64,000 nucleotides of DNA, taken from NCBI GenBank assembly GCA_025336685.1, contig GCA_025336685.1_4717.1. The stretch is one strand, 5' to 3'. The notes beneath the pieces are model-generated. The model worked only from the letters and a program-made list of their open reading frames with translations, ran no database searches and was not told the DNA's origin. Source of the DNA: Escherichia coli. Lineage in GTDB: Bacteria > Pseudomonadota > Gammaproteobacteria > Enterobacterales > Enterobacteriaceae. Positions 1-64,000 of the stretch are shown here, piece after piece (within the stretch, counting starts at the first letter, position 1; each line of letters starts with the position of its first letter). The translations under genes were made by a program, and so were the position numbers.

Positions 1-1
1 C

Positions 2-181
2 GATTCGACGATTGCGCTCGCAGCGATGCCTGCCTGGAAATGTCCGAAATGTAATACCGATATTGCTGACAATCTGCGTGACCAGAAATACTACGATCTG
101 ATTGCTTTGGATGTACCCCAGCTTTTTTTTACCCTAAACTCCGTCCAATCTCTTCAGGAGGGGATGGACGCGGTATTCTAA
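2..181 (+). CDS. partial CDS, 3' end of a gene starting left of the window (contains a CPKC Cys pair)
   Basis: Open frame runs from the window edge to TAA at 179-181; no start codon inside the window. Confidence 0.25.
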   Translation, partial: DSTIALAAMPAWKCPKCNTDIADNLRDQKYYDLIALDVPQLFFTLNSVQSLQEGMDAVF

Positions 182-243
182 TCGATCCGCGATACGGGTT
201 ACACGACGGACAACTTGTTCGTAACGATGAAAAAATCTGGGAA

Positions 244-603
244 TTGCTGTTAGCGCGTAAAGGCGACGGTGGCATGAAACTTAACATCGAAATGGGTATT
301 GCGTACGATACCATGTTTGGCTTGTACGATCGCGTCAGCGACTGGACACCGTTGAAATGGGTTGCTCAGCATCCCGCTGAAGATCCCTGGGACAGATTAG
401 GGATTAAGCCCTTAATCGAGGATTATGTTCGATTCGGTATTAAAGAGTTCATGACGCTGGATGCGTTTTTACAAGCACCGTATCCTTACGCGCAAACGGT
501 ACTCAAAATCGCACAAGACGAACTGCGGAAACGTAGTGCGGTACTGGACGACGATGAGGACAAGTTACGACGAGAAGAAGAACGTTTACGAAACGGAAAA
601 TAA
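244..603 (+). CDS. hypothetical protein (119 aa)
   Basis: Longest ORF in the left 1.1 kb; convergent with the leftward tail module; no recognisable motif. Confidence 0.35.
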   Translation: MLLARKGDGGMKLNIEMGIAYDTMFGLYDRVSDWTPLKWVAQHPAEDPWDRLGIKPLIEDYVRFGIKEFMTLDAFLQAPYPYAQTVLKIAQDELRKRSAVLDDDEDKLRREEERLRNGK

Positions 604-823
604 AATGGCGAGATTTACCAGTTTGATTGGGTTGGATATTTGGGAAACACCGGCCCGTTCGGTTATTCCTGTCAACACCGTCGGTGTGATGGGACATGGT
701 CTTGCCAAGCAGGCGTGATCGTGTGCCCGGTCTTCTTGAAGCGTACCGTAAGCAATGTCGAGATGGGTTTAAGGTGGGTGAAGTCGTATCGTATCAACAT
801 GGTGATAACGATCAACTCACTAC

Positions 824-1105
824 GTGTTGTTTCCATCAAAATCGGATTGGCGTGAAAGGCACGGCGAGTATATCGTTAACGGTTTACTGGCGTTAAAAGC
901 GTGGTTATTGGAGCTTCAGTTCGAAAGAGACGGCTTCTCATGCCGGAGTCCGGCTGAACCGTTGATTGTCGCAATTCCTCCGGTTGGTTCTGGTTGCGGT
1001 AATATCGGTTACGGACAATCTGAAACAATCCAGCCTCAATGGGTACGCGCACAAATCAAACAGTATCTTGCCACCGTGCCGAACGTTCATTTCTACTTGT
1101 TCTAA
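824..1105 (+). CDS. hypothetical protein (93 aa)
   Basis: ORF ends 17 nt before the 1122-1153 hairpin; frame assignment in 600-1105 is ambiguous. Confidence 0.2.
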   Translation: MLFPSKSDWRERHGEYIVNGLLALKAWLLELQFERDGFSCRSPAEPLIVAIPPVGSGCGNIGYGQSETIQPQWVRAQIKQYLATVPNVHFYLF

Positions 1106-1121
1106 TGCAAAGATAGCATAA

Positions 1122-1153
1122 CCCTCCTCCAACCCATCAGGGAAGGAGGAGGG
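1122..1153 (-). terminator. intrinsic terminator hairpin (9-bp CCCTCCTCC/GGAGGAGGG stem, 14-nt loop)
   Basis: Perfect stem 1122-1130/1145-1153 directly downstream of the 1171..1545 gene; minus-strand RNA continues UUAUGCU; sits between convergent genes. Confidence 0.6.
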
Positions 1154-1170
1154 AATATGCTGTTATGCTA

Positions 1171-1545
1171 TTAATGTTCGTTCCAGATGGCATCTTCCGG
1201 TGGAACAATAGGATCTTTCTTCGGCATTGATGGCACTTCATGACGATGTTTACGGAACTGTCCGTCGATAACTTCACGAAGTCGGTACGCATCAACCCAC
1301 GTTGATTTATTGAACAGCTCCAACGTCACAGTTAACCGCGTTCTTGACATTGAATAGCTTTTCTTTGCAATCAAATCGGGATAATTCAGTTGAGCGAACC
1401 ATGCCCGTATTTGTGCTTCGGTAAAAGCGATGCTGTAATAACTAAGTTTACCGTCATTAAAATCGTGCGCGTGGGTGTAACGTCCAGCGTAACGCCAAAC
1501 AAGATGCACATTCAGATCTATCCATGGTGGGGTGGTATCAGCCAT
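1171..1545 (-). CDS. hypothetical protein (124 aa)
   Basis: ORF at the distal end of the leftward tail operon, followed by the terminator hairpin. Confidence 0.5.
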   Translation of the reverse strand: MADTTPPWIDLNVHLVWRYAGRYTHAHDFNDGKLSYYSIAFTEAQIRAWFAQLNYPDLIAKKSYSMSRTRLTVTLELFNKSTWVDAYRLREVIDGQFRKHRHEVPSMPKKDPIVPPEDAIWNEH

Positions 1546-1554
1546 GTGTTACCC

Positions 1555-2124
1555 TCAACGATTTTTCATCACTTTACCCAGGCTTTCGATATTATCCCAA
1601 AAGCGATTTTTACTTGGCGCATCGCCGACGATAACCGACATCAAATCGCGACGTTCACGACTGATGATGCCCTGCGATTTCCAGATCACCATCGTCCAGC
1701 AAGCTGCCAGAACGAACAGGTGGTTAATACTCGGTTTGGTTTGTGCGATGAACGCAAGCCATGCCCAGATACCGGTGTATACTACCGTCACTAAAAAGAG
1801 AGAGATTGTTGCAACGACAACAACGAAGTTTTGGATGGCTGGCTGATTGGCGTTATCCTGAAAAGCGGTAAGATCAGGAAGATTACCTTCAACGGAACTC
1901 GTATCATCGATTTCCAATTCTTCGATTTCTTTTCGTATGTCGGGAGCTAATCCGGCATCATCAAGATGCTTCTTTAACCGCTGAATACTTAATCGTTGAC
2001 CGACAGGGATATTGATGTTGTCGTAACTATTAAGCGCATCAACCAGGGAGCGTCCGTCAACGAGAACCAAGCTCGCAGTACCCATCGTCTGCGGTTTTAT
2101 TTTGTAAAGGTCTTTTACTTTCAT
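1555..2124 (-). CDS. membrane protein (189 aa, two predicted TM helices)
   Basis: Hydrophobic segments FVVVVATISLFLVTVVYTGIWAWLAF and HLFVLAACWTMVIW; ATG preceded by GGAGGTGG. Confidence 0.5.
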   Translation of the reverse strand: MKVKDLYKIKPQTMGTASLVLVDGRSLVDALNSYDNINIPVGQRLSIQRLKKHLDDAGLAPDIRKEIEELEIDDTSSVEGNLPDLTAFQDNANQPAIQNFVVVVATISLFLVTVVYTGIWAWLAFIAQTKPSINHLFVLAACWTMVIWKSQGIISRERRDLMSVIVGDAPSKNRFWDNIESLGKVMKNR

Positions 2125-2145
2125 GTAGACACCACCTCCAACGTG

Positions 2146-4758
2146 TTATACGTCCGGCGTAAAATCAAAAGGAACGTCCGTACGAATGATATCATAACGT
2201 TTTCCTAAGAAATAGAACTCTTCGGGAACCAGACCGGGAATAATGCTATCGCCGATGAACTGTGGGTATGCCCAGATGTACTGAGTGAGTCCTTCGAACA
2301 TATCCAGGTTATTTGCGTGGTTACCCATGATACGTTTCCAGAGTTCGCGTTTATACGGTGTTTTGACATCGAACCCATAAAGCGGTGCGAGGTCTTCGCC
2401 AGGAACAAACCCCAGGTAATAGTGGATCTGACTAACCGGGAACCCAAGCGTATCTCGCGGAATGGTGATCGCTTGCTCGGCCTTGGTGACATGCGTCTCA
2501 ATAATCCAGTCGTAGCACTCCGAATAGAACCGATCGAATTTCTCTGGATTATACCACGCTTTGGGAAGATTCAGTTTCTCCGTGAACGCGTTCGACATGA
2601 TCGTCGGCAAGAACGGAAGAACGCCGGTTTTGATCTGCGTGTATTTCGATTTTACCCGATTGACTAGATTCCAGCAACTGTATCCTAATTGATCGTTGCA
2701 GAACTCAACGTAGAGATCGTAATCCCCACCCGATAATGGATTATTAATATCGCCGATGTCTGCCGCATATTTGTTGGGGTATCGGTTATTGAAAGCCAGT
2801 TTGGTTTGGTAATCGTAAATGCACGGTTTATTGTTCTTCGTGTTAATCCACCACCAGGGTTCACCCACCTGCACACAAATGTCTTGGACATGCGGGTAGA
2901 TGATATCAGCAAACGCGGTTAACACATCCCCTAACCACGCCATCGCGTGTTGGTTGCATGGCGACAACAACCAAGACGGCGGCGTATATCCGGTTGCTGC
3001 TATGTTTCCTTCCCAATCCTGCTGCGCCCACTCGAACGGGCATGCCGTGCTCATCAATTCGTAACTTAAACTGATTGTAACAGAGAAATGGTGTTTTGCA
3101 GCGTATGCGGCGAAAGCTTCATGCCATGCGATACAGGGTGGGTTGAGTACATCTGTGGTGTTCACCAGTAACTTACTCGCACTTGGTGTCCAGACAGTAT
3201 CGTAGAAATGCGACATTCCAACATAGTGCACTAATTCATCTTGATATCCCGCATAAACCAGGTTCTCAAATACGCGTTCCGGCGTGATGTTGTAATGGTC
3301 GTCATAAGCGGTTATCGCACGAAGCTCGTGTGGTGTACATTGGTGACGATTAACCGTCATTTCCTGATACACCCCATCAATAGGAAGAATCTCGAGGGTT
3401 AAACCGAGGTCGATCGGTGTTTCCAGGTAGGTCGTTTCTGTAGCACCTTCCTTATAATGTCGAGAACTCATGCTGAACATCAACGACGTGACCGATTCGA
3501 GTTCGATAGGTTCGTCAGCATAGAACCCCGCCATTGCGTCGTTGAAATCGATCGTTACGATTGCGCTTCTACCATCTTCAGAGACGTCGGTGGCGTATCG
3601 GGTTAATGAGATATACTGACGGCTATCGTCTTTGTGTACGACGGTTAAAACCGGCGGGTTTTCGGTATCCGCAAAGTTACGCTGATCGCCAGTAAACGTG
3701 ATCTTGGCTTTAAAGATCAAACCGAACAACGACGTCATGGGATCATACGCAACACAACCATGATCTAGCGTATCCGTTGTCCGCCATTCTATCCCTACCA
3801 ACCCGTTAGCGGTATGGCATCGCATATACGCATTAAGTGTCATGTCTTCACTGACAACCGCGAAGTTCTCTGTAGATTGACCGTTGATAATCCAATACAT
3901 CGGTTGCCAGAGGTTACGCGTGCCTTTTGCGTAGCGGTAGGTTGGTGCGCCTTTAGGGTTGCCGTTATTGAGATGGAATACAGCCGTACCTTGGTAATGA
4001 TCGTTCGTGTTAATCGGAACACTGTACGCGTCGCCGAGGTCCGTACGTTCGACCTTCGTGACAGTTGCGTTTTCAAACAGCCCACGTAGTGTAGGAAGAC
4101 CAATGTCATCAGGCGCGTTTTCTCGGCGAATCGCGTCCGCGATGCGGTGGGCTAGGGCGGGGTAAATGGTCTCACCCTGCTGTAGGTTTGCAAGACCTAC
4201 AAAGCGATCGGGGTTGATACCAGCAATCAATAACTCGACATCGCCCTTCGTTCTATCGTCATGGAGGTATTTCAGTCCAGTAAGATCAAGATGTTGAATT
4301 AACGACAACAGATTGTACTTACGGTTTTCAACAGTCAGTACAAGATCACCTGCCCAAACCAAACTTCCCTCATCCGCCGTTACTCTAACGGATTGGCGGC
4401 CTGTGGTAGACGTTGTTGTCGTTTTATTTAATTGTCCTTGTAGGAAGTCGGTTGCGAGGTCAAAGGCAACGCCGTAACGGTCAGCGACCGCCTGCATGAT
4501 TTCACGTAACTGGGTATCTTCTTCAATGATGATCTTGACAGGTATTCCCAAGAACGCCTTGGCGAGGTCTCGCTTAACCATCGAGACGAATACGGATTTG
4601 TAATATCGGCCTCCATCTTTCCCTTTAAAAAGAATGGAGGTTGTTTCGGGTGACGATAGAACACGTGCAAATTCAACATCGTCGAAAGTAAGAGAAAGTC
4701 CGTTTTTCTCGTTGGTTAATCTTAGTATTTCATTTTGCGCGGTTTCATGTAACTTCAT
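2146..4758 (-). CDS. tail spike/fibre-like receptor-binding protein (870 aa) with shared N-terminal anchor domain
   Basis: N-terminal ~170 aa (KRDLAKAFLGIPVKI...VWAGDL) paralogous to four other proteins in the window; large distal domain of unknown fold; TGAGG SD. Confidence 0.55.
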   Translation of the reverse strand: MKLHETAQNEILRLTNEKNGLSLTFDDVEFARVLSSPETTSILFKGKDGGRYYKSVFVSMVKRDLAKAFLGIPVKIIIEEDTQLREIMQAVADRYGVAFDLATDFLQGQLNKTTTTSTTGRQSVRVTADEGSLVWAGDLVLTVENRKYNLLSLIQHLDLTGLKYLHDDRTKGDVELLIAGINPDRFVGLANLQQGETIYPALAHRIADAIRRENAPDDIGLPTLRGLFENATVTKVERTDLGDAYSVPINTNDHYQGTAVFHLNNGNPKGAPTYRYAKGTRNLWQPMYWIINGQSTENFAVVSEDMTLNAYMRCHTANGLVGIEWRTTDTLDHGCVAYDPMTSLFGLIFKAKITFTGDQRNFADTENPPVLTVVHKDDSRQYISLTRYATDVSEDGRSAIVTIDFNDAMAGFYADEPIELESVTSLMFSMSSRHYKEGATETTYLETPIDLGLTLEILPIDGVYQEMTVNRHQCTPHELRAITAYDDHYNITPERVFENLVYAGYQDELVHYVGMSHFYDTVWTPSASKLLVNTTDVLNPPCIAWHEAFAAYAAKHHFSVTISLSYELMSTACPFEWAQQDWEGNIAATGYTPPSWLLSPCNQHAMAWLGDVLTAFADIIYPHVQDICVQVGEPWWWINTKNNKPCIYDYQTKLAFNNRYPNKYAADIGDINNPLSGGDYDLYVEFCNDQLGYSCWNLVNRVKSKYTQIKTGVLPFLPTIMSNAFTEKLNLPKAWYNPEKFDRFYSECYDWIIETHVTKAEQAITIPRDTLGFPVSQIHYYLGFVPGEDLAPLYGFDVKTPYKRELWKRIMGNHANNLDMFEGLTQYIWAYPQFIGDSIIPGLVPEEFYFLGKRYDIIRTDVPFDFTPDV

Positions 4759-4780
4759 TGAAAACCTCAGCCCTTTAGAA

Positions 4781-5422
4781 TTAGATGTACTGCTTACCGC
4801 CCACGAAGGAAGTTAGCCAGTTCCCACTGACAAGCTGTGATACCCAGCCAGGCACTGCCCTGCCATTCTGGCTCATGACGTTACCACACCAGCCAGGGAA
4901 TCCGGGACGGATATAATAGAAAGTTAAATTGTAGAGATGGCAATTCCATACCGCAACGTTATGTTTACCAGAAACCGCTTTAAAGACAAACGCAACGGGT
5001 AAAGGCGACGATAACAATTCAGTCACAGGAACGGCTGACCAGTTTGCGTTCGCGTTCCATGGTTGCCAGGTATGGCTACGCGAGTCGCAAAATACGTTAC
5101 CGTTGTTACCGCGCCCACCAGCATGCCACCACAGCGACGGACTCATGTTCTTAAGTGAGGTAAATTGCTGTGGTGGAATATTAGGAATAATAACAGGGTT
5201 GGTACCTTGCCCATGTTTCTTTTCTTTTGCGTTTACATACCCACTTATCGATTCGAGGTATTTGACACCAGGATAATTGTTCTGGACTTGTGTCGCAATA
5301 TCACGGACATCAAACGTCCAGCAGATCATGGTGTTGTAGTAAGCATCGGTGTTGTCGTACCAAGCGTTACCATCTTGTAAACGTGCGCCACTATTCGGTG
5401 TTTTATCTGTGCTTATAGCCAT
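4781..5422 (-). CDS. hypothetical tail-module protein (213 aa) with conserved C-terminal module
   Basis: C-terminal ~45 aa (RPGFPGWxGNVMSQNGRAVPGWVSQLVSGNWLTSFVGGKQY) identical to the next gene; AGGA SD. Confidence 0.5.
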   Translation of the reverse strand: MAISTDKTPNSGARLQDGNAWYDNTDAYYNTMICWTFDVRDIATQVQNNYPGVKYLESISGYVNAKEKKHGQGTNPVIIPNIPPQQFTSLKNMSPSLWWHAGGRGNNGNVFCDSRSHTWQPWNANANWSAVPVTELLSSPLPVAFVFKAVSGKHNVAVWNCHLYNLTFYYIRPGFPGWCGNVMSQNGRAVPGWVSQLVSGNWLTSFVGGKQYI

Positions 5423-5528
5423 GTTATTGTCCTATACTACGATGATTGAGATATCGAATGTCGGACGCTTGGTGCCGTCTGGTAGTACATACAGAAACAC
5501 CCACAGATAAAACAATAACTCCCATCAA

Positions 5529-6194
5529 TTAAATTGATGTTAGATACTGCTTACCTCCGACAAACGATGTCAACCAGTTCCCACTGACGAGCTGTGATAC
5601 CCAGCCAGGCACTGCCCTACCGTTCTGGCTCATCACATTACCCGCCCATCCCGGAAAACCAGGTCGGAAAATATATACTTGAATATGTGTTAAAGCGTTA
5701 TCATTACCTCCACCAACAGCAACATTACGACGTCCGGATGATGGGAAATATTCTTTTAAGAACAGGGGATCGTTTGCCAATAAAGAAGCGGGCCAAGGAT
5801 TAGCGGATGCGTCAACATCGAATTCGGTCCATCGCCATTTGCGTCCGGTATCGAACCAGGTTGACGTACCACCGCCACGCACCGCAAGATTGCGTGCATC
5901 ACGGGCACTGTATATTGATTCGATGTTTCGCCACCCACCTTTTGCGGCGTTTGCCGCATAGCAAATCGCATTACCACCATTCTTCTTTTCGTAAACGGTT
6001 CGTTTGATATGAACACGGTCGATAAACGCTTCACCGTATTTGTTGACGAGTGTTTGCGCGATATCACGAAGATCGTGCATATGAAAGGCGATGTCTTCGT
6101 TGTGGAACCACGTTGTCGGGTTCCAAACGGTGCCGTTTGGTTCGGCACACATCGATCGGATATTGTTGCGTTGATTAATCGCGATAAAGCCCAT
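5529..6194 (-). CDS. hypothetical tail-module protein (about 221 aa), paralog of 4781..5422
   Basis: Same C-terminal module with different N-terminal region; start chosen at internal ATG 6192-6194 with GAGG SD (ORF track extends to 6257 through the terminator). Confidence 0.5.
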   Translation of the reverse strand: MGFIAINQRNNIRSMCAEPNGTVWNPTTWFHNEDIAFHMHDLRDIAQTLVNKYGEAFIDRVHIKRTVYEKKNGGNAICYAANAAKGGWRNIESIYSARDARNLAVRGGGTSTWFDTGRKWRWTEFDVDASANPWPASLLANDPLFLKEYFPSSGRRNVAVGGGNDNALTHIQVYIFRPGFPGWAGNVMSQNGRAVPGWVSQLVSGNWLTSFVGGKQYLTSI

Positions 6195-6246
6195 GGTCCA
6201 CCTCGTTCCTGTTCTCGAAGGAAATTTCATACGATGACGCCATAAC

Positions 6247-6303
6247 AGCTCCCCCATCCTCCCAACCCGTAAGGGAAGGGAGGATGTAAGGGAAGGAGGA
6301 GCT
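6247..6303 (-). terminator. nested GC-rich hairpin terminator
   Basis: Inner stem CATCCTCCC/GGGAGGATG (6255-6263/6278-6286) with loop AACCCGTAAGGGAA, enclosed by AGCTCC/GGAGCT; downstream of the lipoprotein gene. Confidence 0.5.
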
Positions 6304-6309
6304 ATTTAA

Positions 6310-6813
6310 TTACTGGCTGACAACCTCAACGGAACTGGGATCGGCGATCAGCGCACGGTCGGTAGAACAATTGAAGAAGACCATGCCAACACCATCACCG
6401 TTCGAGTTCAGGGTTGAACTTACGTAAGACAATGTTGGTTTATTCATACGGTAGAAGCGTTCGTTGGTGGTGGTATTGAACCCCAGATCAACGTAGTCTT
6501 TCACCGTGGTGTACAACTGTGTGGACTCGAAAACGGTTACCGGAGAGTCAACGGTAAACTGACTACCTTCGTCCACTACCAGAACTTTATCGTTCCAGAT
6601 TTCAGTGGTTGAGAACTTCGGTTTCCAGTGTTCGAATTCCTGGGTTGCTCCCCAGCAGGAATACACAGCGAGATCGCTGTTCTTCTCAACAGGTTTTAAC
6701 CCCACCAGTTGTGTCAGGCCTTTATCCAGATTCGGTAAGCCTTCCAGTGTAGCACACCCACCCAGAGAAAGTACCATCAACATACCGAGAATAATCGCGC
6801 AAAGTTTCTTCAT
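6310..6813 (-). CDS. putative lipoprotein (167 aa)
   Basis: N-terminal MKKLCAIILGMLMVLSLGGC: signal peptide with lipobox-like LGGC; AAGGA SD. Confidence 0.55.
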   Translation of the reverse strand: MKKLCAIILGMLMVLSLGGCATLEGLPNLDKGLTQLVGLKPVEKNSDLAVYSCWGATQEFEHWKPKFSTTEIWNDKVLVVDEGSQFTVDSPVTVFESTQLYTTVKDYVDLGFNTTTNERFYRMNKPTLSYVSSTLNSNGDGVGMVFFNCSTDRALIADPSSVEVVSQ

Positions 6814-6857
6814 CGTCGGATTTCCTTATGTGTTAACGGAAGTGATTTCCATAGTAA

Positions 6858-7273
6858 TTACACAGTTTTAGGAAATTCCGGCCAATCGATATTTGGCGCG
6901 GCGTCGGTATCGATAGCCGTCACCTCGTCAATGTAATCCAAAACAGCATTAAGTTGGGCTGTTTCTTCCGGAGTCAGTTTTCGCCCGGCCCGTAATTTTA
7001 ACTGAATAAGATCAATGGAAGCCAGCGCAGAGTCAATCAGAGATTTTTTCATCTGTTCTGCCTCGGCGACGAGATCTTCGTGTTGCCGCTCGGGTTCCGG
7101 AGGTGCGGTAAACTCACCATTTGAGTATAACCAACCTATTCCAGGCGACACAGCTCCCGTATCGCTAATGCTGACCAACTGTTGATTGTCAGATACATCG
7201 AGCTCTGCTTCGCCATCGTAAACAATCGTGTTTACTACCACCCCATTTTCAATAACAGCGTATGATGTACTCA
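6858..7273 (-). CDS. tail fibre assembly protein (chaperone)
   Basis: Lies immediately after the long fibre gene; start ATG overlaps the fibre stop (ATGTAATGAGT); C-terminal region resembles phage Tfa chaperones. Confidence 0.55.
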
Positions 7274-10200
7274 TTACATAAACTCCTCGATGATGCAAAT
7301 CCCGTCAGCGCCACGCCCGCCACGCATAACGGTTCCAGTGTAACCGTTATCGTAAGCGCCGCCGCCCGAACCTCGTGCGAGGCCGTTTGACCCACCGCCA
7401 ACAGCTGCGCGACCACCGCCACCCCAATATGACGCACCCCCACCACCACATACAGGAAATGCGCCAGCCTGACCGTCATCACCATCACCACCTGAAATGC
7501 GTATATCCCCGGTACTAGGTACACCACCACCCCCACCGCCAGTGTTTGTGACAGTTGTTTTTCCTGCGCCTTGCCCACCGGGAGCAGTCAGCAGGGATGC
7601 AAATTTACTATCCCCGCCCCTGTTTCCAACTGTTGCCCCGGAACCACCAGTGCCACCAGAACCAATTACAACAGAATAACTAGTAGCCGCTACCGTTATA
7701 ACCGAAATTACTGTTGCCCCGGCCCCACCGCCAGCACCAAAAAACGTTTCGCTGTTGGAAAAAGCCTGGCAACCACCACCGCCGCCTCCACCACCGGTTA
7801 ATATTACTCTAATCCGTTTTGTTCCTTGTGTTGGGGTGTACGTCCCTGACGATGTGAAAACACGCATGTTCAGTAAACGTCCGACATATCCACTAGAATC
7901 GGCTAAACCAAGATCTTTAGCTGCTAACGTGATATTAGCTGTGCCATCGAAAGGTTTACCGTTAATCGTGCGTGCCGTCTGCAGCTTCGTGGCCGTTGCT
8001 GCGTTTCCTGACGTATTCTGGTTTCCCGCGGCGTTAACACCTGGTAGATTGATGTTCGCACTACCGTCGAAAGACACCCCACCAATGGTGCGGGCTGTCT
8101 TCAGTTTTGTCGCCGTGGCGGCATTACCGGTCGTGTCTTGGTTACCGGTGGTGTTTACCCCAGGTAGGTTGATATTGGCTGTTCCGTTAAATGAAACACC
8201 ACCAATCGTCCTTGCTGTTTGCAACTTCGTTGCGGATGCCGCATTCCCCGTGGTGTTTTGGTTACCTGTTGCATTCACGCCTGGGATGCTATCCTTAGAT
8301 GTGTAGATCTGTGCCCATTCCGACCAGTTCGAATCGGCCGCATCACGACGTGAACGTAGGTAAGCTGGAGCGTGTGCGCCTGAGGTACCTGACCACCCAA
8401 TGAGGATTTCACCTTCACCGACCGATGAAGCCCCTTTAAGATGAATGATGTTACCATAAGCGGTGGGATATCCGTTATTGTACGCTTCATACATCTGGAT
8501 GCCCGCATTGCTGCCCTGAGCCGTGTTAGCTAAGGCCGTAACACGACCTTTGGAAGCGAGAGCGTTAATACTGAAGCTAATATCCTTAGTACCGTCAAAG
8601 GCGACCCCATTAATCTTCCGTGCTGTTTGGAGTTTCGTAGCAGTAGCCGCATTACCAGAGGTACTCTGATTACCTGCTTTGTTCACGCCCGGTAAATCAA
8701 TGTTGGCTGTTCCATCAAAGGACACACCCCCTATGGTTCTCGCTGTCTGGAGTTTTGTTGCTGAACCAGCGTTTCCAGAAGTGCTTTGATTACCTGCCGC
8801 GTTGACACCCGGTAGGTCAATGCTAGCAGAACCATCAAAAGAAACTCCACCGATCGTGATCGGTGTTTTCAATTTCGTGGCTGTCGCAGCATTACCCGTC
8901 GTATTCTGATTGCCAGCAGCATTAACACCAGGTAATGCGATATCGGTCGTACCATCGAACGCAACACCACCGACTTTACGGGCGGTCTGTAGCTTGGTCG
9001 CTGTAGCCGCGTTGCCGCTGGTATTTTGCGTGCCTGCTTTATTTACGCCAGGCAAATCAATGTTCGCAGTACCATCAAAAGAAACACCCCCGATGGTTCT
9101 CGCGGTCTCAAGTTTGGTTGCGCTTCCTGCGTTTCCGCTGGTGCTTTGATTTCCCGCTGCATCAACACCTGGTAGATTGATGCTGGCCGAACCATCGAAA
9201 CTCACACCACCGATAGTAACAGCGGTTTTCAACTTCGTCGCCGTTGCTGCGTTACCGGTTGTATTTTGATTGCCTGTCGCATTAACGCCCGGTAATGCAA
9301 TATCCGCTGTTCCGTCAAAGGCAACGCCACCGATTCTACGTGCAGTTTGTAGCTTGGTTGCACTAGCAGCGTTACCGCTGGTATTCTGGGTGCCAGCTTT
9401 GTTAACACCGGGGAGATCGATATTAGCAGAACCATCGAAGCTGACGCCACCTATCGTTCTTGCAGTATCGAGTTTAGCTGCTGTGGCTGCATTATTACCC
9501 ACTTTCAGCCAATCATCCCATGGACCATCCTGGCCGTTCCATGATGCCGTTAAACTACGTACGTAAATATTGCCGGTACGTACAGTGTAACGTTGCGTTC
9601 CACCGAATTGTCCGGCAGGGAGCACTTCAAGGTAACCTGCAGCATTTGCTTCAGGGAAATTGTGGGCGACGTCCGCGTTCGTTGATACTGGTTTAGACCA
9701 AATACCCACAGACACTTCAACCGGACCGTAAGTATTCAGATTTGCGTCGGTGGGGAGCTGTCCTCGAAAACGTTGGAATTGTGTCGCCGATAACCCCAAC
9801 GTTGTTTGCATGCTTTCAATGCTGGATTGCTGAAGTAACGTCCGTGCTGTCGATGTAATCACGGTAAGCGCAACTTTATTAACACCGGTGAAATACGGGA
9901 GTTTGTCTGCTGATGTCGCTAAACCTGAAAAGGCGGTCAGTAATGCGTTAAGGGGCTGCTTCCCAGCTAACGCATTTGTTACCGTCGTTGCGAAATTAGG
10001 ATCGCTTCCTATAGCTCGAGCCAGCTTATTAAGCGTATTTAGCGTCGCTGGTGACGAGTCGATCAGCGCCGTGATCGCACGCATCACAAATTCCGTGTTG
10101 GCTATCTGTCGACTGCTATTGTTAACTGCTGCGGTGGGCGCTGCTGGCGTACCAGTGAATACAGGGCTATTAAGATCCGCCTTGAGGGCGATGAGACGTT

Positions 10201-11149
10201 TAAGCGCTTCAACATCGACTTTCAGGTTTTCCCATCCGATGAGAGAACCACCACTGTTGGCATGGTAACGGTTGTACCAGAAGTCACCGTTAACGCCTAA
10301 AAAGAATATTCCCTTCTCTTCGTTTTGTGGGCCGGAACTATTTCGTGATGCGCTGATATATTTGATTTTAATAATACCGTTAAACACCACTCCTGGGATT
10401 ATTTCGCTGCTTCCAGCTAACTGTGATACTTGGTAAATCCCCGGGGTCGCAGCTTTAACCCATGTTAAGAATTCTGTTACTCCGGCGTTACCACTGAAAT
10501 TCTTAACGTCGGTAAGTATCGCACCATAACCGAACATACCGGGCAGAGCAACTCGTCCGTTGGTACGGTCACGAATATTTGATGCGATTACAGGTAGCTG
10601 TTTACGAACATTATTAACCGCCTTAGGTGTGGCCGATTTTGTCTCATCGTCGCTATCGATGGCGTTGCTCAGGATGGTCAGCCCTCGCTTAGCAGTAGTT
10701 GCATCAGGAAGAAATGCGTTATCCAACACCTTAAGCTGTATTGCACTCGTATTACTAACAACGACATGCATCTGACAGTTAAGAACGCTGGTTGCGCCTT
10801 CGGTAGGCATAGGCTTATATCTTTCTGGTGCACTGCAGACGGCAATCAGAACACCCTTGTCGTCGTACAGACCGATCTCACGTACCCAGAACCCACCTTG
10901 ACTGGCAGGAATAATACCCTCAACGACAATCCTGGTTGTACTATCGCCATCCGCATGGATATTAGAAACTTCCCCACGATAAACTTCGTGAACAAGCGCT
11001 GTTTGGCTGGCGGTCGGGGTTGGTGTCGAGCCGTTACCATCACCAACGGCAAAGTGTGTGATTTTTAGTTTCTCACCGTCGGGAAGTAACGCAGCGGTGA
11101 TACGTTCTGCTCCTTTATCGGTAACTACCGTTTTATATGCTGTACTCAT
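7274..11149 (-). CDS. long tail fibre protein (about 1291 aa from internal Met; ORF track 1318 aa)
   Basis: About 12 degenerate ~34-aa repeats (TARTIGGVSFDGTANIDLPGVNxAGNQNTSGNAATATKLQ) typical of phage fibres; Gly-rich C-terminal domain; likely start MSTAYKTVV at 11147-11149. Confidence 0.8.
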   Translation of the reverse strand: MSTAYKTVVTDKGAERITAALLPDGEKLKITHFAVGDGNGSTPTPTASQTALVHEVYRGEVSNIHADGDSTTRIVVEGIIPASQGGFWVREIGLYDDKGVLIAVCSAPERYKPMPTEGATSVLNCQMHVVVSNTSAIQLKVLDNAFLPDATTAKRGLTILSNAIDSDDETKSATPKAVNNVRKQLPVIASNIRDRTNGRVALPGMFGYGAILTDVKNFSGNAGVTEFLTWVKAATPGIYQVSQLAGSSEIIPGVVFNGIIKIKYISASRNSSGPQNEEKGIFFLGVNGDFWYNRYHANSGGSLIGWENLKVDVEALKRLIALKADLNSPVFTGTPAAPTAAVNNSSRQIANTEFVMRAITALIDSSPATLNTLNKLARAIGSDPNFATTVTNALAGKQPLNALLTAFSGLATSADKLPYFTGVNKVALTVITSTARTLLQQSSIESMQTTLGLSATQFQRFRGQLPTDANLNTYGPVEVSVGIWSKPVSTNADVAHNFPEANAAGYLEVLPAGQFGGTQRYTVRTGNIYVRSLTASWNGQDGPWDDWLKVGNNAATAAKLDTARTIGGVSFDGSANIDLPGVNKAGTQNTSGNAASATKLQTARRIGGVAFDGTADIALPGVNATGNQNTTGNAATATKLKTAVTIGGVSFDGSASINLPGVDAAGNQSTSGNAGSATKLETARTIGGVSFDGTANIDLPGVNKAGTQNTSGNAATATKLQTARKVGGVAFDGTTDIALPGVNAAGNQNTTGNAATATKLKTPITIGGVSFDGSASIDLPGVNAAGNQSTSGNAGSATKLQTARTIGGVSFDGTANIDLPGVNKAGNQSTSGNAATATKLQTARKINGVAFDGTKDISFSINALASKGRVTALANTAQGSNAGIQMYEAYNNGYPTAYGNIIHLKGASSVGEGEILIGWSGTSGAHAPAYLRSRRDAADSNWSEWAQIYTSKDSIPGVNATGNQNTTGNAASATKLQTARTIGGVSFNGTANINLPGVNTTGNQDTTGNAATATKLKTARTIGGVSFDGSANINLPGVNAAGNQNTSGNAATATKLQTARTINGKPFDGTANITLAAKDLGLADSSGYVGRLLNMRVFTSSGTYTPTQGTKRIRVILTGGGGGGGGCQAFSNSETFFGAGGGAGATVISVITVAATSYSVVIGSGGTGGSGATVGNRGGDSKFASLLTAPGGQGAGKTTVTNTGGGGGGVPSTGDIRISGGDGDDGQAGAFPVCGGGGASYWGGGGRAAVGGGSNGLARGSGGGAYDNGYTGTVMRGGRGADGICIIEEFM
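7905..8285 (-). repeat. coding tandem repeats, block B (about 3 units) inside the long fibre gene
   Basis: Same ~34-aa unit after a ~100-aa non-repeat spacer. Confidence 0.55.
8575..9485 (-). repeat. coding tandem repeats, block A (about 9 units of ~102 bp) inside the long fibre gene
   Basis: Repeated GGVSFDG...LPGVN...TGNAATATKL units read from the translation; DNA copies are diverged. Confidence 0.6.
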
Positions 11150-11156
11150 GGTGTTT

Positions 11157-11684
11157 TTATCCTGGATAAATAGTGATGATATCACCAATGACCGTTGTGG
11201 CACCGGCGTAAAGATGAGCCGGAGATACATCGTGTTGGTTTGTCACGGTAAGATCCAATCGACCACGCCAAACCATGGAGGTATTCGCGATGGGGATAGA
11301 AATCTTTTTGGATATATCGTCACGAAAATCAATAACAGTGGCAAGGGTAACTGTATCAAAGTCAACGTCGGGGTCAAAGACGAACCCGTATTGATCTGAA
11401 ATCGCCCGAATAATCGCGTGTATAGTTGTTGTCTTAACAGACTCTAAAACGATTTTTATTGGTATTCCTAGAAATGCCTTCGCAATATCGCGTCGAGCGT
11501 AAACGATAAAACTTTCACCGTTCCACCTTGTTCCTTCATTTGCTGTGACGATCACTTTTGCCCTGTTAGCACCAGAACTTCCATCCAAGACTAATGTAAG
11601 ATCGGAGCTGTTGAATACGCTACTGTTACGTCTGTTTATCAACGACGTCAGTTCGTCTTTCCATGGCGGGTAAAGTGAACACAT
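11157..11684 (-). CDS. free-standing anchor-domain protein (about 175 aa) upstream of the long fibre
   Basis: Paralog of the N-terminal domain of the 870/590/503-aa proteins (YARRDIAKAFLGIPIKI); start MCSLYPPWKDEL with GGAGGAGGG SD. Confidence 0.5.
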   Translation of the reverse strand: MCSLYPPWKDELTSLINRRNSSVFNSSDLTLVLDGSSGANRAKVIVTANEGTRWNGESFIVYARRDIAKAFLGIPIKIVLESVKTTTIHAIIRAISDQYGFVFDPDVDFDTVTLATVIDFRDDISKKISIPIANTSMVWRGRLDLTVTNQHDVSPAHLYAGATTVIGDIITIYPG

Positions 11685-11797
11685 ATGTGCACCCTCCTCC
11701 AACATAACCAGATTAAATATATATTTCTTAAACGTGGGACACGATTCGAGATAAACGTTAACGGTCTTAACGACCGCATAAAATTCCGCGCATATTA

Positions 11798-11829
11798 CCC
11801 CTCTATCCCGACAAAGCGAGATAGAGGGG
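11798..11829 (-). terminator. intrinsic terminator hairpin (10-bp stem)
   Basis: CCCCTCTATC/GATAGAGGGG perfect stem with 12-nt loop, 12 nt downstream of the 590-aa gene stop. Confidence 0.6.
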
Positions 11830-11841
11830 AGGATAATACGA

Positions 11842-13596
11842 TTATGCTGCTACATATCCAGGCCAACGTTCTCTTGGCCAGTTTGTTGCGCCCTGTCCAA
11901 CGTTGTCCTTACCAGAAATTACGTTACTTACATCCCATCCACTCAGATCCTGATTGAACGCGGTGTTTTCGCGCATCATGAGATCGATCTTACGTAGTGA
12001 ACGGGTATTCCAGCCGGAAATGTCTTGGTTGAATGCTGTATTGTAGGCAAACATGTTAGACACGCTTTGTAACTTCGATGTGTTCCAACCACTGATGTCG
12101 CTATTGAACGACATGCTCGAGAACATGCTGCTCGCATCAACAAGGCTGTCGGTTTTCCAATTAACCAGTTTATCACCATCAAGCGCAGCGCTGCTGCTGA
12201 ACATAAAACTCATGTCGTTAACTTTGGACACATCCCATTTATCCAACCCGTTACCCACGAACGCGGGACAGGACGAGAACATATAACTCATATTAGTAAC
12301 CCGACTCACATTCCATTTACTGAAGTCGAGGTTAAGTTTCTGACACCCTAAGAAGGTTTTAGACATGTTGGTGATACGACTAACATCCCACTCTTGGATG
12401 TTGGGGTCGTTAAGTGTCGTTAAATAGTTGAACAATGTCGCTAACGACGTCCATTTCTGTGGAATCTGGTTTGGTACCGTACGAAGCGATGCGAGGTTGT
12501 TGGTTGACGGAGAGCAGAACATGCCGTTATCCCAATTTACGATCTCCGTAATTTTGGACCCTTTGATCGTCTGAGTGACGTTACCATCTTTCACCATACC
12601 TGTAGCGACGATGGTATATTCACCGGTGTCCGCATAATCGTGGGAGTAGGAGTTGTTGCTTGAGGTCTCCGTTACTTTATTCCCATCACCCCAATCGATA
12701 TTGACCTTATCCCATCCACCTAGATAGAACTGTACTTTGCCTCCGGTGGCTTTTAGGATGTATTTACCCCCATTGTCTGTATAATAACAGACGACCATCG
12801 AACCGTACAGATTACCTATCTGCCAATCATCCTTTTGCGTTATTGCGATTTGCGCCGCACCACGCTGTACGAAGAGTACCGTACGATTCTCGGCAGTCTG
12901 TAATGTGGTTATTGCCTGAGCCTTATCGTCCTCGCTAATTTCGCCAGACGCCACCAAAGCGCTTAACATCCTTTCGAAGTATTCGATCGGTAACTCGGTT
13001 CCAACAGACTTATCAACAGACGATACGGCAAGATCACCCAATGCTGCGGTGGTAGCCAACGCCAATGAACCCTTGGTCATATCTGTTTCTTGGATGTAAT
13101 GCAGTCCTGTAAGCTGGTACGCTTGAATAATAGTAATCAGGTTCAGCGTATCGTTAACGACCTGTACCTGTAAATTCCCGGACCATACATAACTGCTTTC
13201 AGCAATCGGTAGTTCGACCGACTGAATACCCGATGTTTCAAAGGTGATCTTCTTATTAAGATCGGTTTCCAGGAAATCAACCGCGAGGTCGAAATTCATG
13301 CCGTACTTTTCAGCGATGGAATCTACGATATTCTTGAAAGCAACATCGGTGCTTACGATAAAACGTAACGGAATTCCTGTAAACGCTTTAGCGATATCTC
13401 GACGAACATACGTAAGCGATTGTTCGAAGAAATAGGGACTGTTATCTCCAGGCTTGATGGTTACCTGACACGCTTCAGGATATTCAGCTGGGATGAACGA
13501 TTCGAATTTAACATCGGATTCCTTCAACGAAAGCTTGTTATTTCGGTTCACTAACGCCAGAAGATCGGCTTTCCATCCGGGGTAAACTGTAGACAT
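11842..13596 (-). CDS. receptor-binding protein: anchor domain fused to DUF285/BspA-like repeat domain
   Basis: N-terminal anchor paralog; C-terminal repeats WNVSRVTNMSYMFSSC / WDVSKVNDMSFMFSS / WNTSKLQSVSNMF match the DUF285 repeat signature; start MSTVYPGW with GGAG SD. Confidence 0.6.
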   Translation of the reverse strand: MSTVYPGWKADLLALVNRNNKLSLKESDVKFESFIPAEYPEACQVTIKPGDNSPYFFEQSLTYVRRDIAKAFTGIPLRFIVSTDVAFKNIVDSIAEKYGMNFDLAVDFLETDLNKKITFETSGIQSVELPIAESSYVWSGNLQVQVVNDTLNLITIIQAYQLTGLHYIQETDMTKGSLALATTAALGDLAVSSVDKSVGTELPIEYFERMLSALVASGEISEDDKAQAITTLQTAENRTVLFVQRGAAQIAITQKDDWQIGNLYGSMVVCYYTDNGGKYILKATGGKVQFYLGGWDKVNIDWGDGNKVTETSSNNSYSHDYADTGEYTIVATGMVKDGNVTQTIKGSKITEIVNWDNGMFCSPSTNNLASLRTVPNQIPQKWTSLATLFNYLTTLNDPNIQEWDVSRITNMSKTFLGCQKLNLDFSKWNVSRVTNMSYMFSSCPAFVGNGLDKWDVSKVNDMSFMFSSSAALDGDKLVNWKTDSLVDASSMFSSMSFNSDISGWNTSKLQSVSNMFAYNTAFNQDISGWNTRSLRKIDLMMRENTAFNQDLSGWDVSNVISGKDNVGQGATNWPRERWPGYVAA

Positions 13597-13614
13597 AAGC
13601 ACTCCAAAGTTCAT

Positions 13615-13631
13615 GGGGCGGTAACCGCCCC
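13615..13631 (-). other. short GC hairpin in the 22-nt spacer between two tail genes
   Basis: GGGGCGG-TAA-CCGCCCC perfect 7-bp stem; no U-tract follows, so attenuator or RNA-processing element rather than a clean terminator. Confidence 0.4.
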
Positions 13632-13636
13632 GTTGG

Positions 13637-16600
13637 TTAAATTGTTGGTTTAATATCGCGTAATAGGGCGATATAATAGCCTAATCCTCGGAGGATCTCC
13701 CCGCTCCAGAAACCAAAATACATTCCGTCTCTGCCGAGATTAGCACTATCTGGTGCAGGACTCCACCCACCATTCATTGCGTCATCAACGGTGTAACGGT
13801 TTATGTAGTTCTCAACGATCTCGTTATAAACATTAACAGCAACAGAATAGCCTTTATCGTTGGGATGTTCGTACAACATCGCTAACGACGCTCCGGCTAA
13901 CCATAATCCCGCCATATGACCAGTAAAGTCGTTCGGGATAAAGGTAGGGGGTTTATCCATCGGAAAATCCGTAGGAGACCGATAGGCGTTTTCCTGCTGA
14001 TACGTAAACAAGAAATCGATCCAATGACTGATGTAAGTGGATAACTTCTCAGGGACAGCCAAACCACGATCAAGCAGTCCTGCATAAAGCCTCACCGCTG
14101 AAAAGAAAGCCCTCGGCTGATAACCAGACCATGCTGTCTGATCGCCGAAGTGGTACATCGTAAAATCATTAACTTTTGATCCGCTTGGCGCATCCCAACG
14201 ATCCCACACGTACGCACTCGCACCCGGCCCTAAAACCCCGAATTTCTGATAATACCACTGTTGTGAGTCATACCAGAAATTCACAACATTCTGGATCATA
14301 AGGTCACGTCGTTCAGCCGGTACGTCCATATCCAGGAAGACCCATGGATGTTGGTAGCCGGGATAAGGCTGCCCACGCCAACTGTCGAACGTCGGTGCGT
14401 TAGGGATATAGTTGTTCGAGAACGGAATAATACCCGGAGTATAAGGCAACGGATCGAGACGCTGGTTGACAATCGTGCAATCACCAACCCGTAATGTTCC
14501 CTCCGCCTCAAAGGTTGCTTTTAACGTAAACAGCATGGTATATCCGTCATCCGTGGTGTAAGTTGACGGCGGATTGTTGATGGCGTAAAGCTTAAATACC
14601 CCTTCAGCGATATCGCTGTCATCGGGCAAGAACAAAATTTCAGTTGAGCCATCACCCCACACAGGTGCAGAAGGTTTAGGGTCAGTATCCGTGTGGTTCG
14701 GTTGATACCCCGAGAGCGTCCATCCGGTAGCCGAAAGCGTCAACGTATTTCTTGATGTGGTGGTCGGTAGCATCTGCCACCATCGCCAACCATTCGCATC
14801 TTCTACACGAACGTTGAAGTCAATCGACGCGAAATAACTGACCTGTCTTACGATCTGTTTTGCTGTTGGATTGAATTCAAATTGTCCGCCTGCCGCAGTA
14901 AGCTGCGCTTTTAAGAACAACCCATCCCAGGAATCTTCCGCCGCTTCGCTGAATTCTGTTGTGATTGCGACATCGTCTTTCCAGCCGACTTTATCGGCCG
15001 ATATCAGCACAGAACCCGTAACAGCATCACCGGTTGGTGTTGAAGCTTCATCAACCGCATCAGCAGGAATCAACGAGCCTATTTTGAAATCCCATCCTTT
15101 CGGTTCAACGCTGGAAGGTAATACCAGCTTATACGTTTTGGCTTTCGCTTCGGTTTTGTCCAAAGAAAGCGATAACGAGATCTCAACCGGAATTGCAAGG
15201 CCTGTCGTATCTTTACCTCCGCAGGTTACACGAAGAATCGATTCGCGATTTACGCGGAACGGAATGGCCTGCTGTTCGAGGTAAATTTGTGCTGAAGATG
15301 CTTGAATCACGATCCAGCCATCGGTATCACGCGTGATTGTGAACGGCGCTTTCGATGGGTATGTATACGTGTAAGCGATACCGTCGGTATCGTAACGATT
15401 GGTTCCTTTTACCTGACGGAAGAACTTATCGTTGGCGTCGATACGGGTATATTCTTCAATTGTAAACAAAGATGCCTTGTACGCTTTCTGATAGCGCTCC
15501 TGCTGCGTTAAACGGTATAAGGTGTAGGCTGATTCACAAAACCACTGTTCGGCGTCTGATGCGTTTCCCATGTAGTCTCTGGTGACTGGCACCTGGATCG
15601 GTCGGTTATGCTGACATTCATTCGTTTTAATAAGGTATCCGCCATATTCAACAGGAACACGGGGTGCCCATGCAACCAAGTAAGAACCGTTGACGGATTT
15701 ATCTTTGAGTACGATGGTGCCCACCTCATCGTCGGTACACGCTGCAAGATCGTCCCCGTCAGCACTTACGTAACGTTTTGTGCGTAACGCAACTTTCTCG
15801 ATAGGAAACACCGTACCCTTTGTATTCCAGTCAATTGTCCCATCATCATTGGTTTTGAACACGTCCGCGTTCAAATTCTGCCAGCCGAGTTTACCCTCAT
15901 AGACCTTAACAACAAGATCCGCGTATTCCCCGAACGTTGGTGCACCATGTGCTATTTTTCCAATACCGTTGGTGAATGTAACCACTGTGTCATGGAAACC
16001 ACCATGTGTTGGGTAATCGTCTTTTGCAAGAGGATAATGGGCCAACACAGGCTGTTTACCATTAACAATCCAGTTAGCGATCCAGCGTGCCGGTGTATCC
16101 GGTGGTTCAAGGCCTGCATAGAACGCTTTTATATACGCATCGAACGATGATTCTGCTAATGTAAGATAGTGCGCTTTAAGTTTGGTATCATCCGTTGTAT
16201 GACTGAATATACCAGCACCCAGAATTAACAACGACTGTCCTTCTGTTGTCGCGTCACCGTCTGGTTGTGCTTCTTGTCGTGTTGCTGCGATGAAATGGCG
16301 ATTGTTTACCATTACCCCGCTTTCATTTAACACGTAATGATCGGTTTCTGGGTTGGTAAACGTTCCTGTATTTCGGGTTAAGAAGCTTGCATGGCCATAA
16401 CCAACGAAATTAACCGGCGACGCTGTAATCATCCATTTACCGATAAGTTGGGCGACGTCGTTATAACGCTCCGATGCGGTGATTTGTTTCACGTACCAAT
16501 CTTTACGGTTGAATGTCCAAAGCAGGAAGTAATACGTGGCATTGATTTCCATTACCGGAAACGTCGGTGTTAACGGCTCCAGCGTTAAGTAGTTGCTCCA

Positions 16601-17233
16601 ATCAATCTGCCCACCAACAACCGATGGGGTAATCTCTAATAACTGACACCATTCATAACGGTCCGACACACTACTGGACGTTGCTGGTAAAGGTAACTTG
16701 TATACGCCAGTACGATTCAGATTGAATGCTTTCCTAGCTGATCCTAAATCAACATAAATACCGGATGATGCGTTTGCACTAGATGTCTCCAAAGCACCTA
16801 GCGTTGACCGATACATTGAGATGAACAGCGTATCTTTCCAGTAAGGGTTATCCTTGGTTGGTTCTAGTGCGATTTGTGCAAAGATGCTGTTCTGTGTCCC
16901 TAACTGGTATGTTGCACTTAAAGATTCTTCTGTGAAGTAACTTTCTGCAATCGCCAGATGGAACTGCTCGTTCAATAACGCGAGTGCCGCTCGACCAGAA
17001 ACCGCTTCATTACCGGTTTCTTTTTTCATGATTGCGCCGAACGGAAACAGTGTCGCGAATGACCGTTTTGGTTTATTAACCGTAACCGTCCCCGTGTAAT
17101 TTCCAACACCATCAAGTTTTTGACTATCGCCGACAGCAGTGACTGTGACGCCATCAACTGGGATATCTGTTTTGTTTAGTGCGTTGAGTTGGTCGACCAG
17201 ATCCTGTTTATCATCAGGTAAGAATGTCGTCAT
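13637..17233 (-). CDS. large tail-associated protein (1198 aa), putative tail spike
   Basis: Giant ORF immediately downstream of a free-standing anchor-domain gene (13-nt gap, GGAG SD); no motif confidently recognised. Confidence 0.5.
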   Translation of the reverse strand: MTTFLPDDKQDLVDQLNALNKTDIPVDGVTVTAVGDSQKLDGVGNYTGTVTVNKPKRSFATLFPFGAIMKKETGNEAVSGRAALALLNEQFHLAIAESYFTEESLSATYQLGTQNSIFAQIALEPTKDNPYWKDTLFISMYRSTLGALETSSANASSGIYVDLGSARKAFNLNRTGVYKLPLPATSSSVSDRYEWCQLLEITPSVVGGQIDWSNYLTLEPLTPTFPVMEINATYYFLLWTFNRKDWYVKQITASERYNDVAQLIGKWMITASPVNFVGYGHASFLTRNTGTFTNPETDHYVLNESGVMVNNRHFIAATRQEAQPDGDATTEGQSLLILGAGIFSHTTDDTKLKAHYLTLAESSFDAYIKAFYAGLEPPDTPARWIANWIVNGKQPVLAHYPLAKDDYPTHGGFHDTVVTFTNGIGKIAHGAPTFGEYADLVVKVYEGKLGWQNLNADVFKTNDDGTIDWNTKGTVFPIEKVALRTKRYVSADGDDLAACTDDEVGTIVLKDKSVNGSYLVAWAPRVPVEYGGYLIKTNECQHNRPIQVPVTRDYMGNASDAEQWFCESAYTLYRLTQQERYQKAYKASLFTIEEYTRIDANDKFFRQVKGTNRYDTDGIAYTYTYPSKAPFTITRDTDGWIVIQASSAQIYLEQQAIPFRVNRESILRVTCGGKDTTGLAIPVEISLSLSLDKTEAKAKTYKLVLPSSVEPKGWDFKIGSLIPADAVDEASTPTGDAVTGSVLISADKVGWKDDVAITTEFSEAAEDSWDGLFLKAQLTAAGGQFEFNPTAKQIVRQVSYFASIDFNVRVEDANGWRWWQMLPTTTSRNTLTLSATGWTLSGYQPNHTDTDPKPSAPVWGDGSTEILFLPDDSDIAEGVFKLYAINNPPSTYTTDDGYTMLFTLKATFEAEGTLRVGDCTIVNQRLDPLPYTPGIIPFSNNYIPNAPTFDSWRGQPYPGYQHPWVFLDMDVPAERRDLMIQNVVNFWYDSQQWYYQKFGVLGPGASAYVWDRWDAPSGSKVNDFTMYHFGDQTAWSGYQPRAFFSAVRLYAGLLDRGLAVPEKLSTYISHWIDFLFTYQQENAYRSPTDFPMDKPPTFIPNDFTGHMAGLWLAGASLAMLYEHPNDKGYSVAVNVYNEIVENYINRYTVDDAMNGGWSPAPDSANLGRDGMYFGFWSGEILRGLGYYIALLRDIKPTI

Positions 17234-17246
17234 TATTTACTCCGCC

Positions 17247-18077
17247 TTAATCGTAACTGAAATAAAGTTTGCTGCTGACGCCGCTATCGGAATGAGGTTT
17301 TAATACCAGAACAGAGCTTCCGAACGACGGAAGTATCGGAACATTTAAATCGTTTGCGTCGGCAACTTTTCCGTTATAAACGACACTGGCTGTTGTGATA
17401 AGTTCCCAAGCTAAGGCATAACTCATTGAAATCAGTGAAGAGGCTAAACGGAATGCGTTGTATCCTTCAGGAGAATCTCCAACCGACAATGAACGTATCG
17501 CATCTTGCGGTGGTAAATTTAGCTTGATGCCGTAGGTGCTAAACGTGTGGAAATCCCCTTGTTTACTATCTTCTGGATAGTAAGAGGTTAGCGGTTCTCG
17601 CACCGTAATCAGTTCGCTAATATCGGTATTTACCGCTTTTCGTGCGAGGAATTGAAACGTACCGTACCACGATGCTGATGCATCAGAACGAATAGGAACA
17701 GTTATGGTTTTCTCGCCGCTTTCAAATTCAATCTGTGTCGCTAACGTTGAAGAATCAAAGATCGTTAAATCGATCTTCAACCCATACTTCTTAAACAGCT
17801 GCGTTAAGCAGTCTGCTATAGTCGTCATATCAGCAACGACAATAAAAGGTTGGTGTTTGATAAAGAGCTTATTAATGTCTCGACGTTGAAGATAAACCTG
17901 CACGGGGTCTTCGATATAGTAAGTCGATTGTGATGTGGGGACTATAGAAAGGCGTAACCGACCTGATGCACCATACCAGGCTGGCGTTAGCGTAATGTCT
18001 GACGGGGATAATGGGTGCTGGAGGTCGGTGTTTATTTTAGATAACACTTCCTCTTGCCATGATGCTTCAGGATACAT
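17247..18077 (-). CDS. free-standing anchor-domain protein (276 aa)
   Basis: Diverged paralog of the anchor domain (YLQRRDINKLF...); TGAGG SD; first gene after the 18163-18190 terminator. Confidence 0.45.
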   Translation of the reverse strand: MYPEASWQEEVLSKINTDLQHPLSPSDITLTPAWYGASGRLRLSIVPTSQSTYYIEDPVQVYLQRRDINKLFIKHQPFIVVADMTTIADCLTQLFKKYGLKIDLTIFDSSTLATQIEFESGEKTITVPIRSDASASWYGTFQFLARKAVNTDISELITVREPLTSYYPEDSKQGDFHTFSTYGIKLNLPPQDAIRSLSVGDSPEGYNAFRLASSLISMSYALAWELITTASVVYNGKVADANDLNVPILPSFGSSVLVLKPHSDSGVSSKLYFSYD

Positions 18078-18162
18078 GCTGACCTCATAGATGATCGTTG
18101 ATAGGAAAGAGACCTAATTCATACCATGGGAACCTCAAAAAAAAAACAAAAAATAGGAAAAC

Positions 18163-18190
18163 GGTGCTCATCCCTAAAAGGATGAGCACC
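18163..18190 (-). terminator. rho-independent terminator
   Basis: Perfect 11-bp stem GGTGCTCATCC/GGATGAGCACC, loop CTAAAA, followed on the minus strand by a long U-tract (plus-strand A-run 18137-18160). Confidence 0.8.
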
Positions 18191-18211
18191 GCGTACCGTT
18201 ATATCGAATGA

Positions 18212-18790
18212 TTAGTAAGGAATCAGATCGTTAAGCTTTTCTTCTTCGATGACAAAGAAGTTGTTCTGGTCGTCTAAATCTGTTAACAGGACTTGTCCGA
18301 CAGTAAAGCACGTGCCACCCTTCTTAGGCATCCATACCGGCTCATTTGTTACCTTATCGGGATACCATTTGAAACGATTGGTATCCAAGAAGAACGCTGC
18401 TTTGTTCACTTTATCCGTTGATCGGTAACTTACTAACGCTGGCCACTCAATCCAGGTATTTGTGCACGGCACATGTAAAGGATACCATGCACGCCAGCGT
18501 TTGCCTGGCTTGTTAGGATCAACCCAATACTCGGCAGTCAATACAGCATCTTTATAATGTTTCTGTATTAACATTTCGAGCACAAGCTCATTGCCTTTTG
18601 ATGAATCTAAAGTCACTTCAGCCATATAAAGAGATTTAGGTAATCCAGACTGTTTTGCGGGTGGTATTACGACACCGGTAACCAACGGTCTGCTCGGCTT
18701 ACGCTTCTGTTCTTTCCGATGTGTGTAAAGGAATAGCCCGATAGCTGCGGCAACAAGTATAATAAACAACACTACCTTAATCCAATTCAT
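18212..18790 (-). CDS. membrane-anchored hypothetical protein (192 aa)
   Basis: N-terminal hydrophobic helix VVLFIILVAAAIGLFLY; 4-nt overlap with the upstream gene. Confidence 0.45.
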   Translation of the reverse strand: MNWIKVVLFIILVAAAIGLFLYTHRKEQKRKPSRPLVTGVVIPPAKQSGLPKSLYMAEVTLDSSKGNELVLEMLIQKHYKDAVLTAEYWVDPNKPGKRWRAWYPLHVPCTNTWIEWPALVSYRSTDKVNKAAFFLDTNRFKWYPDKVTNEPVWMPKKGGTCFTVGQVLLTDLDDQNNFFVIEEEKLNDLIPY

Positions 18791-19536
18791 TCGTCAATAT
18801 CTCCTTCTACAAACAGAGTCAATTTGATTTCAGGATCATAGAACATAGTAATCACACCATCTTGCTCTACTGAACGTTGCGCTGTCCATATTAACTGTTC
18901 ATCCCGAATATCAAATTTATGCCGCTCATCACTCACCACGGCTTCCGCATCAACGTAATGGTAAACATCACCGAGAGGGTTCTCAATCCAACCACGTACC
19001 ATCAAACGTTCTTTTTGTTTACGTGTAAAGAAGCGATAAGGATCTTCGCACGTGCGCCATACATCCCCGTTCCCGCTGACCAGCTCATCATAAACTTTAG
19101 AGAGTTCGTCAGGTACCGGAATCAAAATGTTATCTTGATAGTTCGACCAGAAACGACGTACATCTTGGATCAGCTCATCGTCCTGCAGTTTGATTACCGC
19201 GTCACTATGATCGATTTTAACAGTATCGATATCAAGACGGGTAAACGGAAGAGCGTCTAGGTTTACCGCAACGACATCGATCCGATCATGATGAACATAA
19301 ACCCACCCATCAAACCACCGGTAACCATCAGCTTGATATAGCGTTGTGTGATATCTGACGACGCTGATGTCTTCGAACGATTCTAATAAGGCTTTAGCTG
19401 CTAAAAGCGGTGAAAAGTTCTTTGATTGTCCTGGTTTACGTATCTCTTCTTTGATGAACAATTTACCAAGCAGTGGGTGTTCGATAACAAAACCACAGGA
19501 AAGCATGATGCTTCCTTGATAGCGAGGTTCTTGCAT
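18787..19536 (-). CDS. hypothetical protein (249 aa)
   Basis: ORF with GAGGAA SD. Confidence 0.45.
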   Translation of the reverse strand: MQEPRYQGSIMLSCGFVIEHPLLGKLFIKEEIRKPGQSKNFSPLLAAKALLESFEDISVVRYHTTLYQADGYRWFDGWVYVHHDRIDVVAVNLDALPFTRLDIDTVKIDHSDAVIKLQDDELIQDVRRFWSNYQDNILIPVPDELSKVYDELVSGNGDVWRTCEDPYRFFTRKQKERLMVRGWIENPLGDVYHYVDAEAVVSDERHKFDIRDEQLIWTAQRSVEQDGVITMFYDPEIKLTLFVEGDIDE

Positions 19537-19654
19537 TTCCTATTCCTCAAACAAATGATTGTCTTTTACGCGACATGATTACAAGTACACAGGTTACTGA
19601 ATTTCTGTAAGAATTAATTTTCGTAAACTAAAAGAAAATGTATCCGTGTTTCCT

Positions 19655-19691
19655 GGTTCTTCCCCTCCACAGCCTCAGGAAGAGAAGAACC
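19655..19691 (-). terminator. terminator hairpin
   Basis: Stem GGTTCTTC/GAAGAACC around a CCTCC-containing loop, after the 82-aa gene; minus-strand RNA continues U-rich. Confidence 0.5.
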
Positions 19692-19711
19692 GTTTGCTAA
19701 GTTGTTATGTA

Positions 19712-19960
19712 TTAAAATGCATTGATTGGACTGTTCAATGCTTTATCACGGATTTGAATCGCCGCCAGCATTGCTTTCTGGTACGAATCGTAAGCATCAA
19801 CAGAAACAGTCGTATCAACCAATTCCTTTAATACTGATTCAGCCGCTTTTACGCGGACGCGGAACTTGGTGATTGCATTATCTTTGTTACGATAAACCGT
19901 GATGTGGTGCAGCGGTTGAACTTTGGTTTTAACGGATTTAGTTGCTTTGATCGTTTTCAT
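19712..19960 (-). CDS. hypothetical protein (82 aa)
   Basis: ORF flanked by terminators on both sides; AAGGAAA SD. Confidence 0.4.
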   Translation of the reverse strand: MKTIKATKSVKTKVQPLHHITVYRNKDNAITKFRVRVKAAESVLKELVDTTVSVDAYDSYQKAMLAAIQIRDKALNSPINAF

Positions 19961-20014
19961 GGTGATTTCCTTCTTTATTAGGATGATTACATTTAGTCAG
20001 TTTAACAGCATAAA

Positions 20015-20039
20015 CCCTTCCTGCTTTACGCAGGAAGGG
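20015..20039 (-). terminator. intrinsic terminator hairpin
   Basis: CCCTTCCTGC/GCAGGAAGGG perfect 10-bp stem, loop TTTAC, followed on the minus strand by UUUAUGCUG. Confidence 0.7.
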
Positions 20040-20053
20040 CATACGGATTTGTT

Positions 20054-20551
20054 TTACGCGTGTCGTCGTTTACCAAAGAAAATATGATTGTCTACCACGG
20101 TGATATTGGTAGCATGTTTTCTGAAATGTTTAGGGCGAAGATGTTTCGCGTTAAAGAATACGGCTCCTCGTGTTGGATCGGCTTTACGGTAAGCAACAAT
20201 GTCGTTATTGCGCAATGTTGCGACCTCTCGTGCTATCGCTCTTGCCCGCTCAAAAGCGGCACGATCGCGTATGACAATTCGTTGTTGTCTTGCCCAGGGG
20301 AATTGACCTCTTTGCAGTACGACGTCTCTGACGTTCGTAGGGAATCGGTAGTCCATAGATCGATTATGTATTAAAAACGCCACGGAGTATTGCCCTTTTA
20401 CAGATTCGCCTCTGGCTTCCATATACACAGCGCATGCGACGATCTCTTTCCGGCAATCGATTCTAGGTCCTGCGTTCACCGATGCTTGACTTAACGGTGC
20501 GATAAGCAACATAACAAGCCCTAAAACCAACGTGTGTAAAATACCTTGCAT
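20054..20551 (-). CDS. SleB-like cell-wall hydrolase with N-terminal signal/anchor (candidate endolysin)
   Basis: Hydrophobic N-terminus GILHTLVLGLVMLLIAPLSQA, then CAVYMEARGES...VAFLIHNR...VVLQRGQF resembling the SleB hydrolase family; start at Met18 with GAGG SD (ORF track extends to 20602). Confidence 0.6.
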   Translation of the reverse strand: MQGILHTLVLGLVMLLIAPLSQASVNAGPRIDCRKEIVACAVYMEARGESVKGQYSVAFLIHNRSMDYRFPTNVRDVVLQRGQFPWARQQRIVIRDRAAFERARAIAREVATLRNNDIVAYRKADPTRGAVFFNAKHLRPKHFRKHATNITVVDNHIFFGKRRHA

Positions 20552-20805
20552 CTTAATTAACCTCACGATAAGGTGCTGTCCACTGGCGTCTTGATAACGC
20601 ATCCCGTCTATCGGGTTATTCTATTCAGCGGGCAGCAGGTTAGCGTCAGATGTTTGCCCGACATCCACGACAGAAATAAACGGTACTGAAAATACGGTCT
20701 CCTCTGGTTTGGCAATAAACATAACGTTGGATAACAGAACCCATTTCCCGCATCCAACGCGGTAAAGGTGTACATCGTTTGAATTCATATAGTTTCTCAA
20801 AGATG

Positions 20806-21108
20806 TTAACCTCTACCGTCGAGCCACAAGTTGTATTTCTCACGAGCGTCGGGATCGCGATAGATGCGACGATACCTTAATTCCGGTAATAATCCGGTTC
20901 GCACTAACTCATCCGTTAACTTTCTACGACGTTCTACGCCGTTATGGATACGACGTAACTCACGAAAGTTAAGCGGTGTTTGTTTCATTAGAACCCCCAT
21001 TACGATCGGGCGATGATCAATTTCATACAGCGATAATACCCCACGTATTTCATCTAATACCCGCTCGCGATCGATTAGTATTCGATCATGATATTTTAAT
21101 TGTTCCAT
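20806..21108 (-). CDS. hypothetical protein (100 aa)
   Basis: ORF in the lysis-like cassette; no motif. Confidence 0.35.
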   Translation of the reverse strand: MEQLKYHDRILIDRERVLDEIRGVLSLYEIDHRPIVMGVLMKQTPLNFRELRRIHNGVERRRKLTDELVRTGLLPELRYRRIYRDPDAREKYNLWLDGRG

Positions 21109-21134
21109 AACAGTCGCTCTCGTTTCAGGGGGAG

Positions 21135-21338
21135 TTAAGTATTGTGTTTATTCCTACCTACATTCCTCAACAGTGTAACGATAACGAATACCGCCACCAT
21201 CAAGAAGACGAACCATAACCCGACATTAATTCGGGCGGCTGGTACATCCACCATAAGGAGCATCGTCCCACAAAACCCAAGGACTATCCATACTAACATC
21301 ATCCCTATCAACCCCCGCAGCAACTTAAGCCAGATCAT
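21135..21338 (-). CDS. small membrane protein (67 aa), holin candidate
   Basis: Two hydrophobic helices (LIGMMLVWIVLGFCGTMLLMV and LWFVFLMVAVFVIVTLL); start preceded by TAAGGAGGAG. Confidence 0.4.
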   Translation of the reverse strand: MIWLKLLRGLIGMMLVWIVLGFCGTMLLMVDVPAARINVGLWFVFLMVAVFVIVTLLRNVGRNKHNT

Positions 21339-21511
21339 AAACTCCTCCTTACTTTCTCTGATAAAGCGACGATTCTAATTTTAGAAACATCCCTAATGCG
21401 AATGCGAGTAATGACGCACGTACCCACATACCTCCTTGAAAACTGTTGTACAACATAAAGACCAGAGCGATGCCGCCCATATGCAGGCGGCACTTATCGA
21501 ACAATGTTGGT

Positions 21512-21721
21512 TTATACATAGGAGATTAAACGTTGAATGATTTTTACTTTGCCTTTGCCTGGACCTTTCTTGCGACGATTCAATAGACGGATACGGTTTC
21601 CAATTACGGAATCGCCGTCATAATCAGCACGCAACTGTGGTGGGAGAGCAAGATGTTCGCGATTGACACCCGGGTTGTTATAAAAACGATTGAAACTTAA
21701 AAGATGGTTAGTTGGAATCAT
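21512..21721 (-). CDS. small basic protein with RRKKGPGKGK motif
   Basis: Shares the motif (I/L)xxRxx(K/R)KKGPxKGK with three small ORFs at 39.9-40.4 kb; ORF-track start is TTG, first ATG at 21719-21721. Confidence 0.4.
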   Translation of the reverse strand: MIPTNHLLSFNRFYNNPGVNREHLALPPQLRADYDGDSVIGNRIRLLNRRKKGPGKGKVKIIQRLISYV

Positions 21722-21739
21722 TGTATTGACCTTATTCAA

Positions 21740-22090
21740 TTATTTACCAAGATAGAGGTATTCGCCACCCTGAATAACACCGGTTGATGGGTCAACCAGT
21801 ATGCGAACCCGCGCGTAGGTCTTGAAAGAGGGATTGAAAACTTCGAAGTCAGCCACTTTCAATTTCACGCTGGGGTTGGTAGGGTTTTTAACTCCTGGAA
21901 GTTCTTTCGGTAATCCGAAGTCGACTCCATATTCTTCAAGGTCTGCTGGTGTCATGCTCTCCATGGCCATGTAGATTGCTTTTGCTTTATCGTAAACCTC
22001 TGGGCTATCCAGCAACCCAGCCTGCGCTGAACCGACAACACTACCGAACAGAATAGCAACAGCAACAAACAATTTAGTTAACGTTTTCAT
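21740..22090 (-). CDS. secreted/periplasmic protein (116 aa)
   Basis: N-terminal signal peptide MKTLTKLFVAVAILFGSVVGSAQA. Confidence 0.5.
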   Translation of the reverse strand: MKTLTKLFVAVAILFGSVVGSAQAGLLDSPEVYDKAKAIYMAMESMTPADLEEYGVDFGLPKELPGVKNPTNPSVKLKVADFEVFNPSFKTYARVRILVDPSTGVIQGGEYLYLGK

Positions 22091-22126
22091 GATATTTTCC
22101 TCGAAAGTAAAATGTTACAATACCTA

Positions 22127-22549
22127 TTAACGTACGGCTGCTACGCTGTTAGCGCATGCCTGAATATCATCGGTATTTACGATGATGGTTTCGTTAAACG
22201 CACGAATGCGTGCGCGACGGGCTTCTTTAAGGCTGGCGATTGCGTTAGCAGCTTGATCTGTATTCGCAAGGCTAATAACCGGGATCAAACGCATGTCAGG
22301 ACTGCAGATATTCAATGCTTGGTATACACGGCCGTTGATTCCTACGGTATCAGACATCGGATAGTGCGCACGGCATTGAAATTGACCCATGACAACAAGC
22401 GAACGATCGGAGATACCAATCTGATAACGACCGTCTTCGCTGTAGGTGTAACAGTTATTCCCACGAGCCATCCAGTTAGCTTGTGCTTGTGCACTAACAA
22501 AAGCCAGGGTAGCGACGATAGCGAATGCGATATTTTTGAACAGTTTCAT
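22127..22549 (-). CDS. secreted/periplasmic protein (about 141 aa)
   Basis: Signal peptide MKLFKNIAFAIVATLAFVSAQAQA from the internal ATG at 22547-22549. Confidence 0.5.
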   Translation of the reverse strand: MKLFKNIAFAIVATLAFVSAQAQANWMARGNNCYTYSEDGRYQIGISDRSLVVMGQFQCRAHYPMSDTVGINGRVYQALNICSPDMRLIPVISLANTDQAANAIASLKEARRARIRAFNETIIVNTDDIQACANSVAAVR

Positions 22550-22585
22550 GATAAAGATCCTTATTGAAATAAAATCGGTATAAAG

Positions 22586-22601
22586 CCCCCCATTTAGGGG
22601 G
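22586..22601 (-). terminator. short terminator hairpin
   Basis: CCCCC-ATTTA-GGGGG followed on the minus strand by a U-rich run. Confidence 0.4.
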
Positions 22602-22607
22602 ACCTGA

Positions 22608-22925
22608 TTAGTTTGCACTTAAGAAATGACCCAGAACCGTTACGATTGGAAACAGTCCCGTAACCGTATTATCGCCAGAAAACATCATCTTTGAGTCGTT
22701 AACGGTGATGAAACGGATGTCGGTTGCAGACCCATCGATAGCGACAAAACGCATCGAGTTCGGTGGAAGATCCTCAACAACTTCCACGAGGTGTTCACGA
22801 TTTTCAAAGGCTTCTTTAACACGACGCATGAAACGAATCAATGTTCCTTCAGCGTCGGCTTCCAAATGACCTAAGATATCGCGATTATTACGAATAGCGA
22901 ATACAGCCATTTTAAACATACACAT
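22608..22925 (-). CDS. hypothetical protein (105 aa)
   Basis: ORF with AAGAGGA SD; conserved 17-mer and a 12-bp hairpin lie upstream. Confidence 0.45.
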   Translation of the reverse strand: MCMFKMAVFAIRNNRDILGHLEADAEGTLIRFMRRVKEAFENREHLVEVVEDLPPNSMRFVAIDGSATDIRFITVNDSKMMFSGDNTVTGLFPIVTVLGHFLSAN

Positions 22926-22998
22926 CTTGACATCCTCTTATATTGGATTGCTTGCTAATAATTCAAGGTGAAGCCAATGACTCCATTGCTTCACCTAG

Positions 22999-23015
22999 GT
23001 AATATAGCCGTGAAA
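22999..23015. promoter_or_regulatory. conserved 17-mer GTAATATAGCCGTGAAA, copy 1
   Basis: Exact copy of the 17-mer at 53145-53161; both lie within about 100 nt upstream of a leftward gene; ACTCACGT octamer nearby in both. Confidence 0.35.
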
Positions 23016-23029
23016 ATTAATGCATTGAC

Positions 23030-23986
23030 TCACGTCTTTGCTACATGGGGCTGAATCTCGTCGATGCGTTTAACCACAACCTCAGGGAAAAGTTGGAGGA
23101 TTTCATCAGGTGGTGTCGTACCTTCTGTCCAACGATAACGTTCAACCTTTTCGATGCGTGGACTCCCTCCGACATCAGCGATACGAAAGATACAGGCGAT
23201 ACCTAAATCGAAACATACGCTGTAAATATCTTCCGTGCCCCCTTTATCGGCAAGTATTTTCGCAAAATGCTCGTTATCAGGAAGAATGGCTAAATTACGG
23301 ATACACCAAACATTATCACCCATTTCTTCAAGTTTTGGGTAGGTTAAAGTGTGTCCGTAGCATGTTAACCATCGATGATTTTCTAGGCGGAAGTCCTTAT
23401 CTCCTGGCCGATAACCCAGTATCACCTCGGTGTAGAAGAGATTAGGCATATTGAGCAGTTCTCTAATCGTTGGACCGGTATGCTCCCAGAGACAGATTTG
23501 TTTACGGTCTATATCGTAATCTGTGACGTTACTCACCTCCCAACTTATCGTAAGTTCATCGACAACGTGCCAACCTAAAGCATGTTCACCACCAAGCAGA
23601 TTAACAATAGCTGCTATCTCGTGCTTGTCAAATACCCCCAAATTCTGCGGTGGTTGCATCGTACGTAATGGCTCCCATAACGCACTGTAATCATAGAGCA
23701 AATGACGACACAGACTTTTTGTTAAGGGGGTATGTTCAGTAAACAGTGGGAGAATCACTGTATCCAACAATGGACGTAATGGATGATTGTCGGGTGGCAA
23801 CGAAGCGTATAGCCGACTTTCCTTTTTAGGAATGTCGTAACCAAACCCGTAACGCTCCGAAATGAGAGCAATCAACACTTTTGCTATGCGATTACGCAGC
23901 ATGCGATGGATATCATCCGTGTAACAGAATTTCGGTCTATTACCAGAAACGAAGGTGAAGTATCTGGGCGTTAGCGCAGCCATCAT
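23030..23986 (-). CDS. hypothetical protein (318 aa)
   Basis: ORF, no motif. Confidence 0.5.
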   Translation of the reverse strand: MMAALTPRYFTFVSGNRPKFCYTDDIHRMLRNRIAKVLIALISERYGFGYDIPKKESRLYASLPPDNHPLRPLLDTVILPLFTEHTPLTKSLCRHLLYDYSALWEPLRTMQPPQNLGVFDKHEIAAIVNLLGGEHALGWHVVDELTISWEVSNVTDYDIDRKQICLWEHTGPTIRELLNMPNLFYTEVILGYRPGDKDFRLENHRWLTCYGHTLTYPKLEEMGDNVWCIRNLAILPDNEHFAKILADKGGTEDIYSVCFDLGIACIFRIADVGGSPRIEKVERYRWTEGTTPPDEILQLFPEVVVKRIDEIQPHVAKT

Positions 23987-23993
23987 CTTTCCC

Positions 23994-24440
23994 TCAATCT
24001 AAATAGTACGTGATGGAAAGGTCTTTTCCATCGAACACGATATCCGTGCAGTCATGGACCGTCGGTAATACCATTTTGGCGGCTACTGGAACGTACGCCT
24101 GCAACTCCATGAAGTTATCCATACGGAATGCACGACGCACCATCAGCGGCGTTAGTGTAAACGTTACGCTGACGTTACCACCTGAGGTCAAGTGCATTAT
24201 CGCATGCCCATGATCGCACCAACAATGGTTTTCGATCCATCCGGTGTAAATCAGAATATTTTTATCTTCGTCGTAATAAGCAATGCCAGTCTGCTTTAAA
24301 CGGCTGGTAAACCGAGAGGCTTGCTCGTAGCCCGCACGCAACATTCGAGCAACCAAACGGGTATTGTTAGCGATTCGATTCTGTTCGTTGGTTTTTGTGG
24401 TTTTGAAAAGTTCGATACGTTCTGCTTTTGTAATTTGCAT
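23994..24440 (-). CDS. hypothetical protein (148 aa)
   Basis: ORF, no motif. Confidence 0.45.
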   Translation of the reverse strand: MQITKAERIELFKTTKTNEQNRIANNTRLVARMLRAGYEQASRFTSRLKQTGIAYYDEDKNILIYTGWIENHCWCDHGHAIMHLTSGGNVSVTFTLTPLMVRRAFRMDNFMELQAYVPVAAKMVLPTVHDCTDIVFDGKDLSITYYLD

Positions 24441-24445
24441 GATTA

Positions 24446-24859
24446 CTAACCTAATGAATTGTGTTTAAATAATTGGATGTATGGGGTACCGAATAAAGGA
24501 CTGTATGAATGTATTCGGTTCTCCTCTGATTCGTAATACTCGATAGGCCACGATATTGGTTTAGGTAGACGATCTAATGCTTGCAACACAGCGAGTTTAA
24601 CGCTATTACTTTCGATCGGATACGGAAGTACCGTTGACGAACAGAACACACGTGTTCGATGTAAATAAATGAGATGCTGTTGTAGCTTAGACAAACGCCT
24701 ACGCTTGATTAAGAAACTGGCTACGCGACAATCGGGGTGATCGTAGTGATAGCGCATGGTGTCGAAATAAACCTGTTCTCCTTTAACAATGAGGTATTTA
24801 ATCGCGTGTATGAATGAATAACGACGTAGTTCTCCATCAGCCAACATAACACGGATCAT
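24446..24859 (-). CDS. hypothetical protein (137 aa)
   Basis: ORF, no motif. Confidence 0.45.
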   Translation of the reverse strand: MIRVMLADGELRRYSFIHAIKYLIVKGEQVYFDTMRYHYDHPDCRVASFLIKRRRLSKLQQHLIYLHRTRVFCSSTVLPYPIESNSVKLAVLQALDRLPKPISWPIEYYESEENRIHSYSPLFGTPYIQLFKHNSLG

Positions 24860-25458
24860 TACTTAGGCTCCAGAATCGGTCCGAACAACCAGAAAGTCAG
24901 ACGTTGGTAGATCTGTTCGATGACAGCGGATTCTGTTTGCTCTTCCCACGATTTCCCTTTCTTATACTTTATTTCTGGCGGAATATCGCCAGTGTAAACG
25001 TACCCCGTTGAGAAATCCCACACCAATCGTTTACCGAAAGCGGGTAAGAACACCTCTTCGAATCTGAACGCTTTCGAATTCCAATGCAGCAATTGATCGG
25101 ATTCAACACGTAATGCTTTATTACGTTTGCTCGGCATGTTTCCGAAGTACTGAACGATGGCTGACTTCATAACCCGATCAGCGAAGTCTTTGGCTTCAGC
25201 CTCATCGAGGGGAGGCAGGTGATGTGACAGATTTAGCTTGCGTTGTTCGATATCGATCTTACGCATTGCTTTAATTAAATCGCCGGGGGTAATTTTACCC
25301 TTATGTCCTTCCTGCCGATGTATGAAGCATCCCTGGAATAACACGCAAAGCTCTTGAGGCGCGGTACTTTCCATTCGTCCATAAGCAACGATCACCGAAC
25401 GACGACGGTCGATAACTTCACGGATAAACCGCGGCTCAGTAATACTCACCACTGTCAT
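24859..25458 (-). CDS. hypothetical protein (199 aa)
   Basis: ORF, no motif. Confidence 0.45.
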   Translation of the reverse strand: MTVVSITEPRFIREVIDRRRSVIVAYGRMESTAPQELCVLFQGCFIHRQEGHKGKITPGDLIKAMRKIDIEQRKLNLSHHLPPLDEAEAKDFADRVMKSAIVQYFGNMPSKRNKALRVESDQLLHWNSKAFRFEEVFLPAFGKRLVWDFSTGYVYTGDIPPEIKYKKGKSWEEQTESAVIEQIYQRLTFWLFGPILEPK

Positions 25459-25502
25459 TTAAAGCCCTCTTTATCTTTTTCCATTTCTCTTTACATAACC
25501 AA

Positions 25503-26228
25503 TTAAGACGTCGCCATCTTATCTTCCAGAGACTTCTTCGGTAAACCATGGATAACTCCTTCCGGGGTTAAGAACACACAGTCCGGATTCTGCGTTCGTG
25601 AGCGGTCGTCTGGACTGTTCAACGAGAACAGCAACGCAGAAATACCTTTTGTCCGATTTAATGCCGCTACGATCACGTCAAGCTGTCGCAGCGCATCCGA
25701 CACGGTTCGATGAGGAACAATACGTGACTGTTTGAAGCTGGCTAACCGCCAAGTCTCGAACAAACAACGCAGTTTAAACACGTCGGACGGAATAGCAGTA
25801 GATCCCTGTTCGATAACCTCAACACGATCAGCTTCAGGATAACCTACAGCAACCGCACTAAAGTGTCGTACCCCATTATGAAAATCATCGATAGATGCTT
25901 CGGCGTATTTACATACCGTGCCAGAAACGACCATCACTTTTGCTAAACCGCGATAATTGATCGTCAATGGAATACGAAATACGCGCAAAGCATGTTCTGG
26001 ATTTAATGAGACGTCGTTAACCTTTGTTGCGGTCAACTTACCACGCTCGTAACGTGCGGTGAACGGCAGCCCGTCATAAACGGGATTAATCACAACGCCC
26101 CCTGGGGAGGCGTTAGCGTTAAGATGGACATTAAGCCAATCGGATACTTCCTGTCTACTAGTTACGATTAACATAAAACGGTCCTCCATTTCTTTTCCTT
26201 CATTCATGGCGCATATCTTCCAAATCAT
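25503..26228 (-). CDS. hypothetical protein (241 aa)
   Basis: ORF, no motif. Confidence 0.45.
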   Translation of the reverse strand: MIWKICAMNEGKEMEDRFMLIVTSRQEVSDWLNVHLNANASPGGVVINPVYDGLPFTARYERGKLTATKVNDVSLNPEHALRVFRIPLTINYRGLAKVMVVSGTVCKYAEASIDDFHNGVRHFSAVAVGYPEADRVEVIEQGSTAIPSDVFKLRCLFETWRLASFKQSRIVPHRTVSDALRQLDVIVAALNRTKGISALLFSLNSPDDRSRTQNPDCVFLTPEGVIHGLPKKSLEDKMATS

Positions 26229-26850
26229 CCTTTTGTTTTGTAAATTCTGATTGCTTGCGATAAACCTCCCATGCGTCGTATAAACCGTAAAAGTTCAAAT
26301 GGCGTGCATTTAAGTTAACGGTGAATTCTTCCACAGAGGCAAAATCCGAACGAAGCATCGAATGGAAGGTGTCATCTCCAGTGCAGCCTCCGTATCCTTC
26401 ACCCTGATAGACCAAAAGCTGGTGAGGTTGGATACGTGCGGCAACCAATGCAGCTTGTGGTTCGTCGTAAGGCGGCCATGACAGTAGAATAACGTCGTAC
26501 TGTGAAAGATCGATGTTTGTGTAGTCGGCTTGCTGAATGTCCTCGATAAACGGGTGGGGATGTAATTCCGTATCGTAAGCGGTAATGTCCTCAACACCAA
26601 GTTTACGCAACACATAGGTCAGGTAACCCGTCCCACAACCCAGGTCAGCGACACGTCGCCCGTAACAGATGTTCGCTAACTGGAGCGCAGTATCCATGGT
26701 TAACAACGACCATCCAACGCGTTGTGTGTATTCTTCACGTACATCCCATTGTTGATGGAACGTCATGGGTTCTATGATATTAGCAAGCTGCTGGTACGGC
26801 AACGGCATTTTGGTTTCGCCTTGCGTGAGTAAAGCAATAACATCGTTCAT
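26200..26850 (-). CDS. class I SAM-dependent methyltransferase
   Basis: Motif I VADLGCGTGYLT, acidic residue after strand 2 (AYDTE), and a PPY tetrad (LLSWPPY) after strand 4; start MNDVIALL with AGGAAA SD. Confidence 0.6.
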   Translation of the reverse strand: MNDVIALLTQGETKMPLPYQQLANIIEPMTFHQQWDVREEYTQRVGWSLLTMDTALQLANICYGRRVADLGCGTGYLTYVLRKLGVEDITAYDTELHPHPFIEDIQQADYTNIDLSQYDVILLSWPPYDEPQAALVAARIQPHQLLVYQGEGYGGCTGDDTFHSMLRSDFASVEEFTVNLNARHLNFYGLYDAWEVYRKQSEFTKQKDDLEDMRHE

Positions 26851-26873
26851 TTTGTTTCCTTTTATCAGCATAA

Positions 26874-26894
26874 ACCCTCCCATACCGGGAGGGT
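26874..26894 (-). terminator. intrinsic terminator hairpin
   Basis: ACCCTCCC/GGGAGGGT stem, 5-nt loop, followed on the minus strand by UUUAUGCUG. Confidence 0.6.
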
Positions 26895-26898
26895 ACGA

Positions 26899-27327
26899 TT
26901 ATTCATTTTCAATAACTTTAAGATTCGGTGTGCCGAGCGTTTTCTTCACCAACGCCTCAGCAATGCGTTTCTCGATGAAATCGGTCGAATTGCTTCCGTC
27001 TATCGTACGCATATCACCACGGAAATTGTTGAAGACCATAAACAAATCACACCCGTCGATAGGTATCGCAAGATCATAACTGACTTGTGATGCGGTGAAA
27101 TGGACGCCAACGACAACGGCGGGAACGAATTCAACCGCCGTGTTATCCCCTTCTTCTCCGGTTCCGAATGGAAGTTCAACACGATCGCCGATAGAGAATT
27201 GAGTGACATCATTAATTGCGTTCGTTAATGCAATTCGTTGCATGTTAGCGATATTTTCATTATTCGCATCACAAGGTAGATCCAGGACTTCTTCCAATGT
27301 GAAGAATTTACGATCGAACCAGCTCAT
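26899..27327 (-). CDS. hypothetical protein (142 aa)
   Basis: ORF, no motif. Confidence 0.45.
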   Translation of the reverse strand: MSWFDRKFFTLEEVLDLPCDANNENIANMQRIALTNAINDVTQFSIGDRVELPFGTGEEGDNTAVEFVPAVVVGVHFTASQVSYDLAIPIDGCDLFMVFNNFRGDMRTIDGSNSTDFIEKRIAEALVKKTLGTPNLKVIENE

Positions 27328-27328
27328 G

Positions 27329-27862
27329 TTAATCTCCTTTGTGTTTTACGGACGATGTTAACCACGATGATCTTACAGTGAAACCCTCGGATTCATAGAA
27401 CGCCTGGGCTTCATCGTTATCGGCACGAACATCCAGGCCGATAGAATGACCACCACACTGGTAAGCGATGTTACGTGCTTCATTCATCAAGGCGTGACCG
27501 ATACCGCGCCCGCGATATTCGGGTTTTACAATAATCGATGTAACGTCATGAATGCCCATATGGCTCTCTGCGCTCACTTCCAAGAGGCCCACCGGCGTCG
27601 AAACGATAGCGTCGATCATAACGACCAGCATTGCGGCGTCCGGTAAACGCTTTTCTAATTCTAAGGAATCATATTCACGTTTTAAATCGGGAATATTCCC
27701 AAACATAAACGTGGTGCCCCACGCCTCCGATTCCGCATCATCGAGAATACGGTACAGTTCACGAATCTGTTGTTTATGTGGATAAAGATGTGGATCAGCG
27801 ACCGTCGAGGTGCTAATGCAAAAGAACGGTCGTTCGTTAATAACCAGTGTTTTGATGCTCAT
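27329..27862 (-). CDS. GNAT-family N-acetyltransferase
   Basis: Acetyl-CoA binding motif RGRGIGHALM and C-terminal AQAFYESEGF. Confidence 0.7.
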   Translation of the reverse strand: MSIKTLVINERPFFCISTSTVADPHLYPHKQQIRELYRILDDAESEAWGTTFMFGNIPDLKREYDSLELEKRLPDAAMLVVMIDAIVSTPVGLLEVSAESHMGIHDVTSIIVKPEYRGRGIGHALMNEARNIAYQCGGHSIGLDVRADNDEAQAFYESEGFTVRSSWLTSSVKHKGD

Positions 27863-28365
27863 GCTAAAATTCCTTCATTACCTAACAGTCGATTACGATG
27901 ACGTCGGTACATTTGACAAAGTGTTGTAATTTGATAAAGTTTGTTGTAACGTACTTCGATACGTTTTTGCACCTCTTTCCACGGAAGTTTATCGTATTGC
28001 CGATAACGATGGATTTCATTCAACATCCGAAGACGCGTAGGATCGGTATTCTTTATTGTTACGAGCTTCACGCGTTGGTATCCGCGCTGCAACCCCGATT
28101 CCGAATACGTAATGCCGAACTCATCCTGAATGATAGTAATGATCTCCCGCCATCGGCGCTTCTCACCGTCACGTAAATGGACAACCCGCGATAAGATATC
28201 GTTCCGATTACGATGACTCAGTTTAATGTTAAGCATTGAAGCAATCGCGCTGATTGCTCTCTGACTCCGTCCTAACGCATCACCGATCTCTTTCGATGTC
28301 ATGACGCCAGCGTTTCGGCGTATGAATGCGATTTCGGTTGTTGTGTATTCTTTACCTGCTGCCAT
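27859..28365 (-). CDS. Myb/SANT-like DNA-binding protein, paralog 6 (168 aa)
   Basis: Repeat pattern (Y/W)xxxExxxL...EIGDALGRSxxAIS and a third Trp-spaced repeat; member of the six-gene tandem family. Confidence 0.5.
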   Translation of the reverse strand: MAAGKEYTTTEIAFIRRNAGVMTSKEIGDALGRSQRAISAIASMLNIKLSHRNRNDILSRVVHLRDGEKRRWREIITIIQDEFGITYSESGLQRGYQRVKLVTIKNTDPTRLRMLNEIHRYRQYDKLPWKEVQKRIEVRYNKLYQITTLCQMYRRHRNRLLGNEGILA

Positions 28366-28829
28366 TTTTTACCACGTGTGTTATAATAGTAACGCTGACA
28401 AAGATGTGTGTGATGGTACTCCCGTTTGAACTCGACGTTGATAATGCGAGTAACTTCTCTCCATCTGACCCCTTCATGTCGCAGTGCTGTGATACGGTCT
28501 GAAATTTTGCACCATTCATCTGGGTCGTATCGTCGCAGTTTATGGCGTCGTATTACGGAGGCGACACTCGCTCTCGATCGGCCAAGATGGTTTGACAGTT
28601 GTTTAACCGAGTATCTGTGGATATTGTCGCGAATATAGGAAATCTCGTTGTTCGTATATGCCTCATTGGTTCTTGACGAAGGGAACAACATATACAACTT
28701 ATTCTTAATCGCGCTTTCTGTGCGTTGAAATACCGTAGTCAAATCACTAACTGGTGGTCTGGGTATCTGATCCGCGTAACTCTCAAGGCGTGAGAGTTCC
28801 TCATCTGTCCAGCGACGATACTTGCGCAT
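28299..28829 (-). CDS. Myb/SANT-like DNA-binding protein, paralog 5
   Basis: RRWTDEELSRL...LSNHLGRSRASVASV; start MRKYRRW with AAAGGAG SD (ORF track extends to 28913). Confidence 0.5.
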   Translation of the reverse strand: MRKYRRWTDEELSRLESYADQIPRPPVSDLTTVFQRTESAIKNKLYMLFPSSRTNEAYTNNEISYIRDNIHRYSVKQLSNHLGRSRASVASVIRRHKLRRYDPDEWCKISDRITALRHEGVRWREVTRIINVEFKREYHHTHLCQRYYYNTRGKKWQQVKNTQQPKSHSYAETLAS

Positions 28830-29304
28830 GGGCAACTCCTTTGTTTTTCGTGTAATAGCACCAACGTTGATACAACGCATGTTTATTCGTTGTAATCCCA
28901 AATTTAACAACAACGTCGTATGTGATAATATTCCAATTTTGGGTAACGTTAAGTCGTTCCGCGATAAACGCGATAATCGCTTCCCGTTCTTGCTTGGTTA
29001 ACGCACGACGAATTCCATTAAGTCGTATAAACTGACGAACCGAGTCATACGAACGGTTTAAATCATACGCAATCTCTCGCAATGATTTTTGTTTGATTAC
29101 AGACTTGATGTACGTTCGTTCCGCTTCCGTATACGGCCGATGCTTCTGACGTTGACGTATTCCCAAGCGTCCTAGACGCGCGTCGACGCTAGCGCGTGTT
29201 CGTCCTGCCTGTTGCGCGATTTCATCAATCGTCAGCGACGTGTTCAAATACAGATGCGTAACATCTTTCAGCTCGTCGTCACGCCATGGTTGAGATCGTC
29301 TCAT
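28801..29304 (-). CDS. Myb/SANT-like DNA-binding protein, paralog 4
   Basis: QPWRDDELKDV...IAQQAGRTRASVDARL...LREIAYDLNRSYDSV; AGAGGAG SD. Confidence 0.5.
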   Translation of the reverse strand: MRRSQPWRDDELKDVTHLYLNTSLTIDEIAQQAGRTRASVDARLGRLGIRQRQKHRPYTEAERTYIKSVIKQKSLREIAYDLNRSYDSVRQFIRLNGIRRALTKQEREAIIAFIAERLNVTQNWNIITYDVVVKFGITTNKHALYQRWCYYTKNKGVAHAQVSSLDR

Positions 29305-29782
29305 CTTGGACTCCTCTTTTCTTTCTATGATGCCACCAACGCTGATAGACAGCTTGCTTCGTCCGCGTTATACCAAAATGCGCATTAACCCGTTCAGCGA
29401 TATGGTACCAATCCTGCGTTTCTTCTAACAACGCATCAACGAAAGCTATGAAGATCTTAGTATCATCCTCGCTTAACCGCTTGAAACCATGGCGGTGTGC
29501 TATTGTTCGAATACTGTTTGGATCTCTGTTTAAATCGCGTGCGAGCTGTTTGTAACTTTTGTGCTTACAGTGTAGTCTGATATGTTCCAATTCGTCGGCG
29601 CTGAAACGTTTATGTGGTTTACGGCGTTCAACGTTTAAGTGCATCAACCTCGATTTAATTGCACCGTACGTTGTTTCCATGATTTCTGCGATTTCACGGA
29701 TTTTTAATTTCGGGTGACGGTAGTACAATTTCAACAACTGTTCATCGTACTCACGATTCCATCGTCGTACTGGAGGTTTCAC
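29279..29782 (-). CDS. Myb/SANT-like DNA-binding protein, paralog 3
   Basis: RRWNREYDEQLL...IAEIMETTYGAI...LARDLNRDPNSI; GTG start 2 nt after the upstream stop. Confidence 0.45.
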   Translation of the reverse strand: MKPPVRRWNREYDEQLLKLYYRHPKLKIREIAEIMETTYGAIKSRLMHLNVERRKPHKRFSADELEHIRLHCKHKSYKQLARDLNRDPNSIRTIAHRHGFKRLSEDDTKIFIAFVDALLEETQDWYHIAERVNAHFGITRTKQAVYQRWWHHRKKRGVQDETISTMA

Positions 29783-29784
29783 AA

Positions 29785-30264
29785 CTAGATTTCTCCTGTT
29801 CTACGCGTTTTTAATGCTTGAGTGTAGTAGAGTGTATGAACACCACTTAACGTGTAATGGGTGTTAAATTCGTTATTGATGATATTCTGTATTCTCTCCC
29901 AGGTTCTGTTCTCTTTTCTAAGCGCATGTATTCGGTGATAAATCATCTCTCGACGTTGCGCTTTGCAAGCAACAATACCGTAACGGTAGCAGAGTTTAGC
30001 GATTGCGTCCACGCTACGATTGAACATTACCGCGGCTTCTTTCACGCTGTGCGTCTTGAGATAATCGGCTAACATCACGCGTTCTTCGAAACAACAATAG
30101 CGATGACGCGACATGAGTTTCCAGCGCTTGCGATTACGGTTAATTCGACCTTGAACCGAACCTTCTGTTCGACCAAGCCGTTCCGCAATCTCTTGCATCG
30201 GTATACCGTTTCGGTACAGGGTAATCAACATCGCATCTTCTTCGGGTGTCCAGTCCTTGACCAT
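29785..30264 (-). CDS. Myb/SANT-like DNA-binding protein, paralog 2
   Basis: WTPEEDAMLITLYRNGIPMQEIAERLGRTEGSVQGRINRNRKRW: near-canonical Myb repeat with three spaced Trp. Confidence 0.55.
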   Translation of the reverse strand: MVKDWTPEEDAMLITLYRNGIPMQEIAERLGRTEGSVQGRINRNRKRWKLMSRHRYCCFEERVMLADYLKTHSVKEAAVMFNRSVDAIAKLCYRYGIVACKAQRREMIYHRIHALRKENRTWERIQNIINNEFNTHYTLSGVHTLYYTQALKTRRTGEI

Positions 30265-30276
30265 AGTACCACCCCA

Positions 30277-32940
<2,664 letters not shown>

Positions 32941-32999
32941 ATTGTCGTTTCCTCCATACGAAACCAAAAAATTGTCAAAATGTACATCGGCATAACACC

Positions 33000-33027
33000 C
33001 GTGTCCGCCCGCGATGGGAGGGACACG
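33000..33027 (-). terminator. terminator-like hairpin
   Basis: CGTGTCC...GGACACG outer stem with inner CCC/GGG pairing, between the 210-aa gene and the membrane-protein gene. Confidence 0.45.
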
Positions 33028-33047
33028 AGCAATACGCTTTTATTTCT

Positions 33048-33680
33048 TCAAGACTTCACAACACATTCGACTTCGTCGTTCATATAGGCTTCGTATAAAG
33101 ACAGCACTTCCTTCATTTTAATTTCAGGTAGCGCGACGGAACGAATCGCTTTCAGGATATTCCGTGTTTGATGGTGTTTAGCCTTCGCCTCACGCAGTTT
33201 ACAGAATTGACGGATACAGGTATTAACTTTACCGCCTTCCGCACGTTCGAGGGCGACATGCAGTTTCAGATCCAGTAATACTTCCGTGAGTTCCTGGGTG
33301 GCAGGATCGTTACGAATAAGTCGCACCGTCCGTTCATCCGGATTCAGCATCGTAAGGTACTGAAGCTTGATCTGCTCGGGTACGGGTTTCGTGTTCATCA
33401 TGATGGTGTCAAACTGTTCCTTAACATCCAACTCATTGAACACATAACGTTCGATGTGTACGACGTGCGCTTTTCCTGACTCACCGTAAACCGCCATCGC
33501 ACGATAGTCATCGAACAACACGACATACATCAGATCTTGTTCCGGTCCGGTGGTACCATCGATGAGCTTCGGTGCATACTCCTTAAAGAAGCCGCAACGA
33601 ACCGCTTCATCCGGCATGATCGTCCACGCTTTAACGGGTTGCTTTACGAGTTCCATGTAACACCTCATCAAGATTATCAC
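33048..33680 (-). CDS. hypothetical protein (210 aa)
   Basis: ORF, no motif. Confidence 0.45.
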   Translation of the reverse strand: MIILMRCYMELVKQPVKAWTIMPDEAVRCGFFKEYAPKLIDGTTGPEQDLMYVVLFDDYRAMAVYGESGKAHVVHIERYVFNELDVKEQFDTIMMNTKPVPEQIKLQYLTMLNPDERTVRLIRNDPATQELTEVLLDLKLHVALERAEGGKVNTCIRQFCKLREAKAKHHQTRNILKAIRSVALPEIKMKEVLSLYEAYMNDEVECVVKS

Positions 33681-33951
33681 TTACACCTGGCGGTACCACG
33701 ATACCGGTACGAATCACAGCAGCAACTTCCTGCATGCCTTTACCCTTCAACGCATATGTTTCATGTACCACATTACGTCGAGTCGTTAATCCAACAAATT
33801 TACATACCACCATGTTGTTTTCTGAAAGATAAGCGGTGTCGAGTTCACCGTGCAACAATTCTTTTTCTTTGGTATCAATGCCTAATAACGCAATTTGATA
33901 AGCAGAAAGTTTCCAATAACGCATGTTATCACCCAAACTGTTAAGAAGCAT
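33631..33951 (-). CDS. hypothetical protein (106 aa)
   Basis: ORF overlapping its neighbours by 50 and 11 nt; start uncertain. Confidence 0.35.
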   Translation of the reverse strand: MLLNSLGDNMRYWKLSAYQIALLGIDTKEKELLHGELDTAYLSENNMVVCKFVGLTTRRNVVHETYALKGKGMQEVAAVIRTGIVVPPGVSDNLDEVLHGTRKATR

Positions 33952-34357
33952 CCTGTTTAATGTTGATGACTATTTCCGTTCGAACCGGATTGGTCAGTAC
34001 GGCCTGCATGCGTTCAAGCATCATTGGGTTATCCGTAACTACCACATCGGCGTAACACATTGGATGACTTTCGAACGCTTCGGTGTCGCTTACTAACAGA
34101 ACACCCATCACATTTACGTATTGCGGTATGCGACCACGAATGCGTTGCCACATGTCTTGAGTAAGGTCTTCGCTTTCTAACGCAACCACGACAACAGGAC
34201 TGATATTTACCGGGAAACGCGGATGTACCGTGCGGCGAAACGTTATCCAGCTTTCGATGTGGGATAATGCAAGTTCGAGAGAACAACATTTTGGAGAAAT
34301 CTGTATGTTTATTTGCTGAATCAATGAAAGGGGGTTTTGTACAGTCTCTTCAGCCAT
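33941..34357 (-). CDS. hypothetical protein (138 aa)
   Basis: ORF, no motif. Confidence 0.4.
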   Translation of the reverse strand: MAEETVQNPLSLIQQINIQISPKCCSLELALSHIESWITFRRTVHPRFPVNISPVVVVALESEDLTQDMWQRIRGRIPQYVNVMGVLLVSDTEAFESHPMCYADVVVTDNPMMLERMQAVLTNPVRTEIVINIKQDAS

Positions 34358-35335
34358 TTACTTTTTCCTGAAAATCAATGTCGGTAAGCCGTTTCTTACA
34401 GCATAATACAACACTAAGAGGTTAATCTTGCCTGCGGATACCGTAAGCATTTTACGACGACGTGGTAAACTAACCGGTACGGTAGATGCCATCGTCGCAC
34501 TGTTCTTGAACGTTTGGGAATAACGTCGCAGCGACGCTTCACCTAACAACGGAAGGAAAAGATCCTCGGTAAGAATATCATCGCAGATATACGTAATCGC
34601 AAGTAACGACGGATTCCACTCGTTCAGGAACTCGAAAATCTCGTTTGCGATACCCAGTGCGTTATTGGGAAGCGGAACCTCACGAACGTATTTCTGATTG
34701 CCTTTATCCAGCAGGATTCTCGACATACAGTAGTCGTGGATTATACCCGCAACGTCATCCGCTGTCTCAGCATTCTGCATCAATGCTTGCGCTTCTTCCC
34801 AAGCCAGCTGACGTTTTGTTTCGTAATAGGTTGGTTTCAAAACCGCGTAAAAATCATGGATTAAACGACCAACGTCGCCACGGGTTTTCTCAGCCAGCGC
34901 GATTGCGTACGCTTTCTTCTCCGCATCCGTTAAGATCTGATTACGCCACAGTTCATATTCGTCTAACAGCTCGGTGTATTTGGCGGTCCAGTCAGAGGAA
35001 AGATAATAACCGATGCTATCAATCAACGCCTTCGTTAAAACACCCAGACGTTCGCGTCTCGGATCGACCGACGGCTCATAGACGAAAGGCAGCTTCGGTT
35101 TTTCAAAACCGCTGGCTACGACGGTATCTGAAAAAGCGTTCGCGAAAACACCCATCGGTTTCCATGACGTGAGGAGATCCTGATACAGCATCGGATGAAC
35201 GTTATTAATCGCTGTGAATTTATCGTCGAAAAGACTCACGCTTGGATGTTCGGCATTCGCAAGTTCAAAATAAATTATTTCGAGCAACGCCTTTACCGCA
35301 TCGCGTGTCTTATCGATAGGGCCAACAGAAGCCAT
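34358..35335 (-). CDS. hypothetical protein (325 aa)
   Basis: ORF, no motif. Confidence 0.45.
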   Translation of the reverse strand: MASVGPIDKTRDAVKALLEIIYFELANAEHPSVSLFDDKFTAINNVHPMLYQDLLTSWKPMGVFANAFSDTVVASGFEKPKLPFVYEPSVDPRRERLGVLTKALIDSIGYYLSSDWTAKYTELLDEYELWRNQILTDAEKKAYAIALAEKTRGDVGRLIHDFYAVLKPTYYETKRQLAWEEAQALMQNAETADDVAGIIHDYCMSRILLDKGNQKYVREVPLPNNALGIANEIFEFLNEWNPSLLAITYICDDILTEDLFLPLLGEASLRRYSQTFKNSATMASTVPVSLPRRRKMLTVSAGKINLLVLYYAVRNGLPTLIFRKK

Positions 35336-35349
35336 GTAAAATATCCTCG

Positions 35350-35616
35350 TTAAAAAGTACCCATGATCGATAGGGCAATATGGTCTTTATTCGCACGCGC
35401 TTGTAACGACATATCGAGACCGCTTTTCTTAATATGCCAACGTGCCACCAGTTCCGGTTGGTCAACGGAATACAACCCTTCTCGATGTTGATTCAACCAT
35501 TTAGCAATCGGATGCAATTTATCGGGATTGACCACACCCAATTCCAAGCCGCCAGGTGTTAATGGTTTAGAATAAAAGTCAAGTGCGTTCCGTAAAAAGT
35601 CATCCTCGATGTTCAT
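35350..35616 (-). CDS. hypothetical protein (88 aa)
   Basis: ORF; ATGA overlap with the upstream small ORF. Confidence 0.4.
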   Translation of the reverse strand: MNIEDDFLRNALDFYSKPLTPGGLELGVVNPDKLHPIAKWLNQHREGLYSVDQPELVARWHIKKSGLDMSLQARANKDHIALSIMGTF

Positions 35617-35729
35617 CGTAGCATACCTACCATGCCAATTACAGCAAACAGTACGCCGACGGCGCTATACGCAAGCAGCGCTTTAGCAACCCAAGATTTT
35701 ATTTCCGTAAGCTCGTCATTATTTACCAT
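35613..35729 (-). CDS. small hydrophobic protein (38 aa), below the ORF-track size cut-off
   Basis: ATG at 35727-35729 preceded by GGGGTGAGAT; encodes a single TM-like segment (SAVGVLFAVIGMVGML); stop overlaps the next start (ATGA). Confidence 0.35.
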   Translation of the reverse strand: MVNNDELTEIKSWVAKALLAYSAVGVLFAVIGMVGMLR

Positions 35730-35780
35730 ATCTCACCCCGTTATGTTATTGTCTGATCTCATACCTTTACCTAAGCGTAT

Positions 35781-35799
35781 CCCCGCCATTAAGACGGGG
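35781..35799 (-). terminator. short hairpin, possible terminator
   Basis: CCCCG-CCATTAAGA-CGGGG downstream of the 124-aa gene; weak U-tract. Confidence 0.35.
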
Positions 35800-35805
35800 T
35801 GCTTA

Positions 35806-36180
35806 TCACCAGAGACGATTACCTTCCTCGTCCCACCAAGCAAACGCTTGTGTCGACCCAAATGCGTTAGGGCGTAATGCCATGCCCTTACGGTCAACGA
35901 TTAACCGCAACTCAGTACCGAACCATTCAATCGAGATAAACAAACCCTTCCGAATGATTGCTTGATAACCTGATAGCCGTTCAAAGAGTCGTTGAAAATT
36001 CTCATCATGTTCACACGACACTAATGCTTCTGAATAGCGCCGCATCGATCTTGCGTCAGCGGGTAAACGTGTTTTACAGTCCCACCATAACACAGCGTAC
36101 ATCAATGCGGCATTACGCAATCGTAGTGATTGAACCGGTGTTAATTGTCGTCCTTCAACATCGTCGATGATAACGTACAT
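35806..36180 (-). CDS. hypothetical protein (124 aa)
   Basis: ORF, no motif. Confidence 0.4.
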   Translation of the reverse strand: MYVIIDDVEGRQLTPVQSLRLRNAALMYAVLWWDCKTRLPADARSMRRYSEALVSCEHDENFQRLFERLSGYQAIIRKGLFISIEWFGTELRLIVDRKGMALRPNAFGSTQAFAWWDEEGNRLW

Positions 36181-36413
36181 TGCGTCTTATTCCGCGTTTG
36201 TTTCCTTAACATGGACACATTCCGCATCGATCGTCACACCGGTAGAACGATGGGTCTCGTTGGGAGAATCAAATCCGCTATTGAACAACATAGCGAACGT
36301 GTTATTATCCATACGAGCAAAGGTCTCCGCAATACGATCGGGATGAAAATCGGTGCGGTTGATGGTCGATTTCACAAAAACTCCTATAAACAATTTAATT
36401 ATTGGTATTAAGA

Positions 36414-36899
36414 TTAAAGCAGGATCTGCGGACAGCAACATGATTCGTAACCACCTTCATGCGGTAACGTATTGCTGGTGTCAGGCCAGACAAGCTGAAT
36501 GCCCGCAACTTTTTTACCATATCGAGCGACAGCAGCTATCGCATACACTTCATTGAAGGATTCAATATCTTCAATTTCGCGTACGTCGAGACGCAACGTT
36601 TCGCCTGTACCCTTCAAAGTCAGATTGCCGTCGAACGCACCTAACGGGATGGTCTTTGCCTTCACCATGAAGTTACCCAGCTTGTTGATTGCTGAACCAA
36701 GGGCAGGGCAGTAACCGGACACGAAGATTTCCGGCATCCCATGTTCGGTTAGACCAACAGTATACATAAAGCCGGGCTCGTCGCTTCCCTCATCAGGAGC
36801 GACACCGACAATAGCCCACTGCTTTTTCTCGATATATTCTTCGACAAAATCGTCCAGTTTTGAAAAATTGTTTTCATTAAGTTTAACTGTGTTACTCAT
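36414..36899 (-). CDS. hypothetical protein (161 aa)
   Basis: ORF, no confident motif. Confidence 0.4.
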   Translation of the reverse strand: MSNTVKLNENNFSKLDDFVEEYIEKKQWAIVGVAPDEGSDEPGFMYTVGLTEHGMPEIFVSGYCPALGSAINKLGNFMVKAKTIPLGAFDGNLTLKGTGETLRLDVREIEDIESFNEVYAIAAVARYGKKVAGIQLVWPDTSNTLPHEGGYESCCCPQILL

Positions 36900-37173
36900 G
36901 TTCTTTATCCTTTAATGCGTTTTCTAACCAACGGACATAACTTTCACGATAAATATGAATATGTCTTTTACCGTCGCGAAAGTTAGGGTCAATAAGATGA
37001 ATCGCAGCATGGGTTGAGGTAGCCGCATGCTGCAAATGTTTTCGTGTTAATCGTCCACGTTTTACCCAGCGTTGAATATACCGTGCGTCTGCTGCAAGAC
37101 AGGTATGTTCATCGATGAAAGGCACCAATACCTGAACGATGCTACCGTAATACACCATCGAACTGTTGAACAT
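36892..37173 (-). CDS. hypothetical protein (93 aa)
   Basis: ORF, no motif. Confidence 0.4.
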   Translation of the reverse strand: MFNSSMVYYGSIVQVLVPFIDEHTCLAADARYIQRWVKRGRLTRKHLQHAATSTHAAIHLIDPNFRDGKRHIHIYRESYVRWLENALKDKEHE

Positions 37174-37203
37174 CTGCGTCTCCGTGCAAATGGATGGGGC
37201 GGA

Positions 37204-37512
37204 TTAGTGAAGAATTACTGTTTGCGATCCGTTCTCGTATTCAGCAAGTAACTCGTCGTACCGACGATCAACTGTCTTGATCGCATTATCAATCTCCGAC
37301 ATGTCTGATGCCGTAGATCGTTTCGCTTCCAGTCGATATACTAACGCATCACGCATACCCTCGGCTGCAGCGAGTTCACAGGTTGCTTGATGTTTATTAT
37401 CCGAAAAGACGAAGAACGGTTTGTTTTCTTCATCAGCCAAGAAGTAGTCACGAATCGCAACCAACCTTTCTTCTGGAACCAGTTCACAATTGTTTTCGTT
37501 CATTTTCATCAT
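37204..37512 (-). CDS. hypothetical protein (102 aa)
   Basis: ORF, no motif. Confidence 0.4.
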   Translation of the reverse strand: MMKMNENNCELVPEERLVAIRDYFLADEENKPFFVFSDNKHQATCELAAAEGMRDALVYRLEAKRSTASDMSEIDNAIKTVDRRYDELLAEYENGSQTVILH

Positions 37513-37517
37513 CTCTC

Positions 37518-37844
37518 TTAAAGTTTTAACGTATTGACGCCGCTTATAAAGGCGTTGATTTCATTGTCGATGTTACCGGTTTGTTCGATAATCTTCTCCA
37601 CCATCAATCTTGGTTTGTTGTATGCGATACATACAGCATCGGGACCATTTCCATACATGCTAGCGACGTAAATCCGAAGTTCTTTTAAACGATCGAGTAA
37701 CAACTGTGTGACATCCAGAACTTCTTCTGTGGCGGTCCGTGTGTTACAATCGCGTAACTTATGCTCTAACAGTGACGTCGCGGCATCGAGCATGGATGTG
37801 TATTTACGGTAGTTATAGATATCAATCATGGCTGTCTGATTCAT
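37518..37844 (-). CDS. hypothetical protein (108 aa)
   Basis: ORF, no motif. Confidence 0.4.
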   Translation of the reverse strand: MNQTAMIDIYNYRKYTSMLDAATSLLEHKLRDCNTRTATEEVLDVTQLLLDRLKELRIYVASMYGNGPDAVCIAYNKPRLMVEKIIEQTGNIDNEINAFISGVNTLKL

Positions 37845-37855
37845 ACATACGTTAC

Positions 37856-38515
37856 TTATTTGTCAGGGTCTGGAAAATAGTAATATCGCCAATACAACAT
37901 AGCAATCGCATTTCTTATTCGACGCGCCTCGAAACGACGGCCGAGAAAGGACTTGTAACAAGAATCGCGAACCATAAACAACTCATGGCTCGATATCATC
38001 AGAACCACGATCTCTCTTATATACGAATTGCAGCACTCGATAAACGGATCTGTATCGTACGTATATTTCCTGGCACTACCTATCCCCAACTCTCTATTTA
38101 ACTCACGACAGTTTATCAAAGACTTCGCACAACTGATAAGCCGGACGAAGTCCCGTAAATTGCGGCGAAAGCAAAAATGTCGCCAGGTTCTTAGTGCGTT
38201 ATGTAGCGGACCTAGGATATCTATTCCGATTTTTACAATGTCCGCATCTTTCTTTAATACTTTTTTGTAATACTTCCTATCGTTCGATAATCCATTAAAC
38301 TCATAATTACAATTATATAGCTTATTCGTGCATTCAACCATCTCGTCGATGTATGATAAGAAGTAGTCCACTAATCTAACTGCTTTGTTATCGTCGTACT
38401 GTTCAGTCAGCAGGCGAAGCTGGAGTAGTCGTTTTCGGAAGCGGCGAATACGCCATTGCCACCAAAACCATCGAATATCCCGAATAGGTTTTACTGTCTC
38501 TGTATTAGAGTTCAT
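37856..38515 (-). CDS. hypothetical protein (219 aa), AT-rich block
   Basis: ORF in a lower-GC segment; Trp/Arg-rich N-terminus. Confidence 0.4.
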   Translation of the reverse strand: MNSNTETVKPIRDIRWFWWQWRIRRFRKRLLQLRLLTEQYDDNKAVRLVDYFLSYIDEMVECTNKLYNCNYEFNGLSNDRKYYKKVLKKDADIVKIGIDILGPLHNALRTWRHFCFRRNLRDFVRLISCAKSLINCRELNRELGIGSARKYTYDTDPFIECCNSYIREIVVLMISSHELFMVRDSCYKSFLGRRFEARRIRNAIAMLYWRYYYFPDPDK

Positions 38516-39149
38516 CGTTATTGATACCCTCTATTAGTTGTACCGCAACCTCTCTTTCGGTGTTGTAAAAGAACTTGCGATGGAACCGAACAAGAAGCCT
38601 TTCAAATTTACGTTGCACGATCTTTTTGCGTTCGATATGGCCCAGGGAGAGCAAAGCACCCATGCAACGTACCGCCTGTTCAAGAACTTGTTTCGCGGTA
38701 TCATGATCATCCGGCAACGGTAAATCTTCTTCGTCGTCTTTAGCGATAAGACGTCTAATGATGTTATCGATGCGTATCTCATCGCCGTTAATAAAAGCAC
38801 CTTTCTCCCATTCATCAAACCGTTGATGGATTTGACGTTGTAGGTTGGCCCTATCTTCCGTTAACTCTTTCAACTGGTTTTCTAAGTTGAATACGGTACG
38901 GCGATCTGTTTCAGTGAATCTTTCCGACTCTTTATACCACCAATCATTACGTGCCAGTAAATCGTTGACACGCGATACCATCCGACGACATTCACCAACA
39001 AGTCCATCACCATTCGGTAACTCTGTGCCGAAATAACATTTGTATTTATAACGCGTAACACGGATTAAACGTTTCGCTAGAAAACCTTGTTTTTCCAGTT
39101 TCTTCTTCAGCTGTATGTATTTCTCTTCTTTTGTTTCCATTAATTCCAT
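38505..39149 (-). CDS. hypothetical protein (214 aa), AT-rich block
   Basis: ORF, no motif. Confidence 0.4.
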   Translation of the reverse strand: MELMETKEEKYIQLKKKLEKQGFLAKRLIRVTRYKYKCYFGTELPNGDGLVGECRRMVSRVNDLLARNDWWYKESERFTETDRRTVFNLENQLKELTEDRANLQRQIHQRFDEWEKGAFINGDEIRIDNIIRRLIAKDDEEDLPLPDDHDTAKQVLEQAVRCMGALLSLGHIERKKIVQRKFERLLVRFHRKFFYNTEREVAVQLIEGINNDEL

Positions 39150-39538
39150 GATGTTGTACCTCGTTCAGCAATCAGGAGGGTCGTGGTTGTGCTTTTCACT
39201 AATCTATTAAAGTCTTGATATATCCGCCTGAGGGATGATTTCAAATTGCAATAACGGTTGAAATAAACCTTCAGGTCATCTTTTGTCACCGTCTCCGTAT
39301 TTATTTTCGTAGAAACACCGAGATCGATAAACTCTTTTCTTAATTGGGATAATTCGTCAAGAAGTCGATGATGGCTTAGATAAATAATAGATTTATCGGA
39401 TAACAACTCGCCGGTTATCCGGCTCTGGCGTTCATCGAGATATTGGAGCCGCCATTCAATTCGCTTACGTAATTTATCAAGTAAATCAACAAAAGCGGTA
39501 TAGCTGTTAACGGCTAGGTTAACTTGACTCGCTATCAT
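39140..39538 (-). CDS. hypothetical protein (132 aa), AT-rich block
   Basis: ORF, no motif. Confidence 0.4.
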   Translation of the reverse strand: MIASQVNLAVNSYTAFVDLLDKLRKRIEWRLQYLDERQSRITGELLSDKSIIYLSHHRLLDELSQLRKEFIDLGVSTKINTETVTKDDLKVYFNRYCNLKSSLRRIYQDFNRLVKSTTTTLLIAERGTTSWN

Positions 39539-39885
39539 TCCACATTCTCCGTTATATGCTTTAAACTGTTACGTATACTTCTCAATCGATGGTTAAATCC
39601 GGAACGATAACATTTCCGTTCAAACCGTGCCGCTCGCGATTTATTCGCCTGATGAAGCTGTTCGTTCACCTGCGACGCTATACGTAAACGCCGCAATAAA
39701 GACCTCAGCCGAACGACAACCAACGGCTGTTCTTTTACCTTCTCTAGTTTGAGTAAATCGTCAATACGAAACTTTATTTCGATAATCTGATTCCTGTTTT
39801 TGCGGTACTGATGAATATACCAACATCGACGAAAATAGGCGATGCTAAACATAGGGTAGGTCCTTTTCAACGCCACCTCCAACAA
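39535..39885 (-). CDS. hypothetical protein (116 aa), AT-rich block
   Basis: ORF, basic, no motif. Confidence 0.4.
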   Translation of the reverse strand: MLEVALKRTYPMFSIAYFRRCWYIHQYRKNRNQIIEIKFRIDDLLKLEKVKEQPLVVVRLRSLLRRLRIASQVNEQLHQANKSRAARFERKCYRSGFNHRLRSIRNSLKHITENVE

Positions 39886-40070
39886 TAAAACGGATTAGGT
39901 GCTTTATGGTATTTATAAATACCCACTTTCTTCCGTCTGCCTTTACCCGGTCCTCGTTTAATACGTTTGTTATAAACACGACCCAAATATCGAGTGACGA
40001 TAGATCGGGATAAATACATCGGATCGATATAATCCAGAGTACCCGCTTCTGTTTCTTCGAGACATTGCAT
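39867..40070 (-). CDS. small basic protein with KRGPGKGRRKK motif
   Basis: Paralog of the 21512..21721 product (DYxD...RxxxxKRGPGKGRR). Confidence 0.4.
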   Translation of the reverse strand: MQCLEETEAGTLDYIDPMYLSRSIVTRYLGRVYNKRIKRGPGKGRRKKVGIYKYHKAPNPFYCWRWR

Positions 40071-40096
40071 ACGTAACTCCTCTTTCCTCTAAGAAG

Positions 40097-40300
40097 TCAA
40101 TCCAGCATAAGCCATGGCATCGCTTTCGCGATAGAATCCACCGCAGCATTTGCTATCCTTCGTTCAGTCGTTGGTACCACATGCGCCACGAACCGTTTCC
40201 CTTTATTGCAACCTTTCTTGTGTTTTCCTTTGACCAAACGAACACCAATCATGTCGTTGATAACATGATTTAGTATGTGGCGCTGTAGAGAATTAATCAT
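40097..40300 (-). CDS. small basic protein with HKKGCNKGKR motif
   Basis: Same family; first ATG at 40298-40300 (ORF track starts at GTG 40303). Confidence 0.4.
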   Translation of the reverse strand: MINSLQRHILNHVINDMIGVRLVKGKHKKGCNKGKRFVAHVVPTTERRIANAAVDSIAKAMPWLMLD

Positions 40301-40439
40301 CACTTTTACTCCAGGCAGAGAAGATTCTTGGTTTTAGTTCTATCTGTCCGCATATCCAGGTGTATCTCCATTTACCTTTACGAGGACCTTTCTTATTTTT
40401 AACACCTATCAGAATACGATAAGGGTATGACCAAGCCAT
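40293..40439 (-). CDS. small basic protein (48 aa) with NKKGPRKGKW motif, below the ORF-track cut-off
   Basis: ATG 40437-40439 preceded by AGGAG with 6-nt spacing; stop overlaps the next gene start; same KKGPxKGK motif. Confidence 0.4.
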   Translation of the reverse strand: MAWSYPYRILIGVKNKKGPRKGKWRYTWICGQIELKPRIFSAWSKSDD

Positions 40440-40469
40440 TCTAAACTCCTAAAATAAATCTCGATATTC

Positions 40470-40796
40470 TTAATGCAATTGCTTCTTAAAACCTAATTTA
40501 AGAAGCGTCATTCTCTTGTCGATGGTATCTAAGGCTTCCAGCAAGGATTTACGCTGCTCCTTTGTAAGCATATCGACGCGTAGACGTTCGTTAATTTCTG
40601 CTTTAAGTTGTATAGGAAGGGTTTGTGTAAGTATGCTATCAGCCTCCATCTCGTAACTATTTTTCGGTATGGGTAATGCTTCAGTAACGCCAGTGAGATA
40701 AAAACCGATAATGGTTACTCGTTTATCCATTGCTTCTAACAGTTCAGAACTTACTTCATCCACGATAGTTCTCCGTATTAGGGTGGGCGTACCCAC
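40470..40796 (-). CDS. hypothetical protein (108 aa)
   Basis: ORF immediately upstream of thyA exon 2. Confidence 0.4.
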   Translation of the reverse strand: MGTPTLIRRTIVDEVSSELLEAMDKRVTIIGFYLTGVTEALPIPKNSYEMEADSILTQTLPIQLKAEINERLRVDMLTKEQRKSLLEALDTIDKRMTLLKLGFKKQLH

Positions 40797-40810
40797 CCTC
40801 AGTTGTTAAT

Positions 40811-41107
40811 TTATACCGCCACCTTAGCCTTGATAGCAGGGTGTGATTGATAACCGACGAATACAAAGTCTTCGTAGCGGTAATCCGTAATACTTTCCGG
40901 TTTACGTACGATTGTTAGCTTCGGTAATGGATACGGCTCACGACTAAGTTGCTCTTTAACCTGTTCGAAATGGTTGTGATAGATGTGGCAATCCCCACCC
41001 GTCCACACGAACTCACCAACGTCCATATTCAACTGCTGGGCAAGCATATGCGTTAGCAACGAATATGATGCGATGTTGAATGGAACACCTAAAAATACGT
41101 CAGCACT
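40811..41107 (-). CDS. thyA: thymidylate synthase, exon 2 (C-terminal 98 aa)
   Basis: Begins [15 protein letters not shown] and ends PAIKAKVAV, matching the ThyA C-terminus; joins in frame to exon 1 (...LSCQLYQR|SADVFLG). Confidence 0.85.
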
Positions 41108-42214
41108 CATTCTGTTCAGATAAGGTCGTTAATCTTATCCCGTTAAAATAACAGCTGTAGATTATCTCTACAGTTCGGACTATATCACGATCTCCTTCCC
41201 TGGAGACCCCTCCCGTTTCACACCCACTTGGGCGTTACGCTACTCATCACTATTTTTATTCATCCGTTTAGTGCTTTCGCTAGTCTCTGGGCATTCTTCT
41301 ACAAGTCTGTACGATTCAAATTTGGGATTTTTACTACCTAATCGATAAAGTATCGTTGCCGGAACAACACCTAACTGCCGAGCCGCCTCAGTTAAAGAGA
41401 CATACTGAATTCCGTCGATTTCCACTTTACGTGCTGTAGTGGGAATCTTCCCCTTATTCACTTCGGCAAGACGACGTCGCGTCTCTTCTGTATGGTGTCG
41501 CCCATAGAACGAATTCTTTTCCCCGGTTCGGGTTTTTGCAAACTCTGATATCTTTCGACGAGTTTCTTCGCCAACCTTTACACCTAGGCGTCTAGCCCTA
41601 GACGCCGCGATGTTTTCGGGAGTGCATACTTTTCGCCGAATGAGTTCACGTGTTTCCGGTGTATGTGTTCGACCATACATCCCGTTACGTTCGCCCGGAT
41701 TGCCATGAACAGCGCGCCTTTGTTCAGGCGACATCGAAGCGAATCGATCGTTAACGACTTTAGTTATTTTCTCGATTATGTCATCGCGACGTGGGTTTCT
41801 CGATAAATTATCACCGCCTAAAGCACCTTTCCCGATATTGAGAGATGCTTCTTCCGGGATGCTATCGATATACACCTGCTCTAAAGCGTATGCCTCTTCT
41901 CGGGTACTACATTCATCGATATCCACGGTGATAAATCCACCACGGTTATGGATATCTTGTAATTTAGCGTTGTGGTGAGAACCATTACGCAAAGCCGATC
42001 TGTGCGTAGCTAACCGCTGATTAATGTTCCCGGTGCTACCAACATAGACATCGCCGTCTTGAGTACATAACCGATATACTACTGGTTTTTTCATACTGCC
42101 TCCTTTAAAAGAGAGACAGACTTGTAGAAGGTTAGCAACGGATTAGCCCGTAGGCTTTCCCGTTTTAAGGAGGTTATTCGACGTAGCTCACGCTACGAAG
42201 GCGCAGTTGCGTTT
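41108..42214 (-). mobile_element. group I self-splicing intron (1107 nt) interrupting thyA, carrying a homing endonuclease gene
   Basis: Exon 1 ends in U (CAGCGU), intron ends in G (AAUG) before exon 2; P7 strands CCAGAGACUAG (plus 41279-41289) and GAUAUAGUCC (41177-41186); P9 hairpin CUGUAGA-GAUAA-UCUACAG (41155-41173); P8-like hairpin GGUCUCC...GGAGAUC. Confidence 0.8.
41240..42094 (-). CDS. intron-encoded GIY-YIG homing endonuclease, I-TevI-like
   Basis: N-terminal VYRL...DVYVGST GIY-YIG module with conserved Arg/Glu; repeated NGMYGRTHTPETR / NSFYGRHHTEETR NUMOD3-like motifs; C-terminal HTH; AAAGGAGG SD inside the intron. Confidence 0.8.
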   Translation of the reverse strand: MKKPVVYRLCTQDGDVYVGSTGNINQRLATHRSALRNGSHHNAKLQDIHNRGGFITVDIDECSTREEAYALEQVYIDSIPEEASLNIGKGALGGDNLSRNPRRDDIIEKITKVVNDRFASMSPEQRRAVHGNPGERNGMYGRTHTPETRELIRRKVCTPENIAASRARRLGVKVGEETRRKISEFAKTRTGEKNSFYGRHHTEETRRRLAEVNKGKIPTTARKVEIDGIQYVSLTEAARQLGVVPATILYRLGSKNPKFESYRLVEECPETSESTKRMNKNSDE

Positions 42215-42937
42215 ACGCTGGTAAAGCTGACAGGATAAAGCACGTGTTGGTACGTTATGCGCATTCAACCAAAGTTCTGTTTCACTGCGTCGTACATCAT
42301 CCGTAACCCACTGGGTTCTTAATACGTCGTTGCGCTGGACATAATCAACGCGTTCATCGAGTGTGAGTTCGTGGGTATAGAACTGATAGAATGAATGGCA
42401 CGGAGCGAGATGCATATCGTCTAAATCACCTACGTTCCATGCGCTAACGATGATCCGTCGAGAATCAGGATCTTCTTTAAGCTGACGCATCACGTTTGCA
42501 ATCTGATCGTGATGTCTAACATACACGAGGTGTTTTAGCATACCGTCATTAAGAATGCCGAAATATTCATAGCCGCGTTGCATCAACTCACGAGTACGTT
42601 CTGTATCGTGCGGAACAACCACTTTATAGTCGATCCATTCCCGCCATTGTTTGCCGTAAATCGGTCCTAGATTCCCTTCTTCGTCAGCCCATTCATTCCA
42701 GATACGAACACCGTTATCTTGAAGATAAGCAACGTTTGTGTCGCCGTTAAGAAACCAGAGCAGTTCGTGGATAACGCTCTTAAGGTGAATCTTCTTGGTG
42801 GTTACCAGCGGAAATCCTTTCTTCAAGTCAAAACGCATCTGACGTCCGAATACGGAACGGGTCCCGGTCCCCGTGCGGTCGGCTTTATCGCGACCGTTAT
42901 CCATGATGTCTTGCAAAAGGTCCAAATACTGTTTCAT
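42215..42937 (-). CDS. thyA: thymidylate synthase, exon 1 (N-terminal 241 aa)
   Basis: [12 protein letters not shown]...DRTGTGT...[12 protein letters not shown]...[23 protein letters not shown]...LSCQLYQR: ThyA motifs including the catalytic Cys loop; the ORF-track frame runs on into the intron. Confidence 0.85.
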
Positions 42938-43146
42938 TTTAATCCTCTAAGTGTTTCAAGTAGTTCCTGAAATTTATAACGATATTTAGAATCACTTAAC
43001 GTGTAGCAGCAACCACGTAACACGTTATACGCGTAATCAGCTTGTAAACCACGAACCTTCGGATCCAATGATAGATTCAATGACGCGTCATCAAAAATCC
43101 ACGCTTCAATGTTCTTCTTAGATTCCTTCGTTAACATCGTTTTCAC
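42934..43146 (-). CDS. hypothetical protein (70 aa)
   Basis: ORF overlapping the thyA start by 4 nt. Confidence 0.35.
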
Positions 43147-43268
43147 CTCGTCGTAAAAGTAAATAGAGTTTTGTCGAGACGCCCTAATTACTTACAACGT
43201 AGGTTCTCCTGGCTTCAGAGAATTCTTAAAATCCGTTAGTTTTGATAGATAGGATAAGACGGCATAAA

Positions 43269-43289
43269 AGCCTCCCATTACGGGAGGCT
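43269..43289 (-). terminator. intrinsic terminator hairpin
   Basis: AGCCTCCC/GGGAGGCT 8-bp stem, loop ATTAC, followed on the minus strand by UUUUAUGCCG. Confidence 0.65.
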
Positions 43290-43301
43290 CCATCAATCAA
43301 C

Positions 43302-43850
43302 TTACTTCACGAGAACAGTGAATTCGAGAACGTAAATAGTCTCGTCATCCATCGGATTTGTCGTGGTATAACCAACAAAGCAATAACCCATATCCGCGAT
43401 AAAATCGCTAAGTTTATCAACATCGCCTACATTGATACGATCATCAACAGACAGACGACATTTACGGGTTATACCACATCCGCGAGGAACACCGGATAAC
43501 ACGGATAGGAAATGCGCGATCCGGTTATTGGTTGCGAACTGTGCATAATCGCCGTAGCGTTTAAGGTCCTTCATCGCAACCTCGACAGCCATACGACGAC
43601 CAGGCGCTACGTATTCAGTGTACGCATACGCTGCGATCGTACGACGATCTTCAGTCAGGTAAGTATTCCCATCAGGATGGTAGCTCTCGATTGTTCCGTC
43701 TTCATAGGTGACGTTTACAACAGGTGCACCGTACTCGTCGCGACCGAATTCAATCTTGCATTTATCCGAAAGCGGTAGAATCGTACACGGTTTTGCGTTG
43801 TTCTCATCGGGGAGATTATAACCGCTCATCATTTTCAAAAAGATAGACAT
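43302..43850 (-). CDS. hypothetical protein (182 aa), paralog A
   Basis: Shares MS(I/V)xxK(M/V)M...NNAKP...IEFxRD...TIAxYAY...VK with the next gene; GAGGT SD. Confidence 0.45.
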   Translation of the reverse strand: MSIFLKMMSGYNLPDENNAKPCTILPLSDKCKIEFGRDEYGAPVVNVTYEDGTIESYHPDGNTYLTEDRRTIAAYAYTEYVAPGRRMAVEVAMKDLKRYGDYAQFATNNRIAHFLSVLSGVPRGCGITRKCRLSVDDRINVGDVDKLSDFIADMGYCFVGYTTTNPMDDETIYVLEFTVLVK

Positions 43851-43936
43851 AATAGAACCTCATGATAATAGATAATAGAAATGATAGATAGTACAACAAA
43901 TTGAGGAGGTATTATCCCACCCCCTCGTAGGGATTA

Positions 43937-44470
43937 CTACTTAACGATCGCGATGATTTTGCCGCTCGCACCGGCGTAATATGCTGTTAATTTACCAGTA
44001 AACAACTCTTGTAAAAGACGATTTACATGACTAACAAAGTTAGGGTTGTCTGATTTTACAAACTCGATATTGCGCGTTTGTTTTATATCACGATCGATTA
44101 AGCGTATTTCCAACAACGCACAAATAAGGCGATCGTCAAGTTTACCACTTGTATCCAACACTTCCCCATACGTCGTAGCACGGACGTCCGCATACATACG
44201 GTCAACATCATCCTTCCCAAAACCACAGGAATAGGCATACGTTGCGATGGTATTACCATTGTCCATCACATAAACGTTACCGCCTGGGTAATCGATAAAT
44301 CGTTGATCCTTATCGCCATGAGCGACGAACTCCAGTGTCGGTCTACCTAGTGAATCACGATTGAATTCGATTGTGGTCAAACGGTCAGGTACCACATGCA
44401 ACGTAAACGGTTTCGCATTGTTACGATCGCTAGTATCACAGTTAGCCATTACTTTTACAATAACACTCAT
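43937..44470 (-). CDS. hypothetical protein (177 aa), paralog B
   Basis: Paralog of 43302..43850. Confidence 0.45.
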   Translation of the reverse strand: MSVIVKVMANCDTSDRNNAKPFTLHVVPDRLTTIEFNRDSLGRPTLEFVAHGDKDQRFIDYPGGNVYVMDNGNTIATYAYSCGFGKDDVDRMYADVRATTYGEVLDTSGKLDDRLICALLEIRLIDRDIKQTRNIEFVKSDNPNFVSHVNRLLQELFTGKLTAYYAGASGKIIAIVK

Positions 44471-44544
44471 GTTTTATTCCTTAGTAGTCCTAGTAGTAGT
44501 ATTGAGGAATTTCACCTCATTAGATAGTCTATTTTGGTAATGTT

Positions 44545-44844
44545 TTACTGAAACAGGACATTAAATTCGACAAGATACCCATCGGATCTATCACCACGAT
44601 AACGGTTGCAGAAAACGCCGAATTTCATCAAGAACTCACATAACTCTTCGGCTTTGTATAACGGAATACGATTTTCGTCGAACAGAGGGCACTTATGGCT
44701 AACCCGCTCCGACGAATCAACGCAACACAAATAAAGAAGGAACCGAACGATAGCTCGGTTCTTAGTGAAGCTCTCGAATTCACCTGCGGTTCTGAACTCA
44801 TCGAGGAGCTTTGTCGTTTTCTTCAATCGTTCACGATCAAGCAT
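44545..44844 (-). CDS. hypothetical protein (99 aa)
   Basis: ORF; C-terminal EFNVLFQ loosely resembles the C-termini of the two preceding paralogs. Confidence 0.4.
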   Translation of the reverse strand: MLDRERLKKTTKLLDEFRTAGEFESFTKNRAIVRFLLYLCCVDSSERVSHKCPLFDENRIPLYKAEELCEFLMKFGVFCNRYRGDRSDGYLVEFNVLFQ

Positions 44845-44866
44845 GTTAACCTCAATACGAACATAA

Positions 44867-44898
44867 CCCTCCTCCTTCCCTGATGGGTTGGAGGAGGG
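44867..44898 (-). terminator. intrinsic terminator hairpin, loop-inverted copy of the 1122-1153 element
   Basis: Same 9-bp CCCTCCTCC/GGAGGAGGG stem and flanks (cataa ... aatatgct) as 1122-1153, but the 14-nt loop is the reverse complement. Confidence 0.6.
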
Positions 44899-44907
44899 AA
44901 TATGCTA

Positions 44908-45222
44908 TTATTCTGCTTTAGGCGATGAACCGTTCTTTTTGAAGTCGGATTCGTATTTCACGTTAGAATCGAGAACCTCACGAACGGTTTTATCCGTACA
45001 ACCACGGGCGATGTATGCATTAAGATCGTCGCGTAATTTACGCATTGTTGTTTTATCCGCATCAGAAACATCTGACTTGGTAAGACGGAACGCAATCGCA
45101 TCACGAATTTTATTCAACATTGCTGGGTTATTACGCTGTTCTGCAAATACCGCTTTGATGAACTTATCGCTATCTTTCGAAGCGATGGCTGCATCAAGAA
45201 TCTCAATATGCTTTTCAGACAT
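44908..45222 (-). CDS. hypothetical protein (104 aa)
   Basis: ORF, no motif. Confidence 0.4.
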   Translation of the reverse strand: MSEKHIEILDAAIASKDSDKFIKAVFAEQRNNPAMLNKIRDAIAFRLTKSDVSDADKTTMRKLRDDLNAYIARGCTDKTVREVLDSNVKYESDFKKNGSSPKAE

Positions 45223-45273
45223 CTTCTTTCCTTTATTAAACGATCATCGTCATATTCATTGCGCAGGGTGCTA

Positions 45274-46599
45274 TCACTTCAGAAGCTTAGACATCGCCAT
45301 GCTTCGCGCTAACGCAACATCATACGCATCCATGATCGCGTCACCGATAGCGGTATGACGGATCAGCGGAATACCCATGTCTGGATACTCTTTGGTGCCT
45401 AAGATGGATACCGGTTTGTCTTGATACGCAGCAATCATCGAACGGATATCCTGAACCTGGTTATAACGACAAACTGGCTTAAAGCCCGCTTTACGGAACC
45501 AATGCTCTAATTGAGGCCAATCTGTTTCACCGCGAGCAAGATAATAGAAGGTATCCTTACCGTAGTATTCAGTCATTTTGTCACGAATACTGTTGACGAA
45601 CGCATTTACTTCGGTGATGGCTTCTTTATAACCCATTGCCTTACAATGTTGAAAACAATAGTCGCGCGCTTCCTTTGGTGCTTTGGTTTGCCACCATTCT
45701 ACTGTTGATTCACTGATACGACCACCGTCAGCGATTTGACCATGAACGTCAGGGAAGATATCTATACGCGGACCGTTAACAATGGATTCTGGATTAGCCA
45801 GATCGAAGAACACGATACCGATTTCCAGCAATACTCCATTCTTTTCCAGACTAAGGTTTTCAACATCTAAACAAAATGCAGGCTTCTCTACCGCTAACGG
45901 CTCGAACGAATGGTTGCTGGTATCCGATTCGGTTTTAAGTTCGACGACAACCGGATCGGTATCCGTAGGTTTCAGTTCTACTACAGCATCATCGAGTCCC
46001 GATAACGAAAAATAGTCTTCGAAGAAATCGGGTATCGTCATGCCATGCAAATTGATATCGCAATCTTCCAACCATTGCTTCAACTGGTGCTCACCGGCAT
46101 GAATCGCTAAACGACATGGTCCGGAACGATCATCTAGCGCTGCATCGATCCAGAAGAAAGCGCGTATAAGTAAGTAAGGATTGTACTCCGCGATGATTTC
46201 TTGGCTAGCCGAGAAATCGTACACCATTAGTTGTGTTATTCCCTTACGAGTGTTATACGGATCAACTTTCAATCGACGCACTATTTCTTCTACGAATTCC
46301 AACGCACGCGTGTACGATGTGGACCCACCTTGTTCATACGAACATATACCCGTCAAAAGTTCCTTATAGGACGCATATGGAACCATAGGCGATAATTTGT
46401 ACGACAGTTCAGTATTGTAATTATCGCATAATTTCTTCGGGGCGATAGCATCCTGTATCGCTGTAATAAACGCCGGTCCATCAATATCAAACAACCATCC
46501 TTGACGCCGGTATGCAGTGTATCGTAATAACGCACCGATAACTGCCTGGGGCGGTGTATATTCTTTTCCGTTAATTTCAAACAGTAGTTTGCTCATCAT
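45274..46599 (-). CDS. putative DnaQ-like (DEDDh) 3'-5' exonuclease domain protein (441 aa)
   Basis: C-terminal half has Exo I-like FCLDVENL (D-x-E) and Exo III-like RHTAIGDAIMDAYD (H-x4-D); N-terminal half unknown. Confidence 0.55.
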   Translation of the reverse strand: MMSKLLFEINGKEYTPPQAVIGALLRYTAYRRQGWLFDIDGPAFITAIQDAIAPKKLCDNYNTELSYKLSPMVPYASYKELLTGICSYEQGGSTSYTRALEFVEEIVRRLKVDPYNTRKGITQLMVYDFSASQEIIAEYNPYLLIRAFFWIDAALDDRSGPCRLAIHAGEHQLKQWLEDCDINLHGMTIPDFFEDYFSLSGLDDAVVELKPTDTDPVVVELKTESDTSNHSFEPLAVEKPAFCLDVENLSLEKNGVLLEIGIVFFDLANPESIVNGPRIDIFPDVHGQIADGGRISESTVEWWQTKAPKEARDYCFQHCKAMGYKEAITEVNAFVNSIRDKMTEYYGKDTFYYLARGETDWPQLEHWFRKAGFKPVCRYNQVQDIRSMIAAYQDKPVSILGTKEYPDMGIPLIRHTAIGDAIMDAYDVALARSMAMSKLLK

Positions 46600-46611
46600 A
46601 ACACCTTTTCA

Positions 46612-46947
46612 TTATTCTGGTTTATCTGTTGTCAGGCCGAGTCCGGTCAATATCACGTAGTCGTACCAAGCTTTTACTTTCGCTTTCGCTTCATCTAAAC
46701 TATCGGTGTTGATGTGCGGAAACTCATCGTTGATTGGGAAAGGTAAATCACAGTCGTAGCTTGTATAATCCTTCCAACCTTTCCACTCGATAGTTAGAGA
46801 ACCAAAAACGGTCTCAGCAACAACGTGGTTATAGCGACATTCTTCACATGGCGAGCGCTCTTCCGACCAAACAAGCTCATGCTGCGCTAAAAGTTGTTGT
46901 ACGACCGATAATGGTTGCTCTTCATTAAGTTCGATAATGTCTATCAC
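46612..46947 (-). CDS. hypothetical protein (111 aa)
   Basis: ORF, no motif. Confidence 0.4.
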   Translation of the reverse strand: MIDIIELNEEQPLSVVQQLLAQHELVWSEERSPCEECRYNHVVAETVFGSLTIEWKGWKDYTSYDCDLPFPINDEFPHINTDSLDEAKAKVKAWYDYVILTGLGLTTDKPE

Positions 46948-47540
46948 CGTATACCCTCCTTTTCCTTATCGTAATTACTACACATATTGACAAACGCAGT
47001 ATTATCAGACAGCATGCTAACCATCTGACGGATTGCGTCCAACGGTTCAAGTTTAGGATTGATTGATTCACCGGTCAACGCGCTTATTGCTCGTGTGATC
47101 TCAGCCAAATCAACGTTCGGGTCTTTATCATCAATGATGAGCAGACTCTTCGCTGGTTTCTGACGACGTTTGATGATTAACAAATACGTGACAAGGTTCT
47201 CACGCCAAGCGTCAGAATCCAGATTGCGTATTACGGTTAACGCGCGACGCTCTTCCGCCCATGATGGTTTCTCACGGATAACGGGCATGTAAGATAATTG
47301 CTCAGCAAGCCCTTTCAAACTGACACGGTTGGTGCCACCAGGATGCTCACTAATCCGCAACATCTCGGTTAACAGACGGACATATGCGGTTGTTGTAGAA
47401 ACACCCCGCAGCGGCAGGAACAAATTATGTCCCGGAACCCCATCATGACTCAGCGGTGCGATATACGCCATGAATTGACGGATATCGTCATCGGTCTGTT
47501 CTCCAGCAACGAACTTAAACGCTTCACGTAGAACGCTCAC
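46944..47540 (-). CDS. hypothetical protein (198 aa)
   Basis: ORF, no motif. Confidence 0.4.
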   Translation of the reverse strand: MSVLREAFKFVAGEQTDDDIRQFMAYIAPLSHDGVPGHNLFLPLRGVSTTTAYVRLLTEMLRISEHPGGTNRVSLKGLAEQLSYMPVIREKPSWAEERRALTVIRNLDSDAWRENLVTYLLIIKRRQKPAKSLLIIDDKDPNVDLAEITRAISALTGESINPKLEPLDAIRQMVSMLSDNTAFVNMCSNYDKEKEGIR

Positions 47541-47826
47541 TACGAAGTCTCCTTAATGTTTCTTTTATATGCAATCTCTTCGGCAAGTACAGACGTTTGT
47601 ATAGATCAATTAACAGATAACGCATAACAGAAGCGACCACCAGGTATTCACCTTCAGCTTCCGAATAACGTATCATGTTAATTGGGTAATTCAAATAAGA
47701 ATAAGAAAAGAGATCATCGTTGGTAAGGTGATGATCTTCAAGATACTGACGAAACAATTTTGCTAAGGCATCGTACTCCATTCCGTAGTAACACAACGAC
47801 ACCTGTCTTGCAGATAGTCGTTTCAT
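47524..47826 (-). CDS. hypothetical protein (100 aa)
   Basis: ORF, no motif. Confidence 0.4.
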   Translation of the reverse strand: MKRLSARQVSLCYYGMEYDALAKLFRQYLEDHHLTNDDLFSYSYLNYPINMIRYSEAEGEYLVVASVMRYLLIDLYKRLYLPKRLHIKETLRRLRSERST

Positions 47827-48665
47827 GCTGGGTTACCTTTTAGTTTTCCACGTATCATGTCGACAACGCGTGAGGGATCAGAAATAACATTGGCGATAAG
47901 ATGATCGATAGGTAGGTCGAGAACGATTTTCTTCAGCTGGAAAGCCGTATCTTTACGACGCACGCCGTAGAACACGCCATCTTTAAACACAACCTCGTAC
48001 GAAATGGGGAGCTGGCTAATAACCGTGTTAGCGTAATCACCCAACCACATCGACCCCGCCATCAGATGCGCACAAACCGCATGACTAATACGCACATCTT
48101 TGTTCTTCCGGCTAACGTCTTTGGTTTTCGACATGGTAACCAGAAGTTCACCGATCTTACTCAGCATATCGTCGTATACCCCAAAGAACTTAATCAGTTG
48201 TCGGGCACCTAACGATATATACGTTTCTCGCGGTAAGACACAACACACCTGCGGTAACGTTCCAACCCCATAGACACAACTGTAGGGTGATAATGGGAGC
48301 AAATCAGCAACCGCGTTCTTGATGTTGTTATACTCAACGATATCGTTGAACGGCGAAAGCCCTTTCGTAATCGGTTTATCAATCGCCACATCAAACTCCG
48401 CGAACGTCCATGCTGCTTTACGGGGTTCCCCTTTCTTGTACGGTGGGGCCAGTACCGCAACAACACGAAGTCGATATTCGTGTGTATCGCGTAGCTTAAG
48501 TTGGATACCCTCATCGTCGCCTTCACGCACAAGTGAGTAGCGGCTCGCGCAACCATCACAGGCCACCGTTGGTTCGTGTTGACCGTATGCTGCAAGCATT
48601 GGTTTACTAAGATCTTTATCACAGTGTTTACAATGATGATCCTGTTCCTGATAACTGATTTTCAC
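47823..48665 (-). CDS. hypothetical protein with N-terminal zinc-ribbon-like Cys pairs (280 aa)
   Basis: CKHC...(21 aa)...CDGC at the N-terminus. Confidence 0.4.
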   Translation of the reverse strand: MKISYQEQDHHCKHCDKDLSKPMLAAYGQHEPTVACDGCASRYSLVREGDDEGIQLKLRDTHEYRLRVVAVLAPPYKKGEPRKAAWTFAEFDVAIDKPITKGLSPFNDIVEYNNIKNAVADLLPLSPYSCVYGVGTLPQVCCVLPRETYISLGARQLIKFFGVYDDMLSKIGELLVTMSKTKDVSRKNKDVRISHAVCAHLMAGSMWLGDYANTVISQLPISYEVVFKDGVFYGVRRKDTAFQLKKIVLDLPIDHLIANVISDPSRVVDMIRGKLKGNPA

Positions 48666-48680
48666 ATCAGGGCTCCTTTG

Positions 48681-49637
48681 TTAATGTAATACGCGATCTA
48701 CTGGAATTGTCGAAGCGTTGCTGGCGGACAGATTCGTTGCTTTACGATCGGGACTGAATCGACGAGCGTTCTCTTCATGGTAGTTAACAGGGTTGTCCTG
48801 TTTCAGCAATTCTATTGCTTCATCAAACGCTAATTCCCTATAACCCTTTGGATATAGGAACAGAGGTTCGTCAATATCCAACCCTTTAACAAACTCATGC
48901 GACAACCAAACGCTACCATCGGCACTGTAAAGAACAGGCTCAACATCATAATCCAAAACGTATTGATACCAGTAATTAAACAGTTGGGCGATCCATCGAT
49001 TACGTAATAAATAATCGATTACGACCGCACTACGCACGCTATGGCACCAGCCGATCTTACCGTCAACTCTCTGTAACAATGTACCGTCATTTGCTTGGTG
49101 GATGACAGCATTAAATAACCAGGCAAGATCGGTTGCGAAAAGTGCCGCTTCTTGAATATCGCTAATGTAGCGCACAGGTATCGTCAGATGAGTGCGGTAA
49201 TGCGCCATCGCTTCTTCGTAGTTGTCTCCTTCGATACAGAGAATACCATTTGACGACAGATGCCCCTGATTCAATGACTGGCTGATATAAAGATCAGCGA
49301 TCGCGTTAATATGTTCGACGGTACCCAAGGTTAATTCGGACATAAAACGATCAACGTCAACAGACATCGATGTACCGGAAATGAACGGATTGGCTGGGCG
49401 AGCCGTATTAGAGAAAATGATCGACCAGATCGCTTCGTGTTTTTCATCCGATGGGACAAACGAAATATGACGTTCTGCACTATTATCATCAACAGATACT
49501 TCTACTGTTTTCAAACAGCTAGTACAAACATAACACGTGTTCGGCAACGGCATATCCGAAAACATATCGTAACGAATTGTCGCAATTGAAATATCGTGTC
49601 CGCAGTGAGGGCATGTGGTATCAATAAGTGTTCTCAT
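48681..49637 (-). CDS. hypothetical protein with N-terminal zinc-ribbon-like Cys pairs (318 aa)
   Basis: CPHC...(25 aa)...CYVCTSC at the N-terminus. Confidence 0.4.
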   Translation of the reverse strand: MRTLIDTTCPHCGHDISIATIRYDMFSDMPLPNTCYVCTSCLKTVEVSVDDNSAERHISFVPSDEKHEAIWSIIFSNTARPANPFISGTSMSVDVDRFMSELTLGTVEHINAIADLYISQSLNQGHLSSNGILCIEGDNYEEAMAHYRTHLTIPVRYISDIQEAALFATDLAWLFNAVIHQANDGTLLQRVDGKIGWCHSVRSAVVIDYLLRNRWIAQLFNYWYQYVLDYDVEPVLYSADGSVWLSHEFVKGLDIDEPLFLYPKGYRELAFDEAIELLKQDNPVNYHEENARRFSPDRKATNLSASNASTIPVDRVLH

Positions 49638-49903
49638 TGTTGAATTCCTTTTGATAAGAATAACTGTATATCGGTAAACTGTTCTTTAGGAACATCGTCG
49701 GCAGCCGTTAGAACCTCAGGGCCGTGTTCGTTGAGGTAAGCTTCTCGTTGAAGATGATAAAGTCGATTGGCTTCTTGGAACTCAGTGTCCGTCATGTAAA
49801 CCAACTTAAACTTCGAACGTTTATTCGGATTATATCTCTTATTACGTTTCTTTGGTTTCTTCGCCATAATAGCCTCGTGAAGGTGGATGGGTGTACCATC
49901 CAC
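49634..49903 (-). CDS. hypothetical protein (89 aa)
   Basis: ORF, basic N-terminus. Confidence 0.4.
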   Translation of the reverse strand: MDGTPIHLHEAIMAKKPKKRNKRYNPNKRSKFKLVYMTDTEFQEANRLYHLQREAYLNEHGPEVLTAADDVPKEQFTDIQLFLSKGIQQ

Positions 49904-49914
49904 CTTCCTCCATG

Positions 49915-50436
49915 TTAAAGTGCGTTCATTTCTTCAGGTGTGCGTACAGTGCGCGTGTTGGGATCGACCATTGCTGGTACGCCCGCAGGACATTTACGGA
50001 CATCAATCCGCATCTCCGGCTCGATCGGACGAACGCGATACGTTTTACCATCGTCGGTTAACACCGAAATGGTCAACGCTTGGTTCAATTCATTAACGAA
50101 GTTCACCAAACGCTGCTGCCCGCCTGTCGACCAGAAGTTAAGATCGGTTTCTCCGCTGAAATAACTGATTCCTTCGGCGGTCCCAATCGTGATTTTAACG
50201 ATGCCTGGATAGTCACGAAGAAGGGGTGCCTGATAACCTTCATCTTCCGTATCCAATTTTACCCACGCGCCTCCCGTAGACAAGCAGTTAACTTCCAAGG
50301 CGGTTGGCGCACTGACTTCTGCCGATGACCAGGTATACATCGTACCTAGTTTAGCGTGTCCGGTTTCCAGCTCACTGTAATCCCAAGCGTGTGCTGATGC
50401 TGTAATAAAGAGGGCTGCAAGAAACAACTTTTTCAT
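49915..50436 (-). CDS. secreted/periplasmic protein (173 aa)
   Basis: Signal peptide MKKLFLAALFITASAHA. Confidence 0.5.
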   Translation of the reverse strand: MKKLFLAALFITASAHAWDYSELETGHAKLGTMYTWSSAEVSAPTALEVNCLSTGGAWVKLDTEDEGYQAPLLRDYPGIVKITIGTAEGISYFSGETDLNFWSTGGQQRLVNFVNELNQALTISVLTDDGKTYRVRPIEPEMRIDVRKCPAGVPAMVDPNTRTVRTPEEMNAL

Positions 50437-50491
50437 TCTTTTCGATTCCTATTAAAAGTGACCGATTTCTGTGGTCAGGATTGCTAATACA

Positions 50492-50953
50492 TTAAATCCG
50501 GTTTTGTTTCCGTATTGCACGGTTACGTTTACGTTCTTGGTCTTTGACAGTACCAAGAAACTTCCTTAATTCTGACGGTTGGAGCGTACCCTCACGTACC
50601 ACGCCGTTTTGTTCGATATGGTAAGACCAATAACCAACTTCAGCTGTTAAAGATAACGTTGTTGGTTGCACGTCGGGCAGCGATCGAGGTGAGAAAATAA
50701 AGAGTAATTCAAAAGGCGTTTCTCGGCTGATGGTGGGACGGATACTAACGTCAAGCCCCTCCCATCGCTGCGGCTTAAATATTCCTCCAGCGGCGACGAT
50801 TGTCTCCGAGCGTTGGTCTACAAGCTCAGCTAATTCACGATCGTCATTGAAATAAATATCGTGAAGGATATCTGTGTCGATAAAAAACCCGCGATCGGAA
50901 TCGTGACGAACAATTGAATTCTTCATTCTAACGCCTTTGTTGTTTGTTTTCAT
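50492..50953 (-). CDS. hypothetical protein (153 aa)
   Basis: ORF, no motif. Confidence 0.4.
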   Translation of the reverse strand: MKTNNKGVRMKNSIVRHDSDRGFFIDTDILHDIYFNDDRELAELVDQRSETIVAAGGIFKPQRWEGLDVSIRPTISRETPFELLFIFSPRSLPDVQPTTLSLTAEVGYWSYHIEQNGVVREGTLQPSELRKFLGTVKDQERKRNRAIRKQNRI

Positions 50954-51000
50954 GTCCTATACGAACACGAAAAACCGTTAATTTTTACCTTGGTTGCGTG

Positions 51001-51288
51001 TTAAAATTCCACACCGCGACCGGTCATCGACGAAGGAACCGTGCGATAATAGAAGTAGATGTAATGGTCGCGATGGCTAAAATAGTTTTTGCAAGCATAG
51101 AACTCTCCAGATCCAATGAATGATTTAATACGTGTGACTTGAGGGTGTCGTTCGATTAGCGCTCGTAGGACGATTTCCATTTGGTGTGCGCTCAAGCCTG
51201 GTCGAGCTGCGACATGATAATGAAGCTCCTTAAGAAATCGTTTCCAGGGTTCGGGTTGTGTCGACGATCGAGACATCGTTATCTCCAT
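51001..51288 (-). CDS. hypothetical protein (95 aa)
   Basis: ORF, no motif. Confidence 0.4.
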   Translation of the reverse strand: MEITMSRSSTQPEPWKRFLKELHYHVAARPGLSAHQMEIVLRALIERHPQVTRIKSFIGSGEFYACKNYFSHRDHYIYFYYRTVPSSMTGRGVEF

Positions 51289-51314
51289 AGCAGGTACCGG
51301 TAACGCGGCATAAA

Positions 51315-51332
51315 CCCTCCCCGAAGGGAGGG
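51315..51332 (-). terminator. intrinsic terminator hairpin
   Basis: CCCTCCC-CGAA-GGGAGGG followed on the minus strand by UUUAUGCCG. Confidence 0.6.
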
Positions 51333-51342
51333 CGGTTAATGA

Positions 51343-51900
51343 TTACTCCATCCATACTTCTTCGTCGTAATGATTTTCTATCGCATTACGCCAAAAACGT
51401 ACGGTGTCCAAACTAATCGGTGCGTAAAAGTGTTGGTCAACGCCTACATTAAGTCCGTTGGCCTTCGCTAACATACAGCGATGAATGTGCCCGAATAGAT
51501 TGAAGTAGCCTGGGTTTCTTTCGCTGGGCTTATGGCATAGCCAGTAGGATTCGTCATTGCTAATCGGCAATACCAGCGGATGTTCATAAACAGCAGCAAA
51601 CCCCATACCGAGCAGTTTATCACGCCACGCGTCGAAGCTTAATCCTGTCGCTTTGTATGCGTCTTCGTCCCAATTCCCCATTACCAATTGAACCTGGATA
51701 TCAGAACGAATGGCTTCCACGAACTCGAACTTACCCCAATCACCTAAATGCCACAACACACTGTTCTTTGGAAGATTGTTGATGGCTTTCAGCATATGCT
51801 GGTTCATATCGGCGACGCTTGCGAACGGACGGCGTGAATACGTCCATGTACGCTCGCTATCAAAATGGGTATCCGATATAAAGAAGATGGGTGAGGTCAT
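51343..51900 (-). CDS. calcineurin-like metallophosphoesterase
   Basis: Signature motifs ISDTHFD, GDWG, GNWD and GHIH in canonical order. Confidence 0.7.
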   Translation of the reverse strand: MTSPIFFISDTHFDSERTWTYSRRPFASVADMNQHMLKAINNLPKNSVLWHLGDWGKFEFVEAIRSDIQVQLVMGNWDEDAYKATGLSFDAWRDKLLGMGFAAVYEHPLVLPISNDESYWLCHKPSERNPGYFNLFGHIHRCMLAKANGLNVGVDQHFYAPISLDTVRFWRNAIENHYDEEVWME

Positions 51901-52379
51901 CGATTTAATTGCTCCAGAAATGCACGACCCGATTTACTTGCTTTTAAATGTTGTTCTGCGGAAGTAAGCAGAAGATCGGTTGGTGTGAATGCAGCGCTAC
52001 CTTTCCACGCCGTTTTCAGTTTACCCTTTTCGATACTGAACTGAATCAGTTGTTGGGTACCGAAGTTAAGCGTGTTCGTTGCGGCGCTAAATACACCACC
52101 CATCATGCTGTAACCAAAGACTTTCACATTTTCCGTGTAGAAGTCATTGTCGATCAATTTGTTCTGGAGCTCGAGTTGGTCGGACGGCAGTAATCCCCCA
52201 TCAAAGACACTTAAAATACCAGCCAGGCGATACATACTCACCTTCCCTGCAACGCCCACCACGTAATTGCCATACACGGTTTCTTCCAGTTTAGCAACAA
52301 CGGTGCGATCGTCGGAGGTTTTCATCGAAACCTCAATACCATCACCAACTTCTGTCAACGTTAAATCAACGATACTCAT
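51897..52379 (-). CDS. hypothetical protein (160 aa)
   Basis: ORF between the phosphoesterase and HD genes. Confidence 0.4.
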   Translation of the reverse strand: MSIVDLTLTEVGDGIEVSMKTSDDRTVVAKLEETVYGNYVVGVAGKVSMYRLAGILSVFDGGLLPSDQLELQNKLIDNDFYTENVKVFGYSMMGGVFSAATNTLNFGTQQLIQFSIEKGKLKTAWKGSAAFTPTDLLLTSAEQHLKASKSGRAFLEQLNR

Positions 52380-52401
52380 TCATTATTCTCCGCTTTCATG
52401 T

Positions 52402-53088
52402 TTAACACATGATTTCACCATGTTTCTTTTCAACATACGTATAAACGTCATCCAAATAAGCAATGAGTTTATCCCGATTTGCACAAAGCGATTTAATCGC
52501 CGCAATCTCTTTCATATAAAGCTGCTGACCTAACGCCGGATAAGTAATCCAAGCATAGCCGTCAGGCGCAAATTTAGAAATAAGATAATCGGCGGTTTCC
52601 TGTAATGCGAACTCTTTACTCATCTGACCGTAACGATGTTCGATTGCACGGATACCAAAACGTTCACTATCCAGACGACCCATATCCGCCAAACGAAGCA
52701 CCTGAGAAGCAACCGAGCTACGTGGACCGGAGTATGAGGCACGGTGTTCAGCAATAAGTACACGTATCTCCTCGATGTCTTCTGGTGTGAAAATATGTTG
52801 CTCGTTACGAAGCAGGATAACCGCTGCACGAATACCCCCGATGAGGTGGTGGTATGTTCTGTTTTCATGGCATGCAATATCGTGCATAAAAGCGGCAGTT
52901 AATAGACGACGACGTTCCGTGGGTCTGATGATGCCAACCACATCGGCAAGCTCATTTGCCAGTTCAACAACAGCAAGCACATGTTCTTCTTGATGGGCAA
53001 GATCGTTCTTCTGAATATTTTCAATTACTTCAGCGCGAGTTTCCTGAGATAAGAAATTTAAACAATCCAACGAATATAAAGATTTCAT
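52402..53088 (-). CDS. HD-domain phosphohydrolase
   Basis: HQEEHVLAV...AAFMHDIACH gives the H...HD metal-binding signature. Confidence 0.6.
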   Translation of the reverse strand: MKSLYSLDCLNFLSQETRAEVIENIQKNDLAHQEEHVLAVVELANELADVVGIIRPTERRRLLTAAFMHDIACHENRTYHHLIGGIRAAVILLRNEQHIFTPEDIEEIRVLIAEHRASYSGPRSSVASQVLRLADMGRLDSERFGIRAIEHRYGQMSKEFALQETADYLISKFAPDGYAWITYPALGQQLYMKEIAAIKSLCANRDKLIAYLDDVYTYVEKKHGEIMC

Positions 53089-53144
53089 CGCACGTACCTC
53101 TTTGAATCGGTAGATAGATTAATAGATATTGATTACTCACGTAA

Positions 53145-53161
53145 GTAATATAGCCGTGAAA
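53145..53161. promoter_or_regulatory. conserved 17-mer GTAATATAGCCGTGAAA, copy 2, in the divergent intergenic region
   Basis: Identical to 22999-23015; overlapped by a 6-bp hairpin ATTACT-CACGTA-AGTAAT; ACTCACGT octamer at 53135-53142. Confidence 0.35.
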
Positions 53162-53240
53162 GGATTTGTGTTGGTCCGTTTCGATGCCCATCGTATTTTA
53201 TGGATTGTCGAATGACGTCATTTTAAGGGACATCCCCGAC

Positions 53241-53276
53241 CTCCTCCCCACACCTTTCCAGGGGAGGAGTTTTATC
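53241..53276 (+). terminator. plus-strand terminator-like hairpin in the leader of the SNF2 gene (attenuator or small-RNA terminator)
   Basis: CTCCTCCCC/GGGGAGGAG 9-bp stem, 11-nt loop, followed by TTTTATC; sits 30 nt upstream of the SNF2 start. Confidence 0.45.
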
Positions 53277-53304
53277 ATACTTTTCTATTAATTCGAGCGC
53301 GATT

Positions 53305-55386
53305 ATGTTGGATAGAATCAATCGTTTAATGAACCGAATGACGGTTAAAAATCAGAGTAACAATACCGTGCATATCGGGGGTATCGATGCGTGGCGTCTT
53401 TCAGATGACATTCAGCGAATATGGGGTACCTCCCGATTTATGAAGCACATGTTTCGTAATTTTTCTTCTAGTGGGCTCAGTCTCCACAACTTTTACCTCC
53501 CCGATTTCGTTTATATTCTCGAAACGATCATCGAGGCAAAGAATACCCGTAGCAACAAACGCATGCTGAAACACCTTATCGAGATACTACTACAGGAAAC
53601 ATGGTTGCAAAATACCACCATCGAGCAGCCCGCAATCCTCGATAAAGCACGCATGAACAAAATGCTAACGCTCTCTCTGTTCGATTATCAAGATGAGTTC
53701 ATCGACATCTATAACCGTAACGTACCTAAATACCGACTGAAAGGATACGTGTGTGCGATGGGTGCAGGTGCCGGTAAAACGATCACAGCGCTGGCATTAA
53801 GCGCCGCAATGAACGTCGATGTATTTGTGGTCTGCTGTCCTAAGAACACCATGCGTTCAGCATGGCAATCCGATGTAAACAAAGCCATCGTTGATCCTGC
53901 AACAGAAACCGCGTTCTGGTCAGACACAATGCCACCATCACAGCTGCAGAAAAGCGATAAGTACTATTTTCTACATTACGAATCGATGGGCTTATTAAAC
54001 GATGTGATGATCAAGCATAAACGCACAGCGAAGCGCGTTCTTATTGTTGTTGACGAAAGCCATAACTTCAACGACAAGAACAGCCAACGTTCCCAGCGAC
54101 TGGTTGATCTTGTACAGACAATGCGTCAGACCATGAATGCGGATGTGCACGTCTTGTTTATGTCAGGTACCCCTGTTAAACAGATGGGTTCTGAGATGAT
54201 CCCATGTTTAGGTTGTATCGATCCGATGTTCCAAGGACAGGTGGTCGATAGCTTCAAAGCAATTTACGGTTTAACCAGCAGCCGTGCTAACGATATCCTC
54301 AGACATCGTCTTGGGTTCATGATGCATGTCGTACCTAAAGAGGCTTACCGTAAAACCCGTCCGGAAGTTCAGGATGTTTACGTGAAGCTTCCTAATGGTA
54401 GCGATTATACCATCTCGAGCATTCGTGACGACATGGCGATATTTGTACGCGATCGGGCGAAGTATTACAAGGATAACTGGGGACATTACCGAAAGATTTT
54501 TGATGATGCCTTGGACTACTATCGTAAGACTATTCGTACCGACGGAGAACGTAAAGAGCTATCTCGATACGAATCGATTGTTGCGCGTTTCCAGAAAGGT
54601 TACGATCCCGTCAGAGACAAAGACGATGCGATGTTCTGCAGCGCGTTTGAAAAACGTTCCATCATGCCAGTTCTTCCTTCTGATTTAAGGGTTGCTTTCA
54701 AAGACGCCAAGAGCGTCATCAAGTACGTTGGGTTGAAAATTCAGGGTGAAGCATTGGCCCGTGTTCTGGGCGCAGCGCGCATTCGGTGTCATGTCGACAT
54801 GGTGGAATACATCGACTTCGAAGGGTACATCAATAACGCCGAAGCCAAAGTGTTGATCTTCACGTCGTACGTTCAGGTGGTTGAACGCGTCGATAACATG
54901 CTTCGTGATGCGGGCTTCTTACCGGAACCCATTTACGGGAAGACCAACAAAAACATCAACCAAATACTTGCCCGTCTACGCGACGATCCTGACAGCGGTC
55001 CCGCTATCGCAACCTTTGATAGCTTAGCTGAAGGGGTTCCGATGCTGATGTGTAATGTGGGTCTCTTCTTGAACAACCCGTGGCGTTCATCCGATGAAAT
55101 CCAAGCCATCAGCCGTCTCGACCGTGTAGGGCAAACGCAACCTGTTCGGATTTATCGTTTCATGTTAGATACGGGAAGCGAGGGTAACGTTTCTACCCGT
55201 AGTCACGAAATCATGGAGTTAAGTCGACAGCTTGTTGAAGAAATCACGGGCGTCAAATATGTAGTGAACAAGCAAGATGATGTTAACTTGCAAGAAACGT
55301 TGGCGATGGAAGGATACGATCAATACGTTACCGTAAACGCCACGGAATACGATATTAAACCACGACCTGCGTTCTTGGAATGGTAA
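53305..55386 (+). CDS. SNF2-family (SF2) helicase/ATPase
   Basis: DYQDEF motif, Walker A GAGAGKT, Walker B VVDESHNF, SGTP motif III, C-terminal helicase domain. Confidence 0.8.
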   Translation: MLDRINRLMNRMTVKNQSNNTVHIGGIDAWRLSDDIQRIWGTSRFMKHMFRNFSSSGLSLHNFYLPDFVYILETIIEAKNTRSNKRMLKHLIEILLQETWLQNTTIEQPAILDKARMNKMLTLSLFDYQDEFIDIYNRNVPKYRLKGYVCAMGAGAGKTITALALSAAMNVDVFVVCCPKNTMRSAWQSDVNKAIVDPATETAFWSDTMPPSQLQKSDKYYFLHYESMGLLNDVMIKHKRTAKRVLIVVDESHNFNDKNSQRSQRLVDLVQTMRQTMNADVHVLFMSGTPVKQMGSEMIPCLGCIDPMFQGQVVDSFKAIYGLTSSRANDILRHRLGFMMHVVPKEAYRKTRPEVQDVYVKLPNGSDYTISSIRDDMAIFVRDRAKYYKDNWGHYRKIFDDALDYYRKTIRTDGERKELSRYESIVARFQKGYDPVRDKDDAMFCSAFEKRSIMPVLPSDLRVAFKDAKSVIKYVGLKIQGEALARVLGAARIRCHVDMVEYIDFEGYINNAEAKVLIFTSYVQVVERVDNMLRDAGFLPEPIYGKTNKNINQILARLRDDPDSGPAIATFDSLAEGVPMLMCNVGLFLNNPWRSSDEIQAISRLDRVGQTQPVRIYRFMLDTGSEGNVSTRSHEIMELSRQLVEEITGVKYVVNKQDDVNLQETLAMEGYDQYVTVNATEYDIKPRPAFLEW

Positions 55387-55391
55387 TTAAG

Positions 55392-55419
55392 AAGCTCTGT
55401 CTGATGTCAGACAGAGCTT
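55392..55419 (+). terminator. intrinsic terminator hairpin (13-bp stem)
   Basis: AAGCTCTGTCTGA/TCAGACAGAGCTT perfect stem after the SNF2 stop, followed by TATGCCGTGTTTGTT. Confidence 0.65.
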
Positions 55420-55485
55420 TATGCCGTGTTTGTTACAAAATCGTATGGCGTATATGCGTTGTACTTATTAAATAGGACAGAATAC

Positions 55486-56937
55486 ATGAAACTCAAACAA
55501 AGCTGGAAAGACGAACTTCTTGCGTTAGTAAATAGCAAAAACAGTTTACAGCTGACATTAGCCGACGTAAAATTTGAACTAACTGAACCGGTAAGCGAAG
55601 TGCCCGGAACGGTTACTGTTACGATCAAACCGAACGATGATAGCCGTTACTTTAACGAGCAGTCTCTGACCTACATCCGTCGAGACATCGCTAAAAACTT
55701 CACCGGGATCCCGTTACGGGTTATCGTTAAAAATGATACTGCCGTAAAGGATATCATCAACACGATCGCTGAACGTTACGGATTGGTATTTGACACAACC
55801 GTCGACTTCCTCGAATCCGAGCTGAATAAACAAATTACGTTCGCAGACACCGGTATTAAAGACATCACGGTTCCGGTTGCAAACACGTCTTATGTTTGGG
55901 CTGGTAATCTTCAGTTCAACATTGCTAACGATACGTTAAGCTTGATTACGATCATCAAGCAAACCGATCTTACGAATCTGGTTTATCTGGATGGTGTTGA
56001 AGCTGATACAACGGGATCGTTACTATTAGCAACGACCTCGGTTATCGACGAAAACGGAAATACCGAAACAACTGAAGGTGTCCTTGACGCAGCGCACTTC
56101 CAGAATGTCCTGAACGTCATGGTTCGTTATGGTGATATTACCAACGAACAAATGCAACAAGCAATGCAGACAATTAACCAAAGCGAAGACGTTCGTAGAG
56201 TAGAGGTGAGATCATACGGTGACGCCGAATTACTGGTAACCACCAAGAAAGATTGGGCTATCGGCAGCCTTAAGGGTGCTATGGTTGTTGGACGCGCTTC
56301 ACCTAAACCGATCCAATACGTTCTTAAAACAAAAGGCGGCAGCATTATATTATCATTAGATGGTTGGACAAATGTTTCCATCGATTGGGGTGATGGGAAT
56401 AAGACGACGGAGGACTCAGTCGATAATGAATATCGGCACACCTATGCGGACACTACAGAACGTACGATCGTCGCTACGGGTACCCCTACCAACGTTGAAG
56501 ATACAGAGGTACAGCAAAGCTTCACCGGTGGTAACATCACTGAAATCGTTGACTGGAACAACGGATTACCTAAGGCCCCATCATTACCTGCGGCGAACAG
56601 TTTAACTAAGGTTCCTAATTATATCCCGGCATACTGGACATCGTTAGAAGGTATGTTTACACGATGCAGCGTTATTAACGACGTGAACATCACCAAATGG
56701 AACACCCGCAACATTACTTCAATGAAGGACCTCTTCTACGGTTGCGCTGCGTTCAACCAACCGATCGGTTCGTGGGATGTTTCGTCTGTTAAGAATATCG
56801 ACAATATGTTGTCTGGATGCTTCGCGTTCAATCAGGATCTGAGTGGTTGGACATTCCCGGCAGGCACTTCACACATCAACTACGACGGCATGACCGCCGT
56901 GTGGAGTACTGAACACAAACCACACTTCGCTGAGTAA
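55486..56937 (+). CDS. receptor-binding-like protein: anchor domain fused to DUF285/BspA-like repeats, encoded outside the tail module
   Basis: N-terminal anchor paralog (YIRRDIAKNFTGIPLRVI); C-terminal WNTRNITSMKDLFYGC / WDVSSVKNIDNMLSGC repeats; start MKLKQSWKDEL with AGGA SD. Confidence 0.6.
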   Translation: MKLKQSWKDELLALVNSKNSLQLTLADVKFELTEPVSEVPGTVTVTIKPNDDSRYFNEQSLTYIRRDIAKNFTGIPLRVIVKNDTAVKDIINTIAERYGLVFDTTVDFLESELNKQITFADTGIKDITVPVANTSYVWAGNLQFNIANDTLSLITIIKQTDLTNLVYLDGVEADTTGSLLLATTSVIDENGNTETTEGVLDAAHFQNVLNVMVRYGDITNEQMQQAMQTINQSEDVRRVEVRSYGDAELLVTTKKDWAIGSLKGAMVVGRASPKPIQYVLKTKGGSIILSLDGWTNVSIDWGDGNKTTEDSVDNEYRHTYADTTERTIVATGTPTNVEDTEVQQSFTGGNITEIVDWNNGLPKAPSLPAANSLTKVPNYIPAYWTSLEGMFTRCSVINDVNITKWNTRNITSMKDLFYGCAAFNQPIGSWDVSSVKNIDNMLSGCFAFNQDLSGWTFPAGTSHINYDGMTAVWSTEHKPHFAE

Positions 56938-56956
56938 AAAAAAATAGTTAGCATAT

Positions 56957-56989
56957 CTTCCTCCCTACCCATAACGGGCGGGGAGGAAG
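56957..56989. terminator. bidirectional terminator between convergent genes
   Basis: CTTCCTCCC/GGGAGGAAG stem with 15-nt loop; A9 run on one side and TTTATG on the other gives a U-tract on both strands. Confidence 0.65.
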
Positions 56990-57006
56990 GTTTATGTGGC
57001 TATGAC

Positions 57007-57345
57007 TTAGAACCAGAGTTCTTTCATGAGGTAGGCTTCCATATCGTAGATAAGCCACTCGTCAGGAATTTCTAAAGGATCGTCTTCGGTTAAGGTCAGC
57101 ATGTGCAGGGCGAACGCACGCTTAATATCGTTCAGCAGTTTCTCGTCGTCGTAACCTTCGGGTAGTTTACGGTCTACCAGTTGGGTTTGTTTATAGACAG
57201 CACAGAACGCTTCAGGGCTATGTTTGTCCATCGGAAATTGTTCGGCGGCCTGGACCATCGTCAACGTCCAGCTTACAACATTGTAACGCTCACCGTTAAT
57301 TTCACTGAACTGATCATCGATTAAACAGATTTGTTGTACGTTCAT
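57007..57345 (-). CDS. hypothetical acidic protein (112 aa)
   Basis: ORF, D/E-rich. Confidence 0.4.
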   Translation of the reverse strand: MNVQQICLIDDQFSEINGERYNVVSWTLTMVQAAEQFPMDKHSPEAFCAVYKQTQLVDRKLPEGYDDEKLLNDIKRAFALHMLTLTEDDPLEIPDEWLIYDMEAYLMKELWF

Positions 57346-58235
57346 TCATTTTCTCCATTCTTATCTTGGTCGCAATCGCACTCTTCGACGTCTTTCTTAC
57401 TTAAACGTAAGACACCAAGTGCGGCATGCTTGAGTTCTTGCAACGCGCTTTTCAGCTGACCTTCTTCATCGAAATCAAAATACTTCTCGTTGTAGCTTAA
57501 TGCTGGAATCATATTTACGAGAGGCTCGATGGCAGGCATCAACATTTCAATAACAACCTTAGGATCAACAAAGCGTTCAAACCCTTCAGGAAGTTTGCTT
57601 ACCACAACTTTATCGTTCTTGATGAAGAATTTGTTCTTGAACAAATCGTCAAGAATAGCGTTCTCTTCATCCGTACGTTTTGCGTGAGGACGATCGATCA
57701 TCTGCACAAACACATCACTCAACGCTTCAGGCAAGGTCGGATTTTCACGAAGAGAAGTTCCAGCCGGAATTTCAATATCGATCTTTGCCCACTCAACAAC
57801 CTGGTGATCTCGTGTGTAGATAACATCGACTTCCCATGCCAGGCCGTCCGGACTTTCTACGGTGTAGCGTGTTTTCGCCTGACCTTCCGGAGCCATACGC
57901 TCGATAGCATCAAACATCTCGACTGGAATTTCGACTTCGCTTTCCGTTGCATCGCCTGGACCACGATACACCTTCGTGGTCATGATGTATTTCGGTTCTT
58001 CGTTATCGATCTGTATAGCTCGTGCTCGTACTTGACCTTTCACACCACCAACGGCCGTGTTATCAAACAACCATTGATGTTGCACCATATGTTCGATTTT
58101 TGATGCTACTTGACGAAGACGCTCAACACCATCCTCAGCCAGTTTACCAAAGAAGACCAGCTCACGTTCCTGCTGTGTCTCACCACTTAACATCATTAAA
58201 TTGGCGATTTGTTTCACGCCTCTTACTTTTGACAT
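57342..58235 (-). CDS. hypothetical protein (297 aa)
   Basis: ORF with GGAG SD, acidic. Confidence 0.45.
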   Translation of the reverse strand: MSKVRGVKQIANLMMLSGETQQERELVFFGKLAEDGVERLRQVASKIEHMVQHQWLFDNTAVGGVKGQVRARAIQIDNEEPKYIMTTKVYRGPGDATESEVEIPVEMFDAIERMAPEGQAKTRYTVESPDGLAWEVDVIYTRDHQVVEWAKIDIEIPAGTSLRENPTLPEALSDVFVQMIDRPHAKRTDEENAILDDLFKNKFFIKNDKVVVSKLPEGFERFVDPKVVIEMLMPAIEPLVNMIPALSYNEKYFDFDEEGQLKSALQELKHAALGVLRLSKKDVEECDCDQDKNGENE

Positions 58236-58250
58236 ATATGCTCCGGTTGT

Positions 58251-58272
58251 AAGGGCCTGCTTCGAGGCCCTT
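58251..58272 (-). other. intergenic hairpin
   Basis: AAGGGCCT-GCTTCG-AGGCCCTT 8-bp stem between the helicase and the next gene; no U-tract. Confidence 0.35.
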
Positions 58273-58303
58273 CATTGATTTTTGATTCCACCAAACGCTA
58301 TCG

Positions 58304-59878
58304 TTACAATTCAAAATCTTCATCGATAACGCGCTGGGTAAGCACTTTGTCGCTGAAGAACTCCACCTTGCGCTGATGGTATTTACGATGCGCTTCGATA
58401 GAAGTACATACCAGATACCAGAAGGTTGGCGTCATTCCTTCAAACTTCCCTTTCAGCTGACGCAGTCGCCCCAACACCTGAATGTTACCGGTTCGTGACC
58501 CCATCGCTAACGTCATGAACGCCATCACCAAGTCAGGAAGGTCGATGCCCGTACCTGCCGATTTCACCGTCGTAACGCTAATATCGTTATCCAACAAGAC
58601 CATGAAATCTTCTTCAGCCGTATAAGGACCGATCTCTAACTCAGGAATACGTTCACTGAGATAATGCGACAACGACTTACACATATCAACGGTTGCACAA
58701 TACACCAGCATCTTCATACCTTCCTGATACTGGTTCATGAAACCTTTGATGATAACCGTATAGATAAAGTTGAAATACGCGAGTTTGAGCTGCTTGTTCT
58801 TCATGATAGACTGTTCGAATATCGTGTGAGAATAAGAACCCCCAAACCCTTTGTATCTGACTTTATCTGTACTACGTAGTCGATACGTCACGGCATTTAC
58901 CGCAATGTATTTCTTGTATTCGCCTTTCGCATAACGGGCTTCTTTCGGATACATCAAATACAACATCCGCTCGATGAACGGATCATCGGACACCGCCGTT
59001 GCTGACAGATAGATGATTTCCGGAATACTAGCGTAACACTTGACCTTAAACAAGAAATGCAATGCTTCATGGCACTCGTCATGAATCAGAAGGCCTATGC
59101 CGGTCTTTTCCCAAAACTCAGCGGGATGAAAGGCATACGGCGCAACGCAGTTATTCTTCTCGTAGTCCGCAATATAACGTTGGAACATGTTCAAGGAGAA
59201 CAATGCGATTTTGAAGTCGAGTTCACCTTGTTCAACCAAGGTTTGAAACTCCAACATACTGTAACGAGGAATGTCGGGATGCGGTGGATCCTCCTTAGCG
59301 TTCCCGCGTATCTCGATAACGTCCCCTGGTTCCATCCCGAAGAAGTTCAGCAGTGAGCTTCGCCAACCTGGCATGTATCTCGGCGACAGAATGATACCCG
59401 TCCGTACACCGCGTCGGAAGGTAATCTCCTGCGACATGGCCGTTTTTCCCGACCCTGTTTGAGCGGTGTTTAGACTCATTCTGAAGGGGGTATCCTTACC
59501 CCCATTCATGTACTCCAACCATTCTTGCTGATCTTCACGCCATGGGAACTTCCATTTCTTTACGAACTCCACTTCTTTACCTGGTGCCGGATCGTGATAA
59601 ACGATTTCCAACCACTCTTTTCGTATCCCTCGGGAAAAGATAAAATCCAAAAACGATTTCAACTGTTCGCGGAGTAAGTATACCTCGCTATAATCGCTTC
59701 TCGCTGCGGCATACGTGTTTATGGTATCGGTAACCATTCTCCGTGTACGAGGGTCGCGCCGTTTCCTCAGATGCAAACAACGGTCTCGAAGGTAATGGCC
59801 GATAAGATGGGCAAATCGAAGTCCGTATCCGCTCAGCTTCATGCCATGCGAGAAGACGTCGATACGAGCTAACTTCAT
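58304..59878 (-). CDS. SF2 DExH-box helicase (524 aa)
   Basis: Walker A AQTGSGKT, Walker B LIHDECHE, motif III LSAT, C-terminal helicase domain. Confidence 0.7.
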   Translation of the reverse strand: MKLARIDVFSHGMKLSGYGLRFAHLIGHYLRDRCLHLRKRRDPRTRRMVTDTINTYAAARSDYSEVYLLREQLKSFLDFIFSRGIRKEWLEIVYHDPAPGKEVEFVKKWKFPWREDQQEWLEYMNGGKDTPFRMSLNTAQTGSGKTAMSQEITFRRGVRTGIILSPRYMPGWRSSLLNFFGMEPGDVIEIRGNAKEDPPHPDIPRYSMLEFQTLVEQGELDFKIALFSLNMFQRYIADYEKNNCVAPYAFHPAEFWEKTGIGLLIHDECHEALHFLFKVKCYASIPEIIYLSATAVSDDPFIERMLYLMYPKEARYAKGEYKKYIAVNAVTYRLRSTDKVRYKGFGGSYSHTIFEQSIMKNKQLKLAYFNFIYTVIIKGFMNQYQEGMKMLVYCATVDMCKSLSHYLSERIPELEIGPYTAEEDFMVLLDNDISVTTVKSAGTGIDLPDLVMAFMTLAMGSRTGNIQVLGRLRQLKGKFEGMTPTFWYLVCTSIEAHRKYHQRKVEFFSDKVLTQRVIDEDFEL

Positions 59879-61881
59879 AACGTGAATACATCCTCCGGTT
59901 TAGGTTCTTTGCGCGGTAAAAGCATGTAGTCGATCGGATGATCCGGCTTCATGGTTGGGATATAACTGTTCGGGTTTTGGAACGCATCCAGCTGCTCTTG
60001 GTGAGCGAACTTCATACTCAAGGAGCGCATGTTCATGTTCTTCTTGAAGGTACTGAAGTATCGTGTTGTTCCCTGTTTCGGCATGCGATAATCTTTCGTG
60101 TGTGGTGAACGAATCATGCTAGCGTAGAGAATAACATCGAGATGCGAAAGGTTCATTCGCAGACGCTGGGCACACAGGCGATGCCAATAGTACAGCACGT
60201 TTGCAACTTCTTCCGGTGTAGCTTCGTCTTCCGAGAGGAATCCGGCACTGAAAGAACCTTTCCCGAATTTGAACTCACGTTCGATTTCTTTTGCGTACTC
60301 CATCATGTTTTTGTGGATTAACGGCATCTGGAATAACGTACGTGAATTGTCCCAGTGTTTCAAGTCGAAAATCACAATCCCGTCAGACGTCACTTCCCAG
60401 CTATGGCGTTTAAGATAACGGATAAACGCTTTACTCGGTACAACAGGACGTCCGCAGAAATCGAAATTGACTTTGAGCTTACGATAGCTTTCATCTTTCC
60501 TGTCGTAAATCTCCATATCGCAAAGCGTCATGTTAAACAGACGCTGTGGTATCAGCGAACTGATTTCTTCCGCTTCAGCTACATCGTACAACATGTTCGC
60601 AAGACCTAACTTCATCTTAATCAACACGTGTTTACCTTTCAGCTCACGTGCGAGTTTGATGTCGTTCATGTTCTGGCTGTAGCGAAGGATATGTTGATAT
60701 TCCGGTGGGATTGGTGCTGTGGATACCGTTGACGAACCATCGTGGTGTTTGGTAGAAAGAATGTTCTGCGTTACCTGTTGCGAGCAGGTACGTGCTGCAC
60801 CATCACCGACATTATCAGTCAATGCGAAGTTATGGCTCAATTCACCATAACACGTCGTGCATACCCCAGCAGGATCGGGATGATGACAATAGTTAACGGA
60901 GCGCATGCGTACCGTCGTGCCGATCAATTCTTTCATGTGTGGTTGTATCGCTACCAACGAACCGTCATCACGAATAATGAATCGACCGTGGAAGCCGCGT
61001 AGGTCGGTCTCATCACGGATTGGCATCGGGATGGCCTCTCTACTACCACAATCACCAGGATGTAGTCGTTGCACAACCGCTGTCGCTATCTGAAGTTCGC
61101 GACCGAAATATTCGGACTTTTTAATCTGCTCTTTGTTGAACAGCAGCGATTTCGCCGCAGAACGACTTTCTTTCAAGCTGTCAGGAAGAGAGATCAAACC
61201 GGCTGCATACGACCGCATTACCGGATCGCGGAATATCTCGGAGTTAATATCGGTCAAGAATCCACGCATCCCAATACACTGTAGCACCTGCCCAATCGAA
61301 ACGTGTTCGGTTCTTACCGCACGTGCGATAGGGTTTGCATGTAACGTTTTATCGGTGCTCAGTACCTTTGTCAATTTCTTGTATGCGCTTTCGATACCTT
61401 CGCGGGTGGGTTCCGCTTCAGCGATGATTTTCTTAACTTCAGGGTGTACAGTAATCTGATAAAAATCGTCCGCACAAATAGTTGTTACGTATTCCTCCAA
61501 CGCATACGTAAAGAAGTTATACACATTGTTAAACATATCGAACAATGCTTTCCAGAGAACCTCACGATTCTCTTGTGGGTAAGCATACATGCATTGACGA
61601 TACGCTGCGCTTTGCAACGCAACCGACGAACCAGCAGTAAACTTGCGTTTATCCACCAGGTTCTCTTTTGTCAATGGTGTCTCAGGATACATGCGATGCA
61701 CAGACCAGTGCATGTAACTAAAGAAAATGCGTCGTGCGCGCAATTCATGAACGCCATCGTCCATCTCGATATATACACGGTCGTTAGGCTGTGCCCACTC
61801 GAATACCTCATCAACCGGCCAGTGCATAAGCTCGCGTGCCCTCACACGACGTTTCGTGGTGGTCGTCTGTGTTGTAGTCAT
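59875..61881 (-). CDS. large hypothetical protein (668 aa), replication/recombination-associated by context
   Basis: 4-nt overlap with the helicase gene; basic Thr-rich N-terminus; no polymerase or primase motif recognised. Confidence 0.45.
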   Translation of the reverse strand: MTTTQTTTTKRRVRARELMHWPVDEVFEWAQPNDRVYIEMDDGVHELRARRIFFSYMHWSVHRMYPETPLTKENLVDKRKFTAGSSVALQSAAYRQCMYAYPQENREVLWKALFDMFNNVYNFFTYALEEYVTTICADDFYQITVHPEVKKIIAEAEPTREGIESAYKKLTKVLSTDKTLHANPIARAVRTEHVSIGQVLQCIGMRGFLTDINSEIFRDPVMRSYAAGLISLPDSLKESRSAAKSLLFNKEQIKKSEYFGRELQIATAVVQRLHPGDCGSREAIPMPIRDETDLRGFHGRFIIRDDGSLVAIQPHMKELIGTTVRMRSVNYCHHPDPAGVCTTCYGELSHNFALTDNVGDGAARTCSQQVTQNILSTKHHDGSSTVSTAPIPPEYQHILRYSQNMNDIKLARELKGKHVLIKMKLGLANMLYDVAEAEEISSLIPQRLFNMTLCDMEIYDRKDESYRKLKVNFDFCGRPVVPSKAFIRYLKRHSWEVTSDGIVIFDLKHWDNSRTLFQMPLIHKNMMEYAKEIEREFKFGKGSFSAGFLSEDEATPEEVANVLYYWHRLCAQRLRMNLSHLDVILYASMIRSPHTKDYRMPKQGTTRYFSTFKKNMNMRSLSMKFAHQEQLDAFQNPNSYIPTMKPDHPIDYMLLPRKEPKPEDVFTL

Positions 61882-62026
61882 TATTGCTTTCCGATTTAAA
61901 TGGTTTTATCATACGGTTTACCAAATCCGTTGGACTTTACTATCGTTGTGATAGCATCGGGAATCCCTTCCCTTAGGTTATGTAGGTGTTAATATATCTC
62001 CACTGCTGTCGTAAAGGTCAGCAGCA

Positions 62027-62512
62027 TTATCCAGCTTCCTGTTGTAAAGCGTATGGATCCATAGCGTCTGACATATTCGCAAAAACGGTGAGAATAAACC
62101 CCTTTATCTGTCTCACCTCGGTTACACGAAGCCCTTTATCATTACGGTATACGTTTTCTTCACCGACCAACTTCGGCCTGACAGCATAAACCCCATCAAC
62201 AAACGGGAATGTCGGATACGGATAAACGCCGATACGAATGATGTTTGGGTAATCACCTCGAAGGTCACGCCCAAATGTATCTACTCTACCGTAAACCGTT
62301 CCATCCACACCCTCCACTTCAATGAGATCATTTCGAATATCCTGAAATAGCTGCTCTAACGTGTCGGCGGGGTACGTATATGCGACACCTAACGCTGGAT
62401 CCTCAATGGTTTTGACACTGAATCCGTTAAGCCAAACAATCTGTTCATCCGCCCATGTTTCTTCATATACCGTTAATCCATCGCCGTATATGTTGGCGTG
62501 TGCTATCTCCAT
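62027..62512 (-). CDS. hypothetical protein (161 aa)
   Basis: ORF with GAGGAAA SD. Confidence 0.45.
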   Translation of the reverse strand: MEIAHANIYGDGLTVYEETWADEQIVWLNGFSVKTIEDPALGVAYTYPADTLEQLFQDIRNDLIEVEGVDGTVYGRVDTFGRDLRGDYPNIIRIGVYPYPTFPFVDGVYAVRPKLVGEENVYRNDKGLRVTEVRQIKGFILTVFANMSDAMDPYALQQEAG

Positions 62513-62626
62513 AATCTCATTTCCTCTTATACGTTAGGATAGATGACATGTTGGATATACGTTGCCTTTGCATATATTGCTTTATTTCCGTCAGAAATAA
62601 CGGAAAATAAAAACAACGACATAGTT

Positions 62627-62656
62627 CCCTCCCACCTCCACACGGGAGAGGGAGGG
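62627..62656 (-). terminator. intrinsic terminator hairpin
   Basis: CCCTCCC/GGGAGGG stem with nested CTCC/GGAG pairing, followed on the minus strand by a U-rich run. Confidence 0.55.
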
Positions 62657-62669
62657 TTAGTCATGTTTA

Positions 62670-63035
62670 TTACTCTATGCTGTCTTCTTCAGCACAATCC
62701 TCTTCGGAACCGTCGAACGTTTTCTGCACCGCGGTGGTATCCCAGTTGGCGGCGTAATCAGCCATCGCTTCGCGCAACGCTTCTTCACCAGCATCACCGG
62801 CCAGGTCAAGCACAACCAAACCTTGCGCGACGTTTTGAGCGACTGTATCAATAACGGTTGCATCTTCTTCAAAACTACGTACCGGTTCAATGGTGCCTAC
62901 ATCAACAGCATAGTTCGTGGTCGCTGTAAGCACGGCGACTTGTAGCGCATCGCTATTATCATCATCATGCAATGCTGCTTCAATACCGATTGGACGGGCC
63001 AGTTCTTGCAGTGTTAATTTGCGAATTAAGTTCAT
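62670..63035 (-). CDS. strongly acidic small protein (121 aa), DNA-mimic candidate
   Basis: About 27 Asp/Glu versus 6 Lys/Arg (HDDDNSD, FEED, SEEDCAEEDSIE). Confidence 0.45.
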   Translation of the reverse strand: MNLIRKLTLQELARPIGIEAALHDDDNSDALQVAVLTATTNYAVDVGTIEPVRSFEEDATVIDTVAQNVAQGLVVLDLAGDAGEEALREAMADYAANWDTTAVQKTFDGSEEDCAEEDSIE

Positions 63036-63068
63036 TATGTTTTTCCTCAGGTGAATGTTAGCGATCGT

Positions 63069-63416
63069 TTAAAACTTTAAAACTTTTTCGATACGATGGT
63101 TGACAAGTTCATTGAACGATTCTTCAACTTGTTCAATAATTTCATCAACGTCGATATCTAATTGTTGGGGTTGGATAACATGCTCTTTCATGGTTTCTAG
63201 CCAGTATTCGGCTTTAACCATAACGTTAGCTACTTGTTCAACCTGACTACGTATGTCGACGATCTGACAGTCAGGATTTTTAATGTCGATGATGTGTCCA
63301 TGATGATTGATAAAACCTAGCTTATTCGTTGCTTTTACTGCATCGCGGGCAAGTTCTTGCAGGATTAAATTATTTACGTAGTTCACTGCTATGGAACGAT
63401 TTTCTTTATCACTCAT
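63069..63416 (-). CDS. hypothetical acidic protein (115 aa)
   Basis: ORF with AGAGGA SD; shares an LQELAR motif with the previous gene. Confidence 0.4.
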   Translation of the reverse strand: MSDKENRSIAVNYVNNLILQELARDAVKATNKLGFINHHGHIIDIKNPDCQIVDIRSQVEQVANVMVKAEYWLETMKEHVIQPQQLDIDVDEIIEQVEESFNELVNHRIEKVLKF

Positions 63417-63496
63417 ACCAGGGATCCTCTTTTTAAGTCTTCACATTCTAGTGTTAAGCAGTTAAAATAAACCGTCCCTTTAATCAGCATAAACAT

Positions 63497-63525
63497 CCTC
63501 CTCCCACCACATGGGTAGGAGGAGG
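63497..63525 (-). terminator. intrinsic terminator hairpin
   Basis: CCTCCTCC/GGAGGAGG 8-bp stem, 13-nt loop, followed on the minus strand by AUGUUUAUGCUG. Confidence 0.6.
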
Positions 63526-63536
63526 CGTAATATACA

Positions 63537-63947
63537 TCAGAAAGGAGGACGATCTTTAAATTCTAGCAACGTGTCTTCGAAGCAAGCGATGAGTTCAGAC
63601 TGCAATTCTGTTCGGCCTTGTTCACCGAAAAGTTCCAGCAACATTAACCCCCGAGCGGTCTTCGTAGCAACCTCTTCGCAGATACAGAGATTGTGGACTT
63701 CATCATCGTCAACATCTTTACGTAACTGTGCCGCAATGGGCTTAAGATTGCCGTTTTCATCGTATTCGTCACGAAATGCATCATAAGCCGCATCGATGTT
63801 CGCTATCCGTGTCAATCCTTCAGAATCCCGCCAGTCTCGATATAATCCAAGCAGACGGTTATGATTCTTCGTTTTGATGTTCGGTGCCGGAAGGTTGCGT
63901 AACAGATGTGGTGTAATCCTTGCTATAACGCTATCCGAATGGTCCAT
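63537..63947 (-). CDS. hypothetical protein (136 aa)
   Basis: ORF, acidic C-terminal half. Confidence 0.4.
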   Translation of the reverse strand: MDHSDSVIARITPHLLRNLPAPNIKTKNHNRLLGLYRDWRDSEGLTRIANIDAAYDAFRDEYDENGNLKPIAAQLRKDVDDDEVHNLCICEEVATKTARGLMLLELFGEQGRTELQSELIACFEDTLLEFKDRPPF

Positions 63948-64000
63948 CGTTTACCTCGCTAGCTTTCGCAGTCATCTGCGTCGATGATTTGTCCACCGGC

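Follow-up and report, generated by a model that had tools for sequence, protein, structure and literature searches.

An in-frame insertion next to the intron of a split thyA gene appears to be a standard surface module of a large clade of phage thymidylate synthases

The stretch of DNA analysed here (the window, 64,000 nucleotides from an assembly labelled Escherichia coli, contig GCA_025336685.1_4717.1) carries on its minus strand a thymidylate synthase gene, thyA, that is split by a group I intron with an endonuclease ORF. Immediately upstream of the intron, the encoded protein contains a segment that has hardly any counterpart in E. coli ThyA. A preliminary description of this locus regarded an insertion of such size, situated next to the active site and next to a homing-endonuclease target, as odd, and offered three explanations: a structural decoration, the remnant of an earlier mobile-element insertion, or a sign that the true exon boundaries are more complex than they seem. 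Which of these applies depends on whether the segment, referred to as insert 2 in the following, is translated, where it is located in the folded enzyme and how widely it is inherited. With a probability of roughly 0.6, we consider it to be a translated, folded and lineage-defining insertion in a canonical thymidylate synthase, most likely a surface or dimer-edge module. The features on which this assessment is based are compiled in Table 1.

Table 1. Location of thyA, its intron and the segments discussed in the text (positions counted from the first letter of the window).
Feature	Position	Strand	Extent	Basis
thyA exon 1	42215..42937	(-)	codons 1-241, last residues LSCQLYQR	ORF list, sequence, translation, alignment to intronless Goslar thyA
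td-like group I intron	41108..42214	(-)	1107 nt	absent from Goslar; TuIa td core alignment
thyA exon 2	40811..41107	(-)	codons 242-339 + stop	sequence, translation, Goslar alignment
Intron-encoded GIY-YIG homing endonuclease ORF	41240..42094	(-)	284 aa	Pfam
Insert 2	42242..42373	(-)	codons 189-232	unaligned to every PDB thymidylate synthase, AF2, conservation
Insert 1	42518..42634	(-)	codons 102-140, after KQWREW	alignment, AF2
Catalytic Cys codon C180 (= E. coli C146)	42398..42400	(-)		alignment to E. coli ThyA, coordinate from codon number
Cys-loop patch, recoded and mosaic among close alleles	42392..42412	(-)	codons 176-182	four-allele codon alignment
Homing site, exon-1 side	42215..42229	(-)	codons 237-241	four-allele codon alignment
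Homing site, downstream half	41081-41107	(-)	first 9 codons of exon 2	recoded in 3/3 intronless alleles

The intron itself is readily delimited. It is precisely absent from thyA of Escherichia phage Goslar, a jumbo phage that was the nearest relative found among phages with sequenced genomes, where the alignment contains one clean gap of 1107 nt with ~93% nucleotide identity on both of its sides. Its 3'-terminal ~130 nt align to the td intron core of the T4-like phage TuIa, and the last ~35 nt share 97% identity with T4-like td introns (megablast), one position being different from TuIa. The P9 hairpin has been swapped for another perfect hairpin (CTGCATG-GTGA-CATGCAG here, CTGTAGA-GATAA-TCTACAG in TuIa), a compensatory change. 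The intron-encoded ORF contains GIY-YIG (3.9e-12) and NUMOD3 (1e-13) domains according to Pfam, and its match to the I-TevI DNA-binding domain (9.6e-6) falls slightly under the Pfam cut-off. The splice signals of group I introns are present as well: exon 1 ends with CAGCGU, providing the U at position -1, and the intron ends with AAUG, providing the terminal G. As read from the sequence, intron nucleotides 11-14 (GCGC) can pair with the exon-1 end GCGU to form P1 with a U.G wobble at the splice site, and nucleotides 8-10 (ACU) can form P10 with the exon-2 start AGU. The site of insertion lies 21 nt (7 codons) upstream of the one used in TuIa and T4 td. A search of positions 40500-43200 against Rfam (cmscan, E <= 1) matched neither a second intron within insert 2 nor the group I intron, the latter probably having been missed because the 855-nt ORF interrupts its core. 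Splicing at the junction QR/SADVFLG (the slash marks the splice point) recreates the canonical strand of ThyA at every residue and yields a product of 339 amino acids, the same length as that of the intronless Goslar gene. More complex exon boundaries, as had been considered, thus find no footing at a junction that is canonical, matched in length by Goslar and in agreement with the group I rules; to judge from the sequence, the junction is simple and thyA contains one intron.

The size and place of the additional residues were determined by a phmmer comparison to PDB, in which the protein aligned to E. coli ThyA in three blocks (residues 1-101 to 1-101, 141-188 to 107-154, and 233-339 to 158-264) that are separated by two in-frame insertions. 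Insert 2 comprises residues 189-232 (44 amino acids), opposite which E. coli retains 3 unaligned residues; measured between QFY and LSC, it amounts to 46 amino acids, compared with the short VADGK of E. coli. Insert 1, residues 102-140 (39 amino acids), replaces 5 residues of the E. coli enzyme. This three-block alignment confirms the earlier account of an in-frame insertion of ~43 amino acids in the ThyA core just upstream of the intron, of a correspondingly short stretch (~5 residues) in E. coli, and of a second insertion after KQWREW, whose length had been put at ~35 amino acids. The coordinates then given for insert 2, 42239-42373, are right to within one codon: the 46-residue peptide quoted with them (THELTL...PTRA) is encoded by 42239..42376, whereas the range itself covers 45 codons beginning with H189. 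Between the end of insert 2 and the downstream intron there are 8 codons (24 nt), and the catalytic C180 precedes the insert by 8 residues. "Next to the active site" is therefore an apt description of the linear sequence, but not of the fold, where the insert is located at a hairpin turn, 8 to 9 residues along the beta-strand from C180 and R241.

Apart from its insertions, the protein has the sequence attributes expected of a regular thymidylate synthase. PF00303 is matched with 391.5 bits (2e-117; cut-off 24.3) between residues 2-339 and profile positions 1-266, and the thresholds of the NCBIfam equivalogs NF002499 (433.6 bits; cut-off 405) and NF002497 (433.2 bits; cut-off 327) are both passed. 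The core is ~70-75% identical to E. coli ThyA. The catalytic and substrate-binding residues R21, E58, W80, Y94, R160, R161, C180, H181, Q240, R241, S242, D244, N252, H282, and Y284 are all retained and correspond, in this order, to R21, E58, W80, Y94, R126, R127, C146, H147, Q165, R166, S167, D169, N177, H207, and Y209 in E. coli. Because none of them is replaced, normal chemistry is expected, and the enzyme should still methylate dUMP to dTMP. Despite being split, thyA is probably an ordinary, functional gene. For its annotation this means that the extra ThyA residues would need no special explanation: the gene can be described as an ordinary thyA that contains a single intron with a simple junction.

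Closely related alleles provide information on whether insert 2 is translated. The intronless thyA of Goslar (gp141; 339 codons) contains the insert, and the two proteins are identical at 319 of 339 positions (94%). Within insert 2 they differ at 3 of 46 residues (93% protein identity), and a comparison of codons 189-232 yielded 10 synonymous and 3 non-synonymous changes (pS 0.35, pN 0.03). The resulting pN/pS of 0.08 argues for a translated segment under purifying selection. With an open frame, this degree of identity to Goslar and recurrence of the insertion in hundreds of homologues, insert 2 is no product of chance. Two more intronless alleles from metagenomes, P0001 (98% identical) and P0002 (89%), have kept insert 2 as well. 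Since it persists in alleles that lack the intron, the insert is evidently unrelated to the intron 24 nt downstream. Its GC content (0.48) is near that of the gene and of the window (0.46 each). No family was assigned to insert 2 alone or insert 1 alone in Pfam and PHROGs. Intein features were likewise not found in insert 2: the segment from H189 to R232 has no terminal His-Asn followed by a nucleophile and no Pfam match, and with 44 amino acids it is far under the size of a mini-intein.

To settle the nature of the insertion, the preliminary description had proposed an AlphaFold model and a comparison with ThyA crystal structures. The AF2 model used here was calculated from a diverse alignment of 102 sequences; a run with 120 close relatives gave a poorly predicted core (pLDDT 60) and was set aside. 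Confidence of the model is high (pLDDT 96.7, pTM 0.93), with at least 90 in each block of 10 residues. Insert 2 takes the place of the tight turn VADGK between the strands CHSFYQFY and LSCQLYQR, both of which are predicted to be a few residues longer, and consists of three helices (193-202, 204-213, 217-226) carried by the two strands (181-190, 232-244) of the lengthened beta-hairpin. The T-x-x-E that opens the first helix is, we infer, a classical helix-capping box. Insert 1 is modelled as a strand-helix-strand-strand element (101-107, 112-120, 124-130, 135-143). The best match of the model in PDB, to structures of E. coli thymidylate synthase, covers the core only (TMq 0.75, TMt 0.96). When a profile of the insert region was compared to every thymidylate synthase in PDB, positions 15-54 were skipped throughout, and thus no solved structure contains the module. 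Among viral structures the closest match was the predicted enzyme of phage 201phi2-1, which aligns with the whole query (TMq 0.93) and would, by this match, also possess insert 2.

Conservation is distributed unevenly along the module. In 38 diverse sequences, insert 2 follows the pattern QFY-[T/S]-x-E-[L/M]-[T/S]-x-x-E-R, 20-60 variable residues, and L-D-x-x-x-[V/I]-P-x-R-x-LSC, and the protein of the window conforms to this neck motif with T-H-E-L-T-L-D-E-R at its start. The conserved neck residues are E195, R196, L224, D225, P230, and R232; of these, R196 never varies in the 38 sequences, and E195 and P230 are shared by at least 90% of them. Being located at the two points that join the module to the hairpin, these residues probably fix its orientation. 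Insert 2 as a whole is the most variable region of the protein among 117 SPN3US-like sequences, where 27 of its 44 sites vary and its mean entropy reaches 0.36 bits, compared with 0.06-0.09 in the N-terminal and middle core and 0.12 in insert 1. The net charge is negative in 80% of the inserts, averaging -0.06 per residue versus -0.017 for the rest of the protein. The hypervariable, mildly acidic middle of the module is probably solvent-exposed. A nucleic-acid-binding helix-turn-helix was also considered and was rejected in view of the net acidic character of 80% of the inserts.

Both insertions were present in all of the 120 nearest database proteins (64-98% identity, 339-351 amino acids). 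Most carriers labelled Salmonella, Shigella or E. coli come from contigs that resemble jumbo-phage genomes, with lengths of about 100-240 kb and in many cases of 220-226 kb. A 161-residue query that spans both insertions aligned in one piece with 227 phage records, among them SPN3US, SEGD1, Erwinia Agrican-like phages, Cronobacter CR5, phiEaH2, EC001, and Goslar. With a consensus of the insert-2 region, 213 phage records were retrieved, with alignments that covered at least 88% of the query in every case. These include phiKZ and its relatives, Phabio, Xanthomonas LucasX, Aeromonas D3 and LAh10, Tenacibaculum pT24 and PTm1, Rhizobium T4-like phages, a Flavobacterium phage, a 74-kb Delftia phage, ~108-kb Escherichia phages, and the Prevotella Lak megaphages, so that Pseudomonas, Erwinia, Salmonella, Aeromonas, Prevotella, Rhizobium, Tenacibaculum, Flavobacterium, and Delftia are among the host genera. 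A HMMER search covered 1.84 billion representatives of 50%-identity clusters; in the best 150 clusters, which were examined, an insertion of at least 25 amino acids at the insert-2 site occurred in at least 80, one of at least 15 amino acids at the insert-1 site in 86, and both in 53. As insert 1 is missing from several clusters that possess insert 2, the two need not form one unit.

Direct alignment placed both insertions at the same sites in phiKZ gp235 and SPN3US gp229, and neither is found in T4 td or E. coli. The short turn was seen in each of the best 80 ThyA loci retrieved from species genomes of GTDB, with a match span of 99-129 nt versus the ~230 nt expected with the insert, a result that, given the generic search pattern PCHxxFQFY, describes ordinary cellular ThyA genes without insert and not an absence from all cells. 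From these distributions insert 2 looks mainly phage-borne. A candidate bacterial family carrying the insert, suggested by NCBIfam NF010393 (323 positions, partly aligned into the insert), was dropped, as 0 of 102 family members matched strongly. The insert already existed in the ancestor shared by the ThyA genes of phages of the phiKZ, SPN3US and Goslar types, and we regard it as what appears to be a standard surface module of a large, mostly jumbo-phage ThyA clade. Its size and location cease to be odd when the same insertion is found in intronless alleles, phiKZ, SPN3US and 213 phage records. The preliminary description had named, as an outcome that would refute its reading, that phage ThyA proteins carry the segment as a standard feature; this holds for this large clade, but does not extend to T4 td. 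A literature search for a description of the ThyA insertions retrieved nothing relevant. A large group of phage ThyA proteins, including those of phiKZ, SPN3US and Goslar, with two conserved insertions outside every solved structure represents a modest but well-defined gap.

Comparison with individual systems shows which traits are shared. The enzymes phiKZ gp235, SPN3US gp229 and Goslar gp141 have the insertion at the identical QFY/LSC position with the motif TRELT/SxDER ... (V/I/A)PxR, and also share the insertion after KQWR. Their genes are annotated as single uninterrupted CDSs, unlike the split thyA of the window, and phiKZ gp235 differs further by a longer insert 2 (~75 amino acids) and by a third insertion of ~115 amino acids in the small domain. 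The thymidylate synthase of Lactobacillus casei (PDB 1LCA) is comparable in having a lineage-specific surface insertion of 50 residues in the small domain, before the GDLGxVYG motif, with no known effect on chemistry. Unlike insert 2, this insertion lies elsewhere and its structure is solved; the hairpin of the L. casei enzyme is closed by the short turn (profile positions 15-54 skipped). T4 td is likewise split by a related group I intron that encodes a GIY-YIG endonuclease, but its hairpin has no insertion (YQVNVRNGYLDLQWYQRS), and the inserts of the T4 enzyme are located elsewhere. Finer-Moore and colleagues reportedly proposed in 1994 that these T4 inserts are contact sites for the dNTP-synthesising complex. 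Eukaryotic thymidylate synthases contain two inserts of 8-12 amino acids (human residues ~117-128 and ~146-153), the first of which is at about the same place as insert 1 (after QWR) but much shorter, and neither of which is at the hairpin site.

The strands of the hairpin belong to the sheet that forms the obligate ThyA dimer interface, and placing the module at the dimer edge rests on this knowledge of the fold. Consistently, the octapeptide LSCQLYQR has been described as an interface-directed inhibitor that targets the monomer-monomer interface of human thymidylate synthase (PMC8041318). Because a conserved neck and a hypervariable acidic tip are combined with a position on the interface hairpin, insert 2 is best viewed as a surface module that would sit at the edge of the interface, where it might buttress the dimer and/or offer a docking surface for other phage proteins of nucleotide metabolism; participation in the chemistry is unlikely. 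No annotated neighbour of thyA that could be a candidate partner was seen to be shared by phiKZ, SPN3US and Goslar. A more specific version, according to which the insert is a functional surface particular to phage ThyA, either docking to a dNTP-synthesis complex or evolving fast because a host factor recognises or inhibits the enzyme, seems to us unlikely, although it would, if true, constitute an uncharacterised module in one of the best-studied enzymes. The invariant arginine could alternatively have a ligand-binding or catalytic-support role. Extending this thought, insert 2 might retune the chemistry or the substrate, for instance towards pyrimidine hydroxymethylation or, via this arginine, towards folate or polyglutamate binding. 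The invariance of R196, the near-invariance of E195 and the annotation (by itself) of the carrier Tenacibaculum phage PTm1 as "thymidylate synthase and pyrimidine hydroxymethylase" are in line with such a role. We nevertheless judge it decidedly improbable, as the residues for reaction and dUMP specificity (equivalents of E. coli C146, R166, D169, N177, H207, and Y209) are unchanged, the similarity of the core to E. coli ThyA and the passed equivalog cut-offs indicate a regular enzyme, and the insert exits from the hairpin end that lies away from C180 and R241. That many carriers form a nucleus (phiKZ, 201phi2-1, SPN3US, Goslar) might further suggest an address label for import into, or exclusion from, the chimallivirus phage nucleus. 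Such a label is exceedingly improbable, however: the insert also occurs in Lak megaphages and in Rhizobium T4-like, 74-kb Delftia and ~108-kb Escherichia phages, for all of which we know of no phage nucleus, and thymidylate synthase-GFP (TS-GFP) was reported to be excluded from the phage nucleus in the same way as GFP and other non-phage proteins (PMC9067925), so that no exclusion signal is needed.

Two further explanations would derive insert 2 from mobile DNA. Removal of its 132-138 nt as a small second intron or mini-intein might be suspected from the real group I intron nearby and the unusual length compared with E. coli ThyA, these being the only arguments for it, but is in our view extremely improbable. 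The segment is in frame and has accumulated mainly synonymous changes against Goslar (10 versus 3), and its amino acid motifs are kept in hundreds of homologues while the DNA varies. Moreover, group I and group II introns are much longer, Rfam remained empty in 40500-43200, the Cys/Ser/Thr ... His-Asn junctions of inteins are absent, and AF2 models it with pLDDT of at least 90 as an extension of the flanking strands. For the domestication of an ancient element (an intein, an in-frame intron ORF or a homing-endonuclease fragment), several facts can be cited: thyA is a clear target of mobile elements, with a td-like intron and a GIY-YIG gene 24 nt downstream; patches recoded between alleles flank insert 2 on both sides; and other ThyA clusters contain insertions of 170-280 amino acids at the insert-1 site, one of them with a weak match to an I-HmuI NUMOD-like domain. 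We still consider this origin very improbable. Insert 2 alone matches nothing in Pfam or PHROGs, shows no intein splice-junction residues or other intein or intron features, and is just 44-46 amino acids long, folding in the model into a compact helical unit that continues the host hairpin; it is also under purifying selection, is retained in intronless alleles and in distant lineages such as phiKZ and the Lak megaphages, and has been inherited across phage lineages with ThyA proteins of just ~50% identity. Of the explanations offered at the outset, it is the structural decoration that agrees with a translated, constrained and confidently modelled three-helix module inherited across a large phage ThyA clade.

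Independently of the insertion, the alignment of four alleles revealed where these genes diverge. The alleles differ most in two short stretches that flank insert 2, whereas insert 2 itself shows background divergence. One of these stretches is the homing site (codons 237-250), which is canonical in the intron-containing allele of the window. The strand encoded there reads LSCMLLARSQDTVLG in Goslar. P0001 is identical upstream, except for the last codon (241), and differs at 18 of 30 nt over codons 241-250, from the splice point on; Goslar and P0002 are recoded on both sides of the splice point. Among the changes are switches between codon families with an unaltered residue (for Arg, CGT to AGA or CGA; for Ser, AGT to TCG or TCA; for Leu, TTA to CTC), and replacements at the homing site also hit positions that are almost invariant in cellular ThyA. 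Over codons 251-339, the window and Goslar have no amino acid differences. Escape from the homing endonuclease of the intron, or co-conversion by it, would produce such a pattern, and with the recoded intronless alleles nucleus-forming phages may therefore offer a compact case, found in nature, of a target site escaping its homing endonuclease. The other stretch, the Cys-loop patch (codons 176-182), is a mosaic across the four alleles in which HLAPC/ALPAC and CAT TCA/CAC AGT assort independently, with a pS of ~1 over codons 176-183 versus Goslar; this suggests recombination and perhaps a further nuclease target.

The thyA intron of the window resembles the td introns of T4-like phages: its last 35 nt at the 3' end are 97% identical to these, and it contains a compensatory P9 hairpin. 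It differs from them in position, the insertion site of the T4/TuIa td introns lying 21 nt downstream of the one used here, and it was entirely undetected in an Rfam scan at E ≤ 1. The endonuclease encoded within it has a GIY-YIG domain together with a DNA-binding domain of the I-TevI type and a pair of NUMOD3 motifs. The exact span of the intron homing site is recoded in all three intronless alleles compared, those of phage Goslar and of the metagenomic proteins P0001 and P0002. In P0001, 18 of the 30 nt in codons 241–250 are changed and divergence begins at the splice point, whereas in Goslar and P0002 the recoding extends both upstream and downstream of this point. Among the changes are synonymous switches between codon families (Arg CGT/AGA, Ser AGT/TCG/TCA, Leu TTA/CTC), along with amino acid replacements in a normally invariant ThyA strand, with the variant reading MLLARSQDTVLGT. 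Judged from these sequences, the recoding looks like either an escape from the GIY-YIG homing endonuclease or co-conversion by the same enzyme.

Coordinates of the features discussed (window unless stated otherwise)
Feature	Position	Strand	Basis or remark
Intron homing site, codons 237–250	42215–42229 and 41081–41107	minus	Allele comparison with Goslar (L001), P0001 (L004) and P0002 (L005)
Second hyper-divergent patch, catalytic Cys loop, codons 176–182	42392–42412	minus	Allele comparison
td-like group I intron	41108–42214	minus	Similarity to T4-like td introns
ORF, 70 aa	42934–43146	minus	End overlaps thyA start codon as ATGA
ORF, 182 aa	43302–43850	minus	Neighbouring ORF upstream of thyA
ORF, 177 aa	43937–44470	minus	Neighbouring ORF upstream of thyA
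Thymidylate synthase gp235, 488 aa	phiKZ (L002) 2622–4085		

In the Cys-loop patch, the window and P0001 share HLAPC (CAT CTC GCT CCG TGC), whereas Goslar and P0002 have ALPAC (GCG CTT CCC GCA/GCG TGC). The two codons following the Cys (CAT TCA versus CAC AGT) group the alleles differently, and because they combine independently of the HLAPC/ALPAC division, the thyA alleles are mosaics. Possibly a further site-specific nuclease targets this patch. The Pro-Ala preceding the catalytic Cys in the ALPAC alleles is unusual among ThyA proteins.

The metagenomic representative P0159 (256 aa) is a ThyA ORF with an insertion between the QFY and LSC strands that terminates with KHHC* right after LSCQLYQR, the point where exon 1 of the window gene meets the intron; this ORF end suggests that more distant relatives carry introns at the same site. 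After KQWR, where the window protein has its first insertion, many ThyA cluster representatives have insertions of 170–280 aa (among others P0123, P0129, P0139, P0149, P0156, P0158, P0168, P0179, P0182, P0205, P0219, P0263, and P0265). None of the eight scanned contained a Pfam domain within this insertion, although a single one, that of P0133, weakly matches an I-HmuI NUMOD-like motif. Such segments may represent inteins, read-through introns, or an inserted domain of unknown type. Besides the two shared insertions, phiKZ gp235 possesses a third of approximately 115 aa, located in the small domain of the enzyme between WNEW and GDLG.

Approximately 100 near-identical insertion-bearing ThyA proteins (P0003–P0120) are encoded mostly on contigs of about 100–240 kb, many of 220–226 kb, and several sources are labeled Salmonella enterica, Shigella flexneri, Shigella sonnei, or E. 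coli by NCBI. The contigs appear to be jumbo-phage genomes within bacterial isolate assemblies.

Upstream of thyA, the ATGA overlap suggests translational coupling with the 70-aa ORF, whose conserved counterpart is Goslar gp142. The adjacent 182- and 177-aa ORFs, whose Goslar counterparts are the hypothetical proteins gp143 and gp144, look like paralogues by their common start MS(I/V)...(K)(M/V)M and the motifs ...NNAKP...L... and ...TIA(A/T)YAY.

Follow-up and report, generated by a model that had tools for sequence, protein, structure and literature searches.

Three adjacent genes on the minus strand of the 64,000-nucleotide stretch of DNA analysed here (the window) encode small proteins that have two domains in common in different combinations: protein A consists of an N-terminal domain (N-domain) and a C-terminal domain (C-domain), protein B of a related N-domain and a different tail, and protein C of the C-domain alone. 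This modular make-up is well supported by sequence comparison, and its interpretation as a domain-shuffled paralog cluster is very probably correct. If this architecture is combined with a functional model, in which the N-domain would act as a binding handle and the C-terminal modules as effectors, we give about equal credence to the resulting explanation and to its failure; the functional model taken by itself, for which the architecture is the guide, is tentative, and we hold it possible rather than probable.

Identity of the region and gene layout

Over positions 43000-45400, the nucleotide sequence is 92.3% identical to that of Escherichia phage vB_EcoM_Goslar, and the window is assigned by its sequence to a nucleus-forming jumbo phage of the Goslar type (Chimalliviridae). 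An E. coli draft assembly contains a 241-kb contig that encodes a protein 100% identical to B; a search of complete E. coli genomes and plasmids yielded no match. Every gene around A, B and C lies on the minus strand, and the order of transcription is C, B, A; the 99-aa gene, which the first-pass annotation had placed after the other two, in fact precedes them. The three genes occupy an island bounded by the capsid-latch gene and thyA (gp141 in Goslar numbering). The features are:

43302-43850, minus strand: gene A, 182 aa, Goslar gp143
43611-43850, minus strand: N-domain of A, residues 1-80
43305-43580, minus strand: C-domain of A, residues 91-182, predicted as three helices followed by beta-alpha-beta-beta
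43937-44470, minus strand: gene B, 177 aa, Goslar gp144
44228-44470, minus strand: N-domain of B, residues 1-81
43940-44227, minus strand: C-terminal half of B, with sequence relatives detected only among B orthologues
44545-44844, minus strand: gene C, 99 aa, free-standing copy of the C-terminal module of A
44908-45222, minus strand: capsid-latch gene, 104 aa, Goslar gp146
45274-46599, minus strand: exonuclease gene, 441 aa, Goslar gp147
43903-43926, minus strand: terminator-like hairpin between B and A, from a pattern scan; the same site in Goslar is annotated as a terminator
43266-43291 (approximate), minus strand: hairpin and T-run 3' of A (AGCCTCCC..GGGAGGCTTTT), read from the sequence and absent from the pattern-scan list
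44867-44898, no strand: 32-nt palindrome between the capsid-latch gene and C, found as a blastn self-match in reverse orientation

The Goslar position that corresponds to the hairpin downstream of A is also annotated as a terminator. Within the 2.5 kb scanned, no sigma-70-like promoter was detected. The octamer ACTATCTA, which occurs upstream of both A and B, was discarded as a general promoter motif: the 64 kb contain two copies, and 1.4 are expected by chance. All three proteins are devoid of hydrophobic segments and have pI values of 5.0 (A), 5.9 (B) and 7.6 (C); they are soluble, acidic-to-neutral small proteins.

Modular relationships of A, B and C

The open reading frames and the motifs quoted for them in the first-pass annotation (MS(I/V)xxK(M/V)M, NNAKP, IEFxRD, TIAxYAY and the terminal VK) are all found in the sequence. 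A and B align over residues 1-81 with 36% identity (BLASTP, E=4e-14), a similarity well past chance, and profile-profile comparison of their orthologues by hhalign relates the two N-domains with 98.4% probability. Beyond the N-terminal ~80 residues, neither BLASTP nor hhalign detects any similarity between the C-terminal halves, such that the proposed tandem paralog pair holds for the N-terminal part and fails for the remainder. Because these halves are dissimilar, the VK at the end of both proteins does not count, at this level of comparison, as evidence of homology.

The C-domain links A to C: residues 93-182 of A align to residues 14-99 of C with 24% identity (BLASTP, E=7e-8, likewise well past chance), and hhalign relates the C-domain of A to the family of C with 97.4% probability (E=1.3e-11). 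Protein C ends in LVEFNVLFQ, the counterpart in A being VLEFTVLVK. Pairwise comparison of B and C revealed no sequence similarity, and the hhalign probability for the C-terminal half of B against the C-domain of A or against C is 0.1%. Across the hhalign comparisons, including those with an enlarged profile, the C-terminal halves of B and of X, a fourth paralog present in some relatives, reach 0.1-1.9% against the A/C domain, which gives no support. Judged by eye, the likely order of helices and strands in the C-terminal halves of B and X is similar to that in the C-domain of A. Among all open reading frames of at least 40 aa in the window, A, B and C match solely one another (phmmer, 1e-11 and 2e-5).

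The N-domain family

In an exhaustive search of 1.84 billion representative proteins with a profile of A, B and C (cut-off E<1e-3), 148 representative clusters matched. Apart from the groups of A, B, C and X, all clusters align solely to profile positions 1-80, and the N-domain starts at protein residue 1-6 in nearly all 148 matches (mostly at 1-4, and at residue 1 in A and B). More than half of the matches are free-standing proteins of <100 aa, and the longest comprises 481 aa; about a third of the family is prolonged by long and diverse C-terminal extensions that reach 400 aa and never occur on the other side. The 57 extensions fall into 36 groups that are mutually unrelated by BLAST, and no Pfam domains were found in them. 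The C-domain of A retrieves Goslar-like proteins only in this search; there it occurs either fused (A) or alone (C).

The family corresponds to PHROG 10337, 10807 and 3909, all of which are labelled 'unknown function': B matches phrog_10337 (1.6e-7) and phrog_10807 (4.8e-6), A matches phrog_10337 (1.4e-3), and so do 73 of the 75 aligned N-domain members. Ten residues are invariant or near-invariant (K6, M8, S9, D15, K20, G61, N62, Y64, G69 and T71), of which K6, M8, D15, K20, G61-N62-x-Y64 and T71 are all present in A and B and are invariant or at least 90% conserved in alignments of 75 and 52 sequences. The family signature (K6, M8, S9, D15, K20, G-N-x-Y and G-K-T) is conserved across alpha- and gamma-proteobacterial phages, and the median pI of the family is 4.9. 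Scans of A, B, C, X, 75 N-domains and 52 long members against Pfam, NCBIfam and PADLOC returned no meaningful family. The N-domain can hence be described, as far as these searches reach, as a phage family that has no Pfam model and is found almost only in phages. A scan of 185,579 species genomes (one genome per bacterial species) for the motif GNVYVMN, which was taken from an 8-sequence alignment and samples only part of the family, gave a single match, on a MAG contig.

Homologues occur in related phages, as the first-pass annotation had suggested checking, and in more distant ones. Among isolated phages, the N-domain is encoded by Goslar, Erwinia Agricanvirus, the Pseudomonas phages 201phi2-1 (gp34), Phabio and Viktualia, Proteus phage 10, ~45-kb Acinetobacter Obolenskvirus myophages, Vibrio phage R16F, and Caulobacter phiCbK-like and Bertelyvirus phages. 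In every one of these isolates but Goslar, the gene is single-copy.

Predicted structure

The AlphaFold2 (AF2) model of A (pLDDT 81.8) comprises seven strands (residues 3-75), helices at 83-94, 99-106 and 109-118, and a final beta-alpha-beta-beta unit; modelled alone with an alignment of 75 sequences, the N-domain reaches a pLDDT of 94. It is thus predicted to be an all-beta domain of ~80 residues and seven strands. Foldseek searches of the PDB with the full model of A and with the N-domain model gave nothing at E<0.001, the best PDB match of the N-domain having E=0.3 and a TM score of 0.34, and in BFVD only uncharacterised phage homologues were found. The phiKZ neck chains and the ATP-synthase epsilon subunit, considered as fold analogues, were rejected at TM scores of 0.13-0.2. 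Sequence searches of the PDB with two profiles and with B gave no match except the CPAP G-box (hmmsearch, E=0.057), which is not significant and was not accepted as an identification. The modelled fold appears to have no confident known analogue.

A possible division of labour between handle and effector

The architecture suggests how such proteins could work. Proteins of the A, B and C type would be dispensable early accessory proteins acting in the cytoplasm. Through their N-domain, as a shared binding handle, they would attach to a single conserved partner, some macromolecule of host or phage that Proteobacteria-infecting phages would have in common, and the variable C-terminal modules would confer specificity or an effector function. 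This repertoire would be diversified by tandem duplication and domain shuffling, with host takeover or counter-defence as its most plausible use. A more far-reaching version, which we consider fairly unlikely, is that the N-domain represents an undescribed fold which lytic phages of Proteobacteria would use universally as an adaptor, docking on one highly conserved bacterial machine or immune component; the free form would inhibit this target, the fused forms would deliver effectors to it, and the Goslar-type arrangement C-X-B-A would be a rapidly reshuffled early battery for counter-defence or host takeover.

With most members consisting of the N-domain only, this domain may also carry the whole function, the fusions being secondary. 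In a specific form of this idea, the N-domain would be a sponge for a ligand or signal, or an inhibitor of one host protein, with the tails as lineage-specific decorations and the tandem copies raising dosage or ligand range. The predominance of free-standing proteins of <100 aa, the cluster of near-invariant polar residues (K6, D15, K20, N62, Y64 and T71), the acidic character of the domain and the spread of the family across unrelated phage groups, in moron-like positions, are all consistent with it. We nevertheless regard it as unlikely: the searches revealed no likeness to a known sponge or inhibitor fold or family, and about a third of the family has long, diverse extensions on invariably the same side.

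Expression and virion content

Transcript data for Goslar at 30 min with and without knockdown of ChmA are available (Supplementary Table 2 of the EPI-vesicle preprint, doi 10.1101/2023.09.20.558163). The log2 fold changes in the knockdown are +0.11, +0.22 and -0.10 for gp143, and +0.14, +0.15 and -0.05 for gp144, whereas structural genes such as that of the major capsid protein decrease by 3-7 log2 units (8- to 100-fold); the authors interpret the knockdown-insensitive class as early, vesicle-stage transcription (doi 10.1101/2023.09.20.558163). The suggestion in the first-pass annotation that these are early proteins thereby gains indirect support: blocking nucleus formation leaves the mRNAs of gp143 and gp144 unchanged, with log2 fold changes of ~0 as compared to -3 to -7 for late genes. 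The capsid-latch gene gp146 belongs to the same nucleus-independent class, so that class membership alone does not exclude a structural role.

The LC-MS/MS tables of a 2026 structure preprint list three gp143 peptides and two gp144 peptides from Goslar, so both proteins are made; a virion is estimated to contain 4-10 copies of gp143 and 1-3 of gp144 (doi 10.64898/2026.04.21.720040). These values are similar to that of a homing-endonuclease protein and far below those of chimallin and PhuZ, two non-virion proteins present at about 85-270 copies in the same preparation. As gp143 and gp144 are so much scarcer than co-purifying non-virion proteins, there is no case for a structural role.

The presence of peptides of both proteins in purified virions might alternatively indicate low-copy virion cargo, the N-domain acting as a handle for packaging, by which variable C-terminal effectors would be loaded into the capsid and injected together with the DNA. 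The cluster adjoins the capsid-latch gene, stand-alone N-domain genes abut terminase, portal or head-morphogenesis genes in ~45-kb Acinetobacter phages and several metagenomic phages, and in having a common N-terminus, a variable remainder and a plastic locus, the genes are reminiscent of the internal-protein (IP) genes of T4. The low copy numbers, however, speak against packaging, as do the early, nucleus-independent class of the transcripts and the Goslar cryo-EM model, which neither includes gp143 or gp144 nor comes with a discussion of them as virion proteins; in 201phi2-1, gp34 has no 'identified by mass spectrometry' note, in contrast to its virion neighbours. Low-copy cargo thus seems quite unlikely. 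In the literature, a function of Goslar gp143 or gp144 is not mentioned; all text matches to 'gp143/gp144' refer to phiKZ proteins.

Genomic context and island variation

In 201phi2-1, Proteus phage 10 and CcrSwift, the N-domain gene is a lone gene in opposite orientation. In metagenomic phages it can adjoin terminase or lysis genes, and in other cases its place is at the border of the packaging or lysis modules. One metagenomic phage has it between RtcB and RlaP, another next to a NADAR gene, such neighbours accounting for 2 of ~17 loci. By weak guilt by association, these positions are typical of accessory ('moron') genes.

The stretch between the capsid-latch gene and thyA appears, from comparison of close relatives, to be a small hypervariable, recombination-prone accessory island. 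The number of N-domain genes at this site is 0, 1, 2 or 3, in the following arrangements:

Window and Goslar: C-B-A
L005: C-B-A-DUF7448
L003, L006 and L007: C-X-B-A-DUF7448, with or without two small genes
L038: one A-like gene and DUF7448
L002: 1,301-bp deletion (window 44743-43443) that removes B

The paralog X (200/201 aa) lies between C and B in L003, L006 and L007 and is A-like over most of its sequence (phmmer, 1e-17; N-domain by hhalign, 98.6%). The deletion in L002 is a clean one that leaves codon 33 of C joined, in frame, to A at its codon 137, which shows that this metagenomic phage, at least, can do without the genes. Synonymous divergence is a mosaic: relative to Goslar, dS is 0.6 for A and 0.12-0.14 for B and C, and relative to L003, it is about 2 for B and 0.16 for C. 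Alleles have evidently been swapped between strains by recombination. The idea in the first-pass annotation that local duplication of this kind marks host-interaction functions would agree with the hypervariable island, the dispensability of the genes and the moron-like positions in other phages, although the analysis brought up nothing that bears on it directly.

Such plasticity could also be expected of selfish or near-neutral cargo that rides with homing endonucleases or resides in recombination hot spots and confers no specific benefit. HNH genes are immediate neighbours of the N-domain gene in 201phi2-1, Vibrio R16F and L011, and in Special G one is found at a distance of two genes; an I-TevI-like endonuclease gene lies 1.2 kb downstream in the window, and both the wide variation in copy number and the natural deletion variants fit. 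Adjacency to HNH genes had to be rejected as a general rule, since none was detected at E<0.001 among 28 neighbours from IMG/VR loci; moreover, the signature is kept across alpha- and gamma-proteobacterial phages, and purifying selection acts consistently on all copies at dS up to 2. Selfish or near-neutral cargo is accordingly very unlikely, and the handle/effector model remains the preferred functional reading.

Coding status and selection

Pairwise Nei-Gojobori estimates against five related genomes give dN/dS values of 0.11-0.16 for A, 0.09-0.13 for B and 0.11-0.18 for C, at dS up to 2 (up to 1.7 for C), comparable to the values for thyA and the capsid-latch gene. Every copy is under purifying selection, and the positive selection expected of an arms race is not seen in whole-gene dN/dS. 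Each ATG is preceded at 6-8 nt by a ribosome-binding site, GAGG or AAGGA.

Gene C (GAGG, 6 nt 5' of its ATG) had been suspected of being a truncated third copy. Its relationship to A stands, but there is no decay: it is full-length, 97 of its 99 residues are identical to the Goslar counterpart, and its frame and start are kept in relatives with as little as 57% identity, under the low dN/dS given above. The GenBank record of Goslar lacks gene C and annotates at that place gp145, a 75-aa gene on the opposite strand. Because the corresponding open reading frame is only 62 aa in the window, the gp145 annotation is most likely wrong and gene C was most likely missed. That the similarities are due to chance, or that some of the open reading frames are not genes, is a practically negligible explanation: although the Goslar annotators left C uncalled and put a gene on the other strand, it is opposed by E-values of 4e-14 to 1e-11, dN/dS far under 1 for all three genes, peptides from the orthologues of A and B, and the unstable length of the opposite-strand frame (62 versus 75 aa).

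Significance

Nucleus-forming jumbo phages are a major model system, and for most of their early genes no function has been assigned. Jumbo phages commonly contain tandem families of hypothetical proteins; because of this, and as no function emerged, the cluster is ordinary in kind. Its analysis would correct the Goslar annotation, with one gene missing and one placed on the wrong strand, and it defines a domain family absent from Pfam, with members in chimalliviruses and in phiCbK-like, Acinetobacter and Vibrio phages; the fold of this family is predicted with confidence and found no match in the PDB. It also shows a small accessory island evolving via duplication, domain splitting and deletion, and provides natural 0-, 1-, 2- and 3-copy variants. 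Should the N-domain prove to be a common targeting handle, it could aid in finding and sorting effector modules in phage 'dark matter'.

Comparison with known systems

The closest relatives are the members of PHROG 10337, 10807 and 3909 (Erwinia phage Special G gp201, 201phi2-1 gp34 and Acinetobacter phage WCHABP12 gp67), which have in common with A and B the ~80-residue N-terminal beta domain and its signature K-x-M-S...D...K...G-N-x-Y...G-K-T; in these phages the gene is single-copy, and the C-terminal parts, where present, are unrelated to A, B and C. With beta-meander and PH-like domains (the CPAP G-box, the PRU domain of Rpn13 and MORN-type hairpin repeats), the likeness is confined to an all-beta up-and-down architecture: PRU and PH domains superimpose on the N-domain with TM scores of about 0.33, one member matches MORN_2 at E=0.068, and none of the matches to CPAP, PRU, PH or MORN is significant, with rmsd values of 5-12 A. 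The PADLOC defence models match none of A, B, C, X and the DUF7448 neighbour; characterised anti-defence proteins yielded no significant match among PDB folds and sequences, and the BFVD matches are all uncharacterised.

The IP locus of T4 consists of tandem small non-essential genes with a common N-terminal element and a variable rest, and differs between close relatives. The common part is a capsid-targeting peptide of ~10 residues that is cleaved off, and the proteins are packaged in hundreds of copies. The A/B/C cluster is alike in its tandem array, common N-terminus and plastic locus, whereas the common element of A and B is a predicted folded domain of 80 residues and the virion signal is at trace level; instead of abundant packaging as in T4, the Goslar virion mass spectrometry gives 1-10 copies, below known contaminants.

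In MuF-linked toxins and tail-fibre anchors, a conserved N-terminal anchor is followed by a variable C-terminus. A, B and C differ from these proteins in their small size and in the early, nucleus-independent transcripts of Goslar, and neither they nor 52 longer members match a MuF/SPP1-gp7, toxin or fibre domain in Pfam at E<0.01. The N-domain family resembles both systems in its general plan, in which a conserved N-terminal module is joined to many unrelated C-terminal modules, and some of its stand-alone genes are positioned by head-morphogenesis genes.

Genes upstream of the cluster and transcription signals

In GenBank, Goslar gp145 is placed on the plus strand (44545-44883 in the window, 7549-7926 in the compared locus L001). 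The conserved gene at this site is C, which lies on the minus strand and is under purifying selection. Two further genes are located upstream of C:

44908-45222, minus strand: orthologue of Goslar gp146, 104 aa
45274-46599, minus strand: Rv2179c-like exonuclease gene, mosaic

Goslar gp146 has been modelled as a capsid ‘latch’ present in 55 copies; with nucleus formation blocked, its mRNA does not drop (log2FC between +0.1 and +0.4), in contrast to the mRNAs of other structural genes, which do fall. The mosaic protein, of which the C-terminal exonuclease domain is the conserved portion, shares 58% amino acid identity with its Goslar counterpart (dS about 1) and 84% with those of the Goslar-like relatives L006 and L007. 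Between 42900 and 45400, no sigma-70-like promoters were found, compared to 6.7 +/- 2.5 expected from shuffles, and terminator-like hairpins are enriched (six versus 1.9 expected); together, these features fit transcription of this region by phage RNA polymerases.

The N-domain as a free-standing protein

Free-standing genes for the N-domain, the N-terminal beta domain of A and B, occur in two metagenomic phages:

L023, 3995-4324: free-standing N-domain gene
L029, 3998-4300: free-standing N-domain gene

In one of the two, the gene is flanked by the RNA-repair genes RtcB and RlaP, its start codon overlapping the RtcB stop; in the other, it directly follows a NADAR gene. A stand-alone N-domain gene is also carried by the ~51-kb metagenomic phage L011. 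The large terminase of this phage is divided by an HNH_3 gene into Terminase_6N and Terminase_6C ORFs (10744-13596), an arrangement that suggests an intron or intein.

Goslar-like genomes in bacterial assemblies

Many draft assemblies that carry the names Salmonella, E. coli, Shigella and Enterobacter contain Goslar-like genomes as contigs of 235-245 kb, represented by the proteins P0006, P0012, P0018, P0037, P0046, P0051, P0070, P0096 and others. Their presence in drafts and the absence of such genomes from complete RefSeq E. coli genomes and PLSDB plasmids suggest that the phage was either in a carrier state or a contaminant when the isolates were sequenced.

Genes downstream of the cluster

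In several relatives, A is immediately followed downstream by a gene for a DUF7448 protein (287-294 aa), which is missing from both the window and Goslar:

L003, 5281-6165: DUF7448 gene
L006, 4658-5542: DUF7448 gene
L038, 5664-6527: DUF7448 gene

In the window, thyA (40811-42937, minus strand) is split by an insertion of ~1.1 kb, in which no group I intron was matched in Rfam at E<=0.1:

about 42215-42937, minus strand: thyA exon 1
41240-42094: I-TevI-like homing endonuclease gene within the insertion (GIY-YIG, NUMOD3 and I-TevI DNA-binding domains)
about 40811-41107, minus strand: thyA exon 2

Goslar thyA is uninterrupted, and its 29 nt around the insertion point have diverged, reading SCMLLARSQDTVLG where the window has the canonical SCQLYQR|SADVFLG. 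This divergence is the pattern expected of an endonuclease-resistant allele.

What the first reader, a model, noticed from the sequence alone, without database searches (positions are those of the whole stretch)
51343..53088. HD phosphohydrolase and calcineurin-like phosphoesterase bracketing one unknown gene
Two different metal-dependent phosphohydrolase folds within 1.7 kb at the promoter-proximal end of an early operon. Such pairs can act on nucleotides or nucleotide second messengers, so the pair is a candidate for nucleotide-pool remodelling or interference with host signalling-based defence.
Basis: inference. Interest (0 to 1): 0.35.

Follow-up and report, generated by a model that had tools for sequence, protein, structure and literature searches.

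The report
Goslar-type phage early three-gene phosphoesterase operon
The three genes are real and form a compact, probably early-transcribed operon of an E. coli nucleus-forming jumbo phage close to Goslar, but the two phosphoesterases are ordinary, uncharacterised family members that do not travel together outside this small group of phages.

Summary
Window 51343-53088 (minus strand) encodes three genes:
- an HD-domain protein (228 aa);
- a 160-aa protein with no family;
- a small calcineurin-like metallophosphoesterase (MPE, 185 aa).

The window is 94% identical to Escherichia phage Goslar (Chimalliviridae). The genes are Goslar gp159, gp158 and gp157, already annotated in those terms.

New here:
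- The trio appears to be a self-contained unit. It starts at a roughly 40-nt promoter-like element that occurs 12 times in Goslar, including upstream of chimallin and of a non-virion RNA polymerase subunit. It ends at a terminator-like hairpin.
- Gene order is conserved in two metagenomic relatives at 33-51% protein identity.

The two enzymes are not a conserved pair. The HD family is spread across Chimalliviridae without the MPE. The MPE family is spread across unrelated large phages without the HD.

The nearest solved relatives are E. coli YedJ for the HD and Aquifex aq_1665 for the MPE. Neither has an assigned function, so no substrate can be named.

A 2026 preprint detects gp158 (about 900 copies) and gp157 (about 75) in Goslar virion preparations, but gp159 at only about 1. 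Chimallin co-purifies at about 126, so packaging of gp157 is unproven.

The anti-defence reading is untested and has no specific support. Interest is modest.

The parts
53131..53174 (-). Promoter-like element (core TATATTAC at 53145-53152) 48 nt upstream of the HD start codon. It is a candidate early promoter for the virion RNA polymerase (vRNAP).
   Evidence: The exact 17-mer TTTCACGGCTATATTAC occurs twice in the window, both times on the minus strand and in intergenic DNA. A PWM built from Goslar sites scores this site 46.8. Goslar has 12 such sites, all on the minus strand and 11 in annotated intergenic DNA (the 12th lies inside the small ORF gp047), with scores of 26-61 against a maximum of about 2 in shuffles. 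They include the sites upstream of chimallin gp246 and nvRNAP gp175. The motif is retained upstream of the HD gene in diverged relatives L011 and L015, although the flanking sequence has changed.
52402..53088 (-). HD-domain phosphohydrolase, 228 aa (orthologue of Goslar gp159). It belongs to a family spread across Chimalliviridae (phrog_3921).
   Evidence: Pfam HD at 9.8e-8 and phrog_3921 at 5e-31. tblastn finds the family in 97 phage records; every record listed is 210-294 kb. Invariant residues are N28, D29, H32, H36, H69, D70, C73, R77, H80, H81, H115, R116 and D135. The family profile's best PDB match is E. coli YedJ (3gw7, 2.4e-6), then 2pq7. The AF2 model has pLDDT 89; Foldseek returns only weak matches to HD-superfamily proteins.
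51897..52379 (-). 160-aa acidic protein (pI 5.2) with no recognisable family (orthologue of Goslar gp158). It is restricted to Goslar-like phages.
   Evidence: No hit in any family library. Only Goslar matches among 50,697 phage records. An exhaustive HMMER search of 1.84 billion representative proteins finds just 3 clusters, at 99%, 39% and 37% identity, which share an SVFDGGxxPSDxLxL motif. Goslar gp158 (YP_009820843.1) is estimated at about 617-1454 copies per virion by LFQ-MS in 10.64898/2026.04.21.720040. The AF2 model is unusable, with pLDDT 39.7.
51343..51900 (-). Small binuclear metallophosphoesterase, 185 aa (orthologue of Goslar gp157), of the aq_1665/COG4186 type. Its start codon overlaps the stop codon of the preceding gene (ATGA).
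   Evidence: Metallophos_2 at 3.4e-8 and phrog_547 at 6.8e-31. There are 95 homologues. All metal-ligand motifs are invariant, and motif III is GN[W/Y][D/E] rather than GNH[D/E]. The family profile matches PDB 1xm7 (Aquifex aq_1665, 'hypothetical protein') at 4.5e-17. The 4-nt overlap is seen. Goslar gp157 (YP_009820842.1) is estimated at about 50-118 copies per virion with 62.7% coverage.
51309..51333 (-). Terminator-like hairpin (8-bp G+C stem, UUCG loop, then UUUAU) starting 12 nt after the MPE stop codon.
   Evidence: Predicted fold energy is -21.2 kcal/mol, z = -2.1. Goslar has the same hairpin (z = -2.7). Relative L011 has a different, longer 13-bp stem at the same position, with the same UUCG loop plus U5 (z = -5.7), followed 14 nt later by another promoter-like element at L011 9123-9166. 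The simple terminator scan missed the window hairpin because its T-run is short.

Best explanation
This is a self-contained three-gene transcription unit of a Goslar-like nucleus-forming jumbo phage (Chimalliviridae). The predicted layout is promoter-like element, HD phosphohydrolase, clade-specific 160-aa protein, small metallophosphoesterase (MPE), then a terminator-like hairpin.

Inferred course of events:
- Soon after injection the virion RNA polymerase starts at the conserved element (window 53131-53174). It makes a tricistronic mRNA of about 1.8 kb that ends at the hairpin after the MPE gene.
- The HD protein stays in the infected cell. It most likely hydrolyses (deoxy)nucleotides, helping to adjust or clean the nucleotide pool for phage DNA synthesis.
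- The 160-aa protein and the MPE are translationally coupled. The 160-aa protein accumulates to high levels and ends up in virion preparations. The MPE is an intact binuclear phosphoesterase whose substrate is unknown, most probably a nucleotide or a nucleic-acid end.
- The two enzymes work independently. They are not a dedicated two-enzyme system; their adjacency arose in the Goslar lineage.

Shown: the genes, their intact catalytic motifs, the conserved gene order, and the conserved flanking elements.
Inferred: early timing, the transcript ends and the substrates.
For: Identity of the locus.

Unit boundaries:
- The promoter-like element forms a 12-member class in Goslar, all on one strand; 11 of the 12 lie in annotated intergenic DNA. 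The class includes the sites before chimallin and nvRNAP gp175.
- Chimallin is described as early-expressed in 10.64898/2026.04.21.720040.
- A review states that conserved AT-rich motifs near -10 mark early vRNAP promoters in such phages (PMC7598289).
- The motif is retained in diverged relatives.
- A hairpin follows the MPE gene in the window, in Goslar and in L011. In L011 the stem sequence differs and a new promoter-like site follows.
- Gene spacing is tight: a 22-nt gap, then a 4-nt overlap.

Conservation: the order helicase | HD - ORFan - MPE is kept in L011-L015. Identities to the window are HD 33-40%, ORFan 36-38%, MPE 49-51% and helicase 61%.

Independence of the two enzymes:
- The HD family occurs in RisingSun, Miami, PS1, pTD1 and Proteus phage 10 with no MPE nearby.
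- The MPE family occurs in Yoloswag (not Chimalliviridae) and in Enterococcus, Bacillus and Streptomyces phages with no HD gene annotated nearby.
- Goslar is the only phage that appears in both displayed hit lists.

Nucleotide role of the HD protein:
- In pTD1 it lies between, and overlaps, DHFR and thymidylate synthase.
- L011-L013 carry a dCTP deaminase/dUTPase gene and thymidylate synthase downstream on the same strand.
- The closest solved sequence is YedJ. A published study aligns YedJ with B. subtilis YpgQ, a characterised (d)NTP pyrophosphohydrolase (PMC11592144 and PMC8177086).

MPE family contexts are replication and nucleotide-metabolism regions.

Copy estimates in virion preparations: gp158 about 926, gp157 about 75, gp159 about 1.
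Against: - There is no biochemical or transcript data for these genes. Early timing rests only on motif sharing.
- Foldseek matches for the HD model are weak (best E = 4e-3, TM 0.45-0.58). They include cyclic-nucleotide phosphodiesterases and YqeK as well as the YedJ-like proteins.
- The HD family keeps more conserved histidines than the mononuclear YpgQ site. This fits the extended H..HD..H..H..D pattern that a review associates with dinuclear sites, which are found in several phosphodiesterases (PMC8177086).
- Contexts of the MPE family are heterogeneous. One points to tRNA repair.
- The same preparation contains about 126 'copies' of chimallin, which is not a virion protein. The authors say nucleus fragments co-purified. 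The gp157 signal, and possibly the gp158 signal, may therefore not reflect packaging.
- An abundant protein of virion preparations encoded in an early unit is unexpected and is not explained.
Confidence: 0.45

Rival explanations
1. Packaged enzyme module. The 160-aa protein and the metallophosphoesterase are genuinely incorporated into the capsid, possibly as a complex. They are injected with the DNA into the early infection vesicle or the host cell. The phosphoesterase can then act before any phage gene is expressed, for example on host signalling nucleotides, on DNA ends or on membrane phosphoesters.
For: gp158 is the second most abundant unmodelled protein of unknown function in Goslar virion preparations, at about 926 copies. 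gp157 is detected with 14 peptides and 62.7% coverage, at about 75 copies. The first cistron of the same predicted mRNA, gp159, is at about 1 copy, and the nvRNAP subunit gp175 is at about 0.6. Simple carry-over of early proteins therefore does not explain the pattern. The two genes are translationally coupled. Goslar is known to inject other high-copy proteins, such as gp58, gp60 and gp61.
Against: Chimallin, which is not a virion protein, is estimated at about 126 copies in the same sample. The authors state that large assemblies co-purified. Neither gp157 nor gp158 was among the four proteins they validated by GFP tagging. The unit carries an early-type promoter element rather than lying among structural genes. 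The cryoEM model does not place gp158.
Confidence: 0.15
2. Anti-defence hydrolases. One or both enzymes degrade nucleotide second messengers of host immunity (CBASS, Pycsar, Thoeris, type III CRISPR) or alarmones.
For: The unit is probably expressed early. The HD family conserves an extended set of histidines compatible with a dinuclear, phosphodiesterase-type site. Foldseek lists cyclic-nucleotide phosphodiesterases among its weak matches. As general knowledge, the metallophosphoesterase superfamily includes cyclic-nucleotide phosphodiesterases.
Against: Only a weak, non-significant PADLOC match was found (Cas10 HD region, E = 0.011). From my own knowledge, the known phage signal-degrading enzymes use other folds: Acb1 is a 2H phosphoesterase, Apyc1 is a metallo-beta-lactamase and AcrIII-1 is DUF1874. 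The HD protein has neither the HDxxED motif of (p)ppGpp hydrolases nor a GYP motif (sequence). The HD family is a broadly conserved chimallivirus gene and sits inside a dTMP-synthesis cluster in pTD1. That pattern fits housekeeping better than an arms-race gene. The MPE family sits in replication and nucleotide-metabolism regions of many unrelated phages.
Confidence: 0.12
3. RNA or tRNA end-healing. The metallophosphoesterase, and perhaps the HD protein, removes 2',3'-cyclic or 3'-phosphate ends from cleaved RNAs. This would counter host anticodon nucleases or process phage RNA.
For: In a 218-kb phage contig (L024) a member of the same MPE family overlaps the end of a Thg1-like gene (Pfam Thg1, 3e-32). 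It lies about 600 nt upstream of a CCA-adding enzyme. Metallophosphoesterases such as C. thermocellum Pnkp and lambda phosphatase have 2',3'-cyclic phosphodiesterase activity (PMC2190708, abstract listed). Goslar-like phages carry a 3'-5' exoribonuclease on the same strand about 5 kb downstream.
Against: No RNA ligase, polynucleotide kinase, Thg1-like gene or CCA-adding enzyme is annotated near the locus. The window contains no tRNA gene. The tRNA-repair context was seen in only one distant lineage; other contexts differ.
Confidence: 0.1

Closest known systems
Escherichia phage vB_EcoM_Goslar gp159 / gp158 / gp157 (NC_048170.1, 140999-142744)
   Same: This is the orthologous locus. Nucleotide identity is 94%, and protein identities by tblastn are 97%, 95% and 98%. 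Order, strand, spacing, upstream element and downstream hairpin are the same. RefSeq already names the outer genes 'HD domain-containing protein' and 'metallophosphoesterase family protein'.
   Different: The window is a distinct strain. It is closest to IMG/VR UViG_3300011560_000001, with 99% identity for the middle protein. No function has been published for any of the three genes. Only gp158 is mentioned in the literature I could search, as a high-copy virion-associated protein of unknown function.
E. coli YedJ (PDB 3gw7) and the related HD hydrolases 2pq7, 2pjq, 3djb and 2qgs; B. subtilis YpgQ is the characterised (d)NTP pyrophosphohydrolase that a published study aligns with YedJ
   Same: These are the best profile-to-PDB matches (2.4e-6 and 3.3e-5), and they also lead the Foldseek list. 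They share the all-alpha HD fold and the H..HD..H..D ligand positions. YpgQ hydrolyses NTPs and dNTPs (PMC8177086).
   Different: Identity is only about 20%. Foldseek E-values are 4e-3 or worse. The phage family has extra invariant residues not described for YpgQ (N28-D29, C73, R77, H80-H81, and a C-terminal GYxW..YP block). YedJ itself is uncharacterised (PMC11592144). I did not compare the phage family with YpgQ directly.
Aquifex aeolicus aq_1665 (PDB 1xm7), a small metallophosphoesterase of unknown function; Goslar's record assigns gp157 to COG4186
   Same: The family profile matches at 4.5e-17 over nearly the full length. It shares motifs I, II, IV and V and the compact size of about 180-195 aa.
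   Different: aq_1665 is a structural-genomics 'hypothetical protein', and I found no functional paper on it. It keeps GNHD in motif III, whereas the phage family has GN[W/Y][D/E].
Phage nucleotide-pool enzymes such as T4 dCTPase/dUTPase (gp56) and T5 deoxynucleotidase (Dmp) (from my own knowledge, not tested here)
   Same: These are early-expressed phosphohydrolases that reshape the dNTP/dNMP pool for phage DNA synthesis. That is the role proposed here for the HD protein, in view of its position beside DHFR and ThyA in pTD1.
   Different: No sequence relationship was tested or found. No substrate is known for the proteins in this window.
Phage enzymes that degrade immune second messengers: Acb1, Apyc1, AcrIII-1 (from my own knowledge)
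   Same: They are small, early phage hydrolases of nucleotide signals.
   Different: Their folds differ (2H phosphoesterase, metallo-beta-lactamase, DUF1874). Pfam finds only HD and Metallophos domains here. No activity data exist.

Membership tests
HD-domain metal-dependent phosphohydrolase superfamily (PF01966) | H...HD...D metal-binding motif on an all-alpha fold | tested here: met
   The Pfam score of 32.7 bits exceeds the cutoff of 22. H36, H69-D70, H115 and D135 are invariant in 10 homologues. The AF2 model is all-helical with pLDDT 89, and the top Foldseek matches are HD proteins.
YedJ/YpgQ-like HD nucleotide pyrophosphohydrolases | Specific sequence and structural similarity to the subfamily | tested here: inconclusive
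   The profile matches YedJ (3gw7) at 2.4e-6 and 2pq7 at 3.3e-5. Foldseek E-values are only 4e-3 to 4e-2 with TM 0.43-0.58, and cyclic-nucleotide phosphodiesterases score similarly. No direct comparison with YpgQ was run.
YedJ/YpgQ-like HD nucleotide pyrophosphohydrolases | Mn-dependent hydrolysis of (d)NTP to (d)NMP + PPi | not testable with these tools
   An enzyme assay is required. The activity is described for YpgQ in PMC8177086.
RelA/SpoT-type (p)ppGpp hydrolases and small alarmone hydrolases | HDxxED signature after the HD dyad (from my own knowledge) | tested here: not met
   The sequence reads MHDIACHEN. No RelA/SpoT-type family appeared in Pfam or NCBIfam.
HD-GYP cyclic-dinucleotide phosphodiesterases | GYP motif downstream of the HD dyad (from my own knowledge) | tested here: not met
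   There is no GYP motif. The conserved C-terminal block is (P)DGYxW...YP, 108 residues after the HD dyad.
Calcineurin-like metallophosphoesterase superfamily (PF12850/PF00149) | Motifs DxH, GD, GNH[D/E], H and GHxH, which bind a binuclear metal centre | tested here: met
   The Metallophos_2 score of 34.1 bits exceeds the cutoff of 27. D10, H12, G53-D54, H123, H138 and H140 are invariant, and G75-N76 are at least 90% conserved, in 50 sequences. The histidine of motif III is replaced by W/Y (GNWD).
aq_1665 (1xm7)-type small metallophosphoesterases (COG4186 per Goslar's annotation) | Full-length profile similarity to the family representative | tested here: met
   The hmmsearch E-value is 4.5e-17 over profile positions 6-166. 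Goslar's record notes COG4186 for gp157.
PdeM, ligase-associated DNA-damage-response endonuclease (TIGR04123) | Score above the NCBIfam cutoff | tested here: not met
   The score is 21.6 bits against a cutoff of 150. Only 32 residues around the GHxH motif align.
Known anti-phage-defence or counter-defence proteins | Match to a PADLOC model, or a fold shared with Acb1, Apyc1 or AcrIII-1 | tested here: not met
   PADLOC gave only a Cas10 HD-region match at E = 0.011, and nothing for the other two proteins. Pfam shows HD and Metallophos domains only. No counter-defence library was available, so the fold comparison rests on my own knowledge.
Chimallivirus early (virion RNA polymerase) transcription units | Conserved AT-rich promoter motif shared with known early genes | tested here: met
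   The class has 12 members in Goslar. It includes the sites before chimallin and nvRNAP gp175, and the site 48 nt before the HD gene. The criterion is taken from PMC7598289.
Chimallivirus early (virion RNA polymerase) transcription units | Transcript detected early in infection, independently of nvRNAP | not testable with these tools
   No per-gene Goslar expression table was available.
Virion-packaged or injected proteins of chimalliviruses | Presence in purified virions, confirmed by an orthogonal method | not tested
   The evidence is from the literature only: LFQ-MS estimates from 10.64898/2026.04.21.720040. Chimallin co-purifies at about 126 copies. No GFP validation exists for gp157 or gp158.

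The most novel reading that the evidence does not exclude
The clade-specific 160-aa protein and the metallophosphoesterase are a capsid-packaged pair that is delivered with the genome into the early infection vesicle. A nucleus-forming phage would then carry a ready-made phosphoesterase into the cell. The enzyme could act on host signalling nucleotides, DNA ends or vesicle phosphoesters before any phage transcription. The same unit would be re-expressed from an early promoter to reinforce that activity.
Probability: 0.12. Interest if true: 0.65.

Novelty: new member of a known kind. Interest (0 to 1): 0.3.

Why it matters
As it stands this is a routine result. Two auxiliary phosphohydrolases of known superfamilies, already annotated in the reference phage, have no assignable substrate.

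The added value is organisational:
- The trio is delimited as one conserved unit.
- It is placed in a 12-member promoter class that also drives chimallin and an nvRNAP subunit. That gives a testable list of candidate early promoters for Goslar.
- The middle gene, and possibly the metallophosphoesterase, are linked to published virion proteomics.

If the metallophosphoesterase really is packaged and injected, it would be a new type of enzyme cargo for nucleus-forming phages. It would also give a handle on what happens inside the early infection vesicle.

Tried and rejected
- Single-sequence PDB searches gave nothing useful: HD best E = 0.4, MPE none, ORFan noise only.
- The word-indexed homologue search found only the Goslar cluster for the HD protein. 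Even with a six-phage alignment as query it returned only 9 proteins.
- The ORFan structure prediction from 4 sequences had pLDDT 39.7, so I ran no fold search on it.
- I tested whether the ORFan is a diverged positional homologue of the genes that follow the HD gene in RisingSun, Miami and PS1. It is not. Those genes encode proteins with a hydrophobic N-terminus, and RisingSun gp239 shows no similarity by BLASTP.
- The ORFan also shows no similarity to the gene after the Yoloswag MPE, to the gene after the HD gene in Proteus phage 10, or to Goslar gp214, another high-copy protein of about 160 aa behind the same promoter class.
- I tested whether HD+MPE adjacency recurs in Enterococcus phages. 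The second 'phosphoesterase' there is another Metallophos protein, not an HD protein.
- A literature search for the string TATATTAC was uninformative.
- Searching the preprint's peptide table for N-terminal peptides of gp157 and gp158 failed because the stored file is truncated. Signs of proteolytic maturation could therefore not be checked.
- The core-genome paper on chimalliviruses does not mention a phosphohydrolase or phosphoesterase.
- No match was found in complete E. coli genomes.
- The sigma-70 promoter scan found fewer sites than in shuffles, as expected for a phage that uses its own polymerases.
Full report
**What is there**

The interval 51343-53088 is filled by three minus-strand ORFs:
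- 52402-53088, 228 aa;
- 51897-52379, 160 aa;
- 51343-51900, 185 aa.

They are separated by a 22-nt gap and then a 4-nt ATGA overlap. The first ORF is an HD-domain protein: Pfam gives 32.7 bits against a cutoff of 22, and phrog_3921 matches at 5e-31. The last is a calcineurin-like metallophosphoesterase (MPE): Metallophos_2 gives 34.1 bits against a cutoff of 27, and phrog_547 matches at 7e-31. The middle ORF matches nothing in Pfam, PHROGs, NCBIfam or PADLOC.

**Source of the window**

The region is 94% identical to Escherichia phage vB_EcoM_Goslar, genus Goslarvirus, family Chimalliviridae. These are the nucleus-forming jumbo phages. The genes are orthologues of Goslar gp159 (HD domain-containing protein), gp158 (hypothetical) and gp157 (metallophosphoesterase family protein). 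An SNF2/DEAD helicase (gp160) is transcribed divergently from the HD gene. An IMG/VR contig of 237,533 bp is 99% identical for the middle protein and is probably the closer relative.

**The HD protein**

- tblastn finds the family in 97 phage records. All records listed are jumbo genomes of 210-294 kb from Erwinia, Aeromonas, Vibrio, Klebsiella, Serratia and other hosts. Several belong to genera now placed in Chimalliviridae.
- Invariant residues are N28, D29, H32, H36, H69-D70, C73, R77, H80-H81, H115-R116, D135 and a C-terminal GYxW..YP block.
- A family profile finds E. coli YedJ (3gw7, 2.4e-6) and 2pq7 (3.3e-5) as the nearest solved sequences.
- An AlphaFold2 model (pLDDT 89) gives only weak Foldseek matches (best E = 4e-3). 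These are the same uncharacterised HD hydrolases (2pq7, 2pjq, 3gw7, 3djb, 2qgs), mixed with cyclic-nucleotide phosphodiesterases, exopolyphosphatase and YqeK.
- A published study aligns YedJ with B. subtilis YpgQ, the characterised enzyme nearest to this group, which is a Mn-dependent (d)NTP pyrophosphohydrolase (PMC11592144 and PMC8177086). I did not compare the phage family with YpgQ directly. The extra conserved histidines would also fit the extended H..HD..H..H..D pattern that the review links to dinuclear sites.
- Genomic context gives one useful hint. In Vibrio phage pTD1 the gene lies between dihydrofolate reductase and thymidylate synthase and overlaps the former.
- In the metagenomic Goslar relatives, a dCTP deaminase/dUTPase gene and thymidylate synthase follow on the same strand.
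- I rate a nucleotide-pool role as the most likely one, but the substrate is not established.

**The metallophosphoesterase**

- Ninety-five homologues were found. All metal-ligand motifs are invariant or nearly so. The histidine of the GNH[D/E] motif is replaced by W or Y.
- The family profile matches PDB 1xm7, Aquifex aq_1665, at 4.5e-17. This is a structural-genomics 'hypothetical protein', and I found no functional literature on it.
- Among phages the family is widespread, but in different lineages from the HD family: Enterococcus, Streptomyces, Bacillus, Stenotrophomonas and Xanthomonas phages. The closest named relatives (42-47% identity) are Yoloswag-like Erwinia phages, which are not Chimalliviridae.
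- Contexts are mainly replication and nucleotide-metabolism regions:
  - among primase, exonuclease, SSB and RecA genes in Yoloswag;
  - next to RNase H and a second Metallophos paralogue in Enterococcus phage EFP01;
  - between ribonucleotide reductase and DNA polymerase in Bacillus phage Bobb;
  - near thymidine kinase and NAMPT in a metagenomic contig;
  - fused to a nucleoside deoxyribosyltransferase-like domain in another contig.
- One 218-kb phage contig stands out. There the MPE gene overlaps the end of a Thg1-like gene and lies just upstream of a CCA-adding enzyme, which looks like tRNA repair.

**The middle gene**

It encodes an acidic protein (pI 5.2) restricted to Goslar-like phages. 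Only Goslar matches in the phage collection. An exhaustive HMMER search of 1.84 billion representative proteins finds only three clusters, at 99%, 39% and 37% identity. They share an SVFDGGxxPSDxLxL motif. My structure prediction was unusable, with pLDDT 39.7.

**Published virion proteomics**

The Goslar virion study (bioRxiv 10.64898/2026.04.21.720040) lists gp158 as the second most abundant unmodelled virion-associated protein of unknown function. Estimates from its Table S4 are as follows.

| Protein | Copies per virion (low / mean / high) | Coverage |
|---|---|---|
| gp158 (YP_009820843.1) | about 617 / 926 / 1454 | 19 peptides, 62% |
| gp157, the MPE | about 50 / 75 / 118 | 14 peptides, 62.7% |
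| gp159, the HD protein | about 1 | 2 peptides |
| gp246, chimallin (not a virion protein) | about 84 / 126 / 198 | 55% |
| gp175, nvRNAP subunit | about 0.6 | 7% |

The chimallin figure is an important caveat. The authors say their preparation also captured nucleus fragments and PhuZ filaments. The gp157 signal is therefore at a level that co-purification can reach. The gp158 signal is about seven-fold higher. Neither protein was validated by GFP tagging.

**Transcription unit**

- Upstream of the HD gene lies TTTCACGGCTATATTAC. This exact 17-mer occurs twice in the window, both times on the minus strand and in intergenic DNA.
- I assembled the whole Goslar genome from five fetched segments. 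A PWM of the element (consensus nTAATnCAAAAnnTTTCACGnCTA[T/C]ATTACCTAnGTGA) finds 12 sites with scores of 26-61, against a maximum of about 2 in shuffled genomes. All 12 are on the minus strand and upstream of minus-strand genes, and 11 lie in annotated intergenic DNA.
- The downstream genes include chimallin gp246, the nvRNAP subunit gp175, gp214 (another high-copy protein of virion preparations) and gp159.
- Chimallin is described as early-expressed. The nvRNAP must be made by the injected polymerase. A review states that conserved AT-rich motifs near -10 mark early vRNAP promoters in these phages (PMC7598289). I therefore accept 'early' as a well-founded inference, not a demonstrated fact.
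- The motif is retained before the HD gene in both diverged relatives, although the surrounding spacer has changed.
- Twelve nt after the MPE stop codon there is a G+C hairpin with a UUCG loop and a short U-run, both in the window and in Goslar. In relative L011 the hairpin has a different, longer stem at the same place (z = -5.7). Another promoter-class element follows it 14 nt later.
- The three genes thus look like a complete unit, not merely the start of a long operon.

**Is it a functional pair?**

The order helicase | HD - ORFan - MPE is conserved in two metagenomic lineages. Identities to the window are HD 33-40%, ORFan 36-38%, MPE 49-51% and helicase 61%. These genomes are syntenic over the whole region, however, so the conserved order is weak evidence for functional coupling.

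Outside the clade the two enzymes separate completely:
- RisingSun, Miami and PS1 have the HD gene followed by an unrelated gene, with no MPE nearby. In RisingSun and Miami the divergent-helicase arrangement is also kept.
- pTD1 has the HD gene inside a dTMP-synthesis cluster.
- Yoloswag and the Gram-positive phages have the MPE with no HD gene annotated nearby.
- Goslar is the only phage in both displayed hit lists.

The simplest history is that an ancestral chimallivirus HD gene, sitting next to the helicase, acquired a downstream ORFan+MPE insert in the Goslar lineage.

**Verdict**

- The most likely reading (about 0.45) is a self-contained early unit. It would encode a nucleotide-directed HD hydrolase, an abundant clade-specific protein that ends up in virion preparations, and a translationally coupled small phosphoesterase of unknown substrate. 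The two enzymes would act independently.
- Rival readings and rough weights: a packaged and injected ORFan-MPE module (0.15), anti-defence hydrolysis of signalling nucleotides (0.12), and RNA end-healing (0.10).
- Nothing here departs from known kinds of phage genes, and the locus is already annotated in the reference genome. Interest is modest (0.3).
- The most useful by-products are the 12-site candidate early-promoter class for Goslar and the link between this unit and published virion proteomics.

Noticed in passing
window 22985-23028 (-), 53131-53174 (-); weaker 63527-63543 (-); Goslar NC_048170.1 sites near 2560, 15060, 43260, 49730, 86700, 113790, 142793, 160784, 166062, 172971, 201937, 226688: A promoter-like element of about 40 nt (core CTA[T/C]ATTAC) occurs 12 times in Goslar. 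All copies are on one strand and upstream of co-oriented genes, and 11 of the 12 lie in annotated intergenic DNA. The genes include chimallin, an nvRNAP subunit and gp214. It is a candidate early vRNAP promoter consensus for Goslar-like phages.
   Followed up: yes
window 53241-53275 (+), between the HD gene and the divergent helicase: A perfect 9-bp G+C hairpin followed by TTTTAT lies 35 nt upstream of the helicase start codon. Goslar annotates it as a terminator, although no plus-strand gene precedes it. Hairpins with different sequences occupy the same place in relatives L011 and L015, which suggests a conserved structure such as a 5'-UTR element, an attenuator or an insulator.
   Followed up: partly
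window 53195-53215 (+): A block, ATTTTATGGATTGTCGAATGA (TCATTCGACAAnCCATAAAAT on the other strand), is conserved in Goslar, L011 and L015 within an otherwise diverged spacer. It contains TATG, which resembles the phiKZ late-promoter core quoted in PMC7598289. It may be the helicase promoter.
   Followed up: no
L011 3857-6991 and L012 2295-5429: In one metagenomic relative the orthologous SNF2 helicase is 1044 aa instead of 693 aa and carries a LAGLIDADG_3 domain. This is probably an intein or homing-endonuclease insertion.
   Followed up: no
L024 4255-7567 (218-kb metagenomic phage contig): A member of the same metallophosphoesterase family overlaps the end of a Thg1-like gene and lies about 600 nt upstream of a CCA-adding enzyme. 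This looks like a possible phage tRNA-repair module.
   Followed up: partly
Goslar gp214 (NC_048170.1 201334-201813) and gp158: Two of the ten high-copy 'virion-associated' proteins of unknown function in the Goslar preprint (gp158, gp214) are encoded immediately behind early-type promoter elements. Both are about 160 aa and show no similarity to each other. Either abundant early proteins are packaged, or they co-purify with virions.
   Followed up: partly
L026 3498-5672 (Enterococcus phage EFP01): Two tandem Metallophos paralogues and a NinI-like phosphatase cluster next to RNase H. Clusters of several phosphoesterases therefore recur in large virulent phages.
   Followed up: partly
window 55426-56937 (+): This is the orthologue of Goslar gp161, a leucine-rich-repeat protein. 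The Goslar preprint assigns gp161 to the chimallivirus-specific DUF7941 family and suggests a role in host recognition.
   Followed up: no
L011 13771-14265; window about 47524-47826: The metagenomic relatives carry a dCTP deaminase/dUTPase gene between conserved neighbours. At the apparently corresponding position the window has a 100-aa ORF instead. I did not align the two regions.
   Followed up: no
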